Positions 1-64,000 of a stretch of 64,000 bases of DNA are shown here, piece by piece. The stretch is taken from the sequence record LR597660; one strand, given 5' to 3'. The notes below the pieces were generated by a model. That model was given only the letters and a program-made list of their open reading frames with translations. It was not told where the DNA came from and searched no databases. The position numbers were made by a program, and so were the translations under genes. Positions within the stretch are counted from its first letter, which is position 1. Each line of letters opens with the position of its first letter. Origin of the DNA: Escherichia phage T4_ev151.

Positions 1-425
1 ATAAGAGTAAAGAAATATTTCTTGCCCTGAAATTTTACCGTAGTATCAATATAAAATAAATTTGATTTTTGTAAATTACGTTTAAACCATGCATCACTTA
101 AACTATAAACGCCAAGATAATCATAATCGTCGTTTAAATAACAGACCGTCCATTCAGGAGAAACAAAATCAGTAAATTCAACATCAAAATCGCATGTTAA
201 TAAATGAATTGATTCAATACTGTTAATAAGTATTCCAGGACGTATTAAAGACTTTTTACCTCTAGAAAATCTTCCAGAAAGACTTTCATCAGTTTCATAT
301 GAAGAACCCCAATAATAATTACGTCCTTCTGCCATACGTTTAAGAGCATTTAATAATTGGTCTGGAACATCAACTTGTCTTTGGAATTCTTCAAACATTG
401 AATTGAAATCACTTTGCATTTTCAT
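1..425 (-). CDS. hypothetical protein, partial (C-terminus lies beyond window start); begins MKMQSDFNSMFEEF
   Basis: Open minus-strand frame running off the window edge; ATG at 425-423; not in the supplied ORF track because it is truncated. Confidence 0.4.
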   Translation of the reverse strand, partial: MKMQSDFNSMFEEFQRQVDVPDQLLNALKRMAEGRNYYWGSSYETDESLSGRFSRGKKSLIRPGILINSIESIHLLTCDFDVEFTDFVSPEWTVCYLNDDYDYLGVYSLSDAWFKRNLQKSNLFYIDTTVKFQGKKYFFTL

Positions 426-446
426 TCCTATTTACTCCAAGTAATA

Positions 447-460
447 GGGGCCGAAGCCCC
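447..460 (-). terminator. GC stem-loop GGGGC-UUCG-GCCCC on the minus-strand transcript, after the 467..1060 gene
   Basis: Perfect 5-bp GC stem with UUCG tetraloop read on the minus strand; no clear U-run, so may act as an RNA stability hairpin rather than a terminator. Confidence 0.45.
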
Positions 461-466
461 TTATCA

Positions 467-1060
467 TTATTTCAGAGAATTAATGTATTCCTGAACATCG
501 GCAGAGGTAGTTTCAACCCCAGAAATATTACCGTTAAAGGTTTCAACTCGAGCAAGGGTATCTTCAATATCAACCTTAGTCAGTGCTGCAATTTCAACTA
601 CATCATCGGCAGTACTAATTCCAAGGGCATTTGCTGCACGAGTTTCACGGATATATTCCAATTTAACCGCAAGTTCTTGACGAGCATCATCTAACTCAAC
701 TACTTTCTTGGCGATTTCAATTCGCATTTCAGCATAACCGTCAGCCTTAGTAGTCAACTGCTCAGCTGTTCGACGATATAGTAAACCGAGTTTAGCATGC
801 ATTGTTACATCTTGGCCTTCGGAAAGAAGTTTACGAATTTCACGCTCTTTTGATTCGGCCTGTCGATTCTTTTCGATAACAAGTTCACGAATACGTTTTT
901 CTTCGTTAATAGATTTAACAGAAGCAGTTTTTAGATCTTTAATTTTATCAAGTAGTTTTGCTGCTGCAGCAGTATACTGTTCTTCGACAGATAGATTTTT
1001 AGCCATAGCAGAACCAAGTTTAGTGCGAATAAACTCAACAATTTTCTTCAGTGTGTTCAT
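467..1060 (-). CDS. coiled-coil protein, possibly PspA/IM30-like
   Basis: 197-aa ORF with SD AAGGAA upstream of ATG; highly charged heptad-rich sequence loosely resembling PspA; no search possible. Confidence 0.6.
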
Positions 1061-1131
1061 AGTATTTCCTTAGGTTAATTGAGATTTAAAATCCGTAGGA
1101 GTATAATACTCTATCGTCAAATTATAGGCTC

Positions 1132-1161
1132 ATAATATCTCAATCATGAGCCTGCGTAAAC
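1132..1161 (-). promoter_or_regulatory. T4 early-type promoter (-35 GTTTACG, 17-bp spacer, -10 TATTAT)
   Basis: Minus-strand read AAGTTTACG-N17-TATTAT upstream of the 467..1060 gene. Confidence 0.5.
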
Positions 1162-1422
1162 TTATTTCATATTATTGAAATATTCTTCTGCGATTTCGTC
1201 GTTATCATGGTAAACTTTAGAAGACAGTTTAACATAACCTTCTGCTGTGAACATATTAATCACAACTTTTACAGTATACCACTGACCGTCTTCATTACCC
1301 ATTACTGCGTAAGTTTCAAACATCGGATGATCAGGACCGATAACTTTAATATCATTCACTGTACGACCGAAATCTTCTGAAACGCATTTCATAAAGAAGT
1401 TGAACAGTTCGCCGTAATTATC
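1162..1422 (-). CDS. hypothetical small protein (start trimmed to ATG at 1422, MDNYGELFNFF...)
   Basis: ORF-track N-terminus overlaps an early promoter; internal ATG preceded by GGAGAATGAA SD. Confidence 0.5.
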   Translation of the reverse strand, partial: DNYGELFNFFMKCVSEDFGRTVNDIKVIGPDHPMFETYAVMGNEDGQWYTVKVVINMFTAEGYVKLSSKVYHDNDEIAEEYFNNMK

Positions 1423-1468
1423 CATTTCATTCTCCAAGTTGTTTTCTGTATCAGTAGTTGATAGTTGT

Positions 1469-1498
1469 ATAGTACCATGGAAGAACAGAGATGTAAAC
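1469..1498 (-). promoter_or_regulatory. T4 early-type promoter (-35 GTTTACA, 17-bp spacer, -10 TACTAT)
   Basis: Minus-strand read CTGTTTACA-N17-TACTAT about 45 nt upstream of ATG at 1422. Confidence 0.5.
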
Positions 1499-1621
1499 AG
1501 TTTTGTGAAAAAATTTTTAGGGAATTCTAGGGCAGGGATGGGCAATTAAAGGATAGGATAATATATTATAAAGGGTATAAACTAAATGATGCCTAGAGAG
1601 GTCCAGAAAGGCCTAGATACC

Positions 1622-1647
1622 AAAAAGCCCTATCATTTAGATAGGGA
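1622..1647 (-). terminator. intrinsic terminator hairpin (CCCTATC/GATAGGG stem followed by U-run)
   Basis: 7-bp inverted repeat then UUUUU on the minus-strand transcript, directly after the stop of the 1655..2218 gene. Confidence 0.55.
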
Positions 1648-1654
1648 TTTAAAA

Positions 1655-2218
1655 TTATTTACCTAGTTTAGTTATTATAGCTTCTGCAGCAGCTTTTAGC
1701 TTAGATGCAGTGTTAATACGATTTTTAATTTCAGTATACGCATCGCCAAGAACATCAAGGCTATCAGAATAAACACTTACACTATTGCGTTCGCTATTTG
1801 AAATAGAACCTTTAGTTTTACGATCAAAATCGGTGTACACGTCTTGAAGATCGCGGGCTGCCTTCTTTGCATCATCCAATGCATCAAGAGCTTTATTCAA
1901 AGCATTAACGTATTTTTTGGTGTCGAACATATTCTTAGAAATTTTAACAGGTGCACGTTCAGGAGTAGCTAATACAGATTTAGGAACCTGAGCGCCAGAT
2001 GCCAATTTCTTAGAAATTTTGAAAAATGCTTTATTGAATTTATTTTCTTGACTCATTGTAAAAGAACTATTATCGATGTTGTACATTTCAATAGCTTTAG
2101 CTTTCCACTTAAGAAAATCGCCGCGGTCTTTTGGGTCCAAGTGGAAGAATACTTTAGTAAGATCTGCTTCAGATGGTAATTTTGCTGCTTCGGTTAAAAA
2201 TTCTGCATAGGTTTTCAT
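1655..2218 (-). CDS. internal (capsid-packaged) protein with N-terminal capsid-targeting sequence MKTYAEFLTE (IPIII-like)
   Basis: N-terminus matches the T4 internal-protein CTS consensus MK(T/S)Y(Q/A)EF(I/L)(A/T)E, which ends in the gp21 prohead-protease cleavage motif; SD AAGGAT upstream. Confidence 0.65.
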   Translation of the reverse strand: MKTYAEFLTEAAKLPSEADLTKVFFHLDPKDRGDFLKWKAKAIEMYNIDNSSFTMSQENKFNKAFFKISKKLASGAQVPKSVLATPERAPVKISKNMFDTKKYVNALNKALDALDDAKKAARDLQDVYTDFDRKTKGSISNSERNSVSVYSDSLDVLGDAYTEIKNRINTASKLKAAAEAIITKLGK

Positions 2219-2308
2219 TTAAAATCCTTGAAATAATCTATCGGTTGGTTATTAATTATTTATTACTTTGTTATTATCCGTAACAGCGTTATCCGAGTGA
2301 TTCAAACT

Positions 2309-2335
2309 AAAAAGCCCCAACCTTTCGGTCGGGGC
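2309..2335 (-). terminator. intrinsic terminator ending the tRNA/stable-RNA transcription unit
   Basis: 9-bp stem (one G-U) with GAAA loop followed by UUUUU on the minus-strand read GCCCCGACC-GAAA-GGTTGGGGC-UUUUU. Confidence 0.6.
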
Positions 2336-2336
2336 T

Positions 2337-2652
2337 AAGCCTTGCGGCAACCTTGTCGGGGTTCCACCTGCTAAGGCAAGTGTTTGTACGAAACGCCGGG
2401 ATTCGAACCCGGTTATCAAGCAGTTGACGCTACTCAATATTTTTAAAAGGCCATATCTCGACCATATCCGAACGTTCCGTCAAAAACGCTACTCGGCTTA
2501 CGGCAAAGATATTTCCTCGAATCGATAATTCGGTGCGCCGTTTCTGCTGTGATATAAGGGGGCATTAACAAAACATAAAGATTTATTAATGCCAGTCCTT
2601 AAACAGGGAACATCAGTCCGACGACTTGCCGGTAGCGACCCGGCTTCTTGTC
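2337..2652 (-). ncRNA. stable RNA region downstream of tRNA-Arg (T4 species 1/species 2 rnaC/rnaD-like), containing a tRNA-like T-arm
   Basis: No credible CDS; lies between tRNA-Arg and a strong terminator, as in T4 tRNA subcluster II; GGGTTCGAATCCCGG T-arm motif near 2396-2410 and several stem-loops; exact RNA ends not determined. Confidence 0.4.
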
Positions 2653-2729
2653 TGGTCGAGGCAGAAGGATTCTAACCTTCAACCTACGGATTAGAAATCC
2701 GTTGCTCTATACAATTGAGCTATGCCCCG
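2653..2729 (-). tRNA. tRNA-Arg (anticodon TCT), CCA encoded
   Basis: Manual cloverleaf: acceptor CGGGGCA/TGCCTCG, D-stem GCTC/GAGC, anticodon stem ACGGA/TCCGT with loop TTTCTAA, T-arm GAAGG-TTAGAAT-CCTTC. Confidence 0.85.
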
Positions 2730-2732
2730 TAA

Positions 2733-3398
2733 TTAAAATTTCATTTTTCGACCTTTAAACCATCCTTCTGGAATTGGGTCAGTTTTCTTAATACGTTTAG
2801 AAACTTTTTCATCTAATGAATGAATCCACATCATACCAAATTGGGAATTCTTTTCGCCCTGTTGATGTTTATTTCTGGCGTGAGATTCTTTCATTTTATT
2901 AATAGTTTCAGGAGTATGGGTCTTACCCAAGAAAGATTTAGTATTTAAAAATTTCTCTCTATACTTAGGATTATCCCAAAGCCGTTTAAACCTTTCTGAA
3001 CCCATTTTACGATATTTTTCTTTAAGGTCTGGGTCGTTCTCAAATCTGGTTTTAAAAGCGGCAGCTCCTTTTAAGGAAGCTTCTTTCTTTTTATCCAAAT
3101 ATTCTTTAGTGTTTAAATGGTCCCAACCACCTTCACCACCTAATTTCAAATTATAAACATCAGGGCGCTTTAAAAACTCTTCAGTCACAATATTCTTTTC
3201 TGACTCAAACATAGAGGTTTTATCGTCAAAGAACTCTAATATTTCTTTAGAAAAATTTTCTATACCATACTTATCTTGGGCTCTTTTTAATAATTTACCA
3301 GAACCCATATATCCATCATCTAAATTTTCGGTAGAATGAGCGCCTATATAGATTTTATTATTAATTTTATTTGTTATTTTATAAATGTAATGGAACAT
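2733..3398 (-). CDS. segB: GIY-YIG homing endonuclease SegB-like, within the tRNA cluster
   Basis: 221-aa ORF; N-terminal IYKITN...KIYIGAHST...[14 protein letters not shown] module; position between tRNA subclusters as T4 segB; SD AGGAGA upstream. Confidence 0.85.
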   Translation of the reverse strand: MFHYIYKITNKINNKIYIGAHSTENLDDGYMGSGKLLKRAQDKYGIENFSKEILEFFDDKTSMFESEKNIVTEEFLKRPDVYNLKLGGEGGWDHLNTKEYLDKKKEASLKGAAAFKTRFENDPDLKEKYRKMGSERFKRLWDNPKYREKFLNTKSFLGKTHTPETINKMKESHARNKHQQGEKNSQFGMMWIHSLDEKVSKRIKKTDPIPEGWFKGRKMKF

Positions 3399-3439
3399 AA
3401 ATATCTCCTATTTCTAAGAGTATTTATGTTCTCAAAATA

Positions 3440-3511
3440 TGGCCCTGGGTGGAATTGAACCACCATCTGGCGATTATGAGTCGCTTGCTTGAACCTTCCA
3501 GCTACAGGGCC
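3440..3511 (-). tRNA. tRNA with anticodon CAT (T4 tRNA-Ile-like, lysidine-type, or Met)
   Basis: Manual fold: acceptor GGCCCTG/CAGGGCC, anticodon loop CTCATAA, T-arm GGTGG-TTCAATT-CCACC; CCA not encoded. Confidence 0.75.
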
Positions 3512-3517
3512 TTGATA

Positions 3518-3590
3518 TGCTGATTGACGGAATCGAACCGCCGACATCCTCATTACAAGTGAGGTGCTCTACCTACTGAGCTAAATCAGC
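3518..3590 (-). tRNA. tRNA-Thr (anticodon TGT)
   Basis: Manual fold: acceptor GCTGATT/AATCAGC, D-stem GCTC/GAGC, anticodon stem CCTCA/TGAGG with loop CTTGTAA. Confidence 0.85.
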
Positions 3591-3597
3591 GAAATTA

Positions 3598-3684
3598 CGG
3601 AGGCGATAGGATTTGAACCTATGAGTCGCCGGAGCGACTGCCGGTTTTCAAGACCGGTGCATTAAACCACTCTGCCACGCCTCC
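3598..3684 (-). tRNA. tRNA-Ser (anticodon TGA), long variable arm
   Basis: Manual fold: acceptor GGAGGCG/CGCCTCC, anticodon stem CCGGT/ACCGG with loop CTTGAAA, long variable arm, T-arm ATAGG-TTCAAAT-CCTAT. Confidence 0.85.
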
Positions 3685-3686
3685 AG

Positions 3687-3760
3687 TCTCCGTGGCAGGA
3701 TTTGAACCTACGACATTCTGCTCCCAAAGCAGACGCTCTACCAAACTGAGCTACACGGAG
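3687..3760 (-). tRNA. tRNA-Pro (anticodon TGG)
   Basis: Manual fold: acceptor CTCCGTG/CACGGAG, D-stem GCTC/GAGC, anticodon stem TCTGC/GCAGA with loop TTTGGGA; CCA not encoded. Confidence 0.85.
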
Positions 3761-3772
3761 TAAATTAAATTT

Positions 3773-3844
<72 letters not shown>

Positions 3845-3850
3845 AAACTT

Positions 3851-3937
3851 TGGTACGAGAAGTGGGACTCGAACCCACAAGGAAATCATTCCGCAGCATT
3901 TTAAGTGCTGTGCCTTTACCAATTTGACCATTCTCGC
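3851..3937 (-). tRNA. tRNA-Leu (anticodon TAA), long variable arm, CCA encoded
   Basis: Manual fold: acceptor GCGAGAA/TTCTCGT, anticodon stem CAGCA/TGCTG with loop CTTAAAA, T-arm GTGGG-TTCGAGT-CCCAC. Confidence 0.85.
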
Positions 3938-3943
3938 GCTATA

Positions 3944-4576
3944 TTATTTATTACGTGAAAAAGACTGTTCTATCAATTCTGGACACTTTCGTTCTATCCA
4001 TTTTCTAGCTTTTTGTGGGCTTATACCTATTATTTTAGCAGCTTTACTAACCCATCCAAATTTAGAATAATCGATTTTAACTAATTCTTCGTAAATTTCA
4101 TCAGTTAAAATCTTTTCATTAATATTTACCAGTAAATGATATAATTTATTATCATTAGCAATTTTAATGAATCTTTTATAGTTTCCGCCTTTACTTAAAC
4201 CTAATGAAGTAATTGCAGATGATATAGTAGCCGAATTTAATAGTGCGTTTAAAATTTCTTCATCACTAACATTATAACGCTTTCTATTATTTTTAATATT
4301 TTTACCAGCAAAAGTATCAGTTTGCGAATGGCAATTTGGGCATAATAATCTTAAATTTGATTTAAGATGATTTTTGTTATTTCCATCAATATGGTCTAAT
4401 TGTAGAACAATATGCTTATTTTGCCATTTTGAAATTTTACAAATTGCACACTCATATGGAAAAATATTTTCTTTTATTATTTTGTCTTTCAGCTTTCCTG
4501 TACTAAAATTTGGATGTTTTCCTTCAAAAATTTCAGCTAATTTAGTATCCATAATATGATTCCCAATTATTAACAA
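3944..4576 (-). CDS. HNH homing endonuclease, abutting the 5-prime end of the tRNA cluster
   Basis: 210-aa ORF with HNH core LDHIDGNNKNH...NLRLLCPNCH and an upstream CxxC pair; stop codon 6 nt from tRNA-Leu. Confidence 0.8.
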   Translation of the reverse strand: MLIIGNHIMDTKLAEIFEGKHPNFSTGKLKDKIIKENIFPYECAICKISKWQNKHIVLQLDHIDGNNKNHLKSNLRLLCPNCHSQTDTFAGKNIKNNRKRYNVSDEEILNALLNSATISSAITSLGLSKGGNYKRFIKIANDNKLYHLLVNINEKILTDEIYEELVKIDYSKFGWVSKAAKIIGISPQKARKWIERKCPELIEQSFSRNK

Positions 4577-4662
4577 AGGCTCTCAAACAAGAACCCTTGA
4601 TGATAGAGGGTATTAATCAGTGCGGTATGAGTTAATAATAACAAATAATTCTTAAAGCATAT

Positions 4663-4950
4663 TTACCATTTATGATGATACATACTTACGATGCATTCAA
4701 GACCCAAAGAATTCTTGAAAATATCATATTCAAGAGGACCTTTTTCTGTTTCAATAAAGAAATCAAAATTTACTGTGTTAAATTTACGGTCTTCCTTCAC
4801 CAATTTAACTTGAGAAGATGAACGGTCAATATAAACCTTTTCAACTTCAAAATATGTTAAAATGCCATAATCATCAATCAAGGCTTTAGCTGCTTCTTGA
4901 TCATATTTATATCCATTTTCAATGGACGATACTTTAGCATAAAGAATCAT
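4663..4950 (-). CDS. hypothetical protein (ip-locus accessory ORF)
   Basis: 95-aa ORF in the gene-dense minus-strand early block, 2 nt after the stop of the upstream ORF. Confidence 0.5.
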   Translation of the reverse strand: MILYAKVSSIENGYKYDQEAAKALIDDYGILTYFEVEKVYIDRSSSQVKLVKEDRKFNTVNFDFFIETEKGPLEYDIFKNSLGLECIVSMYHHKW

Positions 4951-4952
4951 TA

Positions 4953-5336
4953 TCAGCCTTCATCAACAATAGTATGAGTGTGGGCATTTACAATTTGCCA
5001 CCAATCAAAGCGATTAGAACCATACATCGGTTTGTTTTCATTTTCTTTGATAATATCACGGAGTTCATCTTCAGTAGCGGCTTTCGCGATTAAATCAGCA
5101 TATCCACCACAAGGATAATAATTATCACCTGCAAAAAGTAAAAAATTTGGTGTAATATTATTGAACTCTTCAAGAGTAATAACTGTTCCTGATGGTAGTT
5201 GAACAATCTCTACATAGTTATATCCTAATTTTTGAGCAGCATCTACTGCTTCAAGCAGGGTATCATGAGCCCGTCCTATTTGGCAATTTGGCTTTTTAGA
5301 TGGATTAGCCTGATAATCCGCGTACACTTTATACAT
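4953..5336 (-). CDS. hypothetical protein (ip-locus accessory ORF; start trimmed to MYKVYADY)
   Basis: ATG at 5336 preceded by AGGTGA SD, 1 nt after the upstream stop; the longer track ORF starts with a non-ATG codon overlapping the upstream gene. Confidence 0.5.
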   Translation of the reverse strand: MYKVYADYQANPSKKPNCQIGRAHDTLLEAVDAAQKLGYNYVEIVQLPSGTVITLEEFNNITPNFLLFAGDNYYPCGGYADLIAKAATEDELRDIIKENENKPMYGSNRFDWWQIVNAHTHTIVDEG

Positions 5337-5337
5337 T

Positions 5338-5523
5338 CTATTCACCTTTAGAAATTTTATCCATAACAATAGCGATTAAACCAATTAAAAATGCTACTAC
5401 AAGTGAAAACACATTTTCTGCTGTAGTCAATAATCCACATATAAATCCAACAAACATTGAAAAACTAAAAGCGGAAGCAGAAATTGCAATAGCAACATTT
5501 CGAATTAATTCACAACGTTTCAT
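5338..5523 (-). CDS. small hydrophobic (probable membrane) protein
   Basis: 61-aa ORF, predominantly hydrophobic, with its own early promoter and GAGGAGAAT SD. Confidence 0.5.
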   Translation of the reverse strand: MKRCELIRNVAIAISASAFSFSMFVGFICGLLTTAENVFSLVVAFLIGLIAIVMDKISKGE

Positions 5524-5551
5524 TTTATTCTCCTCAGTAGTTGATAGGGTA

Positions 5552-5581
5552 ATAATATCACCACCCTATCTAAAAGTAAAC
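5552..5581 (-). promoter_or_regulatory. T4 early-type promoter (-35 GTTTACT, 17-bp spacer, -10 TATTAT), embedded in a GATAGGG/CCCTATC inverted repeat
   Basis: Minus-strand read AAGTTTACT-N17-TATTAT upstream of the 5338..5523 ORF. Confidence 0.5.
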
Positions 5582-5815
5582 TTATTTTTTACGAAAAATT
5601 GATTTATATTTATCAGCCCATTTCTCGATGACTTTTTCTGGTCCATAGATAACAAAATAATCACCAAACTCTTCACCACCGAGCTGACCGAAATTATCTA
5701 ATGCATCACGAAGAACTCCATGAGGCATTTCGCCCATTTTATCTTTCTTACCAATGTAAATAAACTCAACTTTTACATCAGCAGCTTCAGCAATAAATTC
5801 TTGATACGTTTTCAT
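5582..5815 (-). CDS. ipI: internal protein I-like (capsid-targeting sequence MKTYQEFIAE followed by a small mature domain)
   Basis: ATG at 5815 with GGAGAATAAA SD; N-terminal 10 residues match the T4 IP capsid-targeting sequence; position immediately downstream of 57B as in T4; track ORF is longer through a GTG start. Confidence 0.7.
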   Translation of the reverse strand: MKTYQEFIAEAADVKVEFIYIGKKDKMGEMPHGVLRDALDNFGQLGGEEFGDYFVIYGPEKVIEKWADKYKSIFRKK

Positions 5816-5851
5816 TTTATTCTCCAATTTCACATTTGTTTTGATAGGGTA

Positions 5852-5881
5852 ATAGTATCACTACTAAAACCCCGTGTAAAC
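5852..5881 (-). promoter_or_regulatory. T4 early-type promoter (-35 GTTTACA, 17-bp spacer, -10 TACTAT) upstream of ipI
   Basis: Minus-strand read AAAGTTGTTTACA-N17-TACTAT; shares the extended AAAGTTGTTTACA motif with the promoter at 63888..63917. Confidence 0.55.
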
Positions 5882-5893
5882 AACTTTGTGAAA

Positions 5894-6578
<685 letters not shown>

Positions 6579-6579
<1 letters not shown>

Positions 6580-7304
6580 TATAGTACCTTTAGTGTATTT
6601 TTAATTTTAGAAAAAAGTTCTTCAAGAGAACCATCGTTTGTAATTACTAAATCGCCATCACGAATTGGCAATCCAGCTTCTGTAATATGTGTATCATTGG
6701 ATTTTTGACCAGGACGAACTACATGAATTACTGTAGCACCCATCGCCCTAGCCGCATCCATTTCATGATCTTGACGAGTATCAGGAACGATATAATAATC
6801 ATAACCTGAGTTAAATTTATCAAGATAATCTAAAGCAAATAATTTTACCCAATACATGCGGTCGAAGTTATTAACAATCAAATCCGTACCTAGGGCTTGC
6901 ATCAGACGACGGACTGACCATTGATCTTCAATATTATTTATAACGTCAATAATCTTGTTAAATGCTACGGAATTAACTGATTCTTGTCCTTCGTCATCAA
7001 AAACAAACACATCCTTAATTGGGCTTTTACCATTAAGATAGCAAAATGCTTGTTCCATAATCGTGATTACTTCTGATTTAGTCAGATTTAAATTAGTCTC
7101 ACGATCATAGTCAATTCCTTCAAACTCTTTACGAGTTAAGCAAGGATAGTCAGTGTTTGCTGCAAATACTCCCCATGCATAAGCCAATGCATCCTTAATA
7201 GGACCAGCAAGTTGGTATTTAACTGCAGAATAATTGCTCATGATAAAATCAGCAGTAGTATCTTTTCCACTACGCTTTACACCGCTTAAAAAGATTAGTT
7301 TCAT
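6579..7304 (-). CDS. 1: gp1 deoxynucleoside monophosphate kinase
   Basis: P-loop LSGVKRSGKDT near the N-terminus; start trimmed to ATG at 7304 (SD GAGGAG), giving 241 aa as in T4 gp1. Confidence 0.9.
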
Positions 7305-7353
7305 GTGTTTCTCCTCAAATTTAATTAAGATTATAACACACAAAACTGAAGCA

Positions 7354-7884
7354 TTAAACTTCTGCTATAATTTTTCCATCTTTTTCTACTTGAAAATAGG
7401 TGTAAGGAATCGTTGCTGTACATACTAAAGCCGGATCTGAATCTTCTGTGTAGCTAAATTCTACTTCAGATAGGTCAGAAACCCAAGGCTTATAAAAATT
7501 TATTGACATCACGATTTCAGTTTTGCTATTATCTAAAATGTAAAGCGTAATGTACTCAGGACCTGTTTTTTGGGCAGTATTTTCACCTGTAAGATAGTTA
7601 CTAGTTCCTAGCATCCATTCATACATTCCTATCCATGATTTAAGTTCTTCATCAACTATAAATCTCACAATGAGTGGATCATACTCGAATGTAACACCTG
7701 GACGTTGTGCTCGGCCCAGTCCAAACGGCCCAGTCACGGTATCAGTAACAGGTATTCTAATTCCTGGAATAGGAACTGACTGAGCATTTAAAGTAAAAGC
7801 AGATGTAGTATTACTATGTGGTATTGATACTACAAAGTTAGTTGTATTTGCTTGGTTAAAAATTTGTTGCAGAGCTTGCGACAT
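7354..7884 (-). CDS. 3: gp3 tail tube terminator / sheath stabiliser
   Basis: Position between genes 1 and 2; start trimmed to ATG at 7884 (SD GAGGAA), giving 176 aa as in T4 gp3; the track ORF begins at a TTG. Confidence 0.8.
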   Translation of the reverse strand: MSQALQQIFNQANTTNFVVSIPHSNTTSAFTLNAQSVPIPGIRIPVTDTVTGPFGLGRAQRPGVTFEYDPLIVRFIVDEELKSWIGMYEWMLGTSNYLTGENTAQKTGPEYITLYILDNSKTEIVMSINFYKPWVSDLSEVEFSYTEDSDPALVCTATIPYTYFQVEKDGKIIAEV

Positions 7885-7990
7885 ATATTCCTCATAATGC
7901 TTTATAACTGTTAGTGGTATAATGGGTCTAAGTCCCTTCCATTCAATTCCATTTAGAACAAACAACAGAAAAGAATGGAAGATAATAGAA

Positions 7991-8815
7991 TTAGATATTT
8001 GACCAGACTTTGTTTGCAGAGAAACGTTTTCCTTTTGAGTAGAAGCTTTGGAGTGGCATCAACACAACGTTCGCCCAGTCTTTCGGGGCGATTTCAACAA
8101 GGCTACCCATAATATTACCAGGTATATATGCCTTAATCATTTGGTCTGCACCCCTAAATCCTTTCACTTGACTCCAATCAATTTTTAATTTCGTTTTATT
8201 AGTAATAGTAGGTGTATTTGCATATTGCTTTAAAAGCTCTTCTAGAAACTGTTGACGAGCTTTAGGTGGAATATAGTGCAAGTTTAATCCGTACATTAAA
8301 TTATGCTTACCTAAACCAAGGTAAATTATCAAAGGAAATTTATCCCAGTAAGGAAGAGTTTCCTTGTGTTTAGCATCATAAGCAAAAGCATATATTCGTC
8401 CCGGCTGCGGGCGAACAACTTTATGTCCTTTTACTTGCTTAATAGTTTCAGCAAACCACTTTCTGGTTTTATTATTAATTGCTGCACCTTCATTACGAAT
8501 TTTATCACGCAATGTTTGTCTGAATGAATTTATCATAAGCAGTTGTCTTTCTTGCTTATTGAGTTTATTCATTGGTTTTGATTCAAGCTTTTGAATCTTT
8601 TCAGCTGTTTTAATTCCTGAAGCATATTTTGACATTGCTGAAGTAAACGTAGAGTATTTGATTCCTCTTTCTTCAGCAAATTGCTTTCCTGTCATTCCTT
8701 TTGCTTTGGCCTTTTTATATTCAAGACCTATCTGAATCCATTTCTTTTCGTTTAATGATTGCTTAACCTTTGGAACTTGGGGAGTGCTTTCATTAATTAT
8801 TTGAAAAATAGCCAT
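7991..8815 (-). CDS. 2: gp2 DNA end-protector protein
   Basis: 274-aa ORF, length and synteny identical to T4 gp2. Confidence 0.8.
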
Positions 8816-9267
8816 TATGCCCCCTTAAAGCCAAGAGCTCGTAATCCATCTTCTGTTAGAATTCTAAATTTTATTCCACGCTTTTCAGCTAAAGATTGCG
8901 CTGCTTTCCATTTGTCAGTATTAACTGAATATGTATAAATTTCATTCATAAATCTTTTCTTCGCTGCGGTTGTTAGATGTGCTGGTTTAACTGGTGGTTG
9001 TGTTTCTTTTTTAGGTTTTATTTCAATAAAAAATTCTTGTCCAGAAGAATCTTTCATCCAAATATCCATGAAGTATCTACGTTTTTTCCCTTCTGCATTA
9101 CAAAAATAAGGAATTACTGCTGTTTCACTACCCCATGCAATAATTTCTGGATTTTTATCTAACCATTCAAAAAAGAATTTTTCCCAATTTGATCTATACG
9201 TAATTTTTTTAGGGTCACCTCTATACTTTGATATATTTTTAGGAACCCATTTTCCAGAATATGCCAT
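8815..9267 (-). CDS. 4: gp4 head completion protein
   Basis: 150-aa ORF, synteny with T4 gene 4; late promoter upstream. Confidence 0.8.
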
Positions 9268-9278
9268 TGGATTCTCCT

Positions 9279-9286
9279 TATAAATA
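9279..9286 (+). promoter_or_regulatory. T4 late promoter TATAAATA for gene 53
   Basis: Exact TATAAATA about 28 nt upstream of the gene 53 ATG in the divergent 4/53 intergenic region. Confidence 0.6.
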
Positions 9287-9293
9287 GATAATA

Positions 9294-9301
9294 TATTTAT
9301 A
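9294..9301 (-). promoter_or_regulatory. T4 late promoter TATAAATA (minus strand) for gene 4
   Basis: Exact TATAAATA on the minus strand about 27 nt upstream of the gene 4 ATG. Confidence 0.6.
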
Positions 9302-9314
9302 AACAGGAGGGACC

Positions 9315-9905
9315 ATGCTCTTTACATTTTTTGATCCGATTGAATATGCGGCCAAAACGGTGAATAAAAACGCGCCGACTATTCCTATGACAGATATTTT
9401 TAGAAACTATAAAGACTATTTTAAACGCGCTCTTGCGGGATACCGCTTACGTACTTATTATATCAAAGGTTCACCACGTCCGGAAGAATTAGCAAATACT
9501 ATATATGGAAATCCACAGCTGTATTGGGTTTTATTGATGTGTAATGATAATTATGATCCATATTATGGATGGATTACTTCACAAGAAGCTGCTTATCAAG
9601 CATCTATACAAAAATACAAAAATGTGGGTGGAGACCAAATAGTATATCATGTGAATGAGAACGGTGAAAAATTTTATAATTTAATATCATACGATGATAA
9701 TCCATATGTTTGGTATGATAAAGGCGATAAAGCTAGAAAATATCCTCAATATGAAGGAGCACTTGCTGCGGTCGATACGTATGAAGCTGCTGTTCTTGAA
9801 AATGAAAAACTTCGTCAAATAAAAATAATAGCAAAATCAGACATCAATTCATTTATGAACGACCTTATACGTATAATGGAGAAATCTTATGGAAATGATA
9901 AGTAA
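9315..9905 (+). CDS. 53: gp53 baseplate wedge protein
   Basis: 196-aa ORF, length and synteny as T4 gp53; SD GGAGGG. Confidence 0.85.
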   Translation: MLFTFFDPIEYAAKTVNKNAPTIPMTDIFRNYKDYFKRALAGYRLRTYYIKGSPRPEELANTIYGNPQLYWVLLMCNDNYDPYYGWITSQEAAYQASIQKYKNVGGDQIVYHVNENGEKFYNLISYDDNPYVWYDKGDKARKYPQYEGALAAVDTYEAAVLENEKLRQIKIIAKSDINSFMNDLIRIMEKSYGNDK

Positions 9906-11619
9906 TAACCTTAATTGGTTTGTTGGTGTTGTTGAAGATAGAATGGACCCATTAAAATTAGGTCGTGTTCGCGTTCGTGTGGTTGGTCTGCATCCACCAC
10001 AAAGAGCACAAGGTGATGTAATGGGTATTCCAACTGAAAAATTACCATGGATGTCAGTTATTCAACCTATAACTTCTGCAGCAATGTCAGGAATTGGAGG
10101 TTCTGTTACAGGGCCAGTAGAAGGAACTAGAGTTTATGGTCATTTTTTAGACAAATGGAAAACTAACGGAATTGTCCTTGGCACGTATGGTGGAATAGTT
10201 CGCGAAAAACCTAATAGACTTGAAGGATTTTCTGACCCAACTGGGCAATATCCTAGACGTTTAGGAAATGATACTAACGTATTAAACCAAGGCGGAGAAG
10301 TAGGATATGATTCCTCTTCTAACGTTATTCAAGATAGTAACTTAGACACTGCAATAAATCCCGATGATAGACCACTATCAGAGATTCCAACCGATGATAA
10401 TCCAAATATGTCAATGGCTGAAATGCTTCGCCGTGATGAAGGATTAAGACTAAAAGTTTATTGGGATACCGAAGGATATCCGACAATTGGTATTGGTCAT
10501 CTTATCATGAAACAGCCAGTTCGTGATATGGCTCAAATTAATAAAGTTTTATCAAAACAAGTTGGTCGTGAAATTACTGGAAACCCAGGTTCTATTACAA
10601 TGGAAGAGGCGACGACTTTATTTGAGCGTGATTTGGCTGATATGCAACGGGACATTAAATCACATTCTAAAGTAGGACCAGTCTGGCAAGCTGTCAACCG
10701 TTCTCGTCAAATGGCGTTAGAAAATATGGCATTTCAAATGGGTGTTGGTGGTGTAGCTAAATTTAACACAATGTTAACTGCTATGTTAGCCGGAGATTGG
10801 GAAAAAGCATATAAAGCCGGTCGTGATTCATTGTGGTATCAACAAACAAAAGGCCGTGCATCCCGTGTTACCATGATTATTCTTACCGGAAATTTGGAAT
10901 CATATGGTATTGAAGTTAAAACACCAGCTAGGTCTTTGTCGGCAATGGCTGCTACTGTGGCGAAGTCTTCTGATCCAGCTGACCCTCCTATTCCAAATGA
11001 CTCGAGAATTTTATTCAAAGAACCAGTTTCTTCATATAAAGGTGAGTATCCTTATGTGCATACGATGGAAACTGAAAGTGGGCATATCCAAGAATTTGAT
11101 GATACTCCTGGGCAAGAACGATATAGATTAGTTCATCCAACTGGAACTTATGAAGAAGTATCACCATCAGGAAGAAGAACAAGAAAAACTGTTGATAATT
11201 TGTATGATATAACCAACGCTGATGGTAATTTTTTGGTAGCCGGTGATAAAAAGACTAACGTCGGTGGATCAGAAATTTATTACAACATGGATAATCGTCT
11301 TCACCAGATAGATGGAAGTAATACAATATTTGTACGTGGCGATGAAACTAAGACAGTTGAAGGTAATGGAACTATCTTAGTTAAAGGTAATGTTACTATT
11401 ATAGTTGAAGGTAATGCTGACATTACAGTTAAAGGAGATGCTACCACTTTAGTTGAAGGAAATCAAACCAATACAGTAAATGGAAATCTTTCTTGGAAAG
11501 TTGCCGGGACAGTTGATTGGGACGTTGGTGGTGATTGGACAGAAAAAATGGCATCTATGAGTTCTATTTCATCTGGTCAATACACAATTGATGGTAGCCG
11601 TATAGACGTAGGTTTATAA
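9889..11619 (+). CDS. 5: gp5 baseplate hub subunit with tail lysozyme domain and C-terminal beta-helix
   Basis: 576 aa; N-terminus MEMISNNLNWFVGVVED as T4 gp5; central lysozyme region; C-terminal VxGxxxxx repeats (TVEGNGTILVKGNVTIIVEGNADITVKGDATTLVEGN). Confidence 0.95.
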   Translation: MEMISNNLNWFVGVVEDRMDPLKLGRVRVRVVGLHPPQRAQGDVMGIPTEKLPWMSVIQPITSAAMSGIGGSVTGPVEGTRVYGHFLDKWKTNGIVLGTYGGIVREKPNRLEGFSDPTGQYPRRLGNDTNVLNQGGEVGYDSSSNVIQDSNLDTAINPDDRPLSEIPTDDNPNMSMAEMLRRDEGLRLKVYWDTEGYPTIGIGHLIMKQPVRDMAQINKVLSKQVGREITGNPGSITMEEATTLFERDLADMQRDIKSHSKVGPVWQAVNRSRQMALENMAFQMGVGGVAKFNTMLTAMLAGDWEKAYKAGRDSLWYQQTKGRASRVTMIILTGNLESYGIEVKTPARSLSAMAATVAKSSDPADPPIPNDSRILFKEPVSSYKGEYPYVHTMETESGHIQEFDDTPGQERYRLVHPTGTYEEVSPSGRRTRKTVDNLYDITNADGNFLVAGDKKTNVGGSEIYYNMDNRLHQIDGSNTIFVRGDETKTVEGNGTILVKGNVTIIVEGNADITVKGDATTLVEGNQTNTVNGNLSWKVAGTVDWDVGGDWTEKMASMSSISSGQYTIDGSRIDVGL

Positions 11620-11622
11620 ATA
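11615..11622 (+). promoter_or_regulatory. T4 late promoter TATAAATA upstream of the GIY-YIG gene
   Basis: Exact TATAAATA overlapping the gene 5 stop, 17 nt upstream of the endonuclease ATG. Confidence 0.5.
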
Positions 11623-11638
11623 ATTCCAGAGGTGAATT

Positions 11639-12505
11639 ATGAAAAAATCTAACACAGTTCAATTTAGATACATATATAAAACAACCGTTACTAATCCGAA
11701 AGGATTAGTACGGGTTTATATTGGTAAACATGAATCTAGATATTTTGATTTAGAAAATGATAAGTATAGAGGTTCCGGTGATTATATTAAAAAGATACGT
11801 AATAAACCTGGTTATAAAATAGATTTTGAAATAATTGAATTTGTTTCTACTTATGAAATTCTCAATTCAAGAGAAAGATATTGGATTTCGAAATATAAAT
11901 CATCTGATATTCTATGTACCAATATAAAATCCGGCGGTGATGGTTTTTCATCCGAAGATTTGAAGAGAATGTGGTCTAATCCTGAATATAGGAAAGCTCA
12001 ATTGAAGGCATTAGCTAAATCAACGTCAACTAAAGAATTTTCAGAGAAAATATCTAAAATAAACAAAGAAAGATGCGCATCGCCAGAATATCGAAAGAAA
12101 ATGAGTAATGCGATGAAAACTGCTTTTGAAAATGATCCAACATTAAAAATTCGTATTTCTAATACCGTTAAATCTTTATGGAAATCCGATGAATATAGAA
12201 ACAAATTAATCAATCATCCAGGAAAAATAGAAGGAACGAAACAATCATGGAATGATCCTTTGATAAGAAAATCGAGATTAGATGCTAGAAATAAAAAACT
12301 AAGATCAGTTGAACCTTGGATTAGTATAGAAAAAGTCAAAAAACTTTGGGAGGATTTGGGAAAACCACATCCACAGAAATACAAATGGTTTAGAGAAAAA
12401 GCAATTGAACACGACCTCCCGGATGTAAGTTATAACGCAATTTTAAAAGCGTTGAAAAAATGTGATTATAAATTTACATCATTAGAGAATTCAACAATTG
12501 GCTAA
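11639..12505 (+). CDS. GIY-YIG homing endonuclease (Seg-like) with C-terminal NUMOD-like repeats
   Basis: N-terminal FRYIYKTT...VYIGKH GIY-YIG module; four repeats of a W/CxxPEYRK motif in the C-terminal half; inserted between gene 5 and 5.1. Confidence 0.8.
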   Translation: MKKSNTVQFRYIYKTTVTNPKGLVRVYIGKHESRYFDLENDKYRGSGDYIKKIRNKPGYKIDFEIIEFVSTYEILNSRERYWISKYKSSDILCTNIKSGGDGFSSEDLKRMWSNPEYRKAQLKALAKSTSTKEFSEKISKINKERCASPEYRKKMSNAMKTAFENDPTLKIRISNTVKSLWKSDEYRNKLINHPGKIEGTKQSWNDPLIRKSRLDARNKKLRSVEPWISIEKVKKLWEDLGKPHPQKYKWFREKAIEHDLPDVSYNAILKALKKCDYKFTSLENSTIG

Positions 12506-13034
12506 TATACTTCCAATGAGCGCTGATTTAGGAGAATCCATGGAAGGTTCTTCTATCGACGTCACCTTTACCGCTCAATTAGAAACAGGTGAAACGTTAG
12601 TATCTATAAATATAACTAGTTACGAAGAAACTCCTGGGGTTTTAGTAGAAGAAAATCGCTTATATGGAACATATGAATCTGTATTTGGTTTCGGAAATGA
12701 CGCGTTGAAATATCGTTTAGGCGATGAATTTAAAACTGCTGCTTCATGGGAAGAACTTCCTACTGATTCTGATACTCAGTTGTATTTGTGGAAAGCTCCT
12801 CAAAATCTCCAGAAGACATTCACTTACGAAGTAACATTAATATATGACTACCAAGAACAAAGTGAATCTGGAGGTTCTGGCAGTAATTCTAGGTCATCTT
12901 CTGATACTACTGAACCAACGGATCCTCCTGCTCCAGTAAGAAAAACTCTCGTTAAAAATTATACTAAAACTATAGTTGGAAATTGGAGTCGTTGGGCTAA
13001 TAAGCTGAGAGAATATGTCTATGCAAGACCATAA
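12498..13034 (+). CDS. 5.1: gp5.1-like conserved hypothetical protein
   Basis: 178-aa ORF between gene 5 and the PAAR gene 5.4; true start may be a downstream ATG. Confidence 0.5.
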   Translation: MANILPMSADLGESMEGSSIDVTFTAQLETGETLVSINITSYEETPGVLVEENRLYGTYESVFGFGNDALKYRLGDEFKTAASWEELPTDSDTQLYLWKAPQNLQKTFTYEVTLIYDYQEQSESGGSGSNSRSSSDTTEPTDPPAPVRKTLVKNYTKTIVGNWSRWANKLREYVYARP

Positions 13035-13611
13035 ATATTTTTATTTGTATTCAATAACTAATAAAACAACAGGAAAAATTTATGTAGGCGTCCACAAAAC
13101 TTCAAATTTGGATGATGGGTATATGGGTTCTGGCGTTGCCATTAAAAATGCCATTAAAAAATATGGCATAGATAATTTTTATAAGCATATTATAAAATTC
13201 TTTGAATCTGAAAAAGCTATGTATGACGCAGAGGCAGAAATAGTCACAGAGGAATTTGTTAAATCTAAGAAAACTTATAATATGAAACTAGGCGGTATCG
13301 GTGGCTTCCCAAAACATAACACAGCGGGTGCTAAAAATGGATTTTACGGTAAATCTCATTCGCGTGAAACTAGATTGAAAATTAGCATTAAATCGTCTAG
13401 AAAAAGAGGGCCTAGAGGGCCTAGAGGTAAAACTCTGAAGATGTGTGGCGCCAATAACCCAAGGTATGGCAAAATAGCCCCTAATGCTAAATCTGTTATT
13501 ATCAACGGCGTTTTATATAAAAGTATTAAAATCGCAGCTAAAGCTCTTAATATAAATTATAGTACCTTAAAGGGGCGAGTTAAAGCGGGGTATTATAAAT
13601 GTCAGGATTGA
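13015..13611 (+). CDS. GIY-YIG homing endonuclease (segB/segD-family paralogue)
   Basis: [22 protein letters not shown]...LDDGYMGSG motif set shared with the ORFs at 2733 and 45534. Confidence 0.85.
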
Positions 13612-13892
13612 GTTATGATAAGTGTGTTACTGCTGGCCATGAAGCGTGGCCTCCAACAGTTGTGAATGCTACGCAAAGTAAAGTATTCACTGGAGGAATT
13701 GCTGTTCTAGTAGCAGGCGATCCAATTACAGAACATACAGAAATTAAAAAGCCATATGAAACACATGGCGGAGTGACACAACCTAGAACTTCTAAGGTAT
13801 ATGTCACTGGAAAGAAAGCTGTTCAAATGGCTGATCCAATATCATGCGGTGATACTGTGGCTCAGGCATCATCTAAAGTATTCATTAAATAG
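13599..13892 (+). CDS. 5.4: gp5.4 PAAR-repeat spike tip protein
   Basis: 97-aa ORF, same length and position as T4 gp5.4. Confidence 0.85.
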
Positions 13893-13900
13893 GATTTAAA

Positions 13901-15883
13901 ATGGCAAATACCCCTGTAAATTATCAATTAACAAGAACAGCAAATGCTATTCCCGAGATATTCGTCGGGGGTACGTTTGCTGAAATAAAACAAAACCTCA
14001 TTGAATGGCTTAATGGCCAAAATGAATTTTTGGATTATGATTTTGAAGGCTCAAGATTAAACGTTCTGTGCGACCTTTTGGCTTATAATACATTATACAT
14101 TCAGCAGTTTGGTAATGCTGCTGTGTATGAAAGCTTTATGCGTACTGCTAACTTACGAAGTTCAGTTGTTCAAGCTGCACAAGATAATGGATATTTACCT
14201 ACTTCAAAATCCGCTGCGCAGACCGAAATTATGTTAACATGCACCGACGCATTGAATAGGAATTACATTACTATTCCTCGCGGAACTCGCTTTTTAGCAT
14301 ATGCAAAAGATACTTCTGTTAATCCATATAACTTCGTTTCTACCGAAGACGTTATTGCTATTCGTGATAAAAATAACCAATATTTTCCGCGTTTAAAATT
14401 GGCCCAGGGACGTATAGTAAGAACTGAAATCATTTATGATAAATTAACACCTATTATCATTTATGATAAAAATATTGATAGAAACCAGGTTAAATTATAC
14501 GTTGATGGAGCAGAATGGATTAACTGGACAAGAAAGTCAATGGTTCATGCTGGTTCTACATCGACAATTTACTACATGCGTGAAACTATTGATGGAAATA
14601 CTGAATTCTATTTTGGTGAAGGTGAAATTTCTGTTAATGCTTCTGAAGGAGCTTTGACCGCTAATTATATCGGAGGTCTTAAACCTACTCAGAACTCTAC
14701 GATTGTTATTGAGTACATCAGTACTAATGGTGCTGACGCGAACGGAGCAGTCGGATTTTCATACGCAGATACATTAACAAATATAACTGTCATCAATATT
14801 AATGAAAATCCAAACGATGACCCAGATTTTGTTGGGGCAGATGGTGGCGGTGATCCAGAAGATATTGAGCGTATTCGCGAATTGGGTACTATTAAACGCG
14901 AAACCCAGCAACGCTGCGTAACTGCGACTGACTATGATACATTCGTTTCAGAGAGATTCGGTTCTATTATTCAGGCAGTTCAAACTTTCACTGATTCTAC
15001 TAAACCTGGGTATGCATTTATTGCTGCTAAACCTAAATCAGGTCTGTATTTAACTACTGTACAACGTGAAGATATTAAAAATTATCTCAAAGACTATAAT
15101 TTAGCTCCTATTACGCCATCAATTATTTCTCCTAATTATCTTTTTATTAAGACTAATTTAAAAGTCACATATGCTTTAAATAAACTGCAAGAATCCGAGC
15201 AGTGGCTTGAAGGTCAAATAATTGATAAAATTGATCGCTATTATACCGAAGACGTAGAAATTTTTAACTCGTCTTTCGCTAAATCTAAGATGTTGACATA
15301 TGTAGATGATGCAGATCATTCTGTCATTGGTTCATCAGCGACTATTCAAATGGTTCGTGAAGTACAAAACTTCTATAAAACGCCTGAAGCGGGTATTAAA
15401 TACAATAATCAAATAAAAGATCGTTCTATGGAATCTAATACGTTTTCATTTAATTCTGGACGAAAGGTTGTAAATCCTGATACTGGTTTAGAAGAAGATG
15501 TATTATATGATGTTCGTATAGTATCAACAGACCGAGATTCTAAAGGAATTGGTAAAGTTATTATTGGTCCATTTGCTTCTGGCGATGTTACAGAAAATGA
15601 AAACATTCAGCCATATACAGGCAATGATTTTAATAAATTAGCAAATTCTGATGGACGCGACAAATACTATGTTATCGGTGAAATAAATTATCCGGCTGAC
15701 ATGATTTATTGGAATATCGCTAAAATTAATTTAACATCTGAAAAATTTGAGGTTCAGACTATTGAATTATATTCTGACCCAACCGATGATGTTATCTTTA
15801 CCCGTGATGGTTCACTGATTGTATTTGAAAATGATTTACGTCCGCAATACTTAACTATCGATTTGGAGCCTATATCACAATGA
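13901..15883 (+). CDS. 6: gp6 baseplate wedge protein
   Basis: 660 aa, length and synteny as T4 gp6. Confidence 0.9.
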   Translation: MANTPVNYQLTRTANAIPEIFVGGTFAEIKQNLIEWLNGQNEFLDYDFEGSRLNVLCDLLAYNTLYIQQFGNAAVYESFMRTANLRSSVVQAAQDNGYLPTSKSAAQTEIMLTCTDALNRNYITIPRGTRFLAYAKDTSVNPYNFVSTEDVIAIRDKNNQYFPRLKLAQGRIVRTEIIYDKLTPIIIYDKNIDRNQVKLYVDGAEWINWTRKSMVHAGSTSTIYYMRETIDGNTEFYFGEGEISVNASEGALTANYIGGLKPTQNSTIVIEYISTNGADANGAVGFSYADTLTNITVININENPNDDPDFVGADGGGDPEDIERIRELGTIKRETQQRCVTATDYDTFVSERFGSIIQAVQTFTDSTKPGYAFIAAKPKSGLYLTTVQREDIKNYLKDYNLAPITPSIISPNYLFIKTNLKVTYALNKLQESEQWLEGQIIDKIDRYYTEDVEIFNSSFAKSKMLTYVDDADHSVIGSSATIQMVREVQNFYKTPEAGIKYNNQIKDRSMESNTFSFNSGRKVVNPDTGLEEDVLYDVRIVSTDRDSKGIGKVIIGPFASGDVTENENIQPYTGNDFNKLANSDGRDKYYVIGEINYPADMIYWNIAKINLTSEKFEVQTIELYSDPTDDVIFTRDGSLIVFENDLRPQYLTIDLEPISQ

Positions 15884-18800
15884 CAGTAAAAGCACCTTCA
15901 GTCACTAGTCTCAGAATTTCCAAGTTATCCGCAAATCAGGTGCAAGTACGCTGGGATGACGTTGGTGCTAATTTCTACAAAATAGTAGAAATCGCTGAGA
16001 CAAAAACAGACTCGGGGGAAAATCTCCCGAGTGATCAATATCGTTGGATTAATTTAGGATATACAGCAAACAATAGTTTCTTTTTTGATGATGCTGATCC
16101 ACTAACATCATACATCATTAGAGTAGCTACAGCTGCACAAGATTTTGAGCAATCTGATTGGGTTTATACGGAAGAGTTTGAAACTTTTGCTACGAATGCT
16201 TACACATTTCAAAACATGATTGAAATGCAATTAGCCAATAAATTCATTCAGGAAAAATTTACTCTTAACAATTCTAATTATGTCAATTTTAATAATGACA
16301 CTATAATGGCTGCATTGATGAATGAATCGTTCCAATTCAGCCCATCATATGTTGATGTTTCATCAATCAGTAATTTTATTATTGGTGAAAATGAGTATCA
16401 TGAAATACAAGGTTCTATTCAACAGGTATGTAAGGATATTAACCGAGTTTATTTGATGGAATCAGAAGGGATTCTATATCTTTTTGAGCGTTATCAACCC
16501 GTAGTTAAAGTATCTAATGATAAAGGACAAACCTGGAAAGCTGTGAAGCTCTTCAATGACCGTGTAGGATATCCTTTATCTAGGACAGTATATTACCAAT
16601 CTGCAAACACAACATACGTTCTAGGATACGACAAGATTTTCTACGGCCGCAAATCTACTGATGTTAGATGGTCAGCTGATGATGTGAGATTTAGTTCACA
16701 GGATATAACATTCGCTAAACTTGGTGACCAATTGCATCTAGGATTTGATGTAGAAATTTTTGCCACTTACGCGACTTTACCAGCTAATGTATACCGCATT
16801 GCAGAAGCTATTACTTGCACCGATGATTACATTTACGTTGTCGCCAGAGACAAAGTTAGATACATAAAAACGAGTAATGCACCTATAGATTCTGATCCAT
16901 TATCTCCAACATATTCGGAAAGACTTTTTGAACCTGATACCATGACTATAACTGGAAATCCTAAAGCAGTATGCTATAAAATGGATTCTATCGATGATAA
17001 AGTTTTTGCTCTTATTATTGGAGAAGTTGAAACATTAAATGCCAATCCGAGAACTTCAAAAATAATTGATTCTGCTGATAAAGGAATATATGTTTTAAAT
17101 CATGACGAAAAAACATGGAAAAGAGTTTTCGGTAATACCGAAGAAGAAAGAAGACGTATTCAACCCGGATATGCGAATATGTCAACTGACGGTAAATTAG
17201 TTTCTCTGTCTTCGAGTAATTTTAAATTTTTAAGTGATAACATTGTTAATGACCCTGAAACTGCAGCAAAATATCAGTTAATCGGTGCTGTTAAATATGA
17301 ATTTCCTCGTGAATGGTTAGCTGATAAGCATTATCATATGATGGCATTTATAGCGGATGAAAAATCTGATTGGGAGACTTTTACTCCTCAACCAATGAAA
17401 TACTACGCAGAACCGTTCTTTAACTGGTCTAAAAAATCTAACACACGTTGTTGGATAAACAACTCTGATAGAGCTGTAGTAGTTTATGCTGATTTAAAAT
17501 ACACCAAAGTTATAGAAAATATTCCGGAAACATCACCAGATAGATTAGTTCATGAATATTGGGATGATGGTGATTGCACTATAGTAATGCCAAATGTTAA
17601 ATTCACTGGATTTAAAAAATATGCGTCTGGGATGCTTTTCTACAAAGCCTCCGGTGAAATAATTTCTTACTATGATTTTAACTATCGTGTGAGAGATACA
17701 GTAGAAATTATTTGGAAGCCGACTGGAGTATTTTTAAAAGCATTTTTACAAAACCAAGAGCATGAGACTCCTTGGTCACCAGAAGAAGAGCATGGATTAG
17801 CTGATCCTGATTTAAGACCATTAATTGGCACAATGATGCCTGATTCTTATTTGTTGCAGGATTCGAATTTTGAGGCATTTTGCGAAGCATATATTCAGTA
17901 TCTTTCTGATGGATATGGAACTCAGTATAACAATTTACGAAATTTAATTCGTAATCAGTATCCACGAGAAGAGCATGCATGGGAATATTTGTGGTCAGAG
18001 ATATATAAAAGAAACATTTATTTGAACGCGGATAAGCGAGATGCTGTTGCAAGATTTTTTGAATCACGTAGCTATGATTTTTATTCTACTAAAGGAATTG
18101 AAGCATCATACAAGTTTCTTTTTAAAGTTCTTTATAATGAAGAAGTTGAAATTGAAATTGAATCTGGGGCTGGTACTGAATATGACATAATCGTTCAATC
18201 TGATTCTTTGACTGAAGATTTAGTAGGACAAACGATTTATACGGCAACAGGAAGATGTAATGTTACTTATATAGAAAGAAGCTATTCTAATGGTAAATTG
18301 CAATGGACCGTAACTATTCATAATCTTTTGGGACGATTAATTGCTGGTCAAGAAGTTAAAGCAGAAAGACTCCCTAGTTTTGAAGGCGAAATTATTCGTG
18401 GCGTTAAAGGAAAGGATTTGCTTCAAAACAATATAGACTATATTAATAGAAGTAGATCATACTATGTAATGAAAATTAAATCCAATTTACCTTCTTCCCG
18501 TTGGAAATCTGACGTTATTCGTTTTGTTCATCCAGTAGGATTTGGATTTATAGCAATTACCCTTTTAACGATGTTTATTAATGTTGGTTTAACTCTTAAA
18601 CATACAGAGACTATAATTAATAAATACAAAAACTATAAATGGGATTCTGGATTGCCTACTGAATATGCTGATAGAGTAGCTAAATTAACTCCAACCGGTG
18701 AAATTGAACATGATTCAGTAACAGGCGAAGCAATTTATGAGCCTGGCCCAATGGCTGGTGTAGAATATCCTCTTCCTGATGACTATAATGCTGAAAATAA

Positions 18801-18978
18801 TAATTCAATATTTCAAGGTCAATTGCCGTCTGAACGACGTAAATTAATGAGTCCTTTATTTGATGCATCTGGAACAACATTTGCGCAATTTAGAGATTTA
18901 GTTAATAAACGTCTAAAAGATAATATAGGAAATCCAAGAGACCCTGAAAATCCAACACAGGTTAAAATAGATGAATGA
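15880..18978 (+). CDS. 7: gp7 baseplate wedge initiator
   Basis: 1032 aa, length and synteny as T4 gp7. Confidence 0.9.
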   Translation: MTVKAPSVTSLRISKLSANQVQVRWDDVGANFYKIVEIAETKTDSGENLPSDQYRWINLGYTANNSFFFDDADPLTSYIIRVATAAQDFEQSDWVYTEEFETFATNAYTFQNMIEMQLANKFIQEKFTLNNSNYVNFNNDTIMAALMNESFQFSPSYVDVSSISNFIIGENEYHEIQGSIQQVCKDINRVYLMESEGILYLFERYQPVVKVSNDKGQTWKAVKLFNDRVGYPLSRTVYYQSANTTYVLGYDKIFYGRKSTDVRWSADDVRFSSQDITFAKLGDQLHLGFDVEIFATYATLPANVYRIAEAITCTDDYIYVVARDKVRYIKTSNAPIDSDPLSPTYSERLFEPDTMTITGNPKAVCYKMDSIDDKVFALIIGEVETLNANPRTSKIIDSADKGIYVLNHDEKTWKRVFGNTEEERRRIQPGYANMSTDGKLVSLSSSNFKFLSDNIVNDPETAAKYQLIGAVKYEFPREWLADKHYHMMAFIADEKSDWETFTPQPMKYYAEPFFNWSKKSNTRCWINNSDRAVVVYADLKYTKVIENIPETSPDRLVHEYWDDGDCTIVMPNVKFTGFKKYASGMLFYKASGEIISYYDFNYRVRDTVEIIWKPTGVFLKAFLQNQEHETPWSPEEEHGLADPDLRPLIGTMMPDSYLLQDSNFEAFCEAYIQYLSDGYGTQYNNLRNLIRNQYPREEHAWEYLWSEIYKRNIYLNADKRDAVARFFESRSYDFYSTKGIEASYKFLFKVLYNEEVEIEIESGAGTEYDIIVQSDSLTEDLVGQTIYTATGRCNVTYIERSYSNGKLQWTVTIHNLLGRLIAGQEVKAERLPSFEGEIIRGVKGKDLLQNNIDYINRSRSYYVMKIKSNLPSSRWKSDVIRFVHPVGFGFIAITLLTMFINVGLTLKHTETIINKYKNYKWDSGLPTEYADRVAKLTPTGEIEHDSVTGEAIYEPGPMAGVEYPLPDDYNAENNNSIFQGQLPSERRKLMSPLFDASGTTFAQFRDLVNKRLKDNIGNPRDPENPTQVKIDE

Positions 18979-19975
18979 TTCAAGTGTTATCTATCGTGCG
19001 ATAGTTACTTCAAAATTTAGAACAGAAAAAATGTTGAATTTTTATAATTCAATTGGGAGTGGTCCGGATAAAAACACTATCTTTATCACATTTGGAAGAT
19101 CAGAACCGTGGTCATCAAATGAAAATGAGGTGGGCTTTGCCCCACCTTATCCAACCGATTCTGTATTAGGCGTAACTGACATGTGGACGCATATGATGGG
19201 AACAGTAAAAGTTCTTCCATCAATGCTTGATGCAGTTATTCCTCGTCGAGATTGGGGAGATACTAGATATCCGGATCCGTATACATTTAGAATTAACGAT
19301 ATTGTAGTGTGTAACTCAGCTCCTTACAATGCTACTGAATCAGGCGCAGGCTGGTTAGTATATCGTTGTTTAGATGTTCCTGATACTGGAATGTGTTCAA
19401 TAACATCTTTAACTGATAAGGATGAATGCCTCAAATTAGGTGGAAAATGGACACCTTCTGTTAGGTCAATGACTCCTCCTGAAGGCCGAGGAGATGCTGA
19501 AGGAACAATTGAACCTGGAGACGGATATGTTTGGGAATATCTATTTGAGATTCCGCCTGATGTATCTATAAATAGATGCACAAATGAATATATCGTGGTT
19601 CCTTGGCCTGAGGAATTAAAAGAAGACCCGACTAGATGGGGGTATGAAGATAATCTCACTTGGCAGCAAGATGATTTTGGATTGATTTACCGAGTTAAGG
19701 CAAATACTATCCGTTTTAAAGCATATTTAGATTCAGTTTATTTTCCTGAAGCTGCATTGCCAGGAAATAAAGGATTTAGACAAATATCAATAATCACGAA
19801 TCCTCTTGAAGCTAAAGTTCATCCAAATGACCCAAACGTTAAAGCTGAAAAGGATTATTATGACCCAGAAGATTTAATGAGGCATTCGGGCGAAATGATT
19901 TATATGGAAAATAGGCCACCTATTATTATGGCAATGGATCAAACAGAAGAAATCAATATTCTGTTTACATTTTAA
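18971..19975 (+). CDS. 8: gp8 baseplate wedge protein
   Basis: 334 aa, synteny as T4 gp8. Confidence 0.9.
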   Translation: MNDSSVIYRAIVTSKFRTEKMLNFYNSIGSGPDKNTIFITFGRSEPWSSNENEVGFAPPYPTDSVLGVTDMWTHMMGTVKVLPSMLDAVIPRRDWGDTRYPDPYTFRINDIVVCNSAPYNATESGAGWLVYRCLDVPDTGMCSITSLTDKDECLKLGGKWTPSVRSMTPPEGRGDAEGTIEPGDGYVWEYLFEIPPDVSINRCTNEYIVVPWPEELKEDPTRWGYEDNLTWQQDDFGLIYRVKANTIRFKAYLDSVYFPEAALPGNKGFRQISIITNPLEAKVHPNDPNVKAEKDYYDPEDLMRHSGEMIYMENRPPIIMAMDQTEEINILFTF

Positions 19976-19980
19976 ATTAA

Positions 19981-19998
19981 GGGAGCCCATGGGCTCCC
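19981..19998 (+). terminator. hairpin GGGAGCCC-AU-GGGCUCCC followed by UUUUUC after gene 8
   Basis: 8-bp GC-rich stem immediately after the gene 8 stop, followed by a T-run. Confidence 0.6.
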
Positions 19999-20006
19999 TT
20001 TTTCTT

Positions 20007-20014
20007 TATAAATA
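20007..20014 (+). promoter_or_regulatory. T4 late promoter TATAAATA for gene 9
   Basis: Exact TATAAATA 25 nt upstream of the gene 9 ATG. Confidence 0.55.
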
Positions 20015-20038
20015 TTATAAACTCATAAGGAAACCGCT

Positions 20039-20905
20039 ATGTTCATTCAAGAACCAAAGAAATTGATTGATACCGGCGAAATTGGTAACGCTTCTACTGG
20101 TGATATCTTATTCGACGGTGGTAATAAAATTAATAGTGATTTTAACGCAATTTATAATGCGTTTGGCGATCAGCGTAAAATGGCAGTAGCAAATGGCACT
20201 GGAGCTGATGGTCAAATTATCCATGCTACTGGATATTATCAAAAACACTCTATTGCTGAGTATGCAACTCCAGTAAAAGTTGGCACTAGACATGATATTG
20301 ATACCTCTACTGTAGGTGTTAAAGTTATCATTGAAAGAGGAGAACTTGGCGATTGTGTTGAATTCATTAACTCTAATGGATCAATATCAGTTACTAATCC
20401 TTTAACGATTCAGGCTATTGATTCAATTAAAGGTGTTTCAGGTAATTTGGTAGTAACTACTCCATATAGTAAAGTTACTTTACGCTGTATTTCATCTGAT
20501 AATTCTACGTCGGTTTGGAATTATTCTATTGAAAGCATGTTTGGTCAAAAGGAATCACCGGTTGAAGGTACGTGGAATATTTCTACATCTGGATCAGTTG
20601 ACATTCCATTGTTTCATCGCACTGAATATAACATGGCTAAATTGTTAGTTACATGCCAGTCAGCAGATGGAAGAAAAATTAAAACAGCAGAAATAAATAT
20701 TCTTGTGGATATTGTTAATTCAGAGGTCATTTCTTCTGAATATGCTGTCATGCGAGTTGGGAATGAAACCGAAGAAGACGAAATCGCTAATATTGCATTT
20801 AGTATTAAAGAAAATTATGTAACGGCGACTATAAGTTCTTCAACTGTCGGTATGAGAGCAGCAGTTAAAGTTATCGCTACGCAGAAAATCGGGGTGGCTC
20901 AATAA
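20039..20905 (+). CDS. 9: gp9 baseplate wedge / long tail fibre attachment protein
   Basis: 288 aa, synteny as T4 gp9. Confidence 0.9.
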   Translation: MFIQEPKKLIDTGEIGNASTGDILFDGGNKINSDFNAIYNAFGDQRKMAVANGTGADGQIIHATGYYQKHSIAEYATPVKVGTRHDIDTSTVGVKVIIERGELGDCVEFINSNGSISVTNPLTIQAIDSIKGVSGNLVVTTPYSKVTLRCISSDNSTSVWNYSIESMFGQKESPVEGTWNISTSGSVDIPLFHRTEYNMAKLLVTCQSADGRKIKTAEINILVDIVNSEVISSEYAVMRVGNETEEDEIANIAFSIKENYVTATISSSTVGMRAAVKVIATQKIGVAQ

Positions 20906-22710
20906 TGAAACAAAATATTAATATCGGTAATGCTGTAGATGATGGTACCGGTGACTACCTGCGTAAAGGTGGTATAAAAATAAATGAAAACTTTGATGAG
21001 CTTTATTACGAGCTTGGTGACGGTGATGTTCCATATTCAGCTGGTGCCTGGAAAACTTATAATGCTTCATCAGGACAAACACTAACAGCAGAATGGGGAA
21101 AATCATATGCCATTAACACTTCATCTGGAAGAGTAACTCTACAACTTCCTAAAGGAACCGTTAATGATTATAATAAAGTAATTAAAGCTAGGGATGTATT
21201 TGCAACATGGAATGTTAATCCAGTTACTCTAGTAGCCGCTTCTGGTGATACTATTAAAGGATCATCGTCATCAGTTGAAATTAATGTTCAATTTAGCGAT
21301 TTAGAATTAGTTTATTGTGCTCCAGGACGTTGGGAATATGTCAAAAACAAACAAATTGACAAAATTATTAGTTCAGATATTAGTAATGTAGCACGTAAAG
21401 AATTTTTAGTCGAAGTTCAAGGACAAACAGACTTTTTAGATGTTTTCCGTGGAACTAGCTATAATGTTAATAACATCCGAGTAAAACACCGCGGTAATGA
21501 ATTATATTATGGCGATGTATTTAGTGAAAACAGTGACTTTGGTTCTCCTGGGGAAAATGAAGGCGAATTAGTTCCTCTTGATGGATTTAACATTCGATTA
21601 AGACAGCCTTGTAATATTGGTGACACTGTTCAAATTGAAACATTTATGGATGGTGTATCACAATGGAGAAGTTCATATACAAGACGCCAAATAAAAGTAC
21701 TGGATTCAAAACTAACATCAAAGACTTCTTTAGAAGGAAGCATTTATGTTACTGATTTATCAGCGATGAAATCAATTCCATTCTCTGCATTTGGATTAAT
21801 TCCTGGTGAACCCATTAATCCTAACTCTCTTGAGGTTCGTTTTAATGGAATTTTACAGCAGCAGGCTGGAACAGCTGGATATCCTCTGTTTTTGTGTGAA
21901 GGCGCTAATTCAGATACGCAAGCAGGATGTATATCTCTTGGTGGTGAATGGAAAGAATCAAACACCGATTATTCTATAGAATATGAAGACGGAAAACCTA
22001 TCAGTCTTTTATTTGATAGAAAATTTGAATCCGGTGACATTATCGTTATAACATGGTTCAATAATGATTTAGGAACTCTTTTAGAAAAAGATGACATCAT
22101 TGAATTGACTAATGACCGTTATGTTAGTAAAGGATCATCTACTGAAGTTACTGGTGATGTAGCCTTAACAGATTTTGATAAAATCGGTTGGCCAAATGTT
22201 GAAAAAGTTGATTCTTATACTAGAACGTATAATTCAATATCATCTATTTTCGACAGCATTTATCCTGTTGGTTCAATTTATGAAAATGCTATAAATCCGA
22301 ATAATCCAGCGACTTATATGGGATTTGGTTCATGGAAATTATTTGGTAAAGGGCAGGTTTTAGTAGGATGGAATGATGATGTTACAGATCCAAACTTTGC
22401 ATTAAACAATAATGATTTAGATTCTAGCGGAAATCCTTCACATACCGCCGGTGGAACAGTTGGTACAACATCAGTAACGCTTGAAAACGCAAATCTTCCT
22501 GCGACTAAAACTGATGAAAGAGTTTTAATTGAAGACGAAAATGGATCGGTTATTATTGGAGGTTGCCAATATGACCCAGATGAAACTGGTCCTATATATA
22601 CAAAATATCGTGAAGACTACGCAATAACAAACTCTTCACATACTCCTCCTGCTAATATTAGTAATATTCAACCGTCTATTACTGTATACCGTTGGATAAG
22701 GATTGCATAA
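20905..22710 (+). CDS. 10: gp10 baseplate wedge / short tail fibre attachment protein
   Basis: 601 aa, synteny as T4 gp10. Confidence 0.9.
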
Positions 22711-23369
22711 TGAGTTTACTTAATAATAAAGCGGGAGTTATTTCCCGCTTAGCAGATTTTCTTGGTTTTAGAACTAAGAAAAATGATATTTCGGTTATGA
22801 ATAATCAGCCAGTAGGTGCTGTAACAATTTCACAAATAGCAAAAGGTTTTTATGACCCAAATGTAGAATCTGCTATTAATGATGTTAGAAATATGGCAGA
22901 GCAACAGGTTGGAGCTGTATTAGTTAATATAAGTGGCGTATCTCCTACTGGCGTGCAGCAAACAGACTATTGGTCATTTGAAGGAACTGTTACTGATACT
23001 TCAGCCAAACCAGGTGACCCAGTTATTGTTAATATGTTTGGCATTCCTGTTAAAGCTACTAATGGAATGACTTCAATCGAATTTACCAGTGCCGTTAGAA
23101 CAGCTCTGCAGGAAATGGTTGCAAAATTTATTGCAATTGATTCATTTGAAGACCATCCTACTATAGGGAATAAAATACAAGTTAAGTATTTAGATAACCA
23201 AGAACATATCTTAGAGCAATACTCTGATAAAGGAATTACTTTCAAACAAGAAATAATTTCTCCTTCTAAACCTGGATATGGAACTTGGCAATTATTAGGT
23301 GCGCAAACTGTCACGTTAGATAGTCACACACAACCTACAGTATTTTATTATTTTGAGAGAATAGCATGA
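22710..23369 (+). CDS. 11: gp11 baseplate wedge protein
   Basis: Start trimmed to the ATG overlapping the gene 10 stop (TAATG), giving 219 aa as in T4; the track ORF starts at a TTG. Confidence 0.85.
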
Positions 23370-24916
23370 GTAATAATACATATCAGCACGTATCAAATGA
23401 ATCAAAATATGTTAAATTCGATCCAGTGGGATCGAATTTTCCTGACACTGTTACGACGGTGCAGTCTGCATTATCAAAAATAAGTAATATCGGCGTAAAT
23501 GGTATTCCTGATGCAACTATGGAAGTTAAAGGAATAGCAATGATTGCATCAGAGCAAGAGGTTTTAGATGGAACAAATAATTCTAAAATCGTTACACCAG
23601 CTACATTAGCAACAAGATTATTGTATCCAAATGCTACTGAAACTAAATATGGTTTAACGCGCTATTCAACAAATGAAGAAACATTAGAAGGCTCAGATAA
23701 TAATTCATCAATAACACCGCAAAAACTGAAATACCATACTGATGATGTGTTCCAAAATAGATATTCGTCTGAGTCATCAAACGGGGTTATTAAAATATCA
23801 TCTACGCCTGCAGCTTTGGCTGGTGTCGATGATACTACAGCGATGACTCCGCTGAAAACCCAAAAACTTGCAATAAAATTAATTTCACAAATAGCTCCTT
23901 CAGAAGACACTGCAACAGAATCTGTGAGAGGAGTAGTTCAATTATCTACTGTTGCACAAACTCGTCAAGGAACTCTCCGCGAAGGATATGCAATTTCCCC
24001 GTATACCTTTATGAATTCTGTTGCAACACAAGAATATAAGGGTGTTATACGTCTAGGAACACAAGCAGAAATTAATAATAATTTGGGGGATGTTGCAGTA
24101 ACAGGTGAAACACTAAATGGTCGAGGAGCTACCGGTTCTATGCGTGGGGTAGTAAAATTAACGACGCAAGCTGGTATTGCTCCTGAAGGTGATAGCTCTG
24201 GGGCATTAGCCTGGAACGCAGATGTAATTAATACTCGTGGTGGACAAACTATTAATGGTTCTTTAAATTTAGATCATCTCACAGCAAATGGAATTTGGTC
24301 GCGCGGCGGAATGTGGAAAAATGGCGATCAACCTGTTGCCACTGAAAGATATGCGTCCGAAAGGGTTCCGGTTGGAACTATTATGATGTTTGCGGGAGAT
24401 TCAGCACCTCCGGGTTGGATTATGTGCCACGGTGGAACAGTGTCAGGAGATCAATATCCTGATTATAGAAACACAGTTGGAACAAGATTTGGTGGTGATT
24501 GGAATAACCCTGGCATTCCTGATATGAGAGGTCTTTTTGTTAGAGGAGCTGGCACGGGCGGTCATATTTTAAATCAACGTGGACAAGATGGTTATGGGAA
24601 GGATAGACTTGGTGTAGGATGTGACGGAATGCATGTTGGTGGTGTTCAAGCGCAACAAATGTCATACCATAAACATGCTGGTGGTTGGGGAGAATATAAC
24701 AGAAGTGAAGGTCCATTTGGCGCGTCTGTTTATCAAGGATATCTTGGAACTAGAAAATATGCCGACTGGGATAACGCTTCATACTTCACCAATGATGGAT
24801 TTGAATTAGGTGGACCGAGAGATGCCCTTGGTACACTTAATCGTGAAGGATTAATTGGTTATGAAACTAGACCATGGAATATATCATTAAACTATATTAT
24901 TAAAATTCATTACTAA
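23366..24916 (+). CDS. 12: gp12 short tail fibre
   Basis: 516 aa; synteny; C-terminal receptor-binding region. Confidence 0.9.
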
Positions 24917-26383
<1,467 letters not shown>

Positions 26384-26386
26384 CAT

Positions 26387-26402
26387 GGGGCCGCAAGGCC
26401 CC
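26387..26402 (+). terminator. hairpin GGGGCC-GCAA-GGCCCC after wac
   Basis: 6-bp GC stem with GNRA-like loop, 4 nt after the wac stop. Confidence 0.55.
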
Positions 26403-26414
26403 AAAGGATTTTAA

Positions 26415-28925
<2,511 letters not shown>

Positions 28926-28966
28926 TAAATATTATAAACTAATTAAAGCCCAGATTAGGAGAAGTC

Positions 28967-32107
<3,141 letters not shown>

Positions 32108-32135
32108 TATTAAAGCATATTAAAGAGGATTAAAA

Positions 32136-34115
32136 ATGACTTTATTATCTCCGGGCATTGAGCTCAAAGAAACTACGGTTCAAAGCACCGTGGTTAATAA
32201 CTCTACTGGTACAGCAGCTTTGGCCGGTAAATTCCAGTGGGGTCCTGCTTTTCAGATTAAACAGGTTACAAATGAAGTAGATTTAGTTAATACTTTTGGT
32301 CAACCAACCGCTGAAACTGCTGACTATTTTATGTCTGCGATGAATTTCTTACAATACGGAAATGACTTACGAGTAGTTCGTGCTGTTGATAGAGATACCG
32401 CTAAAAACTCATCACCAATCGCTGGTAATATTGAATATACAATTTCTACCCCAGGTAGTAACTATGCGGTTGGAGATAAAATCACGGTCAAATATGTTTC
32501 AGATGATATTGAAACTGAAGGTAAAATTACTGAAGTAGACGCAGATGGAAAAATTAAGAAAATTAATATTCCTACTGCAAAAATTATCGCTAAAGCTAAA
32601 GAAGTCGGTGAATACCCAACATTAGGTTCTAACTGGACTGCAGAAATTTCTTCGTCTTCCTCTGGTTTAGCCGCAGTAATAACTCTTGGAAAAATTATTA
32701 CTGATTCTGGTATTTTATTAGCTGAAATTGAAAATGCTGAAGCTGCTATGACAGCGGTTGACTTTCAAGCAAATCTCAAAAAATACGGAATTCCAGGAGT
32801 AGTAGCTCTTTATCCAGGCGAATTAGGCGATAAAATTGAAATTGAAATCGTATCTAAAGCTGACTATGCAAAAGGAGCTTCTGCATTACTCCCAATTTAT
32901 CCAGGTGGTGGTACTCGTGCATCTACTGCCAAAGCAGTGTTTGGATATGGACCGCAAACTGATTCACAATACGCTATTATAGTTCGTCGCAATGATGCTA
33001 TTGTTCAAAGCGTTGTTCTTTCAACTAAGCGTGGTGAAAAAGATATTTACGATAGTAACATCTATATCGATGACTTTTTCGCAAAAGGTGGTTCAGAATA
33101 TATTTTTGCAACTGCACAAAACTGGCCAGAAGGCTTCTCTGGAATTTTAACTCTGTCTGGTGGATTATCATCAAATGCTGAAGTAACAGCAGGAGATTTG
33201 ATGGAAGCTTGGGACTTCTTTGCTGACCGTGAATCTGTTGACGTTCAACTGTTTATTGCAGGTTCTTGTGCCGGTGAATCTTTAGAAACAGCATCTACTG
33301 TCCAAAAACACGTCGTTTCAATTGGGGATGCTCGCCAAGATTGCTTAGTATTGTGCTCTCCTCCGCGTGAAACTGTAGTTGGAATTCCTGTAACTCGTGC
33401 AGTAGATAATTTAGTTAACTGGAGAACTGCGGCAGGTTCATACACTGATAATAACTTTAATATCAGTTCAACCTATGCAGCAATTGATGGTAACTATAAG
33501 TATCAGTATGACAAATATAATGATGTGAATCGTTGGGTTCCATTAGCAGCTGATATTGCTGGTTTATGCGCAAGAACTGATAACGTATCTCAGACTTGGA
33601 TGTCTCCAGCTGGTTATAATCGTGGCCAAATTTTGAACGTTATTAAACTGGCTATTGAAACTCGCCAGGCTCAGCGCGACCGTTTATACCAAGAAGCTAT
33701 CAACCCAGTGACTGGTACAGGTGGCGATGGTTACGTATTGTATGGTGATAAAACAGCTACTTCTGTTCCTTCTCCATTTGATCGTATTAACGTTCGTCGT
33801 CTGTTTAATATGTTGAAAACGAATATCGGACGTAGTTCAAAATATCGTTTGTTCGAATTAAACAACGCGTTTACTCGTTCATCATTCCGCACAGAAACTG
33901 CCCAGTACTTACAGGGAATTAAAGCTCTCGGTGGAATTTATGAATATCGTGTAGTTTGCGATACAACAAATAACACTCCGTCAGTAATTGATAGAAATGA
34001 GTTTGTTGCAACATTCTACATCCAACCTGCACGCAGTATAAATTATATCCAACTTAACTTCGTTGCGACTGCTACTGGTGCAGATTTCGATGAGTTGACT
34101 GGTCTTGCAGGTTAA
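32136..34115 (+). CDS. 18: gp18 tail sheath protein
   Basis: 659 aa as T4 gp18; synteny. Confidence 0.95.
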   Translation: MTLLSPGIELKETTVQSTVVNNSTGTAALAGKFQWGPAFQIKQVTNEVDLVNTFGQPTAETADYFMSAMNFLQYGNDLRVVRAVDRDTAKNSSPIAGNIEYTISTPGSNYAVGDKITVKYVSDDIETEGKITEVDADGKIKKINIPTAKIIAKAKEVGEYPTLGSNWTAEISSSSSGLAAVITLGKIITDSGILLAEIENAEAAMTAVDFQANLKKYGIPGVVALYPGELGDKIEIEIVSKADYAKGASALLPIYPGGGTRASTAKAVFGYGPQTDSQYAIIVRRNDAIVQSVVLSTKRGEKDIYDSNIYIDDFFAKGGSEYIFATAQNWPEGFSGILTLSGGLSSNAEVTAGDLMEAWDFFADRESVDVQLFIAGSCAGESLETASTVQKHVVSIGDARQDCLVLCSPPRETVVGIPVTRAVDNLVNWRTAAGSYTDNNFNISSTYAAIDGNYKYQYDKYNDVNRWVPLAADIAGLCARTDNVSQTWMSPAGYNRGQILNVIKLAIETRQAQRDRLYQEAINPVTGTGGDGYVLYGDKTATSVPSPFDRINVRRLFNMLKTNIGRSSKYRLFELNNAFTRSSFRTETAQYLQGIKALGGIYEYRVVCDTTNNTPSVIDRNEFVATFYIQPARSINYIQLNFVATATGADFDELTGLAG

Positions 34116-34131
34116 TACGGTGCATTCTAAA

Positions 34132-34149
34132 GGCCTGTTTCGGCAGGCC
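34132..34149 (+). terminator. hairpin GGCCUG-UUUCGG-CAGGCC after gene 18
   Basis: 6-bp stem, 17 nt after the gene 18 stop. Confidence 0.5.
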
Positions 34150-34150
34150 A

Positions 34151-34158
34151 TATAAATA
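34151..34158 (+). promoter_or_regulatory. T4 late promoter TATAAATA (distal) for gene 19
   Basis: Exact TATAAATA in the 18/19 intergenic region. Confidence 0.5.
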
Positions 34159-34209
34159 CACTATATCCTTAATTCTTTAATTCTATATGCCCTAGGTTAA
34201 ACATAGGGA

Positions 34210-34217
34210 TATAAATA
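34210..34217 (+). promoter_or_regulatory. T4 late promoter TATAAATA (proximal) for gene 19
   Basis: Exact TATAAATA 14 nt upstream of the gene 19 ATG. Confidence 0.55.
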
Positions 34218-34231
34218 CTACAGAGGCTAAT

Positions 34232-34723
34232 ATGTTTGTAGATGATGTAACACGAGCGTTTGAATCTGGTGATTTTGCTCGACCTAACTTATTCCAAGTA
34301 GAAATTTCTTATCTTGGACAAAATTTTACGTTTCAATGTAAAGCCACTGCTTTACCAGCTGGTATTGTAGAAAAAATTCCAGTCGGATTTATGAACCGTA
34401 AAATTAACGTAGCAGGCGATCGTACATTCGATGACTGGACTGTTACAGTAATGAACGATGAAGCTCATGATGCTCGCCAGAAGTTCGTTGATTGGCAAAG
34501 CATTGCTGCGGGGCAAGGAAACGAAATTACTGGTGGAAAACCTGCCGAGTATAAAAAGAGCGCTATCGTTCGTCAATACGCTCGTGACGCTAAAACAGTA
34601 ACAAAAGAAATTGAAATTAAAGGTCTGTGGCCTACTAACGTGGGTGAACTTCAATTAGATTGGGATTCAAACAATGAAATCCAAACCTTTGAAGTAACTC
34701 TTGCTCTCGATTATTGGGAATAA
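34232..34723 (+). CDS. 19: gp19 tail tube protein
   Basis: 163 aa as T4 gp19; synteny. Confidence 0.9.
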   Translation: MFVDDVTRAFESGDFARPNLFQVEISYLGQNFTFQCKATALPAGIVEKIPVGFMNRKINVAGDRTFDDWTVTVMNDEAHDARQKFVDWQSIAAGQGNEITGGKPAEYKKSAIVRQYARDAKTVTKEIEIKGLWPTNVGELQLDWDSNNEIQTFEVTLALDYWE

Positions 34724-34728
34724 AATGA

Positions 34729-34746
34729 ATGGGGAGAAATCCCCAT
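34729..34746 (+). terminator. hairpin AUGGGGA-GAAA-UCCCCAU after gene 19
   Basis: 7-bp stem with GAAA loop, 5 nt after the gene 19 stop. Confidence 0.55.
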
Positions 34747-34755
34747 CCTGCTTAA

Positions 34756-36380
<1,625 letters not shown>

Positions 36381-36381
<1 letters not shown>

Positions 36382-36620
36382 TGGAAGGTTTAATTGAAGC
36401 TATTAAATCAAACGACCTCGTAGCCGCTCGTAAATTATTTGCTGAAGCCATGGCTGCAAGAACGATTGATTTAATTAAAGAAGAAAAAATCGCTATCGCT
36501 CGTAATTTCTTAATCGAAGGTGAAGAACCTGATGACGAGGATGATGACGAAGACGAAGATAGTGATGATAAAGACGACAAAAAAGACAAAGACTCTGACG
36601 AAGACGAGGATGATGAATAA
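36381..36620 (+). CDS. 67: gp67 prohead core protein with acidic C-terminal tail
   Basis: 79 aa; C-terminal D/E-rich low-complexity tail; synteny between 20 and 68. Confidence 0.8.
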
Positions 36621-37045
36621 TGCTTCTGATCCCTGAAACTCATGAATTAGTTCTCGAGAATGTCGAAGCACTTATTCCTGAAGCACAGGGTCGCTTTGAC
36701 GAATTGTCTTCTGCTTTAAATAAAGACGATATAAATACAATTGTCGAGAATATGCTTGATGATGAAACTGATTTAGCGGTTGCATTAGCTTCTATTAATG
36801 AAAATATGCCGTTAAATGAATTCATCGTTAAACATGTTTCCGCCCGTGGTGAAATTACTCGCACTAAAGACCGCAAAACGCGTGAACGTAATGCATTTCA
36901 AACCACTGGGCTGTCTAAAGCAAAACGTAGACAAATTGCTCGTAAAGCTACCAAAACGAAGATTGCCAATCCAGCAGGTCAATCTCGTGCTCAGCGTAAG
37001 CGTAAAAAAGCTCTTAAACGCCGTAAAGCATTAGGATTAAGCTAA
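36620..37045 (+). CDS. 68: gp68 prohead core protein
   Basis: 141 aa; synteny; basic C-terminus. Confidence 0.8.
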
Positions 37046-37683
37046 TGAATGAACCCCAATTACTAATTGAAACTTGGGGTCAACCTGGCGAAATTATTGA
37101 TGGCGTGCCAATGCTTGAATCTCACGATGGAAAAGACTTAGGTTTAAAACCGGGTTTATACATCGAAGGAATATTCATGCAAGCGGAAGTCGTCAATAGA
37201 AATAAACGTCTTTATCCAAAACGTATATTAGAAAAAGCGGTAAAAGACTATATTAATGAGCAAGTTTTAACTAAACAAGCTCTCGGAGAATTAAATCATC
37301 CTCCACGCGCTAATGTTGACCCGATGCAAGCCGCTATCATTATAGAAGATATGTGGTGGAAAGGAAATGACGTATACGGACGAGCTCGTGTTATTGAAGG
37401 TGACCATGGTCCTGGAGATAAATTAGCAGCTAATATTCGTGCCGGATGGATTCCAGGAGTTTCTTCTCGTGGATTAGGTTCATTGACTGACACAAATAAA
37501 GGTTATCGTATCGTAAACGAAGGATTCAAATTAACTGTAGGTGTTGATGCAGTATGGGGTCCAAGTGCTCCAGATGCATGGGTAACTCCTAAGGAAATTA
37601 CCGAATCACAGACGGCGGAAGCCGATACAAGTGCCGATGACGCCTATATGGCTCTCGCAGAGGCCATGAAAAAAGCGTTATAA
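37045..37683 (+). CDS. 21: gp21 prohead core scaffold / maturation protease
   Basis: 212 aa as T4 gp21; synteny. Confidence 0.9.
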   Translation: MNEPQLLIETWGQPGEIIDGVPMLESHDGKDLGLKPGLYIEGIFMQAEVVNRNKRLYPKRILEKAVKDYINEQVLTKQALGELNHPPRANVDPMQAAIIIEDMWWKGNDVYGRARVIEGDHGPGDKLAANIRAGWIPGVSSRGLGSLTDTNKGYRIVNEGFKLTVGVDAVWGPSAPDAWVTPKEITESQTAEADTSADDAYMALAEAMKKAL

Positions 37684-37686
37684 ATA
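37679..37686 (+). promoter_or_regulatory. T4 late promoter TATAAATA for gene 22
   Basis: Exact TATAAATA overlapping the gene 21 stop, 27 nt upstream of the gene 22 ATG. Confidence 0.55.
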
Positions 37687-37713
37687 TTATTATCTAAACA
37701 ACAGGACTACAAA

Positions 37714-38523
37714 ATGCTTAAAGAACAACTGATTGCCGAAGCGCAGAAAATTGATGCTTCCGTTGCTCTTGATAGTATTTTCGAATCAGTTAATATTTCT
37801 CCGGAAGCAAAAGAAACTTTCGGCACTGTATTCGAAGCTACCGTCAAGCAGCACGCCGTTAAATTAGCTGAATCTCATATCGCTAAAATTGCTGAAAAAG
37901 CAGAAGAAGAAGTAGAAAAAAATAAAGAAGAAGCAGAAGAAAAAGCTGAGAAGAAAATCGCTGAGCAAGCTTCTAAATTCCTTGACCATCTTGCAAAAGA
38001 ATGGCTCACTGAAAATAAATTAGCAGTAGATAAAGGTATCAAAGCCGAACTGTTTGAATCCATGCTTGGTGGATTGAAAGAGCTCTTCGTTGAACACAAC
38101 GTTGTTGTTCCAGAAGAATCAGTTGATGTTGTAGCTGAAATGGAAGAAGAACTGCAAGAACATAAAGAAGAATCAGCTCGTCTGTTCGAAGAACTCAATA
38201 AGCGTGACGCATATATCAATTATGTGCAGCGTGAAGTGGCATTGAGCGAAAGTACTAAAGATCTGACTGAGTCTCAAAAAGAAAAAGTCTCTGCTCTGGT
38301 CGAAGGTATGGATTATTCAGATGCATTCTCAAGTAAATTGAGTGCAATCGTAGAAATGGTGAAGAAATCTAATAAAGATGAAAGCACTATTACTGAGAGT
38401 ATAAATACTCCTGATACTGAAGCAGCCGGACTGAATTTCGTCACTGAAGCTGTAGAAGATAAATCTGCACAAGGTGCAGAAGATATTGTAAGTGTATATG
38501 CGAAAGTCGCATCTCGTTTCTAA
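37714..38523 (+). CDS. 22: gp22 prohead core scaffold protein
   Basis: 269 aa, acidic coiled coil; synteny. Confidence 0.85.
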   Translation: MLKEQLIAEAQKIDASVALDSIFESVNISPEAKETFGTVFEATVKQHAVKLAESHIAKIAEKAEEEVEKNKEEAEEKAEKKIAEQASKFLDHLAKEWLTENKLAVDKGIKAELFESMLGGLKELFVEHNVVVPEESVDVVAEMEEELQEHKEESARLFEELNKRDAYINYVQREVALSESTKDLTESQKEKVSALVEGMDYSDAFSSKLSAIVEMVKKSNKDESTITESINTPDTEAAGLNFVTEAVEDKSAQGAEDIVSVYAKVASRF

Positions 38524-38541
38524 TTTTAAAGGTTAACACAA

Positions 38542-40107
38542 ATGACTATCAAAACTAAAGCTGAACTTTTGAACAAATGGAAGCCATTACTGGAAGGTGA
38601 AGGTTTACCGGAAATTGCTAATAGCAAACAAGCGATTATCGCTAAAATCTTTGAAAACCAGGAAAAAGATTTCCAGACAGCTCCGGAATATAAAGACGAA
38701 AAAATTGCTCAGGCATTCGGTTCTTTCTTAACAGAAGCTGAAATCGGTGGTGACCACGGTTACAATGCTACCAACATCGCTGCAGGTCAGACTTCTGGAG
38801 CAGTAACTCAGATTGGCCCAGCTGTTATGGGTATGGTACGTCGTGCTATTCCTAACCTGATTGCTTTCGATATTTGTGGTGTTCAGCCAATGAACAGCCC
38901 GACTGGCCAGGTATTCGCACTGCGCGCAGTATATGGTAAAGACCCAATCGCTTCCGGTGCTAAAGAAGCATTCCACCCAATGTATGGTCCAGATGCAATG
39001 TTCTCTGGTCAGGGTGCTGCTAAGAAATTCGCTGCTTTGAAAGCAAGTGATACTCTTGAAGTCGGAACTATTTACACTCACTTCTTCCAGGAAACTGGTA
39101 CAGTATATCTGCAAGCTACAGAAGTTAAACAAATTGATTCAGGCGCATCTGACGCAGACAAATTAGATGCTGAAATTAAGAAACAAATGGAAGCTGGTGT
39201 ACTGGTAGAAATCGCTGAAGGTATGGCTACTTCTATCGCTGAACTTCAGGAAGGTTTTAACGGTTCTACCGATAACCCATGGAATGAAATGGGCTTCCGT
39301 ATCGATAAGCAAGTTATCGAAGCTAAATCTCGTCAGCTGAAAGCTGCTTACTCTATTGAATTAGCACAAGACCTTCGCGCTGTTCACGGTATGGATGCTG
39401 ATGCTGAACTGTCTGGTATTCTGGCTACCGAAATTATGCTGGAAATCAACCGCGAAGTTGTTGATTGGATTAACTACTCCGCTCAGGTTGGTAAATCTGG
39501 TATGACCCTGACTCCGGGTTCTAAAGCTGGTGTATTTGACTTCCAGGATCCAATTGATATTCGTGGTGCTCGCTGGGCGGGTGAATCCTTTAAAGCTCTG
39601 TTGTTCCAGATTGACAAAGAAGCAGTTGAAATTGCTCGTCAGACTGGTCGTGGTGAAGGTAACTTCATTATCGCTTCCCGTAACGTAGTTAACGTTCTGG
39701 CTTCAGTTGATACCGGCATTTCTTATGCTGCACAGGGTCTGGCTACCGGCTTTAACACTGATACTACCAAGTCAGTATTTGCTGGTGTTCTGGGTGGTAA
39801 ATACCGTGTATATATCGACCAGTATGCTAAACAGGATTATTTCACTGTAGGTTATAAAGGTCCGAACGAAATGGATGCTGGTATTTACTATGCTCCATAT
39901 GTAGCTCTGACTCCGCTGCGTGGTTCCGATCCGAAGAACTTCCAACCGGTAATGGGATTCAAAACTCGTTACGGTATCGGTATCAACCCATTTGCAGAAT
40001 CCGCTGCTCAGGCTCCGGCTTCTCGCATCCAGAGCGGTATGCCTTCTATTCTGAATAGCCTTGGTAAGAACGCTTACTTTAGACGTGTATATGTTAAAGG
40101 TATCTAA
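38542..40107 (+). CDS. 23: gp23 major capsid protein
   Basis: 521 aa; N-terminus MTIKTKAELLNKWKPLLEGEGLPEIANSKQAIIAKIFENQEKDF as T4 gp23 from memory. Confidence 0.97.
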   Translation: MTIKTKAELLNKWKPLLEGEGLPEIANSKQAIIAKIFENQEKDFQTAPEYKDEKIAQAFGSFLTEAEIGGDHGYNATNIAAGQTSGAVTQIGPAVMGMVRRAIPNLIAFDICGVQPMNSPTGQVFALRAVYGKDPIASGAKEAFHPMYGPDAMFSGQGAAKKFAALKASDTLEVGTIYTHFFQETGTVYLQATEVKQIDSGASDADKLDAEIKKQMEAGVLVEIAEGMATSIAELQEGFNGSTDNPWNEMGFRIDKQVIEAKSRQLKAAYSIELAQDLRAVHGMDADAELSGILATEIMLEINREVVDWINYSAQVGKSGMTLTPGSKAGVFDFQDPIDIRGARWAGESFKALLFQIDKEAVEIARQTGRGEGNFIIASRNVVNVLASVDTGISYAAQGLATGFNTDTTKSVFAGVLGGKYRVYIDQYAKQDYFTVGYKGPNEMDAGIYYAPYVALTPLRGSDPKNFQPVMGFKTRYGIGINPFAESAAQAPASRIQSGMPSILNSLGKNAYFRRVYVKGI

Positions 40108-40122
40108 TCTTTGACGATTTAA

Positions 40123-40140
40123 GGGACCTTCGGGTCCCTT
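40123..40140 (+). terminator. hairpin GGGACC-UUCG-GGUCCC followed by U-run after gene 23
   Basis: 6-bp GC stem with UUCG tetraloop then TTTAGTTGTTTTT, 15 nt after the gene 23 stop. Confidence 0.65.
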
Positions 40141-40155
40141 TAGTTGTTTTTATGG

Positions 40156-40163
40156 TATAAATA
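40156..40163 (+). promoter_or_regulatory. T4 late promoter TATAAATA for gene 24
   Basis: Exact TATAAATA 27 nt upstream of the gene 24 ATG. Confidence 0.55.
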
Positions 40164-40190
40164 AATCATATAAACCAAAAGGAAAGCGCA

Positions 40191-41474
40191 ATGGCTAAAA
40201 TCAACGAACTTCTGCGCGAATCAACCACAACGAATAGCAACTCAATCGGTCGCCCAAATCTCGTTGCTTTGACTCGCGCTACCACTAAATTAATATATTC
40301 TGACATTGTAGCAACGCAAAGAACTAATCAACCTGTTGCTGCTTTTTATGGTATCAAATACCTTAACCCAGACAATGAATTTACATTTAAAACTGGTGCT
40401 ACTTATGCTGGCGAAGCTGGATATGTAGACCGAGAACAAATCACAGAATTAACAGAAGAGTCTAAATTAACTCTCAATAAAGGCGATTTATTCAAATATA
40501 ATAATATCGTTTATAAAGTATTAGAAGATACACCATTTGCTGATATTGAAGAAAGCGATTTAGAATTGGCTCTTCAGATTGCAATTGTTCTTTTAAAGGT
40601 TCGTCTATTTTCTGACGCAGCGTCAACAAGCAAATTTGAAAGCTCTGATAGTGAAATTGCGGATGCTAGATTCCAGATTAATAAATGGCAAACCGCAGTT
40701 AAATCTCGCAAACTTAAAACTGGTATCACAGTTGAATTAGCACAAGATTTAGAAGCAAATGGATTCGATGCTCCTAATTTCTTGGAAGATTTGCTTGCAA
40801 CTGAAATGGCAGATGAAATCAATAAAGATATTCTGCAGTCTTTGATTACAGTGTCAAAACGCTATAAAGTTACAGGAATTACTGATACTGGATTCATCGA
40901 TTTGAGTTATGCATCTGCACCTGAAGCTGGTCGTTCATTATACCGAATGGTATGTGAAATGGTTTCGCATATCCAAAAAGAATCAACTTATACAGCAACG
41001 TTCTGTGTTGCTTCTGCTCGTGCCGCTGCGATTCTTGCTGCTTCAGGTTGGTTAAAACATAAACCAGAAGATGACAAATATCTTTCACAAAATGCCTATG
41101 GGTTTTTAGCTAATGGTTTACCACTTTATTGCGATACTAACAGCCCATTAGATTATGTAATCGTTGGCGTAGTAGAAAATATCGGTGAAAAAGAAATTGT
41201 TGGATCAATTTTCTATGCTCCGTATACAGAAGGTCTCGACTTAGATGACCCTGAACATGTAGGTGCATTTAAAGTTGTTGTTGATCCAGAAAGCTTGCAA
41301 CCGTCTATCGGTTTATTAGTTAGATATGCTTTATCTGCAAATCCTTACACCGTAGCAAAAGATGAAAAAGAAGCAAGAGTAATTGATGGTGGAGACATGG
41401 ATAAAATGGCGGGTCGTTCAGATTTGTCTGTTTTATTAGGTGTTAAGCTACCAAAAATTATCATTGATGAATAA
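40191..41474 (+). CDS. 24: gp24 capsid vertex protein
   Basis: 427 aa as T4 gp24; synteny; gp23 paralogue. Confidence 0.9.
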   Translation: MAKINELLRESTTTNSNSIGRPNLVALTRATTKLIYSDIVATQRTNQPVAAFYGIKYLNPDNEFTFKTGATYAGEAGYVDREQITELTEESKLTLNKGDLFKYNNIVYKVLEDTPFADIEESDLELALQIAIVLLKVRLFSDAASTSKFESSDSEIADARFQINKWQTAVKSRKLKTGITVELAQDLEANGFDAPNFLEDLLATEMADEINKDILQSLITVSKRYKVTGITDTGFIDLSYASAPEAGRSLYRMVCEMVSHIQKESTYTATFCVASARAAAILAASGWLKHKPEDDKYLSQNAYGFLANGLPLYCDTNSPLDYVIVGVVENIGEKEIVGSIFYAPYTEGLDLDDPEHVGAFKVVVDPESLQPSIGLLVRYALSANPYTVAKDEKEARVIDGGDMDKMAGRSDLSVLLGVKLPKIIIDE

Positions 41475-41480
41475 AACAAA

Positions 41481-41497
41481 GGGACCGAAAGGTCCCT
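41481..41497. terminator. bidirectional hairpin GGGACC-GAAA-GGUCCC between convergent genes 24 and rnlB, T-runs on both sides
   Basis: 6-bp GC stem flanked by A-run upstream and T-run downstream. Confidence 0.65.
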
Positions 41498-41503
41498 TTT
41501 TAT

Positions 41504-42508
41504 TTAACTTACCAATTCAATCCAAGCCGGACGAAGTACATCTTGTACCATTTTAACTAATTCCTTTTTAACTAAAGAAGGATTATCTGCTTGAGTTAGA
41601 GTAATACCTTCACGAGAAGTTTCTTCCAAAATATCTTGAACAGTTAGTCCCATCACCTTTCCAAAATCTTTTGGACCAATTTCGCCAATTTTAGAAATAA
41701 CGTTATTTACTCGGTTTAGTGTAACGTAACAAGCTAAAATCCCCACCAATTTGTTATCAGCTTCTGACAGTTCAACTTTAGCTTTAATAAGCTTATCAGA
41801 CTTTTTCTTTTCACTAAATTTAGAATTCTTGCATTTGATGGCTACACGATTTCCATTATGAAGCCAAGAAGGATAACAAGGTTTCAATACATATCCTTCA
41901 GCGGTAAATACTTCGCCTTTGGCTTCAGCTTTCCAAACGCATTTATTTGCATCAACTAATCCAGCATGGTCTACTGTAAAATTATAATCTTGGACGACAG
42001 AATCTAAATCATTTGGCAATTTAATAAGCTCTTCAAATTTACCGCGACCTAAAAGTGGAGCCATTTTAAATTTAAATGTATTGCAGAATGATTCCATCAT
42101 ATAATCGTCGACATAAGTCACATCACCACTTTCTGTAGTGACAATAATGTCAAATACATAAAAATCTTTATCACCATAATCAACATTCTTCTGAATGCCA
42201 GGTCCAGCGAATTCGCCAAAGACTTGATAAGATACAACCGCTGAGGTTTCCATAATATTTTGTACTGCTTTAATGGAATCAGCGTAATTCTTTAAAATAA
42301 TTTCATAACCGAAGAAATCTTCAGCAGGAAGAATCGGTCCAGTACGTTTAGCACAAGTTACTTTATCACGCTCAATAATCAATGAGAAATTTGTGCCGTG
42401 AATCTTTTCACGAGCTACCCATTCGCCGCCAGTCAATCCTAAGCTATAAAGTTTTTCAATAAATTTAGAGTTGTAATGATTTTCAAGACTGCTATACTTT
42501 TTAAACAT
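41504..42508 (-). CDS. rnlB: RNA ligase 2 (RnlB)
   Basis: 334 aa as T4 Rnl2; nucleotidyltransferase motif [10 protein letters not shown] containing the catalytic lysine; synteny. Confidence 0.85.
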
Positions 42509-42517
42509 AATTAATCC

Positions 42518-42796
42518 TCAAAATGTAATTTCTAACCAATCACCATCACGCTGATCACTATTGACTTTAAAGCTGAATCCTTCTTTTCTCAGCCAATCAC
42601 CAATTTCTTCAGTAATCAATTTATCACGAGCAATACAATAATAATTAAAATGTGTTTTACCTTGTTCAGCTGCTTTATTAGCAAGTTCCGAAAAATCTTT
42701 AATAAAACACTCTAGTTTAAACTGTTTACTTTTTAATGCTTTTTCACGTAATTGATTAGCAAAAGATTCATTTTCATAAAAATCATACTGTTCCAT
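42518..42796 (-). CDS. 24.2-like hypothetical protein
   Basis: 92-aa ORF, synteny between rnlB and hoc. Confidence 0.5.
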   Translation of the reverse strand: MEQYDFYENESFANQLREKALKSKQFKLECFIKDFSELANKAAEQGKTHFNYYCIARDKLITEEIGDWLRKEGFSFKVNSDQRDGDWLEITF

Positions 42797-42998
42797 TTTT
42801 CACCTTTTTATTAATATGTCTTTTTCTATAGACAACTTTTTCTCGAGTTTCAAATTTATTCTTAGCAGTCATAGCTCGAGCCCATAATACAGCCACTTCT
42901 TTTGCCTGTAAGTTCAATTCACGAGCAATTTCAATGAATGACTTTCCAGACTCATGAAGAGTAAACACCACAACCTCAGTTCTCATAATCAATCTCAT
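42783..42998 (-). CDS. 24.3-like small protein with a putative helix-turn-helix
   Basis: 71-aa ORF; SGKSFIEIARELNLQAKEVAVLWARA resembles an HTH; overlaps the downstream ORF start. Confidence 0.45.
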   Translation of the reverse strand: MRLIMRTEVVVFTLHESGKSFIEIARELNLQAKEVAVLWARAMTAKNKFETREKVVYRKRHINKKVKNGTV

Positions 42999-43067
42999 GT
43001 TATCGAGTTGGTGCCATTATATACATCATTTTCTGAGTGTGTTTTGTGTGCTTTCAAAATGAAGAAA

Positions 43068-43081
43068 GGGGCCGAAGCCCC
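43068..43081 (-). terminator. GC stem-loop GGGGC-UUCG-GCCCC on the minus-strand transcript after hoc
   Basis: Same 14-nt element as at 447..460 and 63072..63085; 7 nt after the hoc stop. Confidence 0.5.
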
Positions 43082-43087
43082 TTATGA

Positions 43088-44794
43088 TTATGGATAGGTA
43101 TAGATGATACCAGTTTCTAAAGCAGTTTTATGAATGATGTATCCATTACGCGATTCTTGGACATCAACTTCTGGATAATCTTTCATCATCTTCTGGAGAG
43201 TGTAACGATGCAAGTAGTACTTACTATCTGGATCGTCAGTTTTCCAATCTTTACCTTCTTCGGTCATTTTTTGGATTTCATCCATAACCCACCAACCGCA
43301 CCAGATATAAGCCGAAGTACGATGTGGAAGAGGATGAACATAAGGCAATTCACCTTCTGGTTCTGGAGCAACTTTATCAGTTACCTGAACTTGACCTTCT
43401 GCTGTGATAGTTTTGCTATCATAATCAGTAGCAGTAACAGTTGCAGTAACTTCAATAGTTTGACTTCCAATAGATGATGTATCAACAGTGTATACATTAG
43501 TTGACCCTTCTACTGGAGAAGAATCTTTCTTCCATGAATATTCGATTTGTGCTTCTTCTGGAGCATCCGTAACATTAGCAGTAAATGTAGCCGAAGCATC
43601 TTGCTGAACGTTAATAGAAGGAGGAGTCAATGTAACCCGTGGATTCATTGTTTTCTTATTAACAGTCAATGATACTTCATTAGAAGTAACTTCCTTTTCA
43701 TTGTAATTTTCTGCAGTTACTTGCGCTACACACTTAACTGTTTTAGCTCCAACTGTGGTAGGAGTATAGTTAAATGTAGTAGTAGTTTCTCCATCGACCA
43801 GAGAACCGTCAACATACCACTGATACGTAGCAGACGCTCCTGGTGGCTGTGAAGCCAAGGCAGCAGTAAATTGAACTGGGGTTCCAATTACTGCTGCAGC
43901 AGGATTAGCAGGAGTTACGGCTAACGTAGTTGTCTGTGTTTTCTTATTAACTGTTAATGATACTTCATTAGAAGTAACTGTTTTTGCGTCATAATCTGTT
44001 GCTGTTACTTGGGCTACGCATTTAATTCTTTTAACCCCACTTGTAGTTGGAGTGTAATTGAACGTAGCATTAGTTTCTCCACCAACTTGTGAATCATCTA
44101 CATACCACTGATACGTAGCAGATGCTCCTAGCGGCTGCGAAGCTAAGGCAGCAGTAAATTGAACTGGGGTTCCAATTACTCCTGCTGGAGGACTATCAGG
44201 AGTTACTGCCAAAGTAGTTGTCTGCTCCTTTTTATTAACAGTCAGTGATACTTCATTAGAAGTAACGCTTAGTGCATCATAATCTGTCGCAGTTACTTGA
44301 GCTACACACTTGATTTTTTTAACTCCGCTTGTGTCAGGAGTGTAATTGAATGTAGCGTCAGTTGCTTCGTCTACAGGAGAACCGTCAACGTACCACTGAT
44401 ATGTGGCGTTTGCGCCAGATGGCTGCGAAGCTAAGGCAGCGGTAAATTCAATTGGAGTTCCAATCACTCCAGCATCAGGGCTACCAGGAGTTACAGCTAA
44501 AGTAGTTGTTTGTGTCTTATTTTGAACTGTGATAGTTGTACTAATTTCAGCTGTTTCAGCTTCACTGTCAGGAACTGGATTTGTTGCAACTACTTTAATA
44601 GTTTTCTGGCCTGCAGGCCCCTTTAATACATAACTAAAAGTTGCTGACGTTTCTTCCTGTGGAGCACCGTCTACAGTCCAAGCATATGTAATAGGTCCAT
44701 CTCCAGTTTGACCACTGGGTGTAGCAGTAAACTGCTGAGTCTGATCTATAACTCCAGTAGGTGTTTTAGGAGTTATATCAACTGTAAAAGTCAT
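43088..44794 (-). CDS. hoc: Hoc (highly immunogenic outer capsid protein), expanded form with tandem Ig-like domains
   Basis: 568 aa; N-terminus MTFTVDITPKTPTGVIDQTQQFTATPSGQTG and C-terminal capsid-binding region as in T4 Hoc (376 aa from memory); three consecutive ~96-aa near-identical modules in the middle. Confidence 0.9.
   Translation of the reverse strand: MTFTVDITPKTPTGVIDQTQQFTATPSGQTGDGPITYAWTVDGAPQEETSATFSYVLKGPAGQKTIKVVATNPVPDSEAETAEISTTITVQNKTQTTTLAVTPGSPDAGVIGTPIEFTAALASQPSGANATYQWYVDGSPVDEATDATFNYTPDTSGVKKIKCVAQVTATDYDALSVTSNEVSLTVNKKEQTTTLAVTPDSPPAGVIGTPVQFTAALASQPLGASATYQWYVDDSQVGGETNATFNYTPTTSGVKRIKCVAQVTATDYDAKTVTSNEVSLTVNKKTQTTTLAVTPANPAAAVIGTPVQFTAALASQPPGASATYQWYVDGSLVDGETTTTFNYTPTTVGAKTVKCVAQVTAENYNEKEVTSNEVSLTVNKKTMNPRVTLTPPSINVQQDASATFTANVTDAPEEAQIEYSWKKDSSPVEGSTNVYTVDTSSIGSQTIEVTATVTATDYDSKTITAEGQVQVTDKVAPEPEGELPYVHPLPHRTSAYIWCGWWVMDEIQKMTEEGKDWKTDDPDSKYYLHRYTLQKMMKDYPEVDVQESRNGYIIHKTALETGIIYTYP
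43652..44515 (-). repeat. three tandem ~288-bp near-identical repeats encoding Ig-like modules within hoc
   Basis: Protein repeats QTTTLAVTP...VTSNEVSLTVNKK occur three times; the DNA shows matching blocks such as GCTAAGGCAGCAGTAAATTGAACTGGGGTTCCAATTACT. Confidence 0.85.
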
Positions 44795-44803
44795 AAGTTA
44801 TCC

Positions 44804-45484
44804 TTATTTTAATGTTACGAAAGAAGAATTGCGTGTTTCACGAATTAAAACTGATCCGTCACGGTTAATGTAATAAATTAAGCTAAATAAAGTTTGGTGT
44901 GCTGACGCGTGTTCAAAACTAGTTGGGTGAGATTTCCAATCCGGAGTTTCAGCTATCCATTGATAAATCCACCAAGGAACGGTGCAGAATCCTGGATTTT
45001 TTCCAATCAACTGAAGATTCGGGCTAAAGTTTTCCGGAAGAGTAAATACAGACGGCTTTTCAGATTCAATAATCTCAGCTACAGCCTGTTCAAATTTTTC
45101 TTCAACAAAAGGAGTATCTTCAATCAAAACATCGGCATTTTCGGGAATTTTATCCGTTTCTACTACTTCAATTTTAATGTCAGATTTAACCGGAGAATCA
45201 ATCAGAAGTGCTGCTTCTGGATTGACTTCTTCATCGTCATATTTTAATCCCTCTGCAGCATCAGCAGCATCAATTAAGTCTTTAATAGATAACCCATCAG
45301 TCTCTGGCATAGGTTCACTAGCGAGCTTCTGGAGGGCTTCTTCAATATCAACAACGATATTATCAAAAGATTTATTCTTTTTGACCTTTATACCAAACTG
45401 TTCAGCATATTCAGCTAATTTAGCTTTAGCTTCTTTGTTATCATCAAGAGCCTTCAGCTCTGCAATATAATCTTTATCTATCAT
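44804..45484 (-). CDS. inh: Inh, inhibitor of prohead protease
   Basis: 226-aa ORF, synteny immediately downstream of hoc as in T4. Confidence 0.75.
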   Translation of the reverse strand: MIDKDYIAELKALDDNKEAKAKLAEYAEQFGIKVKKNKSFDNIVVDIEEALQKLASEPMPETDGLSIKDLIDAADAAEGLKYDDEEVNPEAALLIDSPVKSDIKIEVVETDKIPENADVLIEDTPFVEEKFEQAVAEIIESEKPSVFTLPENFSPNLQLIGKNPGFCTVPWWIYQWIAETPDWKSHPTSFEHASAHQTLFSLIYYINRDGSVLIRETRNSSFVTLK

Positions 45485-45498
45485 AATATTTCCTCAGT

Positions 45499-45506
45499 AT
45501 AAATAT
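45499..45506 (+). promoter_or_regulatory. T4 late promoter TATAAATA upstream of the GIY-YIG gene
   Basis: Exact TATAAATA 28 nt upstream of the ATG at 45534. Confidence 0.5.
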
Positions 45507-45533
45507 AGATATATTTATTACTCGGAAAATAGT

Positions 45534-46151
45534 ATGTACCACTTTGTATATGAAACAACAAATCTAATAAACGGTAAAAAGTATATAGGAAAACACTCTA
45601 CTGATGACTTGAATGATGGTTACCTTGGTTCCGGTAAGGCAATTCAGCAGGCTATAAAGAAATATGGTGAAAACAATTTCTCTAGAACAATATTAAAAGA
45701 GTTTAAAACTTCTGAAGAAGCGTACATGTATGAAGAAGAAATTATAACTCCTGAAATAATAAAAAGCAAAAATTATTATAATATGAAACCTGGTGGAATT
45801 GGTGGAATTGTTATGACTACAGAGGTTATAGCAAAGATGAAAGAATCTTCCGCTAAGAGATTTGAAAACTCACCGGGCACGGTATTAGGTACAACTTGTT
45901 ACACCAATGGAACTAAAAATATTTTTATTAAACCTGGAGAACTTGTTCCAGAAGGATTTGTAAAAGGAATGGTTCATCCTAATAGAAAGTCCAGAAAAGG
46001 ATGTAAAGTCAAACCGACTACCACAGGAACTTTTTGGGTCAATAACGGTGCAATAAATAAATTAATACAACCAGACGGTATTATTCCCGACGGATTTATT
46101 AAAGGTCGTCTCATGAAAAGAGATTCTAAAGGCAAATTTAGTAAGGCATAA
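45534..46151 (+). CDS. GIY-YIG homing endonuclease (Seg family; segD/segE-like position between inh and uvsW)
   Basis: MYHFVYETTNLINGKKYIGKHST...DGYLGSGKAI...KYGENNF; paralogue of the ORFs at 2733 and 13015. Confidence 0.85.
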   Translation: MYHFVYETTNLINGKKYIGKHSTDDLNDGYLGSGKAIQQAIKKYGENNFSRTILKEFKTSEEAYMYEEEIITPEIIKSKNYYNMKPGGIGGIVMTTEVIAKMKESSAKRFENSPGTVLGTTCYTNGTKNIFIKPGELVPEGFVKGMVHPNRKSRKGCKVKPTTTGTFWVNNGAINKLIQPDGIIPDGFIKGRLMKRDSKGKFSKA

Positions 46152-46153
46152 TT

Positions 46154-47662
46154 ATGGATATTAAAGTACATTTTCACGACTTCAGCCATGTACGCATCGA
46201 TTGTGAAGAGAGCACGTTCCACGAATTAAGAGATTTCTTTTCGTTTGAGGCCGATGGATATAGGTTTAATCCTCGCTTCAGATATGGCAACTGGGATGGA
46301 CGAATCCGTCTTTTAGATTATAATCGTCTTCTTCCATTTGGCTTGGTCGGGCAAATTAAAAAGTTCTGTGATAACTTTGGCTATAAAGCCTGGATTGACC
46401 CACAAATTAACGAAAAAGAAGAATTATCAAGAAAAGATTTTGATGAATGGCTTTCTAAATTAGAAATCTATTCAGGAAATAAAAGAATTGAACCACACTG
46501 GTATCAAAAAGATGCAGTGTTCGAAGGATTAGTTAATCGTCGTAGAATTCTTAATCTTCCAACATCTGCAGGTAAATCGTTAATTCAAGCTCTGCTTGCT
46601 CGGTATTATTTGGAAAATTATGAAGGTAAAATTCTTATCATTGTTCCAACAACTGCTCTAACAACTCAGATGGCTGATGACTTCGTTGACTATCGTTTAT
46701 TCAGTCATGCAATGATAAAGAAAATTGGTGGCGGAGCATCAAAAGATGATAAATATAAAAATGATGCACCAGTCGTTGTTGGTACATGGCAAACTGTAGT
46801 AAAACAACCGAAAGAATGGTTCTCACAGTTTGGAATGATGATGAATGATGAATGCCATCTTGCTACAGGAAAAAGTATTTCATCTATCATATCAGGTTTA
46901 AATAACTGCATGTTCAAATTTGGTCTATCTGGTTCATTACGTGATGGCAAAGCCAATATCATGCAGTATGTTGGAATGTTTGGTGAAATATTTAAGCCAG
47001 TAACGACTTCTAAGTTAATGGAAGATGGACAAGTAACTGAGCTAAAAATTAATAGTATTTTTCTTCGCTATCCCGATGAGTTCACTACTAAATTAAAGGG
47101 AAAAACTTATCAAGAAGAAATAAAAATTATTACTGGGCTCAGTAAAAGAAATAAATGGATCGCTAAATTAGCTATTAAGCTTGCGCAAAAAGATGAAAAC
47201 GCTTTTGTCATGTTTAAACATGTATCGCACGGTAAAGCTATTTTCGATTTAATTAAAAATGAATACGATAAAGTTTATTACGTATCAGGGGAAGTTGATA
47301 CCGAAACCCGCAATATAATGAAAACTTTAGCTGAAAATGGTAAAGGAATAATTATAGTAGCTAGTTATGGTGTATTTTCTACTGGTATTTCAGTTAAAAA
47401 TCTACATCACGTTGTTTTAGCGCACGGTGTTAAATCAAAAATCATTGTATTACAAACAATCGGTCGTGTATTACGTAAGCATGGTTCTAAGACAATAGCA
47501 ACAGTCTGGGACCTCATAGATGATTGTGGTGTTAAGCCAAAATCTGCTAATACGAAAAAGAAATATGTTCATTTGAACTATCTTTTAAAACACGGCATTG
47601 ATCGTATTCAGCGCTACGCAGATGAAAAATTTAATTACGTAATGAAAACAGTTAATTTATAA
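46154..47662 (+). CDS. uvsW: UvsW helicase (SF2 DNA/RNA helicase)
   Basis: 502 aa; Walker A TSAGKS; DEAH-like DECH box; synteny. Confidence 0.9.
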   Translation: MDIKVHFHDFSHVRIDCEESTFHELRDFFSFEADGYRFNPRFRYGNWDGRIRLLDYNRLLPFGLVGQIKKFCDNFGYKAWIDPQINEKEELSRKDFDEWLSKLEIYSGNKRIEPHWYQKDAVFEGLVNRRRILNLPTSAGKSLIQALLARYYLENYEGKILIIVPTTALTTQMADDFVDYRLFSHAMIKKIGGGASKDDKYKNDAPVVVGTWQTVVKQPKEWFSQFGMMMNDECHLATGKSISSIISGLNNCMFKFGLSGSLRDGKANIMQYVGMFGEIFKPVTTSKLMEDGQVTELKINSIFLRYPDEFTTKLKGKTYQEEIKIITGLSKRNKWIAKLAIKLAQKDENAFVMFKHVSHGKAIFDLIKNEYDKVYYVSGEVDTETRNIMKTLAENGKGIIIVASYGVFSTGISVKNLHHVVLAHGVKSKIIVLQTIGRVLRKHGSKTIATVWDLIDDCGVKPKSANTKKKYVHLNYLLKHGIDRIQRYADEKFNYVMKTVNL

Positions 47663-47674
47663 GGGCTTCGGCCC
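47663..47674 (+). terminator. hairpin GGGC-UUCG-GCCC between uvsW and uvsW.1
   Basis: 4-bp GC stem with UUCG tetraloop immediately after the uvsW stop; no U-run. Confidence 0.4.
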
Positions 47675-47687
47675 TTTGGAGAAAAAG

Positions 47688-47921
47688 ATGTTACTAGAAT
47701 TTAAACAATTTCTTTATGAAGCTTCTATTGATGAATTTATGGGTAAAATTGCCTCTTGTCAAACATTAGAAGGTTTAGAAGAACTTGAAGCTTATTATAA
47801 GAAAAGAGTTAAAGAAACTGAATTAAAAGATACTGATGACATCTCTGTGAGAGATGCTTTGGCAGGAAAAAGAGCTGAATTAGAAGATTCAGACGATGAT
47901 GAAGTAGAAGAAAGTTTTTAA
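47688..47921 (+). CDS. uvsW.1: UvsW.1 small acidic protein
   Basis: ATG at 47688 preceded by GGAGAAAAAG; 77 aa; the track ORF starts at a TTG 12 nt upstream. Confidence 0.6.
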   Translation: MLLEFKQFLYEASIDEFMGKIASCQTLEGLEELEAYYKKRVKETELKDTDDISVRDALAGKRAELEDSDDDEVEESF

Positions 47922-47976
47922 ATAAAAAAGGCCCAACCAAAAAGGAAGGGCCAAAACTATAGACTAAAGGTCACAC

Positions 47977-48144
47977 TATAGCAAAAGTTGTGTTTCATTT
48001 AATTGTTCTTCCGAACTTTCTGAAACTGGTAGTTCTTTAATGTAATTATAGCAAGGCCCAGGATGTACAGGACCTTTGTCTGTTTCAACAACCAATGCAG
48101 AATCGATTGGAGTTTTACAGACAACACAAATCTTATCTGACATG
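47977..48144 (-). CDS. small Cys-containing protein (55 aa, MSDKICVVCKTPIDS...), not in the supplied ORF track
   Basis: Manually translated minus-strand ORF with CxxC near the N-terminus, preceded by a TATAAATA late promoter; lies in the uvsW.1 to uvsY interval. Confidence 0.4.
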
Positions 48145-48168
48145 ATTGTCTCCTCTGAATTATATATC

Positions 48169-48176
48169 TATTTATA
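48169..48176 (-). promoter_or_regulatory. T4 late promoter TATAAATA (minus strand) upstream of the small ORF
   Basis: Exact TATAAATA on the minus strand about 25 nt upstream of the ATG at 48144. Confidence 0.45.
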
Positions 48177-48266
48177 ACCCCATCTTAAAACGCATTTCTT
48201 GTACACGCTTTAAACATGCTTCCATTTCTGCTAAAAGTCTAAATACTTCTTTATAATTTGTCATAT

Positions 48267-48494
48267 TTACCCCATATCTCTCATATGCATATCAATGCCC
48301 ATATCTTTAGAATAAAAATATTCATCAAGATATCCGGCAAATTTTCCTTTAATATAAAGGACATCTTCACCACACGGGTGGTCGGCCAGGATACGAATAT
48401 CCTGACGCTTAATATTATGCTTTTTCATTAAGAATTGAATTTCCGTTTCAAATTCTTCTTCATAATTAAAAGCATCATCAATGTTATATCTCAT
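48267..48494 (-). CDS. uvsY-upstream hypothetical protein (uvsY.-1/-2-like)
   Basis: 75-aa ORF sharing the ATGA overlap with the uvsY stop-side neighbour. Confidence 0.5.
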   Translation of the reverse strand: MRYNIDDAFNYEEEFETEIQFLMKKHNIKRQDIRILADHPCGEDVLYIKGKFAGYLDEYFYSKDMGIDMHMRDMG

Positions 48495-48907
48495 TATTTT
48501 CCAGCCTCAAATGCTCGCATGTCTTGAATATGCTTAATAGCAAATCCACGTGATTTAATAGCATCAAGAGCTCCGCTACAGAAATCTAATAAAATCCCCC
48601 AATACTGTAACGAGGTATCAACCTTTAAAACATCCTTATCAGCTGATAGAACTGTCTTCATTTCTGATTTCTCGTAACGATCCATACTAAATTCATCACC
48701 ATCTCCTCGTCCCGAGTAGTAGTCTAATTTAGCTTTAAGAGCAACTTTTTTCTGTGCGTCAATTCTAAGCATTTCCTTTTTAATACTTGAATGCTTATTA
48801 AGCCATTTACTATATAACATCACATTATTAGCTGCTTCATACTGTAATTTAGTCGAATCTATAAACACATCTTTCTTCAATTCTTCTTGAAGATCTTCTA
48901 ATCTCAT
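48494..48907 (-). CDS. uvsY: UvsY recombination mediator
   Basis: 137 aa as T4 UvsY; synteny between gene 25 and uvsW. Confidence 0.85.
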   Translation of the reverse strand: MRLEDLQEELKKDVFIDSTKLQYEAANNVMLYSKWLNKHSSIKKEMLRIDAQKKVALKAKLDYYSGRGDGDEFSMDRYEKSEMKTVLSADKDVLKVDTSLQYWGILLDFCSGALDAIKSRGFAIKHIQDMRAFEAGK

Positions 48908-48945
48908 ATTGTTCTCTATTCAATTGTTATTGGATGGACTTAGAT

Positions 48946-48973
48946 TCATTATACCACGTTTTAACGTGAAGCA
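48946..48973 (-). promoter_or_regulatory. MotA-dependent middle promoter (MotA box AATGCTTCA, 12-nt spacer, -10 TATAAT) upstream of uvsY
   Basis: Minus-strand read AATGCTTCA-CGTTAAAACGTG-GTATAAT immediately after the gene 25 stop; T4 uvsY is a middle gene. Confidence 0.5.
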
Positions 48974-49372
48974 TTATACTCTATTACTGGAAGCCAGTTG
49001 CAGTTTTATCTGCTCAATATCATCGGGGTTATCGATGACCGAAAAGCGTATTTCTACTATCAGAGTATAATCATCATAAACCGGTATTACATTAACTGCT
49101 AATTTATCAATACGTGGCTCATAGTTTCTTACTGCGCTTTCGATGTTACGCTCAACCGTATCAGCAGTAAGAGGAGTCATATTTTCAAAAAGCTGATCTG
49201 ATAAATCACATCCAAATTCAGGGTCAAATGGTCTTGAACCTTTTCTTGTTGTAATAATTCCTAAAAGACTGTTTTTAATTGACCTTAATCCAAGCGATCT
49301 GGAAACGTCTTTGTTCCAATCCATTTTCATTTCCGGGTCAATGTCAGAATAAAGCTTATTAATATTTGACAT
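48974..49372 (-). CDS. 25: gp25 baseplate wedge protein (LysM-like fold)
   Basis: 132 aa as T4 gp25; synteny. Confidence 0.9.
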   Translation of the reverse strand: MSNINKLYSDIDPEMKMDWNKDVSRSLGLRSIKNSLLGIITTRKGSRPFDPEFGCDLSDQLFENMTPLTADTVERNIESAVRNYEPRIDKLAVNVIPVYDDYTLIVEIRFSVIDNPDDIEQIKLQLASSNRV

Positions 49373-49998
49373 TATAGTAACTCAAAGAACTCTTTGAGGC
49401 CTCTTATTACGTGAGCATGGGTTTTTCCACACTCTGGACACTTAATTGGAACAGCCAAATAAACGGTAGGTTTTAAAAGCATATCTTTTATAGCTACAAT
49501 ATCTGACTCTGTGATGATAGAATATAAATCTTCTAGTTCCTTTTCATTTAAGTCTTCAACTGGAATGCTTTCCCCGTTAGCATGAATCGTTTCTATGCAT
49601 GATACTATCATGTGGGCTATATTTTTATCATCAAAAATTTTAGGGTATCGGAATTTAATTTTAATGTCACCCAGTGTATACCAGAGGTCTTCTGGTGCAT
49701 CTATTTGTGTATGTAATAGATTTATATGGGTTGGTATTTCAGTTCCACAGGTGCACTTCCAGGAGTTTTCGTGATTAACTTCACCGAGAGAATGTGCCCA
49801 TAAATGAATCAACAATAGTTCTGATTCTTGGCGGTTTAAATCTTTTGCATTTGTGCAGTCTTTGATTAGCTTTTTAACAATTACTTCTACGGAACCATTA
49901 TTTTTGGCAGTAATAAGTTCTAGATATTCTTTAAGCGTGAATGCGCGACAATTGATTATTTTAGAACCAACTCTCACATCAAATTTGTATTCATACAT
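49372..49998 (-). CDS. 26: gp26 baseplate hub protein
   Basis: 208 aa as T4 gp26; synteny. Confidence 0.85.
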
Positions 49999-50020
49999 AT
50001 TTAGCTCCTTTATTTATCAT

Positions 50021-50032
50021 ATTTATAAATAG
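50021..50032. promoter_or_regulatory. overlapping divergent T4 late promoters (TATTTATAAATA) for gene 26 (minus) and gene 51 (plus)
   Basis: TATAAATA reads on both strands within a 12-nt palindrome-like element in the 26/51 intergenic region. Confidence 0.55.
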
Positions 50033-50048
50033 AATAAAAGGAGCATCT

Positions 50049-50798
50049 ATGGCAAACATTATTCGTTGTAAATTACCAGATGGTGTTCATCGTTTTAAAC
50101 CATTTACGGTAGAAGATTATCGAGATTTTTTGTTAGTTCGAAACGATATAGAACATCGGTCACCGCAAGAACAAAAAGAAATAATTACTGATTTAATTGA
50201 TGATTATTTTGGAGACTATCCGAAGACTTGGCAACCATTTATATTTTTGCAGGTATTTGTAGGGTCGATAGGTAAAACTAAAGTACCGGTCACATTTGTA
50301 TGTCCAAAATGTAAAAAAGAAAAGACAGTTCCATTTGAAATATACCAAAAAGAATTAAAGGAACCTGTTTTTGATGTAGCTAATGTTAAAATTAAATTAA
50401 AGTTTCCTTCTGAGTTTTATGAAAATAAAGCAAAGATGATTACTGAAAATATTCATTCTGTTCAAGTAGATGAAATTTGGTATGATTGGAAGGAAATTAG
50501 CGAATCCAGTCAAATAGAACTCGTTGACGCCATCGAGATAGAAACATTAGAAAAAATTCTCGATGCAATGAATCCTATTAATTTAACTCTACATATGTCA
50601 TGCTGTAATAAGTACATTAAAAAATACACTGATATAGTAGATGTGTTTAAGCTATTAGTTAACCCAGATGAGATATTTACTTTTTATCAAATTAACCACA
50701 CACTTGTAAAAAGCAATTATAGCTTAAATTCAATAATGAAAATGATTCCTGCCGAGCGCGGATTCGTATTAAAACTGATTGAGAAGGATAAACAATAA
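50049..50798 (+). CDS. 51: gp51 baseplate hub assembly catalyst
   Basis: 249 aa as T4 gp51; synteny. Confidence 0.85.
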
Positions 50799-51973
50799 TG
50801 AGTATGTTGCAACGCCCCGGATATCCAAATCTCAGCGTTAAATTATTTGATAGCTACGACGCTTGGAGTAATAATAGATTTGTTGAATTAGCTGCTACTA
50901 TTACCACATTAACTATGCGGGATTCTCTTTATGGCCGAAATGAAGGAATGCTGCAGTTTTATGATTCTAAAAACATCCATACAAAAATGGATGGAAATGA
51001 AATAATTCAGATTTCTGTAGCTAATGCAAATGATATTAATAATGTTAAAACACGAATTTATGGATGTAAGCATTTTTCCGTGTCAGTAGATTCAAAAGGT
51101 GATAACATCATTGCTATTGAATTGGGAACTATTCATTCTATAGAAAATCTTAAATTCGGTAGACCATTTTTCCCTGATGCAGGTGAATCTATAAAAGAAA
51201 TGCTTGGTGTCATTTATCAGGATCGCACATTATTAACTCCAGCAATAAATGCTATAAATGCTTATGTTCCTGATATTCCGTGGACTAGCACATTTGAAAA
51301 CTATTTGTCATATGTAAGAGAAGTTGCTCTAGCTGTAGGAAGCGACAAATTTGTATTTGTATGGCAAGACATCATGGGAGTTAACATGATGGACTATGAT
51401 ATGATGATAAATCAAGAACCATATCCAATGATTGTCGGTGAGCCATCTTTAATAGGTCAATTTGTCCAAGAATTAAAATATCCATTAGCATATGATTTCG
51501 TTTGGTTGACTAAATCGAATCCTCACAAACGTGACCCAATGAAAAATGCTACTATCTATGCTCATTCATTTTTAGATTCTTCACTGCCAATGATTACTAC
51601 AGGAAAGGGCGAAAACTCTATTGTAGTGTCAAGGTCAGGTGCTTATTCTGAAATGACTTATAGGAATGGATATGAAGAAGCCATTCGTCTTCAAACTATG
51701 GCACAATATGACGGTTATGCTAAATGTTCTACTGTCGGTAATTTTAACTTGACTCCTGGTGTTAAAATTATTTTTAATGATAGTAAAAACCAATTTAAAA
51801 CAGAATTTTACGTTGATGAAGTCATCCATGAATTATCAAATAATAATTCGGTAACTCATCTATATATGTTCACTAATGCAACGAAACTGGAAACAATAGA
51901 CCCAGTTAAGGTTAAAAATGAATTTAAATCTGATACTACCACTGAAGAAAGTAGTTCTTCCAATAAGCAATAA
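50798..51973 (+). CDS. 27: gp27 baseplate hub protein
   Basis: 391 aa as T4 gp27; synteny. Confidence 0.9.
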
Positions 51974-52451
51974 AGAAGTTTCTATTCCTAAAATGGGTCT
52001 TAAACATTATAACATTTTAAAAGATGTTAAAGGTCCTGATGAAAATTTAAAACTTCTTATTGATTCTATTTGCCCGAATTTGTCACCAGCAGAAGTTGAT
52101 TTCGTTTCTATTCATTTATTGGAATTTAATGGAAAGATTAAATCTCGTAAAGAAATAGATGGTTATACTTATGACATTAATGATGTTTATGTATGCCAAA
52201 GATTAGAATTTCAATACCAAGGAAATACATTTTATTTTAGACCTCCTGGAAAATTTGAACAATTTTTAACGGTGAGCGATATGTTATCCAAATGCTTGCT
52301 TAAGGTCAATGATGAAGTTAAAGAAATTAATTTTCTTGAGATGCCAGCATTCGTTTTAAAATGGGCAAATGATATTTTTACAACTTTAGCAATTCCTGGC
52401 CCTAATGGTCCAATAACTGGAATTGGCAATATTATTGGATTATTTGAATGA
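51918..52451 (+). CDS. 28: gp28 baseplate hub distal subunit
   Basis: 177 aa as T4 gp28; overlaps the gene 27 end. Confidence 0.85.
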
Positions 52452-54220
52452 AAAAGCCACAAGAAATGCAAACGATGCGTAGAAAAGTTATTTCAGATAA
52501 TAAACCAACACAGGAAGCGGCTAAATCCGCTTCTAATACTTTATCTGGGCTTAATGACATTTCTACGAAATTGGATGATGCTCAAGCTGCTTCTGAATTA
52601 ATAGCTCAAACTGTCGAAGAAAAATCGAATGAAATAGTTGGAGCAATTGGTAACGTAGAAAGCGCAGTGAGTGATACTACTGCCGGTTCTGAGTTAATTG
52701 CTGAAACTGTCGAAATTGGCAACAATATTAATAAAGAAATCGGTGAATCACTCGGAAGCAAATTAGATAAATTAACAAGTTTACTAGAGCAAAAAATTCA
52801 GACAGCTGGAATTCAACAGACTGGAACTAGTTTAGCTACAGTTGAAAGCGCTATTCCTGTTAAAGTCGTTGAGGATGATACTGCTGAATCTGTGGGTCCT
52901 TTATTACCAGCTCCCGAAGCAGTTAATAATGATCCTGACGCTGATTTTTTCCCTACTCCTCAGCCAGTTGAACCCAAGCAAGAATCGCCAGAAGAAAAAC
53001 AGAAAAAAGAAGCATTTAACTTAAAATTATCTCAAGCTTTAGATAAATTAACGAAGACTGTTGATTTTGGATTTAAGAAATCCATTTCAATTACTGATAA
53101 AATATCAAGCATGCTATTTAAGTACACCGTCAGTGCTGCTATTGAAGCTGCTAAAATGACTGCAATGATATTGGCTGTTGTTGTTGGAATAGACCTGTTG
53201 ATGGTTCATTTTAAATACTGGTCAGATAAATTTTCAAAAGCCTGGGATTTATTTAATACTGACTTTACTAAATTCTCTAGCGAAACCGGAACATGGGGTC
53301 CTTTATTACAGAGCATCTTTGATTCTATTGATAAAATTAAACAACTTTGGGAAGCGGGAGATTGGGGTGGATTGACAACAGCTATCATAGAAGGACTTGG
53401 AAGTGTTCTTTTTAATTTAGGAGAGCTTATTCAATTAGGTATGGCTAAATTATCTGCAGCAATTCTTCGAGTCATTCCTGGTATGAAGGATACTGCTGAT
53501 GAAGTAGAAGGAAGAGCATTGGAAAATTTCCAAAATTCTACTGGAGCATCTCTCAATAAAGAAGACCAAGAAAAAGTTGCAAATTATCAAGATAAACGAA
53601 TGAACGGAGACCTTGGTCCGATAGCAAAAGGATTAGATAAAATTGCTAATTGGAAAACTCGTGCATCTAATTGGATTCGTGGAGTTGATAATAAAGAAGC
53701 ACTAACTACCGACGAAGAACGCGCAGCAGAAGAAGAAAAATTAAAGCAACTTTCACCTGAAGAAAGAAAAAATGCTTTAATGAAGGCTAATGAAGCCCGT
53801 GCCGCAATGATTCGCTTTGAAAAATATGCTGATTCAGCTGATATGAGTAAAGACTCAACGGTTAAATCTGTTGAATCTGCCTATGAAGACCTTAAAAAAC
53901 GGATGGATGACCCGGATTTAAACAATTCACCGGCAGTTAAAAAAGAACTTGCTGCTAGATTTTCTAAAATTGATGCTACTTATCAAGAGCTCAAGAAAAA
54001 TCAGCCTAATGCCAAACCTGAAACTTCTGCTAAATCGCCAGAAGCGAAACAGGTCCAGGTTATTGAAAAGAACAAAGCACAGCAAGCTCCTGTTCAGCAA
54101 GCATCTCCTTCAATCAATAATACTAATAATGTTATTAAGAAAAATACTGTCGTTCATAATATGACACCCGTAACGAGCACGACTGCTCCTGGTGTATTTG
54201 ATGCGACTGGAGTTAATTAA
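52448..54220 (+). CDS. 29: gp29 tail length tape-measure / baseplate hub protein
   Basis: 590 aa as T4 gp29; synteny. Confidence 0.85.
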   Translation: MKKPQEMQTMRRKVISDNKPTQEAAKSASNTLSGLNDISTKLDDAQAASELIAQTVEEKSNEIVGAIGNVESAVSDTTAGSELIAETVEIGNNINKEIGESLGSKLDKLTSLLEQKIQTAGIQQTGTSLATVESAIPVKVVEDDTAESVGPLLPAPEAVNNDPDADFFPTPQPVEPKQESPEEKQKKEAFNLKLSQALDKLTKTVDFGFKKSISITDKISSMLFKYTVSAAIEAAKMTAMILAVVVGIDLLMVHFKYWSDKFSKAWDLFNTDFTKFSSETGTWGPLLQSIFDSIDKIKQLWEAGDWGGLTTAIIEGLGSVLFNLGELIQLGMAKLSAAILRVIPGMKDTADEVEGRALENFQNSTGASLNKEDQEKVANYQDKRMNGDLGPIAKGLDKIANWKTRASNWIRGVDNKEALTTDEERAAEEEKLKQLSPEERKNALMKANEARAAMIRFEKYADSADMSKDSTVKSVESAYEDLKKRMDDPDLNNSPAVKKELAARFSKIDATYQELKKNQPNAKPETSAKSPEAKQVQVIEKNKAQQAPVQQASPSINNTNNVIKKNTVVHNMTPVTSTTAPGVFDATGVN

Positions 54221-54228
54221 GGAATAAT

Positions 54229-55323
54229 ATGGCAATTGTTAAAGAAATAACTACTGATTTAATTAAAAAGTCCGGTGAGAAAATTTCAGCCGGACAGAGC
54301 ACTAAATCAGAAGTAGTAACTAAAACATACACTGCCCAGTTTCCAACTGGGCGTGCTAGTGGTAATGACACTACAGGGGACTTCCAGGTAACAGATCTAT
54401 ATAAGAATGGATTATTATTTACTGCATACAATATGTCATCTAGGGATTCTGGAAGTCTTAGAACGATGAGATCTAACTACTCTTCTTCATCTTCGAGTAT
54501 TTTACGTACAGCCAGAAACACTATCAGTAGTACAGTATCAAAACTATCAAATGGATTAATATCAAATAATAATTCAGGAACAATAAGTAAAGCTCCTGTC
54601 GCAAACATTCTTTTACCGAGATCTAAATCTGATGTTGACACATCATCACATAGATTTAATGATGTTCAAGAAAGTCTTATCAGCAGAGGCGGAGGTACTG
54701 CTACTGGTGTGCTAAGTAATGTTGCTTCAACCGCAGTATTTGGGGCACTGGAAAGTATAACACAAGGTATAATGGCTGATAATAATGAACAGATTTATAC
54801 GACAGCCAGAAGTATGTATGGTGGTGCTGAAAATAGAACTAAAGTGTTTACATGGGATTTGACTCCACGTTCAACAGAAGATTTAATGGCTATTATTAAT
54901 ATCTATCAATATTTTAACTATTTTTCTTATGGTGAAACAGGTAAATCTCAACACACTGCTGAAATAAAGGGGTATTTAGATGATTGGTATCGTTCTACGT
55001 TAATTGAACCTTTATCTCCGGAAGACGCAGCTAAAAATAAAACACTATTTGAGAAAATGACAGCAAGTTTAACGAACGTTCTTGTAGTTTCAAACCCGAC
55101 AGTTTGGATGGTGAAAAACTTTGGTGCAACATCTAAGTTTGATGGAAAAACGGAAATATTTGGTCCATGCCAAATACAGAGCATTAGATTTGATAAAACA
55201 CCTAATGGTAACTTTAACGGATTAGCTATTGCTCCAAACCTCCCTAGTACATTTACTCTCGAGATTACTATGAGAGAAATTATCACGTTAAACCGTGCTT
55301 CTTTATATGCGGGGACTTTTTAA
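54229..55323 (+). CDS. 48: gp48 baseplate tail tube cap
   Basis: 364 aa as T4 gp48; synteny. Confidence 0.9.
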   Translation: MAIVKEITTDLIKKSGEKISAGQSTKSEVVTKTYTAQFPTGRASGNDTTGDFQVTDLYKNGLLFTAYNMSSRDSGSLRTMRSNYSSSSSSILRTARNTISSTVSKLSNGLISNNNSGTISKAPVANILLPRSKSDVDTSSHRFNDVQESLISRGGGTATGVLSNVASTAVFGALESITQGIMADNNEQIYTTARSMYGGAENRTKVFTWDLTPRSTEDLMAIINIYQYFNYFSYGETGKSQHTAEIKGYLDDWYRSTLIEPLSPEDAAKNKTLFEKMTASLTNVLVVSNPTVWMVKNFGATSKFDGKTEIFGPCQIQSIRFDKTPNGNFNGLAIAPNLPSTFTLEITMREIITLNRASLYAGTF

Positions 55324-56288
55324 TGTATTCTTTAGAGGAATTTAATAATCAAGCAATAAACGCAGATTTCCAACGTAATAATATGTTTAGCTGCGTTTTT
55401 GCAACAACTCCATCAACTAAAAGCTCTTCGTTGATAAGTTCAATTAGCAACTTTTCTTATAATAACTTGGGCCTAAATTCAGATTGGTTAGGATTAACTC
55501 AAGGCGATATTAATCAGGGAATTACCACGCTAATTACAGCTGGCACACAAAAACTGATAAGAAAATCAGGGGTTAGTAAATATCTTATTGGTGCCATGAG
55601 TCAACGTACAGTTCAAAGTTTATTAGGCTCATTTACAGTTGGTACATATTTAATTGACTTCTTTAACATGGCATATAACTCATCTGGATTGATGATATAC
55701 TCTGTAAAAATGCCAGAGAATAGATTATCCTATGAAACTGACTGGAACTATAATTCTCCTAATATTCGTATAACTGGGAGAGAATTAGACCCTTTGGTTA
55801 TTTCATTTAGAATGGATTCAGAAGCTTGTAACTATCGTGCAATGCAAGACTGGGTTAACTCTGTTCAAGACCCAGTAACTGGATTGCGTGCTTTGCCACA
55901 AGATGTCGAGGCAGATATTCAGGTTAATCTTCATTCTCGCAATGGATTACCTCATACTGCGGTGATGTTCACTGGATGCATTCCAGTGTCAGTGAGCGCT
56001 CCTGAGTTATCATATGATGGAGATAACCAAATAACTACATTTGATGTTACTTTTGCGTATAGAGTGATGCAGGCTGGAGCAGTTGATAGGCAAGCTGCGC
56101 TTGAATGGCTTGAATCTGCTGCTATAAATGGTATTCAAAGCGTTCTTGGAAATAGTGGAGGTGTTACTGGACTATCTAATTCGCTTTCACGACTTAGTAG
56201 ATTAGGAGGGACTGCAGGAAGCATTTCAAACATTAATACTATGACAGGGATTGTCAATTCGCAAAGTAAAATATTAGGAGCAATATAA
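55323..56288 (+). CDS. 54: gp54 baseplate tail tube initiator
   Basis: 321 aa; synteny. Confidence 0.9.
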   Translation: MYSLEEFNNQAINADFQRNNMFSCVFATTPSTKSSSLISSISNFSYNNLGLNSDWLGLTQGDINQGITTLITAGTQKLIRKSGVSKYLIGAMSQRTVQSLLGSFTVGTYLIDFFNMAYNSSGLMIYSVKMPENRLSYETDWNYNSPNIRITGRELDPLVISFRMDSEACNYRAMQDWVNSVQDPVTGLRALPQDVEADIQVNLHSRNGLPHTAVMFTGCIPVSVSAPELSYDGDNQITTFDVTFAYRVMQAGAVDRQAALEWLESAAINGIQSVLGNSGGVTGLSNSLSRLSRLGGTAGSISNINTMTGIVNSQSKILGAI

Positions 56289-56292
56289 CAAT

Positions 56293-56310
56293 GGGGACCT
56301 TTCGGTCCCC
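56293..56310. terminator. bidirectional hairpin GGGGACC-UUUC-GGUCCCC between convergent gene 54 and the alt-side block
   Basis: 7-bp GC stem; T-run on the plus side (ATATTTTTATTT). Confidence 0.6.
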
Positions 56311-56316
56311 ATATTT

Positions 56317-56607
56317 TTATTTACGGAATGAAATGAAAGCAGAAACTGAAGCAACTAAACTGTCTTCAATATAAACTTCAATTTTTACCGGAGCTTCTGA
56401 CTCAAATTTACCTGTTACTACACCCTGAAAAATACTTTCAGTTTGTTCTGGCTTTGAAAAATTTTCAGAAGGAAAAATTCCGAACTTTTTATCTGTTCCA
56501 AAAATTTTAATAAATTCATCGTAAACTGCTTCATTAAAAGCATTATCAGCAGGAATAACGCCTTCAACTACAAGTTCTTGACCCAAAAAGCGCAAAGAAG
56601 ATTTCAT
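56317..56607 (-). CDS. alt-downstream hypothetical protein (alt.-3-like)
   Basis: 96-aa ORF, last gene of the minus-strand alt block. Confidence 0.5.
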   Translation of the reverse strand: MKSSLRFLGQELVVEGVIPADNAFNEAVYDEFIKIFGTDKKFGIFPSENFSKPEQTESIFQGVVTGKFESEAPVKIEVYIEDSLVASVSAFISFRK

Positions 56608-56639
56608 TTTGTGTTCCTCATGTTATGTCAGTAAGACTA

Positions 56640-57025
56640 CTATAACACAACACGAGGGACTTGTAAACTACATTTTGAACTTTTTAGTACGCGTAATAGG
56701 CATGCGTCGATTTTATACTGTTTCATTGTTTGAAGAGCAGTATCAAAAACAGCATTAATGACACCAATTGGATTTCCACCCAAGTTTTTAAGCTTAACTA
56801 ATGATAGTTTCTCATTAACACCTATCATTACGATATGCATCATTTTGTCGCCTGGTTTAACGTTTTATCTGTATCACCGCCAGAGGTGTATGTACAAAAT
56901 CTAAATCCAGGAAGCACGCTTTCTTCGCCGGCTTGAATAGCAAAAATTTGTGGTATTTTATGCTTAGGATTTAAGTTAACAACCGGCGCCGAAGCGCCGT
57001 CAAATAATTCTGTAATAAGTTCCAT
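56640..57025 (-). pseudogene. decayed duplicate of the alt N-terminal region (two frameshifted fragments, first retains the capsid-targeting sequence)
   Basis: Fragment 1 (56840..57025) MELITELFDGASAPVVNLNPKHKIPQIFAIQAGEESVLPGFRFCTYTSGGDTDK aligns to Alt residues 1-55; fragment 2 (56640..56843) MMHIVMIGVNEK...KQYKIDACLLRVLKS aligns to the following Alt residues; a 1-nt deletion relative to alt at the junction. Confidence 0.65.
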
Positions 57026-57028
57026 GAT

Positions 57029-59116
57029 TTATCCTTGAACGAACTTGTAAGGCATATTTGTAATATCTATGCAAGACGCAATAATTCCAAGAGATGATTC
57101 TACTTTCTGTTTAACATTTGACGAAACAAATGATGCAAAGTCAACTCTATTTTCTATATAGCCTGTCATTGTAACCAATTCACCAGTTTCCATTAAACGG
57201 TCTCCGTCATAGATTACCGATTCGGTGAGTTCTTCTGTGGTCATAACTTCAGCTTGAATGAGTTTTGTATTATTAGATGTTGTTCCGTCATTATTAGAAG
57301 CATCAGTTATTTTATTAACTTTGACCATCAATCCACGCGGTAGAATAACTTCAGCTTCAGTTGCTATTCCGAGATTTCCTGGATATACAACATTAACTTT
57401 ATGTGCGCCGTCAATAGCCCATCCTATTTGAACTTTAACGTATTCAGGATTTTCTTTATACGCTCTTATTTCGTTTGGATTAATAGTTATTCCTTCTTCA
57501 TTTTTATCAACTGTTAATTCATTGCGAGCTTCTGGTTCTAAAAGACCAATACCAGCATGTGTAATTCCAAAACGTCCAAAAATGATAGGAGTTAAAGAAG
57601 TAGATACAAAATTTCTGAAATAGAATACTTTATTTTTAACTAGTGCTTCGTATATAGGAGCAGTCATACTTTGAGCACGATAAACTGTAATGCCTTCTGG
57701 TATACGATCACCATTTTCAAAAGCATAATCTAAATTAGTTATAGCAGCTTCAATTTCTTTTTCACTCATTACTTCATAACGTTCTGGATCATAACGACCC
57801 AAAAGAAGATTATTGATGTCAGTATACCCTGAACCACAATACTCTCTAATGCCGCGCTTTTGTGATGGAGTATATTTAGAACCATCACGGGCAATAGTAA
57901 TATCAATCATTGGACCTGCACCAATTCCAGAAAAACTATAAATCATTCTTTTGAGGAATTTAGTTTTTGCTGCGTTCCAGGAATTTTTAGTCATTTCTTC
58001 CCAGACTTCATCTGGCTGCCCTTTACGAGTTTTATTATGTTTATCAAGCCAATTATCTTTATATTCTTCAAAGAGTTGATTAACAGCTGCTGCGTATTTC
58101 TCTAAACATTTTATTGAAGTAGTTGGTTCATTTTTAATTGCATTAAAAATTACTTCTTTAATTTTTTCTGAAACTTCACCGACTTGACTCATTGGAAAGA
58201 ATTTATAATCATAGTGAAGTTCATCTGCCGTTCCTTCAGCAATAATTTTTGCTGCCTTTGTTTTAGAAGCTAATGAATTAATTCCAATTTTCATTTCTTC
58301 TGCTTCGGGAATTAAAGGTGCAGTAGCTGGTTTATTAAAATTAGCTGCTGTAGATTCATACTTCTGGAATAATTCACTTTCAAATCTAGAAGATTCCAAT
58401 GATTGACTTTGCGCAATTGCTCTACGGGAAATTTTAACTTTAACGATTACAGCTTGGTCAGAACGTTTATCATTTTCTTGTGCAATAGATGCTGCAATTG
58501 CCTCATTTTTAGTTACTTGAGCTCCAGTATCTTTATTGATGTAAACATCGCCGACTTTCGATTCAACTTTAGTAAAGAGCTCGGTACTAATTTCCGGAAC
58601 TCCTGGAATGTCTTCTAGTGATACATTTTTGCGATGTATAAGAATATATGCATACTTTTTATCATAATCCCAGAGTTCCTTAAGAAGGACGTATCTGCCA
58701 CCTGAACGGCTACGGATAAGTCTATCAGCAATAACTTGAATTTGTCGAGCTTGACCAGCGGTTTTAGACTTAAGAATACGAAGCATACAAGCATCAATTT
58801 TATACTGACGCATTGTTTGCATTGCAACAGTAAAAACTGAATTGATATAATTAATTGGGCTTGGACCAAGACCTTTTAATTTAGCAATTGAACCTTTAGC
58901 AGTTAATGTAAAAGGAACAATGTGCATCATTTTATCGCCCATCTTTAAATCGCGATTAGTATCACCTCCAGATGTATAGGTACATAAACGAAAGCCTGGT
59001 TGTTCAATTGCATCATCAACATGAACTGAAAAAATTTGCGGTATTTTCTTCTTTGGATTTAAGTTTGTAATCGGAAGAGTAGTATCTTCGTCAAATAATT
59101 CTGTAATGAGTTCCAT
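57029..59116 (-). CDS. alt: Alt, capsid-packaged ADP-ribosyltransferase
   Basis: 695 aa; N-terminal capsid-targeting sequence MELITELFDE; synteny between gene 54 and ligase. Confidence 0.9.
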   Translation of the reverse strand: MELITELFDEDTTLPITNLNPKKKIPQIFSVHVDDAIEQPGFRLCTYTSGGDTNRDLKMGDKMMHIVPFTLTAKGSIAKLKGLGPSPINYINSVFTVAMQTMRQYKIDACMLRILKSKTAGQARQIQVIADRLIRSRSGGRYVLLKELWDYDKKYAYILIHRKNVSLEDIPGVPEISTELFTKVESKVGDVYINKDTGAQVTKNEAIAASIAQENDKRSDQAVIVKVKISRRAIAQSQSLESSRFESELFQKYESTAANFNKPATAPLIPEAEEMKIGINSLASKTKAAKIIAEGTADELHYDYKFFPMSQVGEVSEKIKEVIFNAIKNEPTTSIKCLEKYAAAVNQLFEEYKDNWLDKHNKTRKGQPDEVWEEMTKNSWNAAKTKFLKRMIYSFSGIGAGPMIDITIARDGSKYTPSQKRGIREYCGSGYTDINNLLLGRYDPERYEVMSEKEIEAAITNLDYAFENGDRIPEGITVYRAQSMTAPIYEALVKNKVFYFRNFVSTSLTPIIFGRFGITHAGIGLLEPEARNELTVDKNEEGITINPNEIRAYKENPEYVKVQIGWAIDGAHKVNVVYPGNLGIATEAEVILPRGLMVKVNKITDASNNDGTTSNNTKLIQAEVMTTEELTESVIYDGDRLMETGELVTMTGYIENRVDFASFVSSNVKQKVESSLGIIASCIDITNMPYKFVQG

Positions 59117-59139
59117 TATATCCTCTCTAGTGTTTATTC

Positions 59140-59147
59140 TATTTATA
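59140..59147 (-). promoter_or_regulatory. T4 late promoter TATAAATA (minus strand) for alt
   Basis: Exact TATAAATA on the minus strand about 24 nt upstream of the alt ATG. Confidence 0.5.
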
Positions 59148-59152
59148 AAATT

Positions 59153-59170
59153 AAAGGCCCGAAGGCCTTT
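59153..59170 (-). terminator. hairpin GGCC-UUCG-GGCC (extended AAAGGCC...GGCCUUU) on the minus-strand transcript
   Basis: GC stem with UUCG tetraloop and flanking A/U runs, after the small ORF and before the alt promoter. Confidence 0.5.
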
Positions 59171-59357
59171 AATAATCTATTGGTAAGAGAGTACGATATA
59201 TTTCAAACTTTGGACCTTTTTCATAAGCATCAAAAGTTTCTGTGAATTTATTATAAGCATATGCATCTATAAATTCAATCATGATTTGTGATACAGAAGT
59301 AGAAACATCTCCACCTTCTTTTTGAGCCACGACAATTGTTTCTAAGTAAGCTTTCAT
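59169..59357 (-). CDS. small hypothetical protein between ligase and alt
   Basis: 62-aa ORF whose start overlaps the ligase stop. Confidence 0.45.
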   Translation of the reverse strand: MKAYLETIVVAQKEGGDVSTSVSQIMIEFIDAYAYNKFTETFDAYEKGPKFEIYRTLLPIDY

Positions 59358-60817
59358 AGACCAGTTACCTCATGAAAATCACCAAATACATCTTCGAATG
59401 TATTAGCTTTAGTTTTATCTTCACGTAAACGAATCGCAATCGGAAGAAATAATTTAACGTAATCAGTGCGGCCATCAGATTTTAACCAACCGTTGCATTC
59501 GCACTCTAGAATTTTTCCAATATAATAATTTTGGTTTTCCATAATGCGAGTACGGTCAAGTTCATGTGATTTTACACCGGCTTTATCTTTTAAGCCTGAA
59601 CCAGCATTCACCTTAATTTTTCCACACTCTGACTCAAGAATAAATCCACCTGCTTTAGTAGGGTCTTTACGGTGAGGATAAATTCCTACAATTTTTAAAT
59701 CAACATCAATTACTTCTTTAAATTTATAGAGATTTTTTGAACGAGCATTTTCCCATAATCCATCGATATTTTTGAGAATAATACCTTCAAGACCTTGGTC
59801 AATATACTTTTTATAAATTACCTTAGCTTCATCTAGGTTATTTACTACTTGGTTTTCAATTAAAATTACTTTATCATAACCTGATGTCATTTGTTCTAAT
59901 TTAGAAAAACGGACATCATATTTCAAACGAAATGTAGGAAGACCGTATATTTCTATCAACGGTACATAATCCCAGACCTGAAACTTCATGCATTGTGCTT
60001 CTTTTTCAGAAATTGTTCCCTTTAAAGATTTATTGGCGATGCCATTAGAAGCAGTACGTGATTCAGCTACTTCGGCGAATTCTTTAGCTTTACTATTTTC
60101 AGGATAAGCATCAAAAAGAAAATCTAGGCCTTCTGGCTCCTTTTTAACTTGCTCATGGTATACCAATTCGCCATCAATTAACACACCTTCTGGATGAATC
60201 TGGCGGGCTTCAGCGGTCATTTTGATTAACTCTTCCTTAAGAAGATCTAATCCTAGGTATTCATTACCAGCTCGTGATAAAAGACGAACATCATCTAATT
60301 CATCACCTCTGACTTCAGCAAAGCACCGAGCCCCATCAGCTTTTAACTGGGCAAAGGCTGGAAATTTGATATTCTTATTAATGCCTTTTTCATCATAAGA
60401 ACTTGCAAGCATTTGAGGTTGTTCAGGAATTAAACCTGGCCAAACTTTGTTTGCAATAGATACTGAAGCACCACATTCAAGGTCTCGCATCATCACTCGA
60501 CGCAAAACTTCAACATCATCTTTTTTACCATCGGTGATATATCCAGTTAATTCCTCAATTGCTGCATTTCCAGTCAATTTCCGAGTAGCTAACGTGAATT
60601 CAATAAAATCAAGCATATCGGTAAGAGTCAACATTCCAAAACTCTGGGTAGCAATACCAGGTTTAGGCCATTTCTTGATATAATACTGTAACCCACGAGA
60701 ATAAGTCAGACGATATACTCGTTTAAGCAATTCATTATCTTTATTCTTTTCAAGAATTGCTTGCTTCTGCTTAGTTGAACCAATAGATGCTATTTCGTTC
60801 AGAATTTTAAGAATCAT
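59354..60817 (-). CDS. 30: ATP-dependent DNA ligase gp30
   Basis: 487 aa; N-terminus MILKILNEIASIGSTKQKQAILEKNKDNELLKRVY as T4 DNA ligase from memory; adenylation motif KADGAR. Confidence 0.95.
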   Translation of the reverse strand: MILKILNEIASIGSTKQKQAILEKNKDNELLKRVYRLTYSRGLQYYIKKWPKPGIATQSFGMLTLTDMLDFIEFTLATRKLTGNAAIEELTGYITDGKKDDVEVLRRVMMRDLECGASVSIANKVWPGLIPEQPQMLASSYDEKGINKNIKFPAFAQLKADGARCFAEVRGDELDDVRLLSRAGNEYLGLDLLKEELIKMTAEARQIHPEGVLIDGELVYHEQVKKEPEGLDFLFDAYPENSKAKEFAEVAESRTASNGIANKSLKGTISEKEAQCMKFQVWDYVPLIEIYGLPTFRLKYDVRFSKLEQMTSGYDKVILIENQVVNNLDEAKVIYKKYIDQGLEGIILKNIDGLWENARSKNLYKFKEVIDVDLKIVGIYPHRKDPTKAGGFILESECGKIKVNAGSGLKDKAGVKSHELDRTRIMENQNYYIGKILECECNGWLKSDGRTDYVKLFLPIAIRLREDKTKANTFEDVFGDFHEVTGL

Positions 60818-61083
60818 TGTTCATCCTTTAGAGTTTGGTTTACAGCTCTATTATAAATCAATTCATCATTAAGCTCAGTCAAAGACCTGTGGTACGTTGT
60901 TCTAACTTTATTTCCTTGCATCCAGTGCTTGACGTAAATGAAACCTTGCTCTACACATTTTTTAAAAATTCGTTCGTCTTTTTGAGCTCGGAATTCTGGA
61001 TTGCATCTAAAAAATTGATTTACGTGACCGTAATCACGTGTAGTATTACCTTCATTTTCATAAATAGTGTGAACAACAAACAT
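60814..61083 (-). CDS. 30.1-like hypothetical protein
   Basis: 89-aa ORF overlapping the ligase start (ATGA). Confidence 0.5.
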   Translation of the reverse strand: MFVVHTIYENEGNTTRDYGHVNQFFRCNPEFRAQKDERIFKKCVEQGFIYVKHWMQGNKVRTTYHRSLTELNDELIYNRAVNQTLKDEQ

Positions 61084-61919
61084 TAGAATGCTCCTTGGAA
61101 AATATTATCACCACTAGTAGGTCTATTATACAAATACTCTATGCCACCGGGTTTAATATAATTCCATGTCTGAAACGGATGCGTCTGATATGGATGATAT
61201 GGATTATAAGGATTAAATCCAGGAGTTCTCCAGGTAGTGTTCCAAGGAAAAGAATCGTTTTTAATCATCTTCTCGATTGCATCTTTTATAGCTTTTTCAC
61301 TATCAAAACTTTCTTTATTTTCCTTCGGTGAAAAAAGCTTATTTTCTACATCATTCCATGTATAAACTCGCTGTGCAGTTTTTGGAATACTGTCACGCTC
61401 CCCTCGAGCCATCCAATAAACAGGAACATTTAATATTTCACTCGCGTGATCGCAGTGGTGAGCGAGATCGTCAATATAACAAATTACGTTATATTTTTCT
61501 TTTGCCTTTTTGAACAGCTCTTCTTTTGAAGAATCATGACCACACATCATTACTTCTGAGAAGGCACCAGGAAAAAGAGCATTCAAATTAAATTGACGAT
61601 TCAGCAGAGCGTCAATAGAATCACCCAATGCTGTAACAGCTACAAAATTATAATCTTCTTTTAATTTGTTAATTACACACAGAGCATCTTTATATGGAGA
61701 CAAGTAACGAATAAAATCTGAACGATTGTATTTTTCAATTAACTTGACGCCAAGTTCTTCATCACAATTAAAGAGTTTACCAGGAGAAATAAATTTCTCA
61801 TCTTGGATCATTTTTAAAATATGTTCTAACGGAAGATTATATTTCTGAGCAAAATAAGGAAGACCTGATTGCCAGCTTAAACATACTCCATCAATATCAG
61901 TTAAAATAGTAGGCTTCAT
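61083..61919 (-). CDS. HAD-superfamily hydrolase-like protein (30.2-like) with Pro/Tyr-rich C-terminal tail
   Basis: N-terminal HAD motif I LTDIDGV; later IDDL motif; 278 aa. Confidence 0.6.
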   Translation of the reverse strand: MKPTILTDIDGVCLSWQSGLPYFAQKYNLPLEHILKMIQDEKFISPGKLFNCDEELGVKLIEKYNRSDFIRYLSPYKDALCVINKLKEDYNFVAVTALGDSIDALLNRQFNLNALFPGAFSEVMMCGHDSSKEELFKKAKEKYNVICYIDDLAHHCDHASEILNVPVYWMARGERDSIPKTAQRVYTWNDVENKLFSPKENKESFDSEKAIKDAIEKMIKNDSFPWNTTWRTPGFNPYNPYHPYQTHPFQTWNYIKPGGIEYLYNRPTSGDNIFQGAF

Positions 61920-62374
61920 AGAGAGTCTCTTAATAGGTTTAACACATCAATAAATTCAGCTTCGGTTAGTATTGTATCATCTTTTGTTAGACCACTAGCC
62001 ATGCTGTGCTTCAAAACTTTTCCTTTCGAGGCTAGTAATGCATCACGAAAGCCCTTGTTTTGGATTGCTGCTTCAAAATATGCATTTGTGTATAATTCTT
62101 TCCACGCTGGGGAGTATCTTGAAAACGGAACTCCAAGCCAGAAGAGGGTCCCACGGTCCTGAGCTCTAGCATAAGACCTTCCAGCTTGTTGGGCGGCAAG
62201 CCCGGATAACCCAAATATACGTCTTTGCTGTTCAACATTTTTCACCTTACATCCTTGGAGGAATCCTTCAAGACCTCCAAATTGAATGCCATCCATAACG
62301 AAAGGCCATTGGGCAAAATTACTTAATGCACATGATGGCCATTTAAAATTGCTTCTAATCTCTAACTCAGACAT
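61916..62374 (-). CDS. NADAR (DUF1768/YbiA-like) domain protein (30.3-like)
   Basis: Start trimmed to ATG at 62374, which overlaps the upstream stop (ATGTCTGA); the sequence pattern resembles the NADAR fold by eye. Confidence 0.55.
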   Translation of the reverse strand: MSELEIRSNFKWPSCALSNFAQWPFVMDGIQFGGLEGFLQGCKVKNVEQQRRIFGLSGLAAQQAGRSYARAQDRGTLFWLGVPFSRYSPAWKELYTNAYFEAAIQNKGFRDALLASKGKVLKHSMASGLTKDDTILTEAEFIDVLNLLRDSL

Positions 62375-62573
62375 TTTCAATACTTATAATTTCAACATCA
62401 GCCCAATGACCATAGTTTGGTAGACGAAATTCAACTGGCCAGTCACTGCCTTTTTCTAATATAATAGACTTAACTTGTGGTTCTTCGTGTTCATCAGTAT
62501 ACGGATTTTTATCTGTTACTTTATATGTTACCTTAATGTACTGAATTCCAAAAATCTTATTAATTATATTCAT
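62367..62573 (-). CDS. hypothetical small protein (30.x block)
   Basis: 68-aa ORF, ATGA overlap with the upstream gene. Confidence 0.5.
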   Translation of the reverse strand: MNIINKIFGIQYIKVTYKVTDKNPYTDEHEEPQVKSIILEKGSDWPVEFRLPNYGHWADVEIISIENV

Positions 62574-62767
62574 ACTAATTCCTTTAATCCGTAGATAGGA
62601 GATAATTCATCACCCATACGAAGGTCTTCATTCCCATCTACCCAAGAAACAATATAAGCCTCTTTTACTTGAACATCTCCCAATTTAAATGCGGGTAAAA
62701 CCTTAGAAATTAATCCAGGTATACCAACTCCCTTTAATTCAACAGTTTGGCCTAAAAAGAATTTCAT
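62570..62767 (-). CDS. hypothetical small protein (30.x block)
   Basis: 65-aa ORF, translationally coupled to its neighbours. Confidence 0.5.
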   Translation of the reverse strand: MKFFLGQTVELKGVGIPGLISKVLPAFKLGDVQVKEAYIVSWVDGNEDLRMGDELSPIYGLKELV

Positions 62768-63054
62768 TAAAACCTCATCTGAAAACCATGCGATTTAACA
62801 TTACCGCCATTAATATCAGAACTATTAATTTCACGTGCAATTGAGGGATCAATGTCAATTTCGCCATTAAGTTTAATGATAGACAAAGTATCACGCCCAT
62901 TTACTGTGCGGAACTCTAAAGGGCAGACTGCATTAACATAGTTTTTAATCGATTCACTGGTAGGCTGCAAATGAGCAGGAAGGTCTTTAGGCGCCTTTGA
63001 GAAAACTACTTCACAGAAATTTTTGCGGGTGTCAAAATAAGTAGTCATAAACAT
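62767..63054 (-). CDS. hypothetical protein (30.x block; start trimmed to the ATG at 63054)
   Basis: ATG preceded by GAGGAAAAT SD; the longer track ORF would run through the hairpin at 63072..63085. Confidence 0.5.
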   Translation of the reverse strand: MFMTTYFDTRKNFCEVVFSKAPKDLPAHLQPTSESIKNYVNAVCPLEFRTVNGRDTLSIIKLNGEIDIDPSIAREINSSDINGGNVKSHGFQMRF

Positions 63055-63071
63055 AATATTTTCCTCAGTAA

Positions 63072-63085
63072 GGGGCCGAAGCCCC
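63072..63085 (-). terminator. GC stem-loop GGGGC-UUCG-GCCCC on the minus-strand transcript
   Basis: Third copy of the identical 14-nt element, between the 63095..63460 stop and the next start. Confidence 0.5.
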
Positions 63086-63094
63086 TGTTTTATT

Positions 63095-63460
63095 TTAAAT
63101 ATCAAATTCGTTAAGAACTACATCAAAGATTGCTTCAAGATGCTCAGGTTTAGCTTTGTTACTCAGAATATGACGAATCCAAGTTTTAACCAGAAGCTTA
63201 CGATTGACGCCATTCCAGCAAGGATGAGTCCCTAAATCACGTTGACGAAAATCATCATCCAAAGCGATTTTAAAAGAAGAACCTTCTTTCGTGATTGAAA
63301 CCGTGATGCCATTTTCAAATCGCATATAAACGTAATTAGGAGTCATATACTGTTCAATTTCGCATACTGATCCATTTTGATGTTTCCAAAGGCAGATAGT
63401 ATCAATAGAACCTGCAATACCATTAGAAACATATTTACGTTCAAAGTTGATGTAGTTCAT
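63095..63460 (-). CDS. hypothetical protein (30.x block; start trimmed to ATG at 63460, MNYINFERKY...)
   Basis: ATG preceded by TTGGAGAATAAA SD; the track ORF starts at a TTG. Confidence 0.5.
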   Translation of the reverse strand: MNYINFERKYVSNGIAGSIDTICLWKHQNGSVCEIEQYMTPNYVYMRFENGITVSITKEGSSFKIALDDDFRQRDLGTHPCWNGVNRKLLVKTWIRHILSNKAKPEHLEAIFDVVLNEFDI

Positions 63461-63496
63461 TTTATTCTCCAAGATGTTTAATTGCGGTACAGGTAT

Positions 63497-63526
63497 ATAA
63501 TATCATATCCTGTACCAAAGTAAACA
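63497..63526 (-). promoter_or_regulatory. T4 early-type promoter (-35 GTTTACT, -10 TATTAT) overlapped by a 31-bp palindrome
   Basis: Minus-strand read TTGTTTACT-N17-TATTAT upstream of the 63095..63460 ORF. Confidence 0.5.
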
Positions 63527-63527
63527 A

Positions 63528-63860
63528 TTATTTTACTACTTTCCAATGTTGCATGTCAAGTTTACCAACTTTTTTCATCTTCTCAATTAAGCGTTCTGCA
63601 CGTTGGCGAGCTGTAACATAATGCCATTCGCCTAATTCATTTTGTTCAATTTTTCCAACGATTACTGTATTCAATTCATAAATCCAACCAGTAAAGAAAT
63701 TATGAACTTGAATTGTAAAGGTGAAATCTGTTCCCATACCTTCTGTTGTTTCTACTTCAATAATATCACCTTCAACTGCCATTAAGAACCACATAGTTTC
63801 ATTATATTTACCATTGAAGCATTTAGTTTTAACTGTAGCGTTCAGATTAATCGTTTTCAT
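63528..63860 (-). CDS. hypothetical protein (30.x block)
   Basis: 110-aa ORF; ATG preceded by AAGGAGAATAAA SD. Confidence 0.5.
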   Translation of the reverse strand: MKTINLNATVKTKCFNGKYNETMWFLMAVEGDIIEVETTEGMGTDFTFTIQVHNFFTGWIYELNTVIVGKIEQNELGEWHYVTARQRAERLIEKMKKVGKLDMQHWKVVK

Positions 63861-63887
63861 TTTATTCTCCTTTGTTTGTGTAAGATA

Positions 63888-63917
63888 ATACTATCACAAA
63901 GGAGCTATACTGTAAAC
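63888..63917 (-). promoter_or_regulatory. T4 early-type promoter (-35 GTTTACA, 17-bp spacer, -10 TAGTAT)
   Basis: Minus-strand read AAAGTTGTTTACA-N17-TAGTAT upstream of the 63528..63860 ORF. Confidence 0.55.
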
Positions 63918-63946
63918 AACTTTGTGCAATCTTTGGAAAATAAAAA

Positions 63947-63966
63947 AGGACTCCCGAAGGAGTCCT
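63947..63966 (-). terminator. hairpin AGGACUCC-UUCG-GGAGUCCU on the minus-strand transcript
   Basis: 8-bp stem with UUCG tetraloop and flanking A/U runs, upstream of the early promoter. Confidence 0.5.
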
Positions 63967-64000
63967 CAACTTATGCTTTCTGCTTACCAAAACGAGAAGC

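What the first reader, a model, noticed from the sequence alone, without database searches (positions are those of the whole stretch)
467..1060. Phage-encoded coiled-coil protein with possible PspA/IM30 character
The 197-aa product is almost entirely charged heptad-type sequence (for example [58 protein letters not shown]), which loosely resembles bacterial PspA/Vipp1 membrane-stress proteins. It has its own early promoter and strong SD, so it is expressed right after infection. I am not aware of a described T4 protein of this kind, but I cannot search.
Basis: inference. Interest (0 to 1): 0.45.

Follow-up and report, generated by a model that had tools for sequence, protein, structure and literature searches.

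The report
T4 e.6: phage PspA-like protein
This gene is the counterpart of phage T4's uncharacterised gene e.6, and it encodes a compact, very divergent relative of the bacterial membrane-protecting protein PspA/Vipp1, made early and in large amounts during infection, probably to keep the infected cell's inner membrane sealed.

Summary
The ORF is real: 467..1060, minus strand, 197 aa. It is 98% identical to T4 gene e.6, which is annotated as a conserved hypothetical protein.

- **Direct search:** the protein has no Pfam hit, and a profile of close T4-like homologues finds nothing outside the family.
- **Widened profile:** a family profile reaching 18% identity puts Vipp1 at the top of the PDB (E 8e-5), aligned from residue 1.
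- **Profile-profile:** hhalign against PspA+Vipp1 gives 92-94% probability end to end. Reversed and shuffled controls give 1% or less.
- **Bridge family:** Vi01-like (Ackermannviridae) members link to T4-like e.6 at 99.8% probability. They pass Pfam's PspA_IM30 threshold.
- **Structure:** the AlphaFold model has an N-terminal helix, a long helical hairpin and short C-terminal helices. Its top 13 Foldseek PDB hits are all Vipp1.
- **Expression:** published T4 data show early RNA and LFQ intensity about 20 times that of host PspA. Knock-down has no fitness cost in the laboratory.
- **Prior art:** a 2022 paper proposed PspA homology for phrog_1203, the family e.6 belongs to. No function has been tested.

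Verdict: a new member of a known kind. The likely role, inferred only, is a membrane-coating polymer that preserves membrane integrity and proton-motive force.

The parts
467..1060 (-). CDS, 197 aa; ortholog of T4 e.6 (NP_049742 / UniProt P39224); member of phrog_1203; divergent PspA/IM30-like protein
   Evidence: ORF list. 98% identity to T4 e.6. phrog_1203 at E 1.6e-87. Homology chain to PspA/Vipp1.
995..1057 (-). Residues 2-22: predicted N-terminal cationic amphipathic helix. It corresponds to helix alpha0, the membrane-binding helix of PspA/Vipp1.
   Evidence: Helix 2/3-22 in both models, at low pLDDT of 39-58. Aligns residue 1 to residue 1 with PspA/Vipp1. Net charge +4, family mean +3.4. 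Hydrophobic positions L4, I7, F10, I11 and L15 are conserved.
626..988 (-). Residues 25-145: long helical hairpin (helix 25-80, tip 81-85 with the conserved G..HAKL motif, helix 86-145). It corresponds to the alpha1-alpha2/3 hairpin, the ESCRT-III core.
   Evidence: pLDDT 85-97. Foldseek top hits are Vipp1. Collinear HMM and HH alignments.
470..625 (-). Residues 146-197: C-terminal region that is shortened and remodelled relative to PspA alpha4-alpha5. It has three short helices. Conserved residues are G147, D153, F175 and the end motif DVxxY(L/I)xSLK.
   Evidence: Helices 153-159, 166-173 and 186-196, with pLDDT 50-57 for residues 151-180 and 76-85 at the end. The global hhalign puts F175 opposite the PspA 'ARFESFE' segment and the end motif opposite 'ISEQLAQLKAK', with about 21 PspA residues missing. 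Conservation.
1067..1071 (-). Shine-Dalgarno sequence AAGGA, 6 nt upstream of the ATG
   Evidence: Read from the sequence; identical in T4.
1132..1160 (-). Sigma-70 / T4-early-type promoter match TTTACG-17-TATTAT, just after the e.8 stop. In T4 the same element precedes e.7, which this phage lacks.
   Evidence: Consensus scan, 9 of 12 matches, not above chance for the region as a whole. Conserved in T4. T4 e.6 RNA is classed as early.
1126..1153 (-). Inverted repeat AGGCTCAT-N12-ATGAGCCT that overlaps the promoter match; possibly a transcript-end or stabilising hairpin for e.8
   Evidence: Read from the sequence; conserved in T4. Function not tested.
446..461 (-). GC-rich hairpin AGGGGC-CGAA-GCCCCT as read on the + strand, which is UUCG-looped on the mRNA strand. 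It lies 5 nt after the e.6 stop, between e.6 and e.5.
   Evidence: Terminator-like scan. Annotated as a putative terminator, -13.9 kcal/mol, in phage D5505. Identical in T4.

Best explanation
**Shown.** The gene is the ortholog of T4 e.6. It belongs to a compact protein family of about 195-209 aa (phrog_1203) found as a single copy in T4-like (Straboviridae) and Vi01-like (Ackermannviridae) phages. That family is a remote, full-length homologue of bacterial PspA/IM30/Vipp1, the bacterial branch of the ESCRT-III superfamily. The shared layout is an N-terminal amphipathic helix, a long alpha1-alpha2/3 hairpin, a shortened alpha4 region, and a conserved C-terminal helix. In T4 the RNA is early. 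The protein appears by 3 min and climbs to very high levels.

**Inferred mechanism.** Like PspA/Vipp1, the protein binds the cytoplasmic face of the inner membrane through its cationic N-terminal helix. It then polymerises through the hairpin into a coat or ring scaffold. This scaffold keeps the membrane sealed and the proton-motive force up. It does so at a time when the host cannot mount its own Psp response, because T4 shuts off host gene expression.

This would guard against leaks from three sources:
- DNA injection or superinfection.
- Premature holin triggering.
- Host suicide (abortive-infection) effectors that permeabilise the membrane.

The gene stands alone, with no PspB/C/F-like partners, so it probably acts as an effector rather than a regulator.
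For: **Identity.** 194/197 identical to T4 e.6; phrog_1203 at E 1.6e-87.

**Homology to PspA/IM30:**
- The A2 family profile against the PDB has Vipp1/PspA sequences in eight of the nine best places (E 8.3e-5 to 2.4e-3). All are aligned from residue 1 to about residue 146.
- Pfam PF04012 scores 39.0 and 35.1 bits (cut-off 33.9) on family members P0186 and P0185.
- 32 of 47 Vi01-like clusters carry a precomputed PF04012 assignment. One is named 'PspA/IM30 family protein' by NCBI.
- T4-like e.6 profile against the Vi01-like profile: 99.8%, E 2.5e-29, full length.
- A2 against PspA+Vipp1: 92.3% local and 93.8% global. It is still 86.3% without the Vi01-like rows.
- Controls: reversed 0.9-1.1%, 20 column shuffles at most 0.6%, and circular shifts track the true register.

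**Structure.** The model has mean pLDDT 80.2, with the hairpin above 90. Foldseek's top 13 PDB hits are all Vipp1 (best E 1.9e-4), followed by archaeal CdvB/CdvB2 and PspA.

**Abundance and timing** (PMC9697503 supplement):
- e.6 LFQ is about 0 at 0-1 min, 2.6-9.6e8 at 3 min, and 5-6.5e9 at 20-30 min.
- That equals internal protein IPIII and is about 20 times host PspA, which stays flat at about 3e8.
- Such levels fit a stoichiometric, polymer-forming role.

**Stand-alone gene.** Its neighbours differ in T4, 44RR2.8t, RB43 and FEC14.
Against: - The window protein itself gives no Pfam PspA_IM30 hit at E up to 10.
- A profile of close homologues found no PspA among 1.84 billion representatives. 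It reaches only 8% in hhalign.
- The best unrelated coiled-coil hit in the PDB search (prefoldin, E 1.1e-3) is only about 10-fold weaker than Vipp1.
- The alpha0 helix has low model confidence. Its hydrophobic moment is not exceptional against shuffles (p about 0.14).
- The alpha4 region is about 21 residues shorter than in PspA and is poorly modelled. Residues matching Vipp1 F197/L200 cannot be assigned.
- Knock-down of e.6 in T4 gave no fitness defect under laboratory conditions.
- No membrane binding, polymerisation or phenotype has been measured by anyone, as far as the searchable literature shows.
Confidence: 0.55

Rival explanations
1. The homology is real, but the protein works as a mimic or antagonist of host PspA rather than as a protector. 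It could co-polymerise with host PspA and disable it. It could bind PspF. Or it could act as a decoy for defence systems that use PspA, such as the CBASS cyclase that Cap2 conjugates to PspA.
For: Host PspA is tied to anti-phage signalling in one system: the CBASS cyclase is conjugated exclusively to PspA (PMC11153139). e.6 is made in roughly 20-fold excess over host PspA, which would suit titration. The alpha4 region, where e.6 differs most from PspA, could carry a new interaction surface.
Against: T4 already shuts off host transcription, so blocking PspF-dependent induction would be redundant (established T4 biology). Host PspA levels do not change during infection. The full-length architecture is conserved, including the alpha0 helix and the C-terminal motif, across phages of many host genera. 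That fits a self-sufficient effector better. There is no evidence of any interaction.
Confidence: 0.15
2. The homology is real, but the function has moved away from membranes. On this reading e.6 is an abundant cytoplasmic helical scaffold or adaptor for some phage or host partner, for example in replication, nucleoid organisation or protein quality control.
For: Sequence identity to PspA/Vipp1 is only 14-17%. The alpha4 region is remodelled. In Vi01-like and some T4-like phages the gene sits among DNA-metabolism genes: ligase, helicase loader, nrdD/G and nrdH. Amphipathicity of alpha0 is not statistically exceptional.
Against: The most conserved shared feature is the N-terminal helix in exact register with PspA's membrane-binding alpha0. 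Vi01-like members even share the 'RIF..EANVN' signature, against 'RFADIVNANIN' in PspA. All characterised PspA/IM30 family members act on membranes (established knowledge). The gene neighbourhood is not conserved, so the DNA-metabolism neighbours carry little weight.
Confidence: 0.15
3. There is no real relationship. The protein is a generic charged helical or coiled-coil protein, and its resemblance to PspA reflects composition and heptad periodicity.
Against: Reversed-sequence and column-shuffle controls keep composition and periodicity, yet they collapse to 1% or less, against 92% for the real comparison. Circular shifts always recover the same register. Every alignment starts at residue 1 of both families. 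Pfam's curated threshold is passed by relatives that are themselves linked to e.6 at E 2.5e-29. Foldseek's top 13 hits are a single family.
Confidence: 0.05
4. It is a 'host specificity protein', that is, a virion or tail component, as many GenBank and UniRef records label e.6 homologues.
For: The label appears on many records.
Against: There is no similarity to any tail-fibre or host-range family in Pfam, PHROGs or NCBIfam. The gene is early, not late. It lies outside the structural gene modules. The label has no traceable basis and looks like propagated automatic annotation.
Confidence: 0.02

Closest known systems
PspA / IM30 / Vipp1 / LiaH family (Pfam PF04012), the bacterial branch of the ESCRT-III superfamily
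   Same: The two are collinear from residue 1 to the C-terminus. Shared elements are an amphipathic N-terminal helix, a linker, a roughly 120-residue helical hairpin with a Gly-containing tip and a 'LAREAL'-like motif (HAKLAL in e.6), a conserved Phe in the alpha4 region, and a C-terminal '..L..LK' helix. Foldseek's best matches are Vipp1. The protein is soluble with no transmembrane segment and is similar in size.
   Different: - Identity is only 14-17%, and the T4-type protein fails Pfam's model.
- It is about 25 residues shorter, with alpha4 broken into two short, low-confidence helices.
- Its alpha0 helix is more cationic: +4, against 0 for PspA and +2 for Vipp1.
- It is virus-encoded and driven by a phage early promoter.
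- It has no PspF/PspBC or LiaI-type partner and no conserved neighbours.
- Oligomerisation and membrane activity are untested.
Vi01-like / Kuttervirus phage PspA-like proteins (Salmonella phage SeF3a Gp_125 and Vi01, Klebsiella phage T751; phrog_1203)
   Same: They belong to the same protein family as e.6: hhalign 99.8%, E 2.5e-29, full length, and the same PHROG (PMC9409062). They are similar in length (202 aa) and are also stand-alone early-region genes.
   Different: They are about 22-25% identical to the window protein. They keep a more PspA-like N-terminus ('RIF..EANVN') and pass Pfam PF04012. In FEC14 and SeF3a the next gene encodes a single-pass membrane protein. That protein has no detectable counterpart next to T4 e.6.
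Eukaryotic and archaeal ESCRT-III (Snf7/CHMP, CdvB)
   Different: There is no sequence-level signal. Structural scores sit at the level of unrelated helical bundles. The link runs only through PspA/Vipp1.
BAR / F-BAR / I-BAR domains

Membership tests
PspA/IM30 (Pfam PF04012) | The protein itself scores at or above Pfam's gathering threshold (33.9 bits) | tested here: not met
   There is no PF04012 hit for the window protein at E up to 10, nor for any of 44 close homologues among the 25 most-matched families.
PspA/IM30 (Pfam PF04012) | Homology to the family shown through intermediates or profile-profile comparison | tested here: met
   - P0186 and P0185 score 39.0 and 35.1 bits, above the cut-off.
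- These are linked to T4-like e.6 at 99.8%, E 2.5e-29, and at E 1e-20 by HMM.
- A2 against PspA+Vipp1 gives 92-94%, with controls at 1% or less.
- A2 against the PDB puts Vipp1 first at E 8.3e-5.
PspA/IM30 (Pfam PF04012) | N-terminal amphipathic helix alpha0 (about residues 1-22) in register with the family | tested here: met
   Helix 2/3-22 is predicted. It aligns residue 1 to residue 1, with a conserved hydrophobic face and net positive charge. Caveats: pLDDT is low (39-58), and the hydrophobic moment (0.36) is not exceptional against shuffles.
PspA/IM30 (Pfam PF04012) | Long alpha1-alpha2/3 helical hairpin (the ESCRT-III core fold) | tested here: met
   Helices 25-80 and 86-145 have pLDDT 85-97. 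Foldseek's top 13 PDB hits are Vipp1, with best E 1.9e-4.
PspA/IM30 (Pfam PF04012) | Alpha4 and alpha5 helices, which mediate inter-subunit contacts | tested here: inconclusive
   The global hhalign aligns F175 and the C-terminal DVxxY(L/I)xSLK motif with PspA's 'FESFE' and 'QLAQLK' segments, but with about 21 residues deleted. pLDDT for residues 151-180 is only 50-57.
PspA/IM30 (Pfam PF04012) | Self-assembly into rings, rods or carpets | not testable with these tools
   No multimer prediction or experiment was available. High abundance in T4 infection is compatible with self-assembly but does not demonstrate it.
PspA/IM30 (Pfam PF04012) | Binding to the inner membrane and maintenance of proton-motive force | not testable with these tools
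   This needs liposome binding, localisation and membrane-potential assays.
Psp system (PspF-PspABC operon logic) | Genetic linkage to PspF, PspB/C or other dedicated partners | tested here: not met
   Neighbours differ in T4 (e.5/e.7), 44RR2.8t (nrdH/55.2), RB43 (between nrdD and nrdG) and FEC14 (membrane protein, ligase). T4 e.5 and FEC14 gp041 are unrelated.
ESCRT-III proper (Snf7/CHMP/CdvB) | Direct sequence or structural match to Snf7-type proteins | tested here: inconclusive
BAR domain | Specific sequence or profile match and a crescent dimer | tested here: not met

The most novel reading that the evidence does not exclude
T4 and over a thousand relatives make a very abundant viral ESCRT-III-type polymer. 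It would actively repair or shield the host inner membrane during infection, acting as a counter-measure to membrane-permeabilising abortive-infection effectors such as Rex-like channels, CBASS or other transmembrane effectors, and bacterial gasdermins. This would parallel the way eukaryotic ESCRT-III repairs gasdermin and MLKL pores to delay cell death. It could also explain classic T4 phenomena: resealing after injection, resistance to lysis from without, and stable lysis inhibition. The anti-abortive-infection idea was floated for a Kuttervirus homologue in PMC9409062 but has never been tested.
Probability: 0.3. Interest if true: 0.8.

Novelty: new member of a known kind. Interest (0 to 1): 0.55.

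Why it matters
T4 is the reference virulent phage, yet about a third of its proteins have no known function. In a 2025 genome-wide functional study, e.6 is still listed as 'unknown'.

Placing e.6 in the PspA/IM30 (ESCRT-III) superfamily gives a concrete and cheap hypothesis for one of the abundant T4 early/middle proteins. It would also add virus-encoded members to a membrane-remodelling superfamily otherwise described in cells.

If the protein does keep the infected cell's membrane sealed, it would bear on three questions:
- How phages control lysis timing.
- How they survive superinfection.
- How they defeat host suicide systems that work by depolarising the membrane.

The family is present in many therapeutic-candidate phages of E. 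coli, Klebsiella, Salmonella, Shigella, Yersinia and Aeromonas. Many records also carry a 'host specificity protein' label that should be corrected.

Tried and rejected
1. **Direct Pfam, PDB and NCBIfam/PADLOC searches** with the single protein gave nothing useful.
2. **HMM of 44 close homologues** against 1.84 billion representatives found only the family itself: 45 representatives and no PspA. It did supply the distant members that made the later tests work.
5. **Diversifying the PspA profile** through genome contigs and the protein database returned only Enterobacterales PspA at 78-100% identity. The PspA side of hhalign therefore rests on E. coli-type PspA plus Synechocystis Vipp1, which probably understates the probability.
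6. **A conserved partner gene** was sought and not found. T4 e.5 is unrelated to the membrane protein next to the Vi01-like gene.
7. **Literature search by gene name** ('e.6') found only supplement tables. Searches for phage-encoded PspA or ESCRT-III found a pspA-like gene in Jug huge phages and the 2022 Kuttervirus paper. Nothing was found on T4 e.6.
8. **The eLife 2025 pspA phage-resistance paper** concerns capsule loss in Klebsiella and is not relevant to mechanism.
9. **The 'host specificity protein' annotation** has no supporting evidence.

Full report
**1. What is there**

The window is a T4-like Tequatrovirus. Bases 1-2400 match 668 phage records. The best matches are about 98.8% identical (phages DCP2 and D5505).

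The flagged ORF is exactly as described: minus strand, ATG at 1060, stop at 467-469, 197 aa. It is 194/197 identical to T4 gene e.6 (NP_049742, 'conserved hypothetical protein'). It falls in PHROG phrog_1203, 'unknown function' (E 1.6e-87).

The protein is 22.1 kDa with pI 6.1. It is 34% charged, rich in Ala and Leu, and has no Cys, Trp or Pro and no hydrophobic segment.

**2. Expression signals**

An AAGGA Shine-Dalgarno sits 6 nt before the ATG. About 70 nt upstream, just after the e.8 stop, is TTTACG-17-TATTAT (1160..1132).

Promoter-like matches in this AT-rich region are no more frequent than in shuffles (9 found, 9.1 expected). Sequence alone is therefore weak evidence. The element is conserved in T4, where it precedes e.7, a gene this phage lacks. 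T4's own e.6 has a textbook early promoter, GTTTACA-N17-(TGA)TATTAT, directly upstream.

A GGGGC-UUCG-GCCCC hairpin follows the stop codon (446-461).

Published dual-omics data for T4 class e.6 as early RNA and middle protein (PMC9697503, supplement).

**3. The family**

The word-indexed protein search found 48 clusters. All those that carry a source name are from phages.

tblastn finds the gene in 1106 phage records, with 1107 places in total, so it is effectively single-copy. The genomes are 160-250 kb and come from phages of Escherichia, Klebsiella, Shigella, Aeromonas, Enterobacter, Yersinia, Citrobacter, Salmonella and Serratia.

An HMM of 44 close homologues (A1) was run against 1.84 billion representative proteins. 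It returned only 45 proteins, nearly all 195-209 aa, and no bacterial PspA. By ordinary profile search the family is isolated. That search did yield members down to 18% identity, which I aligned as A2.

**4. Test of the PspA/IM30 idea**

Negative or uninformative results:
- Pfam finds no PspA_IM30 in the window protein or its close homologues, only scattered coiled-coil noise.
- phmmer against the PDB is empty.

Positive results, all pointing to the same family in the same register:
- **(a) PDB profile search.** The A2 profile places Synechocystis Vipp1 first (E 8.3e-5, 2.2e-4, 4.4e-4). Nostoc Vipp1/PspA follows at about 2e-3. Each alignment runs from profile position 1-4 to chain residue 1-3 and on to about residue 146. 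The best unrelated hit, prefoldin, is at 1.1e-3, so the margin is real but modest.
- **(b) Pfam on distant members.** Five of 42 A2 members hit PF04012. P0186 scores 39.0 bits and P0185 scores 35.1 bits, both above the 33.9-bit gathering score. Both align protein residues 6-146 to model positions 2-143.
- **(c) The bridge clade.** These members belong to Vi01-like Ackermannviridae, 77-85% identical to Kuttervirus and Klebsiella phage genes. In that clade 32 of 47 clusters carry a precomputed PF04012 assignment. NCBI names one 'PspA/IM30 family protein'.
- **(d) Link back to T4.** The bridge to T4-type e.6 is solid. hhalign of A1 against the Vi01-like rows gives 99.8%, E 2.5e-29, over the full length. 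The HMM E-values are 1e-20.
- **(e) Profile-profile comparison.** hhalign of A2 against an E. coli-type PspA plus Synechocystis Vipp1 alignment gives 92.3% (E 5.5e-7) locally and 93.8% globally, end to end. Without the Vi01-like rows it is still 86.3%.
- **(f) Controls.** These keep composition and heptad periodicity. Reversed alignments score 0.9-1.1%. Twenty column shuffles score at most 0.6%. Circular shifts of the PspA alignment always recover the true correspondence. With close homologues only, the probability is 8%, but the register is unchanged. This explains why routine annotation misses the relationship.
- **(g) Structure.** AlphaFold with A2 gives mean pLDDT 80.2. It predicts helices 3-22, 25-80, 86-145, 153-159, 166-173 and 186-196. 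The top 13 Foldseek PDB hits are all Vipp1 (best E 1.9e-4, probability 1.00). Archaeal CdvB/CdvB2 and PspA (7abk, 4whe) follow.

**5. Anatomy relative to PspA**

- **alpha0:** residues 2-22 are amphipathic and more cationic than in PspA. Net charge is +4, the family mean is +3.4, PspA is 0 and Vipp1 is +2. Vi01-like members read 'RIFR..EANVN', against 'RFADIVNANIN' in PspA.
- **Hairpin:** helix 25-80, then a tip with a conserved Gly and HAKL(A/G)L (compare 'LAREAL'), then helix 86-145.
- **alpha4 region:** after a nearly invariant G147 this region is about 21 residues shorter than in PspA, is broken into two short helices, and is poorly modelled. It keeps a conserved Phe (F175), placed opposite the PspA 'ARFESFE' segment.
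- **C-terminus:** the end motif DVxxY(L/I)xSLK aligns with PspA 'ISEQLAQLKAK' and Vipp1 'VEDELAALKAS'.

**6. Context**

The gene has no conserved neighbours:

| Phage | Position of the gene |
|---|---|
| T4 | between e.5 and e.7 |
| 44RR2.8t | between an unnamed ORF next to nrdH and an unnamed ORF next to 55.2 |
| RB43 | within the ORF cluster between nrdD and nrdG |
| FEC14 | between an unknown ORF and a single-pass membrane protein, next to DNA ligase |

T4 e.5 is unrelated to that membrane protein. There is no PspF/B/C-like partner, so e.6 is a stand-alone cassette.

**7. Abundance and dispensability**

In the T4 proteome time course (0, 1, 3, 5, 8, 12, 20 and 30 min, in triplicate), LFQ intensities were:

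| Protein | LFQ intensity |
|---|---|
| e.6 (P39224) at 0-1 min | about 0 |
| e.6 at 3 min | 2.6-9.6e8 |
| e.6 at 8 min | about 2.7e9 |
| e.6 at 20-30 min | 5-6.5e9 |
| Head internal protein IPIII, final | 4.4-6.5e9 |
| Gene products on adjacent rows of the table | about 1e8 |
| Host PspA, throughout | flat at 2.6-3.7e8 |

I assumed that the columns are in time order, which the monotonic rise supports. LFQ values are only roughly comparable between proteins.

RNA-targeting CRISPRi knock-down of e.6 gave no fitness defect (score 0.30, p 0.20, 'Not Fit'). The same study lists e.6 as of unknown function and unknown essentiality (PMC11879866, supplement).

**8. Mechanism**

Shown: homology to PspA/IM30, the helix layout, early and abundant expression, stand-alone genetics, and dispensability in the laboratory.

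The following is inferred from established knowledge of PspA/Vipp1. In those proteins alpha0 binds membranes, hairpin-based polymers form rings, rods or carpets, and the polymers stabilise stressed membranes and limit proton leak.

On that basis e.6 most likely coats the inner membrane of the infected cell and keeps it sealed and energised. T4 shuts off host gene expression, so the sigma-54/PspF-dependent Psp response cannot be induced. Consistent with this, host PspA does not rise. A phage-supplied PspA made in large excess would fill that gap. It would protect against leaks from injection or superinfection, against premature holin triggering, and against defence effectors that depolarise the membrane.

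I put about 0.9 on the homology and about 0.5-0.55 on this mechanism.

Rivals:
- A mimic or antagonist of host PspA functions, including the CBASS cyclase-PspA conjugation reported in PMC11153139.
- A diverged, non-membrane scaffold.
- Chance coiled-coil resemblance, which the controls make unlikely.
- The unsupported database label 'host specificity protein'.

**9. Prior knowledge and novelty**

I found no paper that names T4 e.6 as PspA-like.

However, Int J Mol Sci 2022;23:8917 (PMC9409062) reports that Kuttervirus SeF3a Gp_125 hits PDB 4WHE (E. coli PspA) by HHblits. That protein is assigned to phrog_1203. The paper proposes re-annotating phrog_1203 (125 members) as 'phage_shock_protein_A' and suggests an anti-abortive-infection role. 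It does not mention T4.

A pspA-like gene next to terD is also noted in Jug huge phages (PMC12880540).

The kind is therefore known, and the family-level idea has been floated in silico. What this analysis adds:
- The explicit, controlled link to T4 e.6 and the whole T4-like clade.
- The full-length architecture, with a truncated alpha4.
- The abundance and timing data.

No function has been tested by anyone.

**10. Verdict**

This is a new and very divergent member of a known kind, and the gene is experimentally tractable in the best-studied phage. Interest is 0.55.

Noticed in passing
window 1655..2218 (-): This 187-aa ORF begins MKTYAEFLTEAA. It shares only the 12-residue capsid-targeting leader of T4 internal proteins (IPIII begins MKTYQEFIAEAS) and nothing else. 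It belongs to PHROG 2280 (unknown function). T4 has no gene at this position, between e.8 and the small-RNA/tRNA region. It is probably a variant injected internal protein.
   Followed up: partly
window 1061..1161, compared with L001 9907..10360: T4 gene e.7 (336 bp) is absent here. About 55 bp of unrelated sequence replaces it. As a result the early-type promoter and hairpin that follow e.8 now sit directly upstream of e.6.
   Followed up: partly
window 5582..5833 (-): The 83-aa ORF is listed from a GTG start (MKLENK...) but contains MKTYQEFIAEA seven codons in. That is the internal-protein capsid-targeting leader, so the true start is probably the internal ATG. It stands where T4 has ipI, but there is no Pfam hit and the body looks different.
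   Followed up: no
window 2653..4576 (-): The tRNA cluster has 7 tRNAs (Arg, Met, Thr, Ser, Pro, Gly, Leu), against 8 in T4. It is interrupted by a GIY-YIG segB-like gene (2733..3398). It is followed by a 210-aa ORF (3944..4576) with CxxC...CxxC motifs and no Pfam hit. That ORF may be a mobile HNH-type endonuclease, and it sits where T4 has tRNA-Gln.
   Followed up: partly
GenBank/UniRef records of e.6 homologues (H58, H59, H60, H62, P0003, P0034): Many records call this protein 'host specificity protein'. Nothing in Pfam, PHROGs, NCBIfam or the gene's early expression supports that. It looks like a propagated automatic annotation error.
   Followed up: yes
L084 5647..6225 (Escherichia phage FEC14 gp041); also SeF3a gp_126: In Vi01-like phages the PspA-like gene is followed immediately by a gene for a 192-aa single-pass membrane protein (phrog_11433). 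This is reminiscent of PspA-PspB/C or LiaH-LiaI pairs. It has no detectable counterpart next to T4 e.6.
   Followed up: partly
PMC9697503 supplement, file 5 (T4 proteome): Host PspA stays flat (about 3e8 LFQ) throughout T4 infection. PspB is near the detection limit, and PspC and PspF are undetected. No host phage-shock response is visible at the protein level.
   Followed up: partly
window 5894..6352 (-): The 152-aa ORF corresponds in position to T4 57B. It carries two H-x-T/S motifs (HSTICYS, HITLSY), which are typical of 2H phosphoesterases. From memory, this is the anti-CBASS Acb1 family. I did not check this here.
   Followed up: no

Follow-up and report, generated by a model that had tools for sequence, protein, structure and literature searches.

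A capsid-targeted internal head protein candidate of the phrog_2280 family at the rnaC–e.8 locus of a T4-like phage

We think it likely that a 187-aa ORF lying between the rnaC RNA gene and e.8 in Escherichia phage T4_ev151 (sequence record LR597660) encodes the precursor of an internal head protein, which would be packaged into the head, cleaved by the gp21 prohead protease, and injected into the host, and whose cargo, by analogy with T4 Ip1–3, would most likely act against a nuclease defence. The finding is not categorically new in kind, as internal proteins bearing a capsid-targeting sequence (CTS) on variable cargo are a well-known class. Specific to the present case is a third locus, rnaC–e.8, which is empty in T4, T2, and T6.

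The window analysed here is a stretch of 64,000 nucleotides from a Tequatrovirus genome; its first 6.5 kb contains only minus-strand genes and is 94–97% identical to many Tequatrovirus (T4-like) genomes. The ORF is established together with its leader, motifs, genomic context, and family: it starts with ATG at 2218–2216 and ends with TAA at 1657–1655 on the minus strand, the protein begins with MKTYAEFLTEAAKLPSE, and the GC content is 35.3% against 35.7% for the window. A previous reading of the sequence only had placed an ORF beginning with MKTYAEFLTE at 1655–2218, for which the coordinates and the leader are both correct, and had interpreted the product as an internal protein, an interpretation that the present analysis supports. 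That reading had also stressed that the gene is outside the ipI locus. The location is right, the ipI-locus gene of the same phage being about 3.4 kb away with the tRNA cluster, segB, and an HNH gene between them, but it is not unusual in itself because ipII and ipIII of T4 also lie elsewhere. Features of the gene and of the related loci in the window are listed in Table 1.

Table 1. Positions of the gene, its cassette, the predicted protein domains, and related genes in the 64,000-nt window (↓, known or predicted gp21 cleavage site)
Feature	Position	Strand	Basis or remark
Intrinsic-terminator hairpin, CCCTATC-TAAAT-GATAGGG then CTTTTT	1628..1646	minus	3′ end of cassette
Cassette, about 677 bp	1637..2313	minus	Absent from T4, T2, T6, and phiD1; blastn against T4, tblastn, annotations
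Full ORF, 187-aa precursor	1655..2218	minus	Candidate internal protein, phrog_2280
C-terminal bundle of three long helices, residues 101–187	1658..1918	minus	Predicted helices 101–135, 141–153, 158–186; pLDDT >90
Short disordered basic linker, residues 76–100	1919..1993	minus	pLDDT <50 at 76–89
N-terminal helical domain, residues 11–75	1994..2188	minus	Predicted helices 17–26, 35–45, 55–73; pLDDT 70–87
Codons 1–10, MKTYAEFLTE, predicted CTS with gp21 site LTE↓A	2189..2218	minus	Comparison with IPII/IPIII
Shine-Dalgarno AAGGA	2225..2229	minus	6 nt before ATG, read from sequence
Late-promoter-like box AATAAATA	2257..2264	minus	46 nt upstream of ATG
rnaC terminator hairpin then TTTTT	2313..2336	minus	5′ boundary of cassette
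tRNA-Arg	2653–2729	minus (reading order)	Upstream of rnaD/rnaC homologues
Comparator ipI-locus internal protein, MKTYQEFIAE↓AADV, 77 aa	5582..5815	minus	phrog_8111 'internal virion protein', E 2.4e-50
gp21 prohead protease	37045..37683	plus	Pfam Peptidase_S77, E 1.5e-111; predicted to cut after Glu10
gp22 scaffolding core protein	37714..38523	plus	Pfam T4_CASP, E 5e-90

Leader and predicted cleavage site

The candidate junction reads MKTYAEFLTE↓AAK, and 7 of the 10 leader residues are identical to those at the N-terminus of T4 IPII and IPIII (MKTYQEFIAE↓A), which bears out the match to the T4 internal-protein CTS that had been claimed from the sequence; the corresponding N-terminus of T4 IPI is MKTFKEFTSTTTPVSTITE↓A. 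Residues 1–10 of IPIII suffice for head incorporation, targeting depends chiefly on residues 4 and 7, and residues 8 and 10 matter for processing, with Asp10 blocking the cleavage; the leader by itself packages GFP, a nuclease, and beta-galactosidase (PMC9026906). All of the four experimentally defined CTS determinants, Y4, F7, L8, and E10, are present in the candidate: Y4 and F7 are the same as in IPII/IPIII, L8 is a conservative replacement of Ile8, and E10 is retained, the P1 residue of the predicted gp21 site being Glu and not Asp. The tripeptide LTE at positions 8–10 fits the gp21 motif (L/I)xE, as the earlier reading had recognised, and the same tripeptide at LTE-619 of Alt is a gp21 site verified by mass spectrometry (PMC5694885). 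Because LTE-10 is the sole [LI]xE in the 187-aa protein, the cargo should survive gp21 processing, and a cut after Glu10 would leave a mature domain of the length proposed previously, i.e., about 177 aa. The semi-tryptic peptide expected at the mature N-terminus after this cleavage is predicted to be AAKLPSEADLTK. From these features of the leader and the further evidence given below we infer, with good support, that the 187-aa protein is packaged and cleaved.

When a six-frame translation of the 64-kb window was searched with a loose CTS pattern, M..[YF].[ED][FILV][LI].E, two matches were found against a shuffle expectation of 0.03, and both were located at the N-termini of ORFs, namely the 187-aa ORF and the ipI-locus gene listed in Table 1. 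The two proteins of this phage are alike only in their first 10–12 residues. In addition to gp21 and gp22, gp67 is encoded in the window. The scaffolding core protein gp22 is part of the structure that recruits CTS proteins. It co-purifies with internal proteins (PMC9026906).

Cassette and late-promoter-like box

Along the direction of transcription, the locus is arranged in the order of tRNA-Arg, the rnaD and rnaC homologues, the rnaC terminator, the promoter-like box, the Shine-Dalgarno sequence, the ORF, its terminator, and the e.8 region. The gene is a self-contained cassette bounded by terminators, and its own terminator hairpin begins 9 nt past the stop codon. In the blastn comparison of the window with T4, the alignable parts 1123–1646 and 2306–2656 lie on either side of about 677 bp missing from T4, where the rnaC hairpin is joined directly to the sequence 3′ of the cassette's own terminator; GGGCTTTTT, which is the tail of both terminators, is common to both cassette junctions. 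No copy of the 187-aa gene was found by tblastn or in the annotations at the loci of T4, T2, T6, and phiD1. In RB69, the 187-aa allele is frameshifted after residue 122 and is therefore annotated as two ORFs, 149c and 148c.

The box AATAAATA differs from the T4 late promoter TATAAATA by one mismatch at the first position, and there is no exact TATAAATA upstream of the 187-aa ORF. A NATAAATA box is present 31–46 nt upstream of the gene in every phrog_2280 member checked, each time after a terminator, and the box is the exact TATAAATA in PG7, ESh15, and KP1. The heptamer frequency of 2.8e-4 per position corresponds to a chance occurrence of 0.0045 per locus, for the span of 16 nt. Judging from this box, the 187-aa gene may well have a near-consensus late promoter of its own and be transcribed late. 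The internal-protein genes of T4, including ipIII, have early-type promoters.

Gene cassettes composed of a promoter and a stem-loop are known in T4-type genomes, in which they underlie the modular shuffling of accessory genes, and early-type ones have been published. The candidate gene resembles them in being self-contained and flanked by terminator hairpins that share GGGCTTTTT, and also in that the rnaC–e.8 locus is found in zero-, one-, or two-copy states; unlike the published early cassettes, it has a late-type promoter box.

The phrog_2280 family and its 157-aa paralogue

The 187-aa protein matches phrog_2280 ('unknown function') with an E of 9.7e-54, residues 1–181 being aligned to positions 1–178 of the profile. 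Relatives at 86–100% identity were found by tblastn in 164 phage records, all of which are annotated as 'hypothetical protein', and single-sequence searches gave nothing below 89% identity. When 1.8 billion cluster representatives were searched exhaustively with HMMER, one distant relative was obtained, the metagenomic protein P0013 (31% identity, E 5e-6), which begins with MITFNEFLNE↓S. Using P0013 as a bridge, we reached 350 phage records, among them those of Karamvirus, Marfavirus, and Mosigvirus, and about 40 cluster representatives gathered by a profile search were used to make alignment A3. The Karamvirus, Marfavirus, and Mosigvirus homologues, P0013, and the 157-aa paralogue described below all match phrog_2280 as well. 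In one metagenomic sequence (L003), the gene adjoining a family member encodes an ART-PolyVal domain joined to the same leader. Chimeric versions of the 187-aa gene are also present in metagenomes.

The homologues of PG7, Marfa, ESh15, and KP1 occupy the same position as the candidate, between the tRNA cluster and the e.8 region, and phrog_2280 members are syntenic in Karamvirus, Marfavirus, Mosigvirus, and Jiaodavirus and in the metagenomic relative. These members have about 20–30% identity to one another, and identity of the cargo across genera is about 20% (16–27% to the window protein in A3), whereas 29 of 30 full-length members retain the leader pattern [YF]x[EDQ][FILV][LI]xE, ending at residue 9–10. 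Family N-termini are MKTYNEFLNE↓S, MYTFNEFLAE↓T, MLKFKDILTE↓S, MLNFNEFITE↓S, MLKFKEFISE↓A, MNFKEFLNE↓A, and MKFKEFLAE↓A. Since the leader has been kept while the cargo diverged, this is the pattern expected of a functional leader under selection. In A3, the subfamily P0039–P0044 has a different C-terminal domain, and the architecture of the family is therefore modular.

In pSs-1 and PBM-1, a second gene is located directly upstream of the 187-aa gene and encodes a protein of 157 aa that begins with MKSYAQFLNE↓AVLNE; the 187-aa protein of PBM-1 is identical to that of the window. This paralogue (fD1 g140, pSs-1 gp151, RB32ORF133c) has in common with the candidate the PHROG (E 8e-61 to phrog_2280), the locus, and a CTS-like leader, MKSY(A/T)QFLNE↓A, and differs from it in being shorter and in that pairwise BLAST aligns the leader only; its hhalign probability against the A3 profile is 96%. 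It is found in 512 phage records and is absent from the window. Besides its empty state in T4, T2, and T6, the rnaC–e.8 locus thus carries the 157-aa gene only in phiD1 (fD1), the 187-aa gene only in the T4_ev151 window, and both genes in tandem in pSs-1 and PBM-1.

By LC-MS/MS, the paralogue fD1 g140 (67942–68415, 17.3 kDa) was scored as particle-associated at a strict cut-off (no fewer than 2 peptides, mean spectral count of 2 or more), and the e.8 neighbour of fD1, g139, was not so scored (PMC8309999, Table S3). The fD1 virions were purified by ultracentrifugation and the preparation held 113 phage and 672 host proteins (PMC8309999); 'particle-associated' is therefore a weak criterion, and we regard the detection of g140 as supportive of packaging, not as specific for it. 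The mature N-terminus of g140 is predicted to be AVLNEASSTEIQAVAK. Our literature search found no virion proteome for any phage with the 187-aa gene, and the paper on fPS-90 gives none. The part of the virion mass-spectrometry supplement available for the Jiaodavirus ValerieMcCarty, a phage that may lack the gene, contains no family peptides.

Cargo, proposed mechanism, and alternatives

The mature candidate, as predicted, is a small and basic protein of 177 aa (19.7 kDa, pI 9.54), which may be compared with IPIII* (183 aa, 20.4 kDa, pI 9.65), and the pI is 9.5–9.8 in all homologues. An AlphaFold2 model built on the A3 alignment has a mean pLDDT of 80 and predicts an all-helical protein. After the leader, which is of low confidence (residues 1–11), the model has an N-terminal helical domain that is conserved in A3, a linker whose length varies in A3 and which is expanded into Pro/Ala/Lys-rich sequence in homologues, and the C-terminal helix bundle (Table 1). 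Foldseek gave no fold match in PDB (best E 0.59) and family members only in BFVD. The best hit of the PDB sequence profile search was an occludin coiled coil with an E of 0.046, which we counted as negative; Pfam scans of all members gave only sub-threshold helical noise, and NCBIfam had no match to the 187-aa protein. As these searches gave no similarity to any characterised protein, the function is not readable from sequence or fold.

Alignment to T4 IPII/IPIII, which the sequence-only reading had proposed as a check, proved uninformative because the protein is unrelated to both beyond the leader. We reject orthology with IPII, IPIII, or IPI: BLASTP aligns the leader only (residues 1–12 in the case of IPIII), and the hhalign probabilities against IPIII, IPII, and IPI are 26%, 8%, and 5%, respectively, all confined to the N-terminus. 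The lack of ipII/ipIII in pSs-1 and of ipIII in PBM-1 prompted the idea that the candidate replaces ipIII, and this too is rejected. A megablast search with a chimeric ipIII-plus-candidate query gave 365 records for 410 places, i.e., about 45 records with both genes, and the candidate is therefore not simply a replacement for ipIII; AnYang has ipIII plus a phrog_2280 member.

The nearest known counterpart in form is T4 IPIII (Ip3), which has in common with the candidate the 10-residue MKTYxEF(I/L)xE leader, the cleavage after Glu10 (predicted in the candidate), a near-equal mature size and charge, and the status of a non-essential accessory gene. It differs in that there is no homology past the leader, in its locus (denV–e, not rnaC–e.8), and in its early-type promoter, as opposed to the late-type box of the candidate. 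IPII, IPI, and ip4–ip10 of the ipI locus likewise have a CTS leader on unrelated variable cargo, and they enter the host together with the DNA; the cargo of the candidate is unrelated to theirs, and the candidate is larger and spans genera, in contrast to the few strains in which they occur. T4 Alt, a packaged ADP-ribosyltransferase, is also injected from the head and is processed by gp21 at ITE-6 and LTE-619 (PMC5694885); the candidate has the same LTE tripeptide but lacks any enzymatic domain, and it carries an IPII/IPIII-type leader.

Among the GmrSD Type IV restriction enzymes, Ip1, Ip2, and Ip3 inhibit one each, a different one in every case, and it has been proposed that the proteins from 'two Ip loci' all target GmrSD variants; among ip4–10, no inhibitors were found for five further active GmrSD groups (PMC12373910). 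IPIII is needed by T4 to infect ECOR17 (PMC9391042). The 'two Ip loci' of PMC12373910 do not include the locus of the candidate, nor did the supplement of that paper contain the candidate sequence. BLASTP and hhalign detected no homology of the candidate to the GmrSD inhibitors Ip1, Ip2, and Ip3; this lowers the claim of kinship with Ip1–3, not that of a possible similar action.

The mechanism we propose is as follows. The gene would be expressed late from its own near-consensus promoter. During prohead assembly, the 10-residue CTS would recruit the precursor into the gp22 scaffolding core, where gp21 would cut after Glu10 (LTE↓AAK). The 177-aa basic, all-helical mature protein would be retained in the head with the DNA and would enter the host alongside it at infection, whereupon the cargo would most likely counteract a nuclease of the first line of host defence, with a GmrSD-type Type IV restriction enzyme variant as the most plausible target. 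Late expression, packaging, cleavage, and injection are what we infer for the 187-aa protein; the anti-restriction activity is proposed purely by analogy with Ip1–3.

For the cargo, the main and serious alternative is a DNA-coating or head-assembly role as for IPIII, in which the protein would be packaged and would act in charge neutralisation, DNA organisation, or core assembly. We take it seriously because the family is conserved across genera and has a basic, linker-rich build. Unlike the ipI-locus genes with their fast turnover, it is syntenic across several Tevenvirinae genera, and a general DNA-associated or assembly role therefore fits at least as well as that of a strain-specific inhibitor; moreover, the high pI and the Pro/Ala/Lys-rich linkers would suit such a role, and in IPIII mutants the heads assemble more slowly and the burst is smaller (PMC9026906). 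However, the heads of T4, T2, and T6 are normal without the gene and the RB69 copy is frameshifted, and the gene is therefore dispensable; the presence of 0, 1, or 2 copies at the locus is the pattern of an accessory gene; and inhibition of a GmrSD enzyme has since been demonstrated for IPIII itself (PMC12373910). Taken together, we consider a structural or DNA-associated cargo possible but rather unlikely.

It is improbable that the leader is a relic of 5′-end recombination among internal-protein genes, carried by a protein that stays intracellular and unpackaged. The repeated terminator sequences bounding the cassette favour shuffling, T4 internal-protein genes have promoters of the early type, and chimeric gene versions exist in metagenomes, all of which would agree with such an origin. 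Against this, the leader persists across genera in all but one of the 30 members despite the low cargo identity, the CTS alone is enough to package unrelated proteins (PMC9026906), and the box of the candidate is late-type, not early-type. Slightly more improbable still is a core- or scaffold-type component that would be recruited by the leader and then degraded or expelled like gp67 and gp68, never being injected: although the recruitment leader is the same and the predicted coiled-coil-like helical C-terminal domain may recall scaffold proteins, core proteins are cleaved to several fragments (PMC9026906), whereas the protein offers a single [LI]xE site, and mature fD1 virions were found to contain the paralogue (PMC8309999). 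That the ORF is a chance one and no real gene, for which nothing speaks beyond the universal 'hypothetical protein' annotation, is already refuted by the comparative data, as the protein is conserved across genera at a syntenic position, a Shine-Dalgarno sequence, a promoter-like box, and a terminator are present, and the PHROG profile match and the AlphaFold2 pLDDT are as given above.

Literature searches gave no prior description of the phrog_2280 family or of the rnaC–e.8 locus, and three points appear to be unreported in the searchable literature, namely that the family has the leader, that it lies at a third polymorphic locus, and that T2, T4, and T6 are without it. A wider reading, which we put forward tentatively and hold to be somewhat less probable than not, is that rnaC–e.8 is an unrecognised third internal-protein locus of Tevenvirinae, occupied by an old family that was lost from T2, T4, and T6 and that counters a defence outside the range of Ip1–10. 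In this wider reading, phrog_2280 would comprise injected basic proteins with swappable C-terminal domains, present in 0–2 copies per genome, and the possible targets would be the GmrSD groups for which no inhibitor has been found or another DNA-sensing nuclease; if true, it would help explain differences in host range among therapeutic T4-like phages.

Several active GmrSD groups are still without a known inhibitor (PMC12373910). Because this CTS-bearing family of 'hypothetical proteins' is widespread and yet absent from the three model T-even phages, it makes a concrete candidate source of the counter-defence specificities that are still missing, and it bears on the host range of the Tequatrovirus phages used in therapy. 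Correction of the annotation would reach more than 600 phage records across both paralogues.

CTS genes at the rnaC-e.8 locus and the adjoining tRNA cluster

The rnaC-e.8 interval can hold, besides the 187-aa gene, a 157-aa paralogue that belongs to the same PHROG and carries the capsid-targeting leader MKSY(A/T)QFLNE, with predicted gp21 cleavage before A. This paralogue was found in 512 phage records, where it is placed between rnaC and either the 187-aa gene or e.8, and it is absent from window positions 2219-2652; because its presence varies in this way, the locus has 0, 1 or 2 CTS genes. The mechanically called ORF of the e.8 homologue in the window is longer, at 127 aa, than the conserved e.8 protein, which has 87 aa: the phrog_2678 match covers residues 41-127 of the ORF, and the N-terminal extension overlaps the e.8 early-promoter region.

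The tRNA set of the window differs from that of T4; there is no tRNA-Gln in the window, and at the place of the tRNA-Ile annotated in the T4 record ARAGORN assigns a tRNA-Met with anticodon CAU. One of the two homing-endonuclease genes is segB-like (GIY-YIG), as in T4, whereas the other is of the HNH type, lies between tRNA-Leu and the trna.2 homologue, and is absent from T4.

Coordinates of the genes, promoter and intervals compared
Feature	Sequence	Position	Strand	Remarks
ipI-locus gene	window	5582-5815	-	phrog_8111, 77 aa
Early-type promoter of ipI-locus gene	window	upstream region 5816-5900		GTTTAC, 17-nt spacer, TACTAT
e.8 homologue, mechanical ORF	window	1162-1545	-	127 aa, start at upstream TTG
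Homing-endonuclease gene	window	2733-3398	-	inside or next to tRNA cluster
Homing-endonuclease gene	window	3944-4576	-	inside or next to tRNA cluster
157-aa paralogue gene	pSs-1 (L007)	9687-10160
157-aa paralogue gene	phiD1 (L009)	7943-8416
denV-e interval	pSs-1 (L007)	3486-4939
denV-e interval	PBM-1 (L008)	5437-6914
144-aa CTS-ART protein gene	L003 (Logan contig SRR28624380_555336)	2092-2526		directly downstream of P0013 gene
RB69 allele of 187-aa gene	RB69 (L012)	11429-11991		ORF149c + ORF148c

The ipI locus and the denV-e interval

The product of the ipI-locus gene of the window is not T4 IPI; it has an IPII/IPIII-type leader (MKTYQEFIAE, predicted cleavage before AADV) and a mature protein of near-neutral pI (6.8), and T6 has a near-identical gene. 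An early-type promoter precedes it, as it does T4 ipI, ipII and ipIII, and no TATAAATA box was found in the upstream region 5816-5900. The denV-e interval is variable between phages. For example, pSs-1 has neither ipII nor ipIII there and carries instead, upstream of denV, a phrog_3155 gene for an 'internal virion protein' of 157 aa (MKTYQEFITE, predicted cleavage before A), while PBM-1 has retained ipII only; by megablast, ipIII-like DNA occurs in only about 245 phage records.

Rearranged, domain-swapped and exchanged members of the family

Four metagenome-derived relatives, P0010, P0011, P0012 and P0014, are chimeric or truncated forms of the 187-aa gene: residues 97-122 are joined to a NudE-like Nudix C-terminus in P0011, the C-terminal domain of the family follows an unrelated N-terminus in P0010, and the e.8 N-terminus is joined to the last 28 residues of the 187-aa protein in P0014. 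These forms point to frequent deletions or rearrangements of the e.1-e.8 region, or else to assembly chimeras. In the family alignment (A3), P0039-P0044 have retained the leader together with the N-terminal domain and PAK linker, but have unrelated sequence (…LKVRGKYGSIIGSG…LVELSKQSGLSYNA) in place of the C-terminal three-helix domain; this subfamily is a case of domain swapping inside the phrog_2280 family.

The 144-aa protein encoded beside P0013, a distant metagenomic member, has the leader MITFKQFLNE (predicted cleavage before S), the same as in P0013 itself. An ART-PolyVal/DUF3990 ADP-ribosyltransferase domain (E 1.9e-11) is joined to this leader, and a CATAAATA box lies upstream of the gene; the protein appears to be a small counterpart of Alt that is targeted by a CTS.

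In the reference sequence of the Mosigvirus RB69, a frameshift after residue 122 divides the allele of the 187-aa gene into two ORFs; either the gene is a pseudogene or the frameshift is an error of sequencing. The allele is of the Tequatrovirus type (about 90-97% identical), whereas ESh15 has a Mosigvirus-type allele, and the presence of a Tequatrovirus-type allele in RB69 therefore implies exchange between genera.

Follow-up and report, generated by a model that had tools for sequence, protein, structure and literature searches.

The 64,000 nucleotides of Escherichia phage T4_ev151 (LR597660) that were analysed here, referred to as the window, contain between acb1 (gene 57B) and the tRNA cluster an accessory segment that we interpret, with moderate confidence, as two promoter-led units, namely a gene for an injected internal protein of the McrBC-inhibiting type (ip6) and an early operon of three small genes (trna.4-trna.3-trna.2). 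In the mechanism that we propose the sequence MKTYQEFIAE would take Ip6 into the scaffolding core of the prohead, the protease gp21 would cut after I-A-E and leave a 67-residue, near-neutral alpha/beta protein, and this mature form would be packed with the DNA and injected alongside it. Judging by its orthology with Bas37_0260, Ip6 would then block the type IV enzyme McrBC on DNA entry, ahead of phage gene expression. The operon has been inherited essentially as in T4, with all three of its genes being dispensable accessory genes, and we consider it most likely that their products are early proteins that interact with the host or with its defences. The locus as such is already known, and Ip6 belongs to a known family in which the function of a close orthologue was recently reported.

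The window comes from a T4-like phage (Tequatrovirus). At least 80% of positions 4577-5900 was found in 276 phage records, and the top match was phage e11/2 (98.7%). Positions 4663-5815, which are flanked by an HNH gene and by 57B (Acb1), hold four back-to-back minus-strand ORFs, all of them present and as tightly packed as had been described from the letters of the sequence (Table 1). Between the stop of trna.4 and the start of trna.3 there is 1 nt, between the stop of trna.3 and the start of trna.2 there are 2 nt, and 58 nt separate this three-gene block from ip6. Since each of the four has a PHROG family and a Pfam family on record, they are, as judged by family membership, all real genes. 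The start of the HNH gene is likely at 4552, because the phrog_14736 alignment begins at residue 9 of the HNH protein. For trna.3 a 138-aa form with a TTG start (to 5369) was considered and rejected; the extension overlaps trna.4 and is taken to be unused because all homologues start with MYKVY or an equivalent.

Table 1. Features of the accessory segment and its surroundings (positions are those of the window)
Feature	Position	Strand	Evidence or remark
HNH homing-endonuclease gene, at the site of tRNA-Gln	3944-4576	-	phrog_14736, E 6e-124
trna.2 (Pfam Phage_T4_Y07B), 95 aa, acidic	4663-4950	-	phrog_2023, E 6e-47; 94.7% identity to T4
trna.3 (Pfam Phage_T4_Y07C), 127 aa, acidic, two-domain	4953-5336	-	phrog_1411, E 2.5e-55
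trna.3 C-terminal domain, residues 63-127, conserved copy	4956..5150	-	motif FLLFAGxxYYPxGG...DWWQIVxxxTxxIV
trna.3 N-terminal domain, residues 1-62, polymorphic copy	5151..5336	-	
trna.4 (Pfam Phage_T4_Y07D), 61-aa membrane protein, two hydrophobic helices	5338-5523	-	phrog_1692, E 6e-35; PF26870
Early-type promoter of the trna.4-trna.3-trna.2 operon	5552..5580	-	TTTACT-17-TATTAT, TG extended -10
ip6, 77-aa precursor of a predicted injected internal protein	5582-5815	-	phrog_8111 'internal virion protein', E 1.8e-49
Ip6 variable patch, codons 46-70, second beta-hairpin and helix 2	5606..5680	-	
Capsid targeting sequence MKTYQEFIAE, Ip6 residues 1-10	5786..5815	-	identical to T4 IPII/IPIII
Early-type promoter 5' of ip6	5852..5880	-	TTTACA-17-TACTAT, TG extended -10
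57B = Acb1, anti-CBASS phosphodiesterase	5894-6352	-	Pfam Acb1, E 2.7e-60; 100% identity to T4 57B
Nearest T4 late-promoter motif TATAAATA, inside gene 1, upstream of 57A-57B-ip6	6935..6942	-	

The gene order equals that of T4 (tRNA cluster, trna.2, trna.3, trna.4, ip gene, 57B, 57A, gene 1), and the blastn comparison with T4 showed the region to be a mosaic. Neither the ip gene body (5562-5793) nor the 5' half of trna.3 (5149-5333) had a match, the HNH gene region (3941-4558) replaces the body of the T4 tRNA-Gln, and 1647-2305 is likewise missing from T4, while 5334-5561 is 96.5% identical. The encoded proteins share with their T4 counterparts 100% (57B), 100% (trna.4), 94.7% (trna.2) and 57% (trna.3) of their residues. 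The three small ORFs, which the sequence-only reading had counted as variable cargo of a hyperplastic locus, are thus conserved T4 genes (UniProt Y07B, Y07C and Y07D for trna.2, trna.3 and trna.4; PF27001, PF26894 and PF26870) whose order and spacing are those of T4. Their description as ORFs of unknown function was accurate, as T4 trna.2, trna.3 and trna.4 lack an assigned function too, and for this reason the four ORFs did not turn out to be characterised genes with non-defence roles. The 61-aa protein is hydrophobic, as had been proposed, with a GRAVY value of 1.22 and two hydrophobic helices between charged ends.

The product of the gene next to 57B had been called ipI-like, whereas by its sequence it is Ip6. 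The same gene is labelled Ip6 or ipVI in GenBank for phages e11/2, GiZh and VR20, and the numbering of Ip proteins used here is based on GenBank annotations. The Ip6 family was reportedly first described and named by Repoila and co-workers in 1994. The possibility that the gene is a diverged IPI was rejected on comparisons of both the propeptide and the mature domain. The propeptide of T4 IPI (MKTFKEFTST...ITE, cut before A) has 19 residues and that of Ip6 10 residues (IAE, cut before A), the global identity between Ip6 and T4 IPI is 18%, and IPI has a pI of 9.0 as against 6.8 for mature Ip6. In the comparison with IPI* (Pfam and PDB sequence searches) Ip6 had no match to IPI_T4 (PF11634), a fold comparison of the two did not detect a shared fold, and the mature domains are unrelated in sequence. 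What Ip6 has in common with T4 IPI/IPI*, an injected GmrSD inhibitor, is the slot between trna.4 and 57B, the small size, capsid targeting and N-terminal processing (both predicted for Ip6) and the presence of early promoters on the flanks.

The targeting sequence MKTYQEFIAE that had been noticed on the 77-aa protein was borne out, and the match extends to residue 11, with Ip6 residues 1-11 (MKTYQEFIAEA) being the same as those of T4 IPII and IPIII. The latter are inhibitors of GmrSD subtypes (Silas et al. 2025) that differ from Ip6 in having unrelated mature domains and in being encoded at another locus, beside e. Encapsidation of IPIII needs no more than the first 10 residues, of which residues 4 and 7 control targeting and residues 8 and 10 control processing, and gp21 cleaves after L/I-x-E (PMC9026906). 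This motif is present in Ip6 as I8-A9-E10 followed by Ala11, like in IPII and IPIII, and the window encodes both the prohead protease gp21 (Peptidase_S77, 37045-37683, E 1.5e-111) and the scaffold protein gp22 (T4_CASP, 37714-38523). Because the ten targeting residues are identical and gp21 and gp22 are encoded in the window, it is a well-founded inference that Ip6 is packaged and cleaved between IAE and A, giving a predicted mature form of 67 aa. This form would be near neutral (pI 6.8), and the AF2 model of Ip6 (pLDDT 82) has a beta-alpha-beta-beta-alpha-beta fold.

Two sigma-70-like sites occupy the sole two intergenic gaps of the locus, one each, and both fit the early-promoter consensus of T4/PST, TTTACW-N17-TAYWAT (PMC4122927). 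The promoter scan by itself was not significant (14 sites vs 8.7 +/- 2.8 expected). That two early promoters serve the locus, as had been suggested, is supported by the consensus match together with a 24-nt direct repeat of which the two sites are copies (5841-5864 vs 5541-5564, 92% identity) and a 16-nt RBS/start repeat (100% identity) that follows each promoter, the copies of the two repeats being 292-300 nt apart. The designation of all four genes as early ORFs agrees with these early-type promoters but is incomplete for the internal protein, which needs to be synthesized late in order to be packaged. A TATAAATA motif directly upstream of ip6 was not found, nor were terminator-like sites across 6500-4400. 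Because there is no nearer TATAAATA motif and no terminator-like site in that interval, we infer that late expression of ip6 would occur by read-through from the motif at 6942..6935.

The slot beside 57B contains Ip6 alone, Ip6 with Ip5, or Ip6 with IPI depending on the genome, and T4 has IPI, which is in line with the earlier proposal of a locus that varies between T-even phages and carries anti-restriction cargo. As to the anti-restriction side, the literature links internal proteins to type IV restriction. An identical 77-aa Ip6 is found beside an 85-aa Ip5-like gene in three genomes (L007, L010 and L012), beside IPI in L008, where the 95-aa neighbour carries Pfam IPI_T4 (PF11634), and alone in the slot in L011, the same as in the window; KAW1E185 has IPI* plus Ip6 (100% identity) in one genome. 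The direct copies of the early promoter/RBS cassette that flank ip6 are a plausible recombination substrate, and in the proposed mechanism would be the likely one, for swaps among IPI, Ip5 and Ip6. They resemble the PeSL cassettes (Arbiol 2010; Comeau 2014) in that an early promoter and a Shine-Dalgarno/start sequence are repeated around the swapped gene, and a role in recombination has been proposed for PeSL elements and noted for the IP locus (PMC4122927). The two differ in that the window has no space for the stem-loop part upstream of the promoters, the -35 box starting 2 nt past the ip6 stop in one case and about 14 nt past the 57B stop in the other; a terminator-like hairpin was not found there.

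The function of Ip6 can be approached through Bas37_0260 of phage KarlGJung (Bas37, MZ501089.1), to which Ip6 is identical at 62 of 77 positions over the full length without gaps (81%). The two genes directly adjoin the trna.4 orthologue on its upstream side and are alike in encoding 77 aa with the same targeting sequence, at the same site and with the same promoter cassette upstream. They differ in their other neighbour: bas37_0260 (234 nt) is followed on its other side by an Ip5-like gene and then by 57B according to the annotation table (bioRxiv 10.1101/2025.11.20.689424), whereas the window has no Ip5 between ip6 and 57B. That preprint describes the gene as being 'at the same locus as' T4 ipI. 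Its disruption is reported there to impair fitness strongly on E. coli K-12 BW25113 but not on a strain without McrA, McrBC and Mrr, and a clean deletion to be sensitive specifically to McrBC (HIDEN-SEQ, bioRxiv 10.1101/2025.11.20.689424). Because both the identity (62/77) and the position match Bas37_0260, the most likely function of Ip6 is the inhibition of McrBC at DNA entry. The sequence-only reading had placed this ORF among those of undescribed function, a view that no longer holds now that an orthologue with 81% identity is reported to be an McrBC inhibitor. The McrBC result comes from a single preprint (bioRxiv 10.1101/2025.11.20.689424) and concerns the majority allele of Ip6.

Internal proteins were for a long time seen as basic, DNA-associated head contents (PMC9026906), and Ip6 might accordingly be nothing but a structural or DNA-packing protein with no anti-defence role. 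This we regard as very improbable, as mature Ip6 is near neutral and not basic, and as the phenotype of its orthologue depends on McrBC, with the orthologue being dispensable on a restriction-free host in the reported experiments.

Inhibition of McrBC being the favoured function, its assignment to the allele in the window has to be weighed against the distribution of the differences between the two proteins. Of 15 amino-acid differences between Ip6 and Bas37_0260, 13 are located in residues 46-70 (13/25 positions of one surface patch) and the remainder of the protein is near-identical; because of this clustering the target of the window allele is not certain. At the nucleotide level ip6 and bas37_0260 share 94.8% of codons 1-45 but 62.7% of codons 46-70, a difference with a Fisher p of 2e-6. 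Since synonymous changes are raised in the patch as well (6 of the 12 codons with an unchanged amino acid), it resembles an old alternative (recombined) segment. The window-type Ip6 is a minority allele, with about 37 of 230 Ip6-bearing records at 90% identity or more, while 178 of the 230 records, T6 among them, are at 60-80% identity to it.

It is conceivable on these grounds that the Ip6 of the window blocks another type IV enzyme, either of the GmrSD type or a different variant of McrBC, rather than the McrBC of K-12, and that the patch sets the specificity. The concentration of the differences in residues 46-70, the low nucleotide identity there and the minority status of the allele would all fit such a change of target, as would the precedent of T4 Ip1, Ip2 and Ip3, each of which blocks a single GmrSD subtype without cross-protection (PMC12373910). 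We nevertheless consider it unlikely, given that the overall identity to Bas37_0260 is 81% with identical synteny, that raised synonymous changes fit old recombination as well as selection, and that none of 15 GmrSD groups was reproducibly affected by Ip4-10, in a study where the ip6 allele may be either of the two (PMC12373910). That GmrSD result is silent on McrBC and illustrates that the targets of internal proteins are hard to predict.

The operon product that differs most from T4, trna.3, has two domains. Its 24 homologues are all from T4-like phages. When 1.84 billion representatives were searched by profile, 557 proteins were obtained (E <= 1e-3), and almost all of these stand alone, are 60-75 aa long and match residues 63-127 only, with the motif FLLFAGxxYYPxGG...DWWQIVDxxTxxIV; the C-terminal domain was found in 776 phage records. 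In the AF2 model of trna.3 (pLDDT 86) the two halves are alike in the order of their secondary structures. Because the N-terminal half aligns in register with the stand-alone family (hhalign, probability 67%, E 5e-5), trna.3 is probably a tandem duplication of a widespread phage domain of about 65 aa. The two copies differ in their conservation, as the C-terminal domain is 89% identical to that of T4 and the N-terminal domain about 30% (with no match at the DNA level), the N-terminal domain of T4 being another allele than that of the window. At least three classes of N-terminal alleles were distinguished, with about 285 records of the window type, about 127 of the T4 type and about 186 of the Bas37 type. 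The stand-alone genes are situated in arrays of small phage ORFs of unknown function, with one member of the stand-alone family being fused to an HTH domain; a functional lead was not found in their genomic contexts. Fold searches with trna.3 against the PDB and viral models gave no informative match, and no solved or annotated relative.

For none of the four proteins was there an informative match in Pfam, in NCBIfam or, by sequence or profile, in the PDB. Foldseek searches against viral models returned uncharacterised proteins only, and neither Ip6 nor the products of trna.2, trna.3 and trna.4 had sequence or structural similarity to any protein of known mechanism.

For trna.2, 45 homologues were found, all at 70% identity or more and confined to close relatives of T4. 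T4 Trna.2 and Inh were the sole phage proteins enriched with wild-type DRT1 as compared with its reverse-transcriptase knockout (PMC13275509), which suggests that the binding of Trna.2 to DRT1 depends on the DNA product. Because capture by DRT1 needed reverse-transcriptase activity, Trna.2 probably binds a DNA-bearing complex. The authors of that study did not follow up the hit and remarked on its narrow distribution (PMC13275509).

The sequence-only reading had seen in the ORFs of the locus, the three small ones included, the best candidates in the window for undescribed anti-defence functions. Several observations on trna.4, trna.3 and trna.2 would agree with this: the genes are early, non-essential and neighbours of acb1 and ip, Trna.2 co-purified with the defence protein DRT1 (PMC13275509), and the N-terminal domain of trna.3 falls into three or more discrete allele classes next to a conserved C-terminal domain, an arms-race-like pattern. 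The classification as non-essential applies to T4 trna.2-4 and to bas37_0257-0259 and is taken from a preprint (bioRxiv 10.1101/2025.11.20.689424). Set against these observations are the 100% and 95% identity of trna.4 and trna.2 to T4, because of which these two genes cannot be regarded as diversifying, and the lack of similarity of the three products to known anti-defence proteins. Moreover, the consulted portions of the text and tables of the same preprint report neither a conditional phenotype nor conditional essentiality for trna.2-4 in the T4/Bas37 transposon screen (bioRxiv 10.1101/2025.11.20.689424), and the DRT1 hit, with its narrow distribution, was not pursued by those who obtained it (PMC13275509). 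An anti-defence role of all three genes is for us a tentative and somewhat doubtful reading. A more specific version, in which the operon is a counter-defence or host-targeting module, the N-terminal copy of trna.3 acts as a swapped specificity module (at least three classes) and Trna.2 binds a DRT1-type DNA adduct, appears improbable to us.

As far as can be told, two features of the segment were apparently undescribed before, both of them modest, namely the discrete patch at residues 46-70 that distinguishes the two alleles of Ip6 and the make-up of trna.3 from tandem domains with a polymorphic N-terminal copy. Since injected proteins act ahead of phage gene expression, it is they that determine into which restriction-proficient hosts a T-even phage can gain entry, and this effect on host range matters for the choice and the engineering of therapeutic phages; the window represents the case of a minority Ip6 allele that is alone in the slot, beside Acb1. 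The genes trna.2-4 are still counted with those early genes of the best-studied phage that lack a characterisation, and as the early regions of phages commonly contain the trna.3 domain, a function established for this domain would apply to many of them.

Relative to T4, the region at 4663-6352 of the window is a fine-scale mosaic, in which 57B, encoding the anti-CBASS phosphodiesterase Acb1, and trna.4, one of the small ORFs beside the internal protein gene ip6, are each 100% identical to their T4 counterparts and the body of the ip gene and the 5' half of trna.3 are foreign to T4. The 127-aa trna.3 product matches a protein of Escherichia phage T4_ev151 at 100% identity, so the source phage may be a recombinant T4 derivative.

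In the adjoining tRNA cluster, the position of tRNA-Gln in T4, e11/2 and GiZh is occupied exactly by the HNH homing-endonuclease gene, and no tRNA-Gln was found across window positions 1-8000. This replacement is shared with phage Bas37 and the metagenomic contig L011. The tRNA called as tRNA-Met is annotated in its syntenic T4 and Bas37 counterparts as tRNA-Ile (anticodon CAU, reading ATA), and the two labels therefore reflect a difference in naming of the same gene. Upstream of the HNH gene an 11-bp hairpin was located; the whole trna.2-HNH intergenic stretch folded no better than shuffled sequence (z = -0.9).

Features of the region and of its comparison sequences (window positions unless L004, the Bas37 locus, or L013, a further comparison sequence, is named)
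Feature	Position	Strand	Remarks
187-aa ORF	1655-2218	-	Capsid-targeting-like N-terminus MKTYAEFLTE/AA; pI 9.4; phrog_2280 (unknown function)
tRNA-Met (CAT)	3440-3511	-	ARAGORN call
HNH homing-endonuclease ORF	3944-4576	-	Likely start 4552; window segment in place of tRNA-Gln 3941-4558
11-bp hairpin	4577-4600	-	AAGGGUUCUUG/UUUG/AGAGCCUUU; between trna.2 stop and HNH start
bas37_0261	L004 4364-4621		Ip5-like
bas37_0262	L004 4695-5153		57B
P0101	L013 131-607		trna.3 C-terminal domain family; XRE-type HTH domain fused N-terminally

For the family of the trna.3 C-terminal domain, P0101 was the only fusion with a recognisable partner observed.

In the HIDEN-SEQ transposon screen (bioRxiv 10.1101/2025.11.20.689424), two neighbours of the ip6 orthologue bas37_0260 are depleted in the comparison in which bas37_0260 itself scored +5.04 log2: the Ip5-like gene, at -2.09 with a q value given as 0, and 57B/Acb1, at -1.56 with q 0.003. 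This hints that Ip5 and Acb1 are required on the clinical isolate used in that comparison. Ip5 is present in Bas37, whereas the window lacks it.

Besides ip6, the 187-aa ORF is the second in the window with a capsid-targeting-like start; a counterpart is absent from T4, and its product shares 99% identity with bas37_0243. The latter is rated 'Essential' in the HIDEN-SEQ table (1/48 TA sites hit) and goes unmentioned in the available portion of the preprint text (bioRxiv 10.1101/2025.11.20.689424). Compared with trna.4, trna.3 and trna.2, this ORF may be the better candidate for an undescribed injected function.

Follow-up and report, generated by a model that had tools for sequence, protein, structure and literature searches.

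Why does the short interval between gene 5 and gene 5.4 of a T4-like phage hold two GIY-YIG genes, and did the two arrive together or separately? An earlier note on this DNA, made from the sequence alone, had described free-standing genes of this type on either side of gene 5.1 and suggested repeated homing into this site. We followed this up in a window of 64,000 nucleotides from Escherichia phage T4_ev151 (LR597660), a segment of a Tequatrovirus (T4-like) genome whose closest database relative over positions 11000-14200 is Salmonella phage Manna (98.9% identity). The interval 11639-13611 extends exactly from the start of the first gene (ORF1) to the end of the second (ORF2). Both are intact, free-standing genes of the homing endonuclease type and flank gene 5.1 between gene 5 and the PAAR gene 5.4, as the earlier note had it (Table 1). 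The start of gene 5.1 was set at a TTG (12498) in the list of open reading frames, versus an ATG at 12540 in the T4 and T6 annotations; AGGAG precedes this ATG. The best explanation overall, and in our judgement a likely one, is that the interval contains two independent homing endonuclease elements, both of the 'Seg' type of T-even phages.

Table 1. Positions of genes, motifs and element boundaries around the two endonuclease genes, numbered from the first nucleotide of the window
Feature	Position (nt)	Strand	Basis or remark
Gene 53	9315-9905	+	
Gene 5 (baseplate hub / tail lysozyme spike)	9889..11619	+	Pfam Gp5_OB, lysozyme, Gp5_C
Recoded last codons of gene 5, carried by the ORF1 element	11595-11616	+	Tail comparison
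TTATAAAT repeat, first copy	11614-11621	+	
TATAAATA, T4 late-promoter consensus motif	11615..11622	+	Motif scan
Gene 5 stop codon TAA	11617-11619	+	Overlapped by TATAAATA
Shine-Dalgarno GAGGTG of ORF1	11629-11634	+	
ORF1, T6-type Seg-like free-standing GIY-YIG endonuclease gene (288 aa)	11639..12505	+	
ORF1 GIY-YIG domain (~aa 9-102)	11663-11944	+	
ORF1 helical repeats W/F-x-[ND]-[PD]-x-Y/L-R (aa 105-224)	11951-12310	+	
ORF1 three-helix C-terminal part (aa 225-288)			
ORF1 3' end, the 40-nt remnant left in ORF1-deleted phages	12466..12505	+	Sequence comparison
TTATAAAT repeat, second copy	12466-12473	+	
ATTGGCTAA at the ORF1 end, formerly the two final codons and the stop of T4-type gene 5	12497-12505	+	
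Gene 5.1 (164 aa)	12540..13034	+	T4 and T6 annotation; PHROG 1168
Gene 5.1 variant tail of T4-segC type (last ~30 nt)	13004-13030	+	Tail comparison
segC (ORF2), 198 aa	13015..13611	+	T4 SegC identity, position, Pfam
segC domains: GIY-YIG aa 8-96; NUMOD3 aa 105-124; I-TevI-type DNA-binding helix-turn-helix aa 152-191			Pfam
segC insertion limits	13031..13600	+	Direct ATAAAT repeats 13031-13036 and 13595-13600
Gene 5.4 (PAAR spike-tip protein), bounding the interval downstream	13599..13892	+	Pfam PAAR_motif E=9e-10
Gene 6	from 13901	+	

The downstream gene is segC

ORF2 is the orthologue of T4 segC, an already known gene. Its product is identical to T4 SegC at 196 of 198 residues (99%; the differences are P2S and E20G), and its position between 5.1 and 5.4 as well as its overlaps with these genes (20 nt and 13 nt, respectively) are those of the annotated T4 gene. 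The Edgell review (PMC2988022) noted the 20-bp overlap with 5.1, includes segC among the mobile free-standing GIY-YIG genes and gives the 5.1/5.3 junction as its site, describes it as a promoter-less cassette and reports cutting of the endonuclease-lacking allele near the insertion site by SegC. In Pfam searches, ORF2 matched SegE_GIY-YIG (27.4 bits) and NUMOD3 (28.3 bits against a cut-off of 20.4), while an I-TevI-type DNA-binding motif scored just under the cut-off. T4 SegC has the same set of domains (GIY-YIG, NUMOD3 and a C-terminal I-TevI-type DNA-binding motif) at the same insertion point, but the segC interval of T4 contains no second endonuclease gene, whereas this phage has ORF1 too.

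The assignment of ORF2 to the segB family, proposed in the earlier note, was not borne out. This phage has its own segB elsewhere (2733-3398, minus strand), in the tRNA cluster between tRNA-Arg and tRNA-Met/Ile, and the likeness of SegC to SegB is limited to the 96-aa catalytic domain (55% identity); the C-terminal halves do not align.

ORF1 and its place among Seg-type endonucleases

The ORF1 protein is 100% identical to an ORF of phages T6 and ACG-C40. The T6 annotation reads 'seg-like hypothetical protein, T6ncORF142', and in about 30 other phages the gene is likewise annotated as 'hypothetical' or 'seg-like'. A survey from 2010 counted six seg-like genes in T6 and left them unnamed (PMC2993671). 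Our search of the searchable literature found no experimental work or characterisation specific to ORF1 or the T6 ORF.

PHROG 314 ('homing endonuclease') matched ORF1 with E=1e-25, and the Pfam GIY-YIG model PF01541 scored it below the gathering threshold (13.6 bits vs 22.6). A family profile was needed to recover the similarity to I-TevI, since single-sequence phmmer searches against PDB sequences gave nothing for either ORF1 or SegC; the profile of ORF1 and 12 database relatives matched I-TevI's catalytic domain (1LN0) with E=1.7e-6. In a joint alignment with I-TevI, SegB and SegC, ORF1 residues Y13, Y27, G29, E79 and N95 occupy invariant columns and correspond to Y6, Y17, G19, E75 and N90 of I-TevI. 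Across the ORF1 family, the GIY and YIG tyrosines (Y13, in a YIY motif, and Y27) and the catalytic E79 and N95 are invariant, and the complete Tyr/Tyr/Glu/Asn set is present in ORF2 as well, in keeping with the original description of both genes as GIY-YIG.

The first hairpin of ORF1 carries a 5-residue insertion, due to which the spacing between the two tyrosines is 4-5 residues longer than usual, and the conserved Asn is preceded by Thr instead of the usual Tyr. The R27/H31 segment of I-TevI corresponds to a 6-residue gap in ORF1, with no Arg that the sequence identifies as its counterpart, and equally so in the active enzymes SegB and SegC. Given that SegB has been shown experimentally to cut DNA and to home (PMC2330249), the absence of this segment need not argue against activity of ORF1. 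The domain conforms to the beta-beta-alpha-beta-alpha fold. The AlphaFold model of full-length ORF1 is of low confidence (pLDDT 63); Foldseek returned no GIY-YIG match for either model, and only noise for full-length ORF1 against the PDB.

The middle third of the protein is helical and contains about six repeats of the type W/F/C-x-x-[PD]-E/x-Y/L-R-x-K, which can be aligned to the corresponding region of SegB (E=2e-12, 193 aa). The earlier note had called these repeats NUMOD-like. The repeats themselves are present, and as two distant ORF1 relatives carry NUMOD3 at the aligned positions, they may be degenerate NUMOD3-like helices; the NUMOD label is plausible but not demonstrated, with no match of Pfam NUMOD3 (PF07460) to ORF1 even at E up to 10.

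In overall architecture, ORF1 resembles SegB of T4 and T6, with a 193-aa alignment that spans the catalytic domain and the repeats (FENDPxLK...LWxxxxYRxK). It differs from SegB in its sequence (30% identity), in being 67 aa longer, in the hairpin insertion and the C-terminus, and in its location within a cluster of structural genes rather than among tRNA genes. SegB recognises the T-psi-C motif of tRNAs, and the target of ORF1 must therefore be a different one. All three proteins, SegB, SegC and ORF1, have the Seg-type motif YIG-x-H...Y-x-GSG and lack the Arg27 helix segment of I-TevI. With I-TevI (structures 1LN0 and 1MK0), ORF1 and SegC share the fold of the catalytic domain, the Tyr, Tyr, Glu and Asn residues, and a modular build in which the nuclease domain is followed by an extended DNA-binding region. 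In contrast to the intron-encoded I-TevI, however, they lie outside introns, have neither the Arg27/His31 helix segment nor the Zn finger, and reach only ~25-31% identity. Judged from its sequence, ORF1 is thus an uncharacterised member of the known Seg kind.

ORF1 is also under purifying selection. The reading frame was intact in all nine genomes checked, and dN/dS was 0.10 relative to the F2 variant and 0.05 relative to GADU22, with the catalytic half included.

Insertion boundaries and recoded flanks

Alignment to T4 and its T-even relatives defined the insertion boundaries of both elements. Empty gene 5/5.1 alleles, such as those of T4 and T2, read ...ATTGATGG ATCGAGGATTGAC ATTGGCTAA TATACTTCC..., and occupied alleles read ...ATTGATGG TAGCCGTATAGACGTAGGTTTATAAATAATTCCAGAGGTGAATT-ATG...ORF1...TTCAACA ATTGGCTAA TATACTTCC.... 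Comparison of the two shows that the ORF1 element takes the place of 13 nt at the gene 5 end. It consists of a heavily recoded gene 5 tail, the late-promoter motif TATAAATA and the ORF1 gene, which terminates on the old gene 5 codons ATT GGC TAA.

Within the last 24 nt of gene 5, 10 positions differ from T4/T2, compared to 3-5% in the gene body (binomial P ~1e-9, for an interval chosen after seeing the data). Almost all of these changes are synonymous, and they include full codon-family switches (TCG to AGC, AGG to CGT). At the protein level, the C-terminus of gp5 reads ...IDGSRIDVGL versus ...IDGSRIDIG in T4/T2, that is, an I to V exchange and an added C-terminal Leu, whose TTA codon forms part of TATAAATA together with the TAA stop. 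Conservation of the T4-type tail extends to a Dhakavirus and, for the most part, to an Enterobacter phage. This indicates that the T4-type tail is ancestral and highly conserved, as expected of a homing target.

The TATAAATA motif, located on the sense strand 17 nt before the ATG of ORF1, agrees with the late promoter that the earlier note had placed ahead of this gene, and it may be used in vivo. It is conserved in the F2 variant (82% identity) and absent from alleles without ORF1. The window holds 21 matches to the motif versus 10.2 expected by chance; with about ten chance occurrences per window, the motif alone is suggestive rather than proof of a promoter. Scans for sigma-70-type promoters and terminators revealed nothing notable, and the region upstream of ORF1 showed no hairpin that would mask the ribosome-binding site, as is found at some T4 endonuclease genes (the fold was no better than shuffled sequence, z = -0.49).

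At the 5.1/5.4 junction, the segC element has been inserted cleanly, as 564 nt bounded by two copies of ATAAAT; empty alleles (GGCCATAAATGTCAGG) have a single copy. In the T4-type segC alleles, including that of the window, 8-12 of the last 33 nt of 5.1 differ, compared to ~2% in the gene body. A second segC lineage, found in LH2, CJY920 and SP21535, has 10 amino acid differences and has lost the first ATG; here, the insertion is the same, the flanks are unaltered, and the gene adjoins an unrecoded 5.1 tail of the T2/T6 type. We had first read the recoded 5.1 tail as self-protection of segC, a reading that is weakened by the unrecoded tail beside the LH2-type gene. As LH2-type segC alleles keep an unaltered tail, recoding is unnecessary for occupancy of the segC site, and the insertion, which splits the site, may suffice.

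Distribution of the two elements and alternatives to homing

The region is carried by ~570 phage records, with counts that are approximate owing to database redundancy. ORF1 was detected in 32 of them, 29 with at least 97.6% nucleotide identity and three with a divergent variant (82%), and segC in ~37 (at least 95% identity); ~500 records have neither gene. An empty T4-type gene 5/5.1 junction was found in 531 of the 570 records, and 459 match at 99% or more. Neither gene is therefore fixed among the relatives.

Both genes occur together in four records (Manna, LH2, CJY920 and SP21535). This does not amount to an association of ORF1 with segC (2.1 doubles expected, P=0.15), and segC is absent from 28 of the 32 records with ORF1. 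The two sites, at the gene 5/5.1 junction and the 5.1/5.4 junction, are ~0.5 kb apart. The window and Manna combine a type-A ORF1 with T4-type segC, and their 5.1 genes differ at ~10 sites, while in LH2, CJY920 and SP21535 three different ORF1 haplotypes are paired with the second segC lineage. Relative to the flanking sequence, the haplotypes of both genes are reshuffled, and the double arrangement has been assembled at least twice independently. Clean tracts of T4-like versus T6-like parentage could not be read in the window, where the region is finely mosaic. From these sequence comparisons, the pairing appears to fit invasion or recombination that took place repeatedly, as opposed to inheritance as a single block. 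The proposal of repeated homing into this site has to be amended accordingly: we observed two different elements at two sites with independent distributions.

Four further records (ESh36, 215Ecol030PP, LF73P1 and LF73P3) retain the recoded gene 5 tail, with the final 40 nt of ORF1 immediately behind it. This remnant arose by a deletion of 852 nt between the two TTATAAAT repeats and shows loss of ORF1 with the presumably resistant flank kept.

Could ORF1 itself be a defunct or domesticated relic, i.e., a non-cutting DNA-binding or regulatory protein that is either passive or mobilised by segC-induced breaks, as the defunct I-TevIII is by mobE? Mobilisation in trans of this kind is documented in T4 (PMC2988022), but the absence of segC from 28 of the 32 records means that segC cannot explain the spread of ORF1. 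The sub-threshold Pfam GIY-YIG score, the odd hairpin insertion, Thr-Asn in place of Tyr-Asn and the presence in only ~6% of records would suit a relic. Such a protein would not be expected to keep Tyr, Tyr, Glu and Asn invariant across its family or to show dN/dS values of 0.05-0.10 with the catalytic half included, and the nearly all-synonymous recoding of the gene 5 tail is a prediction of self-protection from an active nuclease. We therefore consider a relic unlikely.

Less probable again is that both genes are ancestral to the gene 5 to 5.4 interval and owe their patchiness to deletion and ordinary recombination instead of homing. Deletion does occur, as seen in the four remnant records, but the known deletions leave a recognisable scar and the recoded tail, whereas the common empty allele is without any trace of ORF1 and ends gene 5 with a different sequence, whose conservation extends to another genus. 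Likewise, T-even genomes are highly mosaic in this region, but the haplotypes of ORF1 and segC do not keep to particular flanks, and the mobility of SegC has been reported (PMC2988022). That the endonucleases are kept mainly for the benefit of the phage, by exclusion of competitor spike or PAAR alleles or by recombination and amplification near oriE (which in T4 coordinates lies ~330 bp upstream of the point of ORF1 insertion), is highly improbable and compatible with homing rather than a true alternative to it: SegB of T6 promotes segmental amplification of anti-defence loci (PMC13096335) and marker exclusion by Seg enzymes is established (PMC2988022), but nothing in the sequence shows such a benefit, and the low frequency (~6% for each gene) and the loss of ORF1 argue against strong positive selection.

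Proposed homing mechanism

For two independent Seg-type homing elements, the preferred explanation, we propose the following course. The segC gene, inserted at the 5.1/5.4 junction, is expressed without a promoter of its own, and ORF1 would be transcribed late from its own TATAAATA motif. In mixed infections, the ORF1 protein may then cut phage genomes without ORF1, likely at or near the highly conserved end that gene 5 has in T4-type alleles (...GGATCGAGGATTGACATTGGCTAA). If the break is repaired from the ORF1-bearing genome, ORF1 would be copied into the recipient together with its flanks (intronless homing), and the synonymously recoded replacement tail would keep gene 5 functional and probably also shield the carrier from cutting. 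Two observations bear indirectly on preferential inheritance and co-conversion of the flanks, namely that the recoded flanks travel with the gene and that the haplotypes are mosaic. The cut made by a Seg enzyme can lie hundreds of bp away from where its gene is inserted, and the recoded tail thus need not be the recognition site.

The arrangement of ORF1 at the gene 5 tail parallels that of SegF and SegG of T4, which undergo intronless homing with co-conversion of flanks. These stand free between conserved genes and cut the endonuclease-lacking allele in a neighbouring gene, with a donor allele that differs in sequence at the target (PMC2988022). Activity has been shown for SegF and SegG, whereas that of ORF1 is predicted from its sequence. 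In addition, ORF1 has its own TATAAATA motif, unlike segF and segG, which are promoter-less cassettes (PMC2988022).

A more far-reaching reading is possible, which we put forward tentatively and with considerable doubt. ORF1 might be an active Seg endonuclease that targets the spike-tip codons of gp5 and spreads by overwriting the tip of this cell-puncturing spike with a recoded version that is one residue longer. ORF1 and segC would then turn the spike-tip / 5.1 / PAAR-start interval of the double-carrying phages into a ~2-kb composite block, which a cut by either enzyme could carry into naive phages, and the remnants would represent resistant empty sites. If this were true, invasion, occupancy and loss with immunity would all be visible in one phage population.

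Significance

On the best-supported reading, both genes represent ordinary intronless homing elements that will not surprise a specialist, and segC adds nothing new. The value lies in a well-defined and easily tested candidate and in alleles that form a natural series, from empty to occupied to remnant. For ORF1, the comparison provides a precise insertion boundary, a candidate recognition sequence present at 99% identity or more in ~460 phage records, and candidate natural resistant alleles in the form of the recoded tail with or without the ORF1 gene. With these defined, cleavage and homing experiments can be designed directly. For phage engineering, the results flag a site at which the spike-tip region may be overwritten in mixed infections. 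An active ORF1 would contribute to explaining local marker exclusion around gene 5 in crosses with T6-type phages, and its element would illustrate in compact form how an endonuclease gene can bring along a substitute end for a structural gene that is essential.

Endonuclease genes of the tRNA cluster

The GIY-YIG gene flanked by tRNA-Arg and tRNA-Met(cat) in the window is the true segB of phage T4_ev151; this placement is common to T4 and the window phage. In the window, tRNA-Leu directly adjoins an HNH endonuclease gene, which is therefore a second free-standing endonuclease gene in the tRNA cluster besides segB. Where the window phage has this HNH gene, T2 instead carries tRNA-Gln (L004 579-652), of which no copy turned up in window 1-9000. 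Elsewhere, the window encodes a Hoc-like head decoration protein considerably longer than T4 Hoc, and its greater length suggests additional Ig-like repeats.

Features of the T4_ev151 window considered in this section
Feature	Window position	Strand	Remarks
tRNAs around segB	2653-2729 and 3440-3937	-	cluster total, 7 tRNAs
segB, 221 aa	2733-3398	-	Pfam GIY-YIG above cut-off
HNH endonuclease gene	3944-4576	-	PHROG 14736, E=6e-124
repEA, small ORF inside gene 5	11015-11182	-	annotated in T4
oriE replication origin, inside gene 5	about 11285		annotated in T4
ORF1 codons 1-160		+	span the nuclease domain plus the initial repeats
Second perfect TATAAATA, inside gene 5.1	12605-12612	+	upstream of segC and 5.4
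Hoc-like head decoration gene, 568 aa	43088-44794	-	

Variation around gene 5.1

The insertion point of ORF1, the T6-type Seg-like gene between genes 5 and 5.1, lies only about 330 bp downstream of repEA/oriE. Within gene 5.1, the second perfect TATAAATA is a candidate that might drive late transcription of segC and 5.4. In one T2 record (L004, AP018813.1), the annotation splits gene 5.1 into two overlapping CDSs (8233-8768); the gene measures 494 nt versus 495, indicating a 1-nt deletion that reflects either a frameshift or an error in sequencing.

A second segC lineage occurs in LH2, CJY920 and SP21535 (L009, L010 and L011), in the region equivalent to window 13004-13611. It carries 10 amino acid differences, and its first ATG is replaced by ACG, so that translation starts at the second ATG. 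The adjacent 5.1 tail is of the unrecoded T2/T6 type. This lineage is confined to about five records, three of which also contain ORF1.

The ORF1 variant of phage F2 (L006 2501-3364), 82% identical to window 11639-12505, is mosaic. Synonymous sites are saturated across codons 1-160 (pS 0.73-0.91), whereas codons 160-288 are far less diverged (pS 0.17-0.26). The mosaic suggests recombination at the level of domains, or a DNA-binding half common to both variants.

What the first reader, a model, noticed from the sequence alone, without database searches (positions are those of the whole stretch)
43652..44515. Hoc expanded by three tandem near-identical Ig-like modules
Hoc is 568 aa here versus 376 aa in T4 as I recall. 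The extra length is three consecutive ~96-aa modules that are near-identical at protein and DNA level, implying recent tandem duplication. Hoc decorates the capsid surface and mediates adherence, so extra Ig domains would lengthen the surface fibre.
Basis: partly seen in the sequence, partly recalled or inferred. Interest (0 to 1): 0.6.

Follow-up and report, generated by a model that had tools for sequence, protein, structure and literature searches.

The report
Five-Ig Hoc allele, old domain triplication
This T4-like phage has a longer version of the capsid-decoration protein Hoc, in which one immunoglobulin-like domain occurs three times in a row instead of once; the copies are old and clearly diverged, the same form occurs in other sequenced phages, and it is an ordinary natural allele of a protein already known to vary in domain number.

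Summary
The repeat is real. The hoc gene (43088..44794, minus strand, 568 aa) contains three in-frame 288-nt (96-aa) units at 43649..44512.

- **Extra length.** T4 Hoc (376 aa) already has one such unit, its domain 2. The extra length is therefore two units (192 aa), not three.
- **Similarity.** The units are not near-identical. They share 76–82% DNA and 74–82% protein identity.
- **Age.** The duplication is not recent. Synonymous divergence between units is 0.56–1.05. Each unit has a 89–99% identical counterpart at the same position in other three-unit phages.

An assembly artefact is very unlikely. The copies share no in-register exact run longer than 36 nt, and the same architecture appears in at least 12 phage assemblies from different sources.

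Across Tequatrovirus, hoc occurs with one, two or three units (about 67%, 26% and 7% of 120 protein clusters). None has four. One- and two-unit alleles carry chimeric units, which points to in-register unequal recombination.

The exact protein is already in GenBank (VUF55740.1, phage T4_ev151). The capsid-binding C-terminus is 94/96 identical to T4. The likely result is a longer five-Ig capsid fibre.

Variation in Hoc Ig-domain number is already published. Interest is low to moderate.

The parts
43088..44794 (-). hoc coding sequence, 568 aa plus stop. Its product is identical to VUF55740.1 of Escherichia phage T4_ev151.
   Evidence: ORF list. PHROG 1149 'Hoc-like head decoration', E 1e-174. 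T4 Hoc chain 5vf3_Z, E 3e-206. Exact-sequence look-up.
44513..44794 (-). Ig-like domain 1 (aa 1-94), the counterpart of T4 Hoc domain 1.
   Evidence: 73/94 identical to T4. Beta-strand domain in the model with block pLDDT 81-93. 38-40% identical to the repeat units.
44225..44512 (-). Repeat unit A (aa 95-190), the first copy of the domain-2 module.
   Evidence: 92.7-96.2% DNA identity to unit 1 of other three-unit and two-unit alleles.
43937..44224 (-). Repeat unit B (aa 191-286), the second copy. This is the type closest to T4's single domain 2.
   Evidence: 94.8% to Kelasse unit 2, 89.2% to unit 2 of the other three-unit alleles, 88.5% to the T4 unit.
43649..43936 (-). Repeat unit C (aa 287-382), the third copy.
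   Evidence: 97.2-99.0% to unit 3 of other three-unit alleles and 94.4% to the single unit of phage Geo.
43379..43648 (-). Last Ig-like domain (aa 383-472), the counterpart of T4 Hoc domain 3.
   Evidence: 77/90 identical to T4 residues 191-280. Pfam Ig_3 and I-set hits at aa 385-469. 30-41% identical to the repeat units.
43088..43378 (-). C-terminal capsid-binding domain (aa 473-568) plus stop codon.
   Evidence: 94/96 identical to T4 Hoc residues 281-376, the domain shown by cryo-EM to bind the gp23* hexamer (PMC10385173). PHROG 21694 hit, E 1e-41.
44804..45484 (-). inh (inhibitor of prohead protease gp21), the upstream neighbour. It fixes the locus as the T4 hoc locus.
   Evidence: Same position and 681-nt length as the annotated inh of T4, ime09 and Kelasse.

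Best explanation
This is a genuine natural allele of the Tequatrovirus head decoration protein Hoc. The domain-2 Ig-like module is present three times in tandem (units A, B, C). The architecture is Ig1, Ig2A, Ig2B, Ig2C, Ig3, then the capsid-binding domain.

Shown:
- The triplication is old. The copies have diverged to 74-82% protein identity under purifying selection.
- In the alleles compared at DNA level, each unit has a positional counterpart in other phages.
- Tequatrovirus hoc exists with one, two or three units, and many units are chimeras of A, B and C segments.

Inferred:
- The 288-nt units act as substrates for in-register unequal homologous recombination and gene conversion, within and between co-infecting phages. 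This changes copy number and reshuffles unit segments.
- The protein still binds the centre of each gp23* hexamer through its nearly T4-identical C-terminal domain.
- It projects a fibre of five rather than three Ig-like domains. If T4's 180 Å over four domains scales at about 45 Å per domain, the fibre would be roughly 27 nm instead of 18 nm.
- This places more weakly adhesive, acidic Ig-like surface further from the capsid, for contact with mucin glycans or bacterial surfaces.
For: Identity as Hoc:
- PHROG Hoc family, E 1e-174.
- T4 Hoc PDB chain 5vf3_Z, E 3e-206, matched in two stretches (query 1-189 and 369-568) that bracket the extra units.
- C-terminal 96 aa are 94/96 identical to T4.
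- Same neighbours as in T4: inh, segE and uvsW upstream; 24.3, 24.2 and rnlB downstream.

Ig-like modules:
- Pfam PKD, Ig_2 and Ig_3 hits above their cut-offs.
- The AlphaFold2 model has mean pLDDT 85. The 10-residue blocks spanning the three units average 86-96, nearly all above 90. Each unit shows seven main beta strands.
- Foldseek PDB hits are mainly chains of tandem beta-sandwich domains such as complement C3, CEA, ICAM-1, cadherin and Dscam.

Age of the triplication:
- dS 0.56-1.05 and dN/dS 0.12-0.24 between units.
- Same-position units across three-unit phages average 97.2% identity. Different-position units reach at most 82.6%.

Real rather than artefact:
- Thirteen records in the phage collection (12 phages, one listed twice) carry a 1707- or 1713-nt hoc.
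- Eight further 568-570 aa protein clusters come from NCBI, ENA and Logan assemblies.

Copy-number polymorphism and chimeras:
- hoc spans of 1131, 1419 and 1707 nt occur in 37, 14 and 2 of 53 full-length sampled records.
- Of 120 protein clusters, 80 have one unit, 31 have two and 9 have three.
- The Kelasse allele equals the window allele minus 288 nt at 97.4% identity, with the junction at unit nt 213-221. The ime09 allele equals it minus 288 nt at 96.7%. The Geo allele equals it minus 576 nt at 96.2%.
- Head, middle and tail segment types occur in nearly all combinations. Among single-unit alleles, AAA, AA(BC), BBA and BB(BC) are all present.

Literature:
- T4 Hoc is a 180 Å fibre of three Ig-like domains plus a capsid-binding domain. 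Homologues carry strings of up to 10 Ig-like domains (PMC10385173).
- Hoc Ig domains bind MUC2 and fucose (PMC11853027).
Against: - Nothing here shows that the protein is expressed, assembled on the capsid, or extended as a straight fibre.
- The model's pTM is only 0.48, so inter-domain geometry is not reliable.
- The direction of copy-number change cannot be told from chimeric junctions, because unequal crossing-over yields both products. Three-to-one deletion and one-to-three expansion remain equally open.
- T4's own single unit is a C-head, B-middle, A-tail mixture. It could equally be close to an ancestral single unit.
- No whole-unit signal of positive selection was found. dN/dS is below 0.25 between units and 0.1-0.6 between positional counterparts, the highest values resting on very few changes in unit C. 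An adaptive benefit of extra units is therefore unproven.
- hoc is dispensable in the laboratory and is frameshifted in some relatives (P0050).
Confidence: 0.85

Rival explanations
1. Recent tandem duplication. The two extra units arose lately in this phage lineage and are still almost identical.
For: The units are exactly in register, each 288 nt, with no indels between them.
Against: - DNA identity is only 76-82%, and dS is 0.56-1.05.
- Each unit is 89-99% identical to the same-position unit in other phages, but at most 82.6% identical to units at other positions.
- Three-unit alleles occur in phages whose whole hoc genes differ from the window's by about 5-10%.
Confidence: 0.02
2. Assembly artefact. 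The true gene has fewer units, and the assembler mis-expanded a repeat.
For: Tandem repeats can be mis-assembled from short reads. The read data for this phage were not available.
Against: - The copies differ at roughly one base in five. The longest in-register exact runs are 21, 21 and 36 nt, so ordinary reads place them uniquely.
- The reading frame is intact through all three units.
- The same 1707-nt architecture is found in 12 other phages and in metagenome-derived clusters.
Confidence: 0.02
3. Adaptive cassette system. The domain-2 array is maintained because recombination among its units generates combinatorial variation in copy number and loop composition. Selection for binding specificity (mucin or other glycans, bacterial surfaces) or for escape from anti-Hoc antibodies would act on this variation. 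This goes beyond neutral by-products of T4's very active recombination.
For: - Nearly all head/middle/tail combinations exist in the population.
- Differences between units are enriched in predicted loops: 17 of 43 loop columns against 10 of 53 strand columns, Fisher p = 0.039.
- The N-terminal part of the array is a local divergence peak. It is 83-93% identical to ESh36 at 44045..44644, against mostly 95-99% in the flanks.
- Hoc is highly immunogenic, and single substitutions in it change mucin binding (PMC9271167 as cited; PMC11853027).
Against: - dN/dS is well below 1 for whole units.
- The loop enrichment is marginal.
- No functional data exist for unit number.
- Mosaicism is expected anyway for any repeated sequence in a highly recombinogenic phage.
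Confidence: 0.3

Closest known systems
Phage T4 Hoc (UniProt P18056; PDB 5VF3, 8T1X)
   Same: - Same locus and same N-terminal domain 1 (73/94 identical).
- Same last Ig-like domain (77/90 identical).
- Same capsid-binding C-terminal domain (94/96 identical).
- Acidic, with pI 4.48 against 4.74 for T4.
   Different: The window protein has three copies of the domain-2 module where T4 has one. It is 568 aa against 376 aa, and 60.8 kDa against 40.4 kDa.
Three-unit Hoc of other Tequatrovirus phages (for example YUEEL01 YP_010074903.1, ESh36, UGKSEcP1 and UGKSEcP2, KMB26)
   Same: - Identical architecture, at 568-570 aa.
- 92-95% DNA identity over the whole gene.
- Units A, B and C in the same order.
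   Different: Unit B of the window is only 89.2% identical to their unit B. It matches the head of the Kelasse two-unit allele instead (94.8%). The window allele is therefore a different mosaic.
Two-unit Tequatrovirus Hoc (472 aa; for example ime09, Kelasse, AR1)
   Same: Same gene, flanks and unit types. Kelasse and ime09 equal the window allele minus one 288-nt unit, at 97.4% and 96.7% identity.
   Different: They have one unit fewer, and the surviving junction unit is a chimera (B head with C tail in Kelasse).
Hoc homologues with other numbers of Ig-like domains: Serratia phage Muldoon (10 Ig), Klebsiella phage PMBT63 (4 Ig), E. coli phage PNJ-9 (2 Ig), RB49 Hoc (PDB 3SHS)
   Same: A string of Ig-like domains on a conserved capsid-binding domain. 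Domain number varies between phages (PMC10385173, PMC13435897, PMC11853027).
   Different: Those are distant homologues whose domains are strongly diverged. Here the extra domains are 74-82% identical paralogues that vary in copy number within a single genus.
BACON-domain tandem repeats of crAss-like phages (PMC6949934)
   Same: Tandem repeats of a putative carbohydrate-binding domain in a phage protein, described as evolving by domain duplication. This rests on the title and abstract only.
   Different: A different fold, protein and phage group. I did not read the paper in full.

Membership tests
Hoc (highly immunogenic outer capsid protein) of T4-like phages | C-terminal capsid-binding domain homologous to T4 Hoc residues 281-376 | tested here: met
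   94/96 identical. The PDB sequence search places query 369-568 on T4 Hoc 177-376. PHROG 21694 hit, E 1e-41.
Hoc (highly immunogenic outer capsid protein) of T4-like phages | N-terminal string of Ig-like beta-sandwich domains | tested here: met
   Pfam PKD (54.9 bits against a cut-off of 23.5), Ig_2 and Ig_3. The AlphaFold2 model shows five consecutive all-beta domains, with blocks across the repeats mostly above pLDDT 90. Foldseek hits are mainly chains of tandem beta-sandwich domains.
Hoc (highly immunogenic outer capsid protein) of T4-like phages | Position in the Tequatrovirus genome between inh and genes 24.3, 24.2 and rnlB | tested here: met
   The ORF order in the window matches the annotated T4, ESh36, ime09 and Kelasse loci.
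Hoc (highly immunogenic outer capsid protein) of T4-like phages | One copy bound at the centre of each gp23* hexamer (155 per capsid), dispensable for growth | not testable with these tools
   Requires virion structure or biochemistry. Inferred only from the conserved C-terminal domain.
Recent tandem duplicate (near-identical copies) | Copies nearly identical at DNA level with little synonymous divergence | tested here: not met
   76-82% DNA identity and dS 0.56-1.05.
Recent tandem duplicate (near-identical copies) | Copies closer to each other than to counterparts in related genomes | tested here: not met
   Same-position units across phages average 97.2% identity. Different-position units reach at most 82.6%.
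Mucus-adherence (BAM) Ig-like capsid adhesin | Binding of the Ig-like domains to mucin glycans | not testable with these tools
   Shown for T4, PNJ-6 and PNJ-9 Hoc in the literature (PMC11853027). Not tested for this allele.

The most novel reading that the evidence does not exclude
The domain-2 array of Tequatrovirus Hoc may be a recombination-driven cassette system. In-register exchange among 288-nt units, within a genome and between co-infecting phages, would continually generate alleles with one to three units and new loop combinations. Selection on glycan or surface adhesion, or on escape from anti-Hoc antibodies in the gut, would keep this polymorphism in the population.
Probability: 0.3. 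Interest if true: 0.45.

Novelty: new member of a known kind. Interest (0 to 1): 0.25.

Why it matters
Hoc is the T4 protein used for phage display and vaccine scaffolds. It is also the protein behind the model of phage adherence to mucus. Natural alleles with one, two or three copies of the same Ig-like module, on an otherwise nearly identical capsid, are a ready-made series for testing whether fibre length and Ig valency change mucus adherence, particle aggregation or immunogenicity. The chimeric units also document how quickly T4-type recombination reshapes a repeated coding sequence. None of this changes current understanding of Hoc, because variation in its Ig-domain number is already published.

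Tried and rejected
- **Recent duplication:** rejected on dS and on positional counterparts in other phages.
- **Assembly artefact:** rejected as far as sequence alone allows, on copy divergence and recurrence in other assemblies. Reads were not available.
- **Alleles with four or more units:** none found. The longest of the top-scoring proteins in a 5.8-billion-cluster search is 570 aa. A four-unit allele would have scored at the top.
- **Origin of phage T4_ev151 (accession LR597660):** the record is not in the phage collection. No paper in the library describes it. It is only cited as the nearest relative of ESh36.
- **Published description of the one/two/three-unit polymorphism of domain 2:** seven literature searches in all, two of them on the phage's origin, found only general statements that Hoc domain number varies.
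- **Foldseek with the whole five-domain model:** it returned generic chains of tandem beta-sandwich domains with low TM-scores. RB49 Hoc (3SHS) was not in the top 50. This supports the fold class but not a specific relationship. I did not search single domains.
- **Whole-unit dN/dS:** gave no sign of positive selection. The loop enrichment of differences is marginal (p = 0.039).
- **Other RNA or repeat features in the array:** the Rfam scan and the whole-window tandem-repeat scan found nothing else there.

Full report
**What is there**

The window is a Tequatrovirus (T4-like) genome segment. A 20-kb stretch around the finding is 96.5-97.7% identical to many Tequatrovirus phages.

The ORF at 43088..44794 on the minus strand encodes 568 aa. 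Its neighbours are those of T4 hoc: inh, segE and uvsW on one side, and 24.3, 24.2 and rnlB on the other. It matches the PHROG 'Hoc-like head decoration' family at E 1e-174 and the T4 Hoc PDB chain 5vf3_Z at E 3e-206.

The exact protein sequence is already public as VUF55740.1, a 'hypothetical protein' of Escherichia phage T4_ev151. A paper gives that phage's accession as LR597660. The record is not in the phage collection I could search.

**Checking the observation**

Tandem Repeats Finder reports one array at 43649..44515: period 288, 3.0 copies, 80% matches, score 1064. The gapless repeat finder gives three 288-nt copies at 43649-43936, 43937-44224 and 44225-44512. It is the only large tandem repeat in the 64-kb window.

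In the protein these are aa 95-190 (unit A), 191-286 (unit B) and 287-382 (unit C). Alignment z-scores of 44-54 against shuffled sequences rule out chance. The coordinates, period and copy number are therefore confirmed.

Two descriptive claims are not:

| Pair | DNA identity | Protein identity |
|---|---|---|
| A-B | 77.4% | 82.3% |
| A-C | 76.4% | 74.0% |
| B-C | 82.3% | 80.2% |

- These values are clearly similar but not 'near-identical'.
- The extra length over T4 is 192 aa, which is two units, not three. T4 Hoc already has one such module, its domain 2. The PDB sequence search aligns T4 Hoc to the query in two blocks (query 1-189 and 369-568) that bracket the additional units.

**Age of the triplication**

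Synonymous divergence between units is 0.56-1.05, with dN/dS of 0.12-0.24. This indicates long independent evolution under purifying selection.

I extracted units from ten other hoc loci. The units cluster by type rather than by phage. In three-unit alleles, same-position units average 97.2% DNA identity (minimum 89.2%). Different-position units never exceed 82.6%.

The triplication therefore predates the divergence of the phages that carry it. T4's single domain 2 groups with unit B (88.5%). The single unit of phage Geo groups with unit C (94.4%).

Domains 1 and 3 are also paralogues of the unit, at 27-41% identity and z-scores of 8-13. Hoc as a whole is thus a product of successive domain duplications of different ages.

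**Artefact?**

The longest in-register exact runs shared by two units are 21, 21 and 36 nt, so ordinary sequencing reads distinguish them. The reading frame is intact.

The same 1707-nt (or 1713-nt) hoc occurs in 13 records of the phage collection, representing 12 phages from different sources. ESh36 is from the USA, YUEEL01 from South Korea and KMB26 from Slovakia. It also occurs in eight further protein clusters from NCBI, ENA and Logan assemblies. I could not examine reads, but an artefact is very unlikely.

**Population picture**

Tequatrovirus hoc comes in three sizes:

| Units | Gene length | Sampled records | Protein clusters |
|---|---|---|---|
| 1 | 1131 nt | 37 of 53 | 80 of 120 |
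| 2 | 1419 nt | 14 of 53 | 31 of 120 |
| 3 | 1707 nt | 2 of 53 | 9 of 120 |

- No protein longer than 570 aa appeared among the top-scoring hits, so four-unit alleles seem absent.
- Shorter alleles are related to the window allele by clean in-register deletions:
  - Kelasse equals the window gene minus 288 nt at 97.4% identity. The junction lies at unit nt 213-221, giving a B-head, C-tail chimera.
  - ime09 equals it minus 288 nt at 96.7%, with the junction in the conserved unit tail.
  - Geo equals it minus 576 nt at 96.2%.
- I classified the head, middle and tail of each unit using the 26 columns that distinguish the A, B and C consensus sequences of the three-unit alleles. Almost every combination exists. 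Among single-unit alleles, AAA, AA(BC), BBA and BB(BC) are all present, which is a four-gamete pattern. In some three-unit alleles the B-type and C-type tails have swapped positions.
- Compared with ESh36, identity drops to 83-93% across 44045..44644 (end of domain 1, unit A and most of unit B). The flanking genes are mostly 95-99%.

These patterns are what in-register unequal homologous recombination and gene conversion would produce. The direction of any single change, gain or loss, cannot be inferred.

**Structure and likely function**

Pfam finds PKD, Ig_2 and Ig_3 domains above their cut-offs. An AlphaFold2 model built on a 32-sequence alignment has mean pLDDT 85. It shows five consecutive all-beta domains, and the 10-residue blocks spanning the three units average 86-96, nearly all above 90. 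Each unit has the same pattern of seven main strands. The C-terminal domain is modelled poorly, as expected without the capsid. The pTM of 0.48 means the relative arrangement of domains is not reliable.

Foldseek against the PDB returns mainly chains of tandem beta-sandwich domains such as complement C3, CEA, ICAM-1, cadherin and Dscam.

The 27 columns that differ among the window's own units are modestly enriched in predicted loops: 17 of 43 loop columns against 10 of 53 strand columns, p = 0.039. The protein is acidic, with pI 4.48 against 4.74 for T4.

The C-terminal 96 residues are 94/96 identical to T4 residues 281-376. Cryo-EM has shown that this domain binds the gp23* hexamer (PMC10385173).

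From this I infer, but have not shown, the following:
- The protein decorates the capsid as in T4.
- It projects a fibre about one and a half times as long. T4's is 180 Å for four domains (PMC10385173). Two more domains at about 45 Å each would give roughly 27 nm.
- The extra Ig-like domains add valency for weak binding to mucin glycans or bacterial surfaces. Such binding is documented for the Hoc proteins of T4, PNJ-6 and PNJ-9 (PMC11853027).

**Comparison with what is known**

Variation in the number of Ig-like domains in Hoc is published:
- Ten domains in Serratia phage Muldoon (PMC10385173).
- Two in phage PNJ-9 (PMC11853027).

Three-unit orthologues are already annotated as 'Hoc-like head decoration' in RefSeq (YUEEL01).

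Seven literature searches, two of them on the phage's origin, did not find a description of the within-genus polymorphism of the domain-2 module and its chimeric units. That is a modest addition, not a new kind of system.

**Verdict**

The repeat is real, and the gene is hoc with five Ig-like domains. The 'longer surface fibre' idea is reasonable but untested.

I classify this as a new member of a known kind, with low to moderate interest. The most novel reading still open is that the array works as a recombination-driven cassette system under selection for adhesion or antigenic variation. I put that at about 0.3.

Noticed in passing
window 45534..46151 (+): A 205-aa ORF lies at the position of the T4 segE GIY-YIG homing endonuclease, between inh and uvsW. 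It is present in T4 and ESh36 but absent from ime09 and Kelasse, where uvsW directly follows inh. A mobile endonuclease gene is therefore polymorphic right next to the hoc locus.
   Followed up: partly
window 44045..44644: This is a local divergence peak against the nearest three-unit allele, ESh36. Identity is 83-93% here and mostly 95-99% in the flanking genes. The region covers the end of domain 1, unit A and most of unit B, which suggests allelic exchange confined to part of hoc.
   Followed up: partly
protein P0090 (567 aa, 24 member sequences, Logan assemblies): This is a second kind of five-Ig Hoc. Domain 1, the first unit and the C-terminus are Tequatrovirus-like (79%, 84% and 98% identical to the window). 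The next three Ig-like domains are only 39-52% identical to the window's, and its three middle units are 39-52% identical to each other. It looks like a chimera with a more distant Hoc lineage.
   Followed up: partly
protein P0050 (phage BYEP02, 439 aa); phage FriedrichMiescher hoc annotated as 'part 1' and 'part 2': Some relatives carry interrupted or frameshifted hoc genes. P0050 loses the capsid-binding domain after residue ~400. This fits with hoc being dispensable.
   Followed up: no
window 2656..3937 (-): A cluster of seven tRNA genes was found by Rfam at gathering threshold. This is presumably the T4-type tRNA cluster.
   Followed up: no
window 11355..11487 (+), inside the 576-aa ORF 9889..11619: Short 24- and 48-nt tandem repeats at 74-75% matches. 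From memory these probably encode the octapeptide beta-helix repeats of the gp5 cell-puncturing protein. I did not check this.
   Followed up: no
window 37894..37955 (+), inside ORF 37714..38523: A GAA-rich 24-nt imperfect repeat (2.9 copies) that encodes a Glu/Lys-rich stretch. The ORF sits just upstream of the 521-aa ORF at 38542..40107 in the head-gene block. I did not examine it.
   Followed up: no
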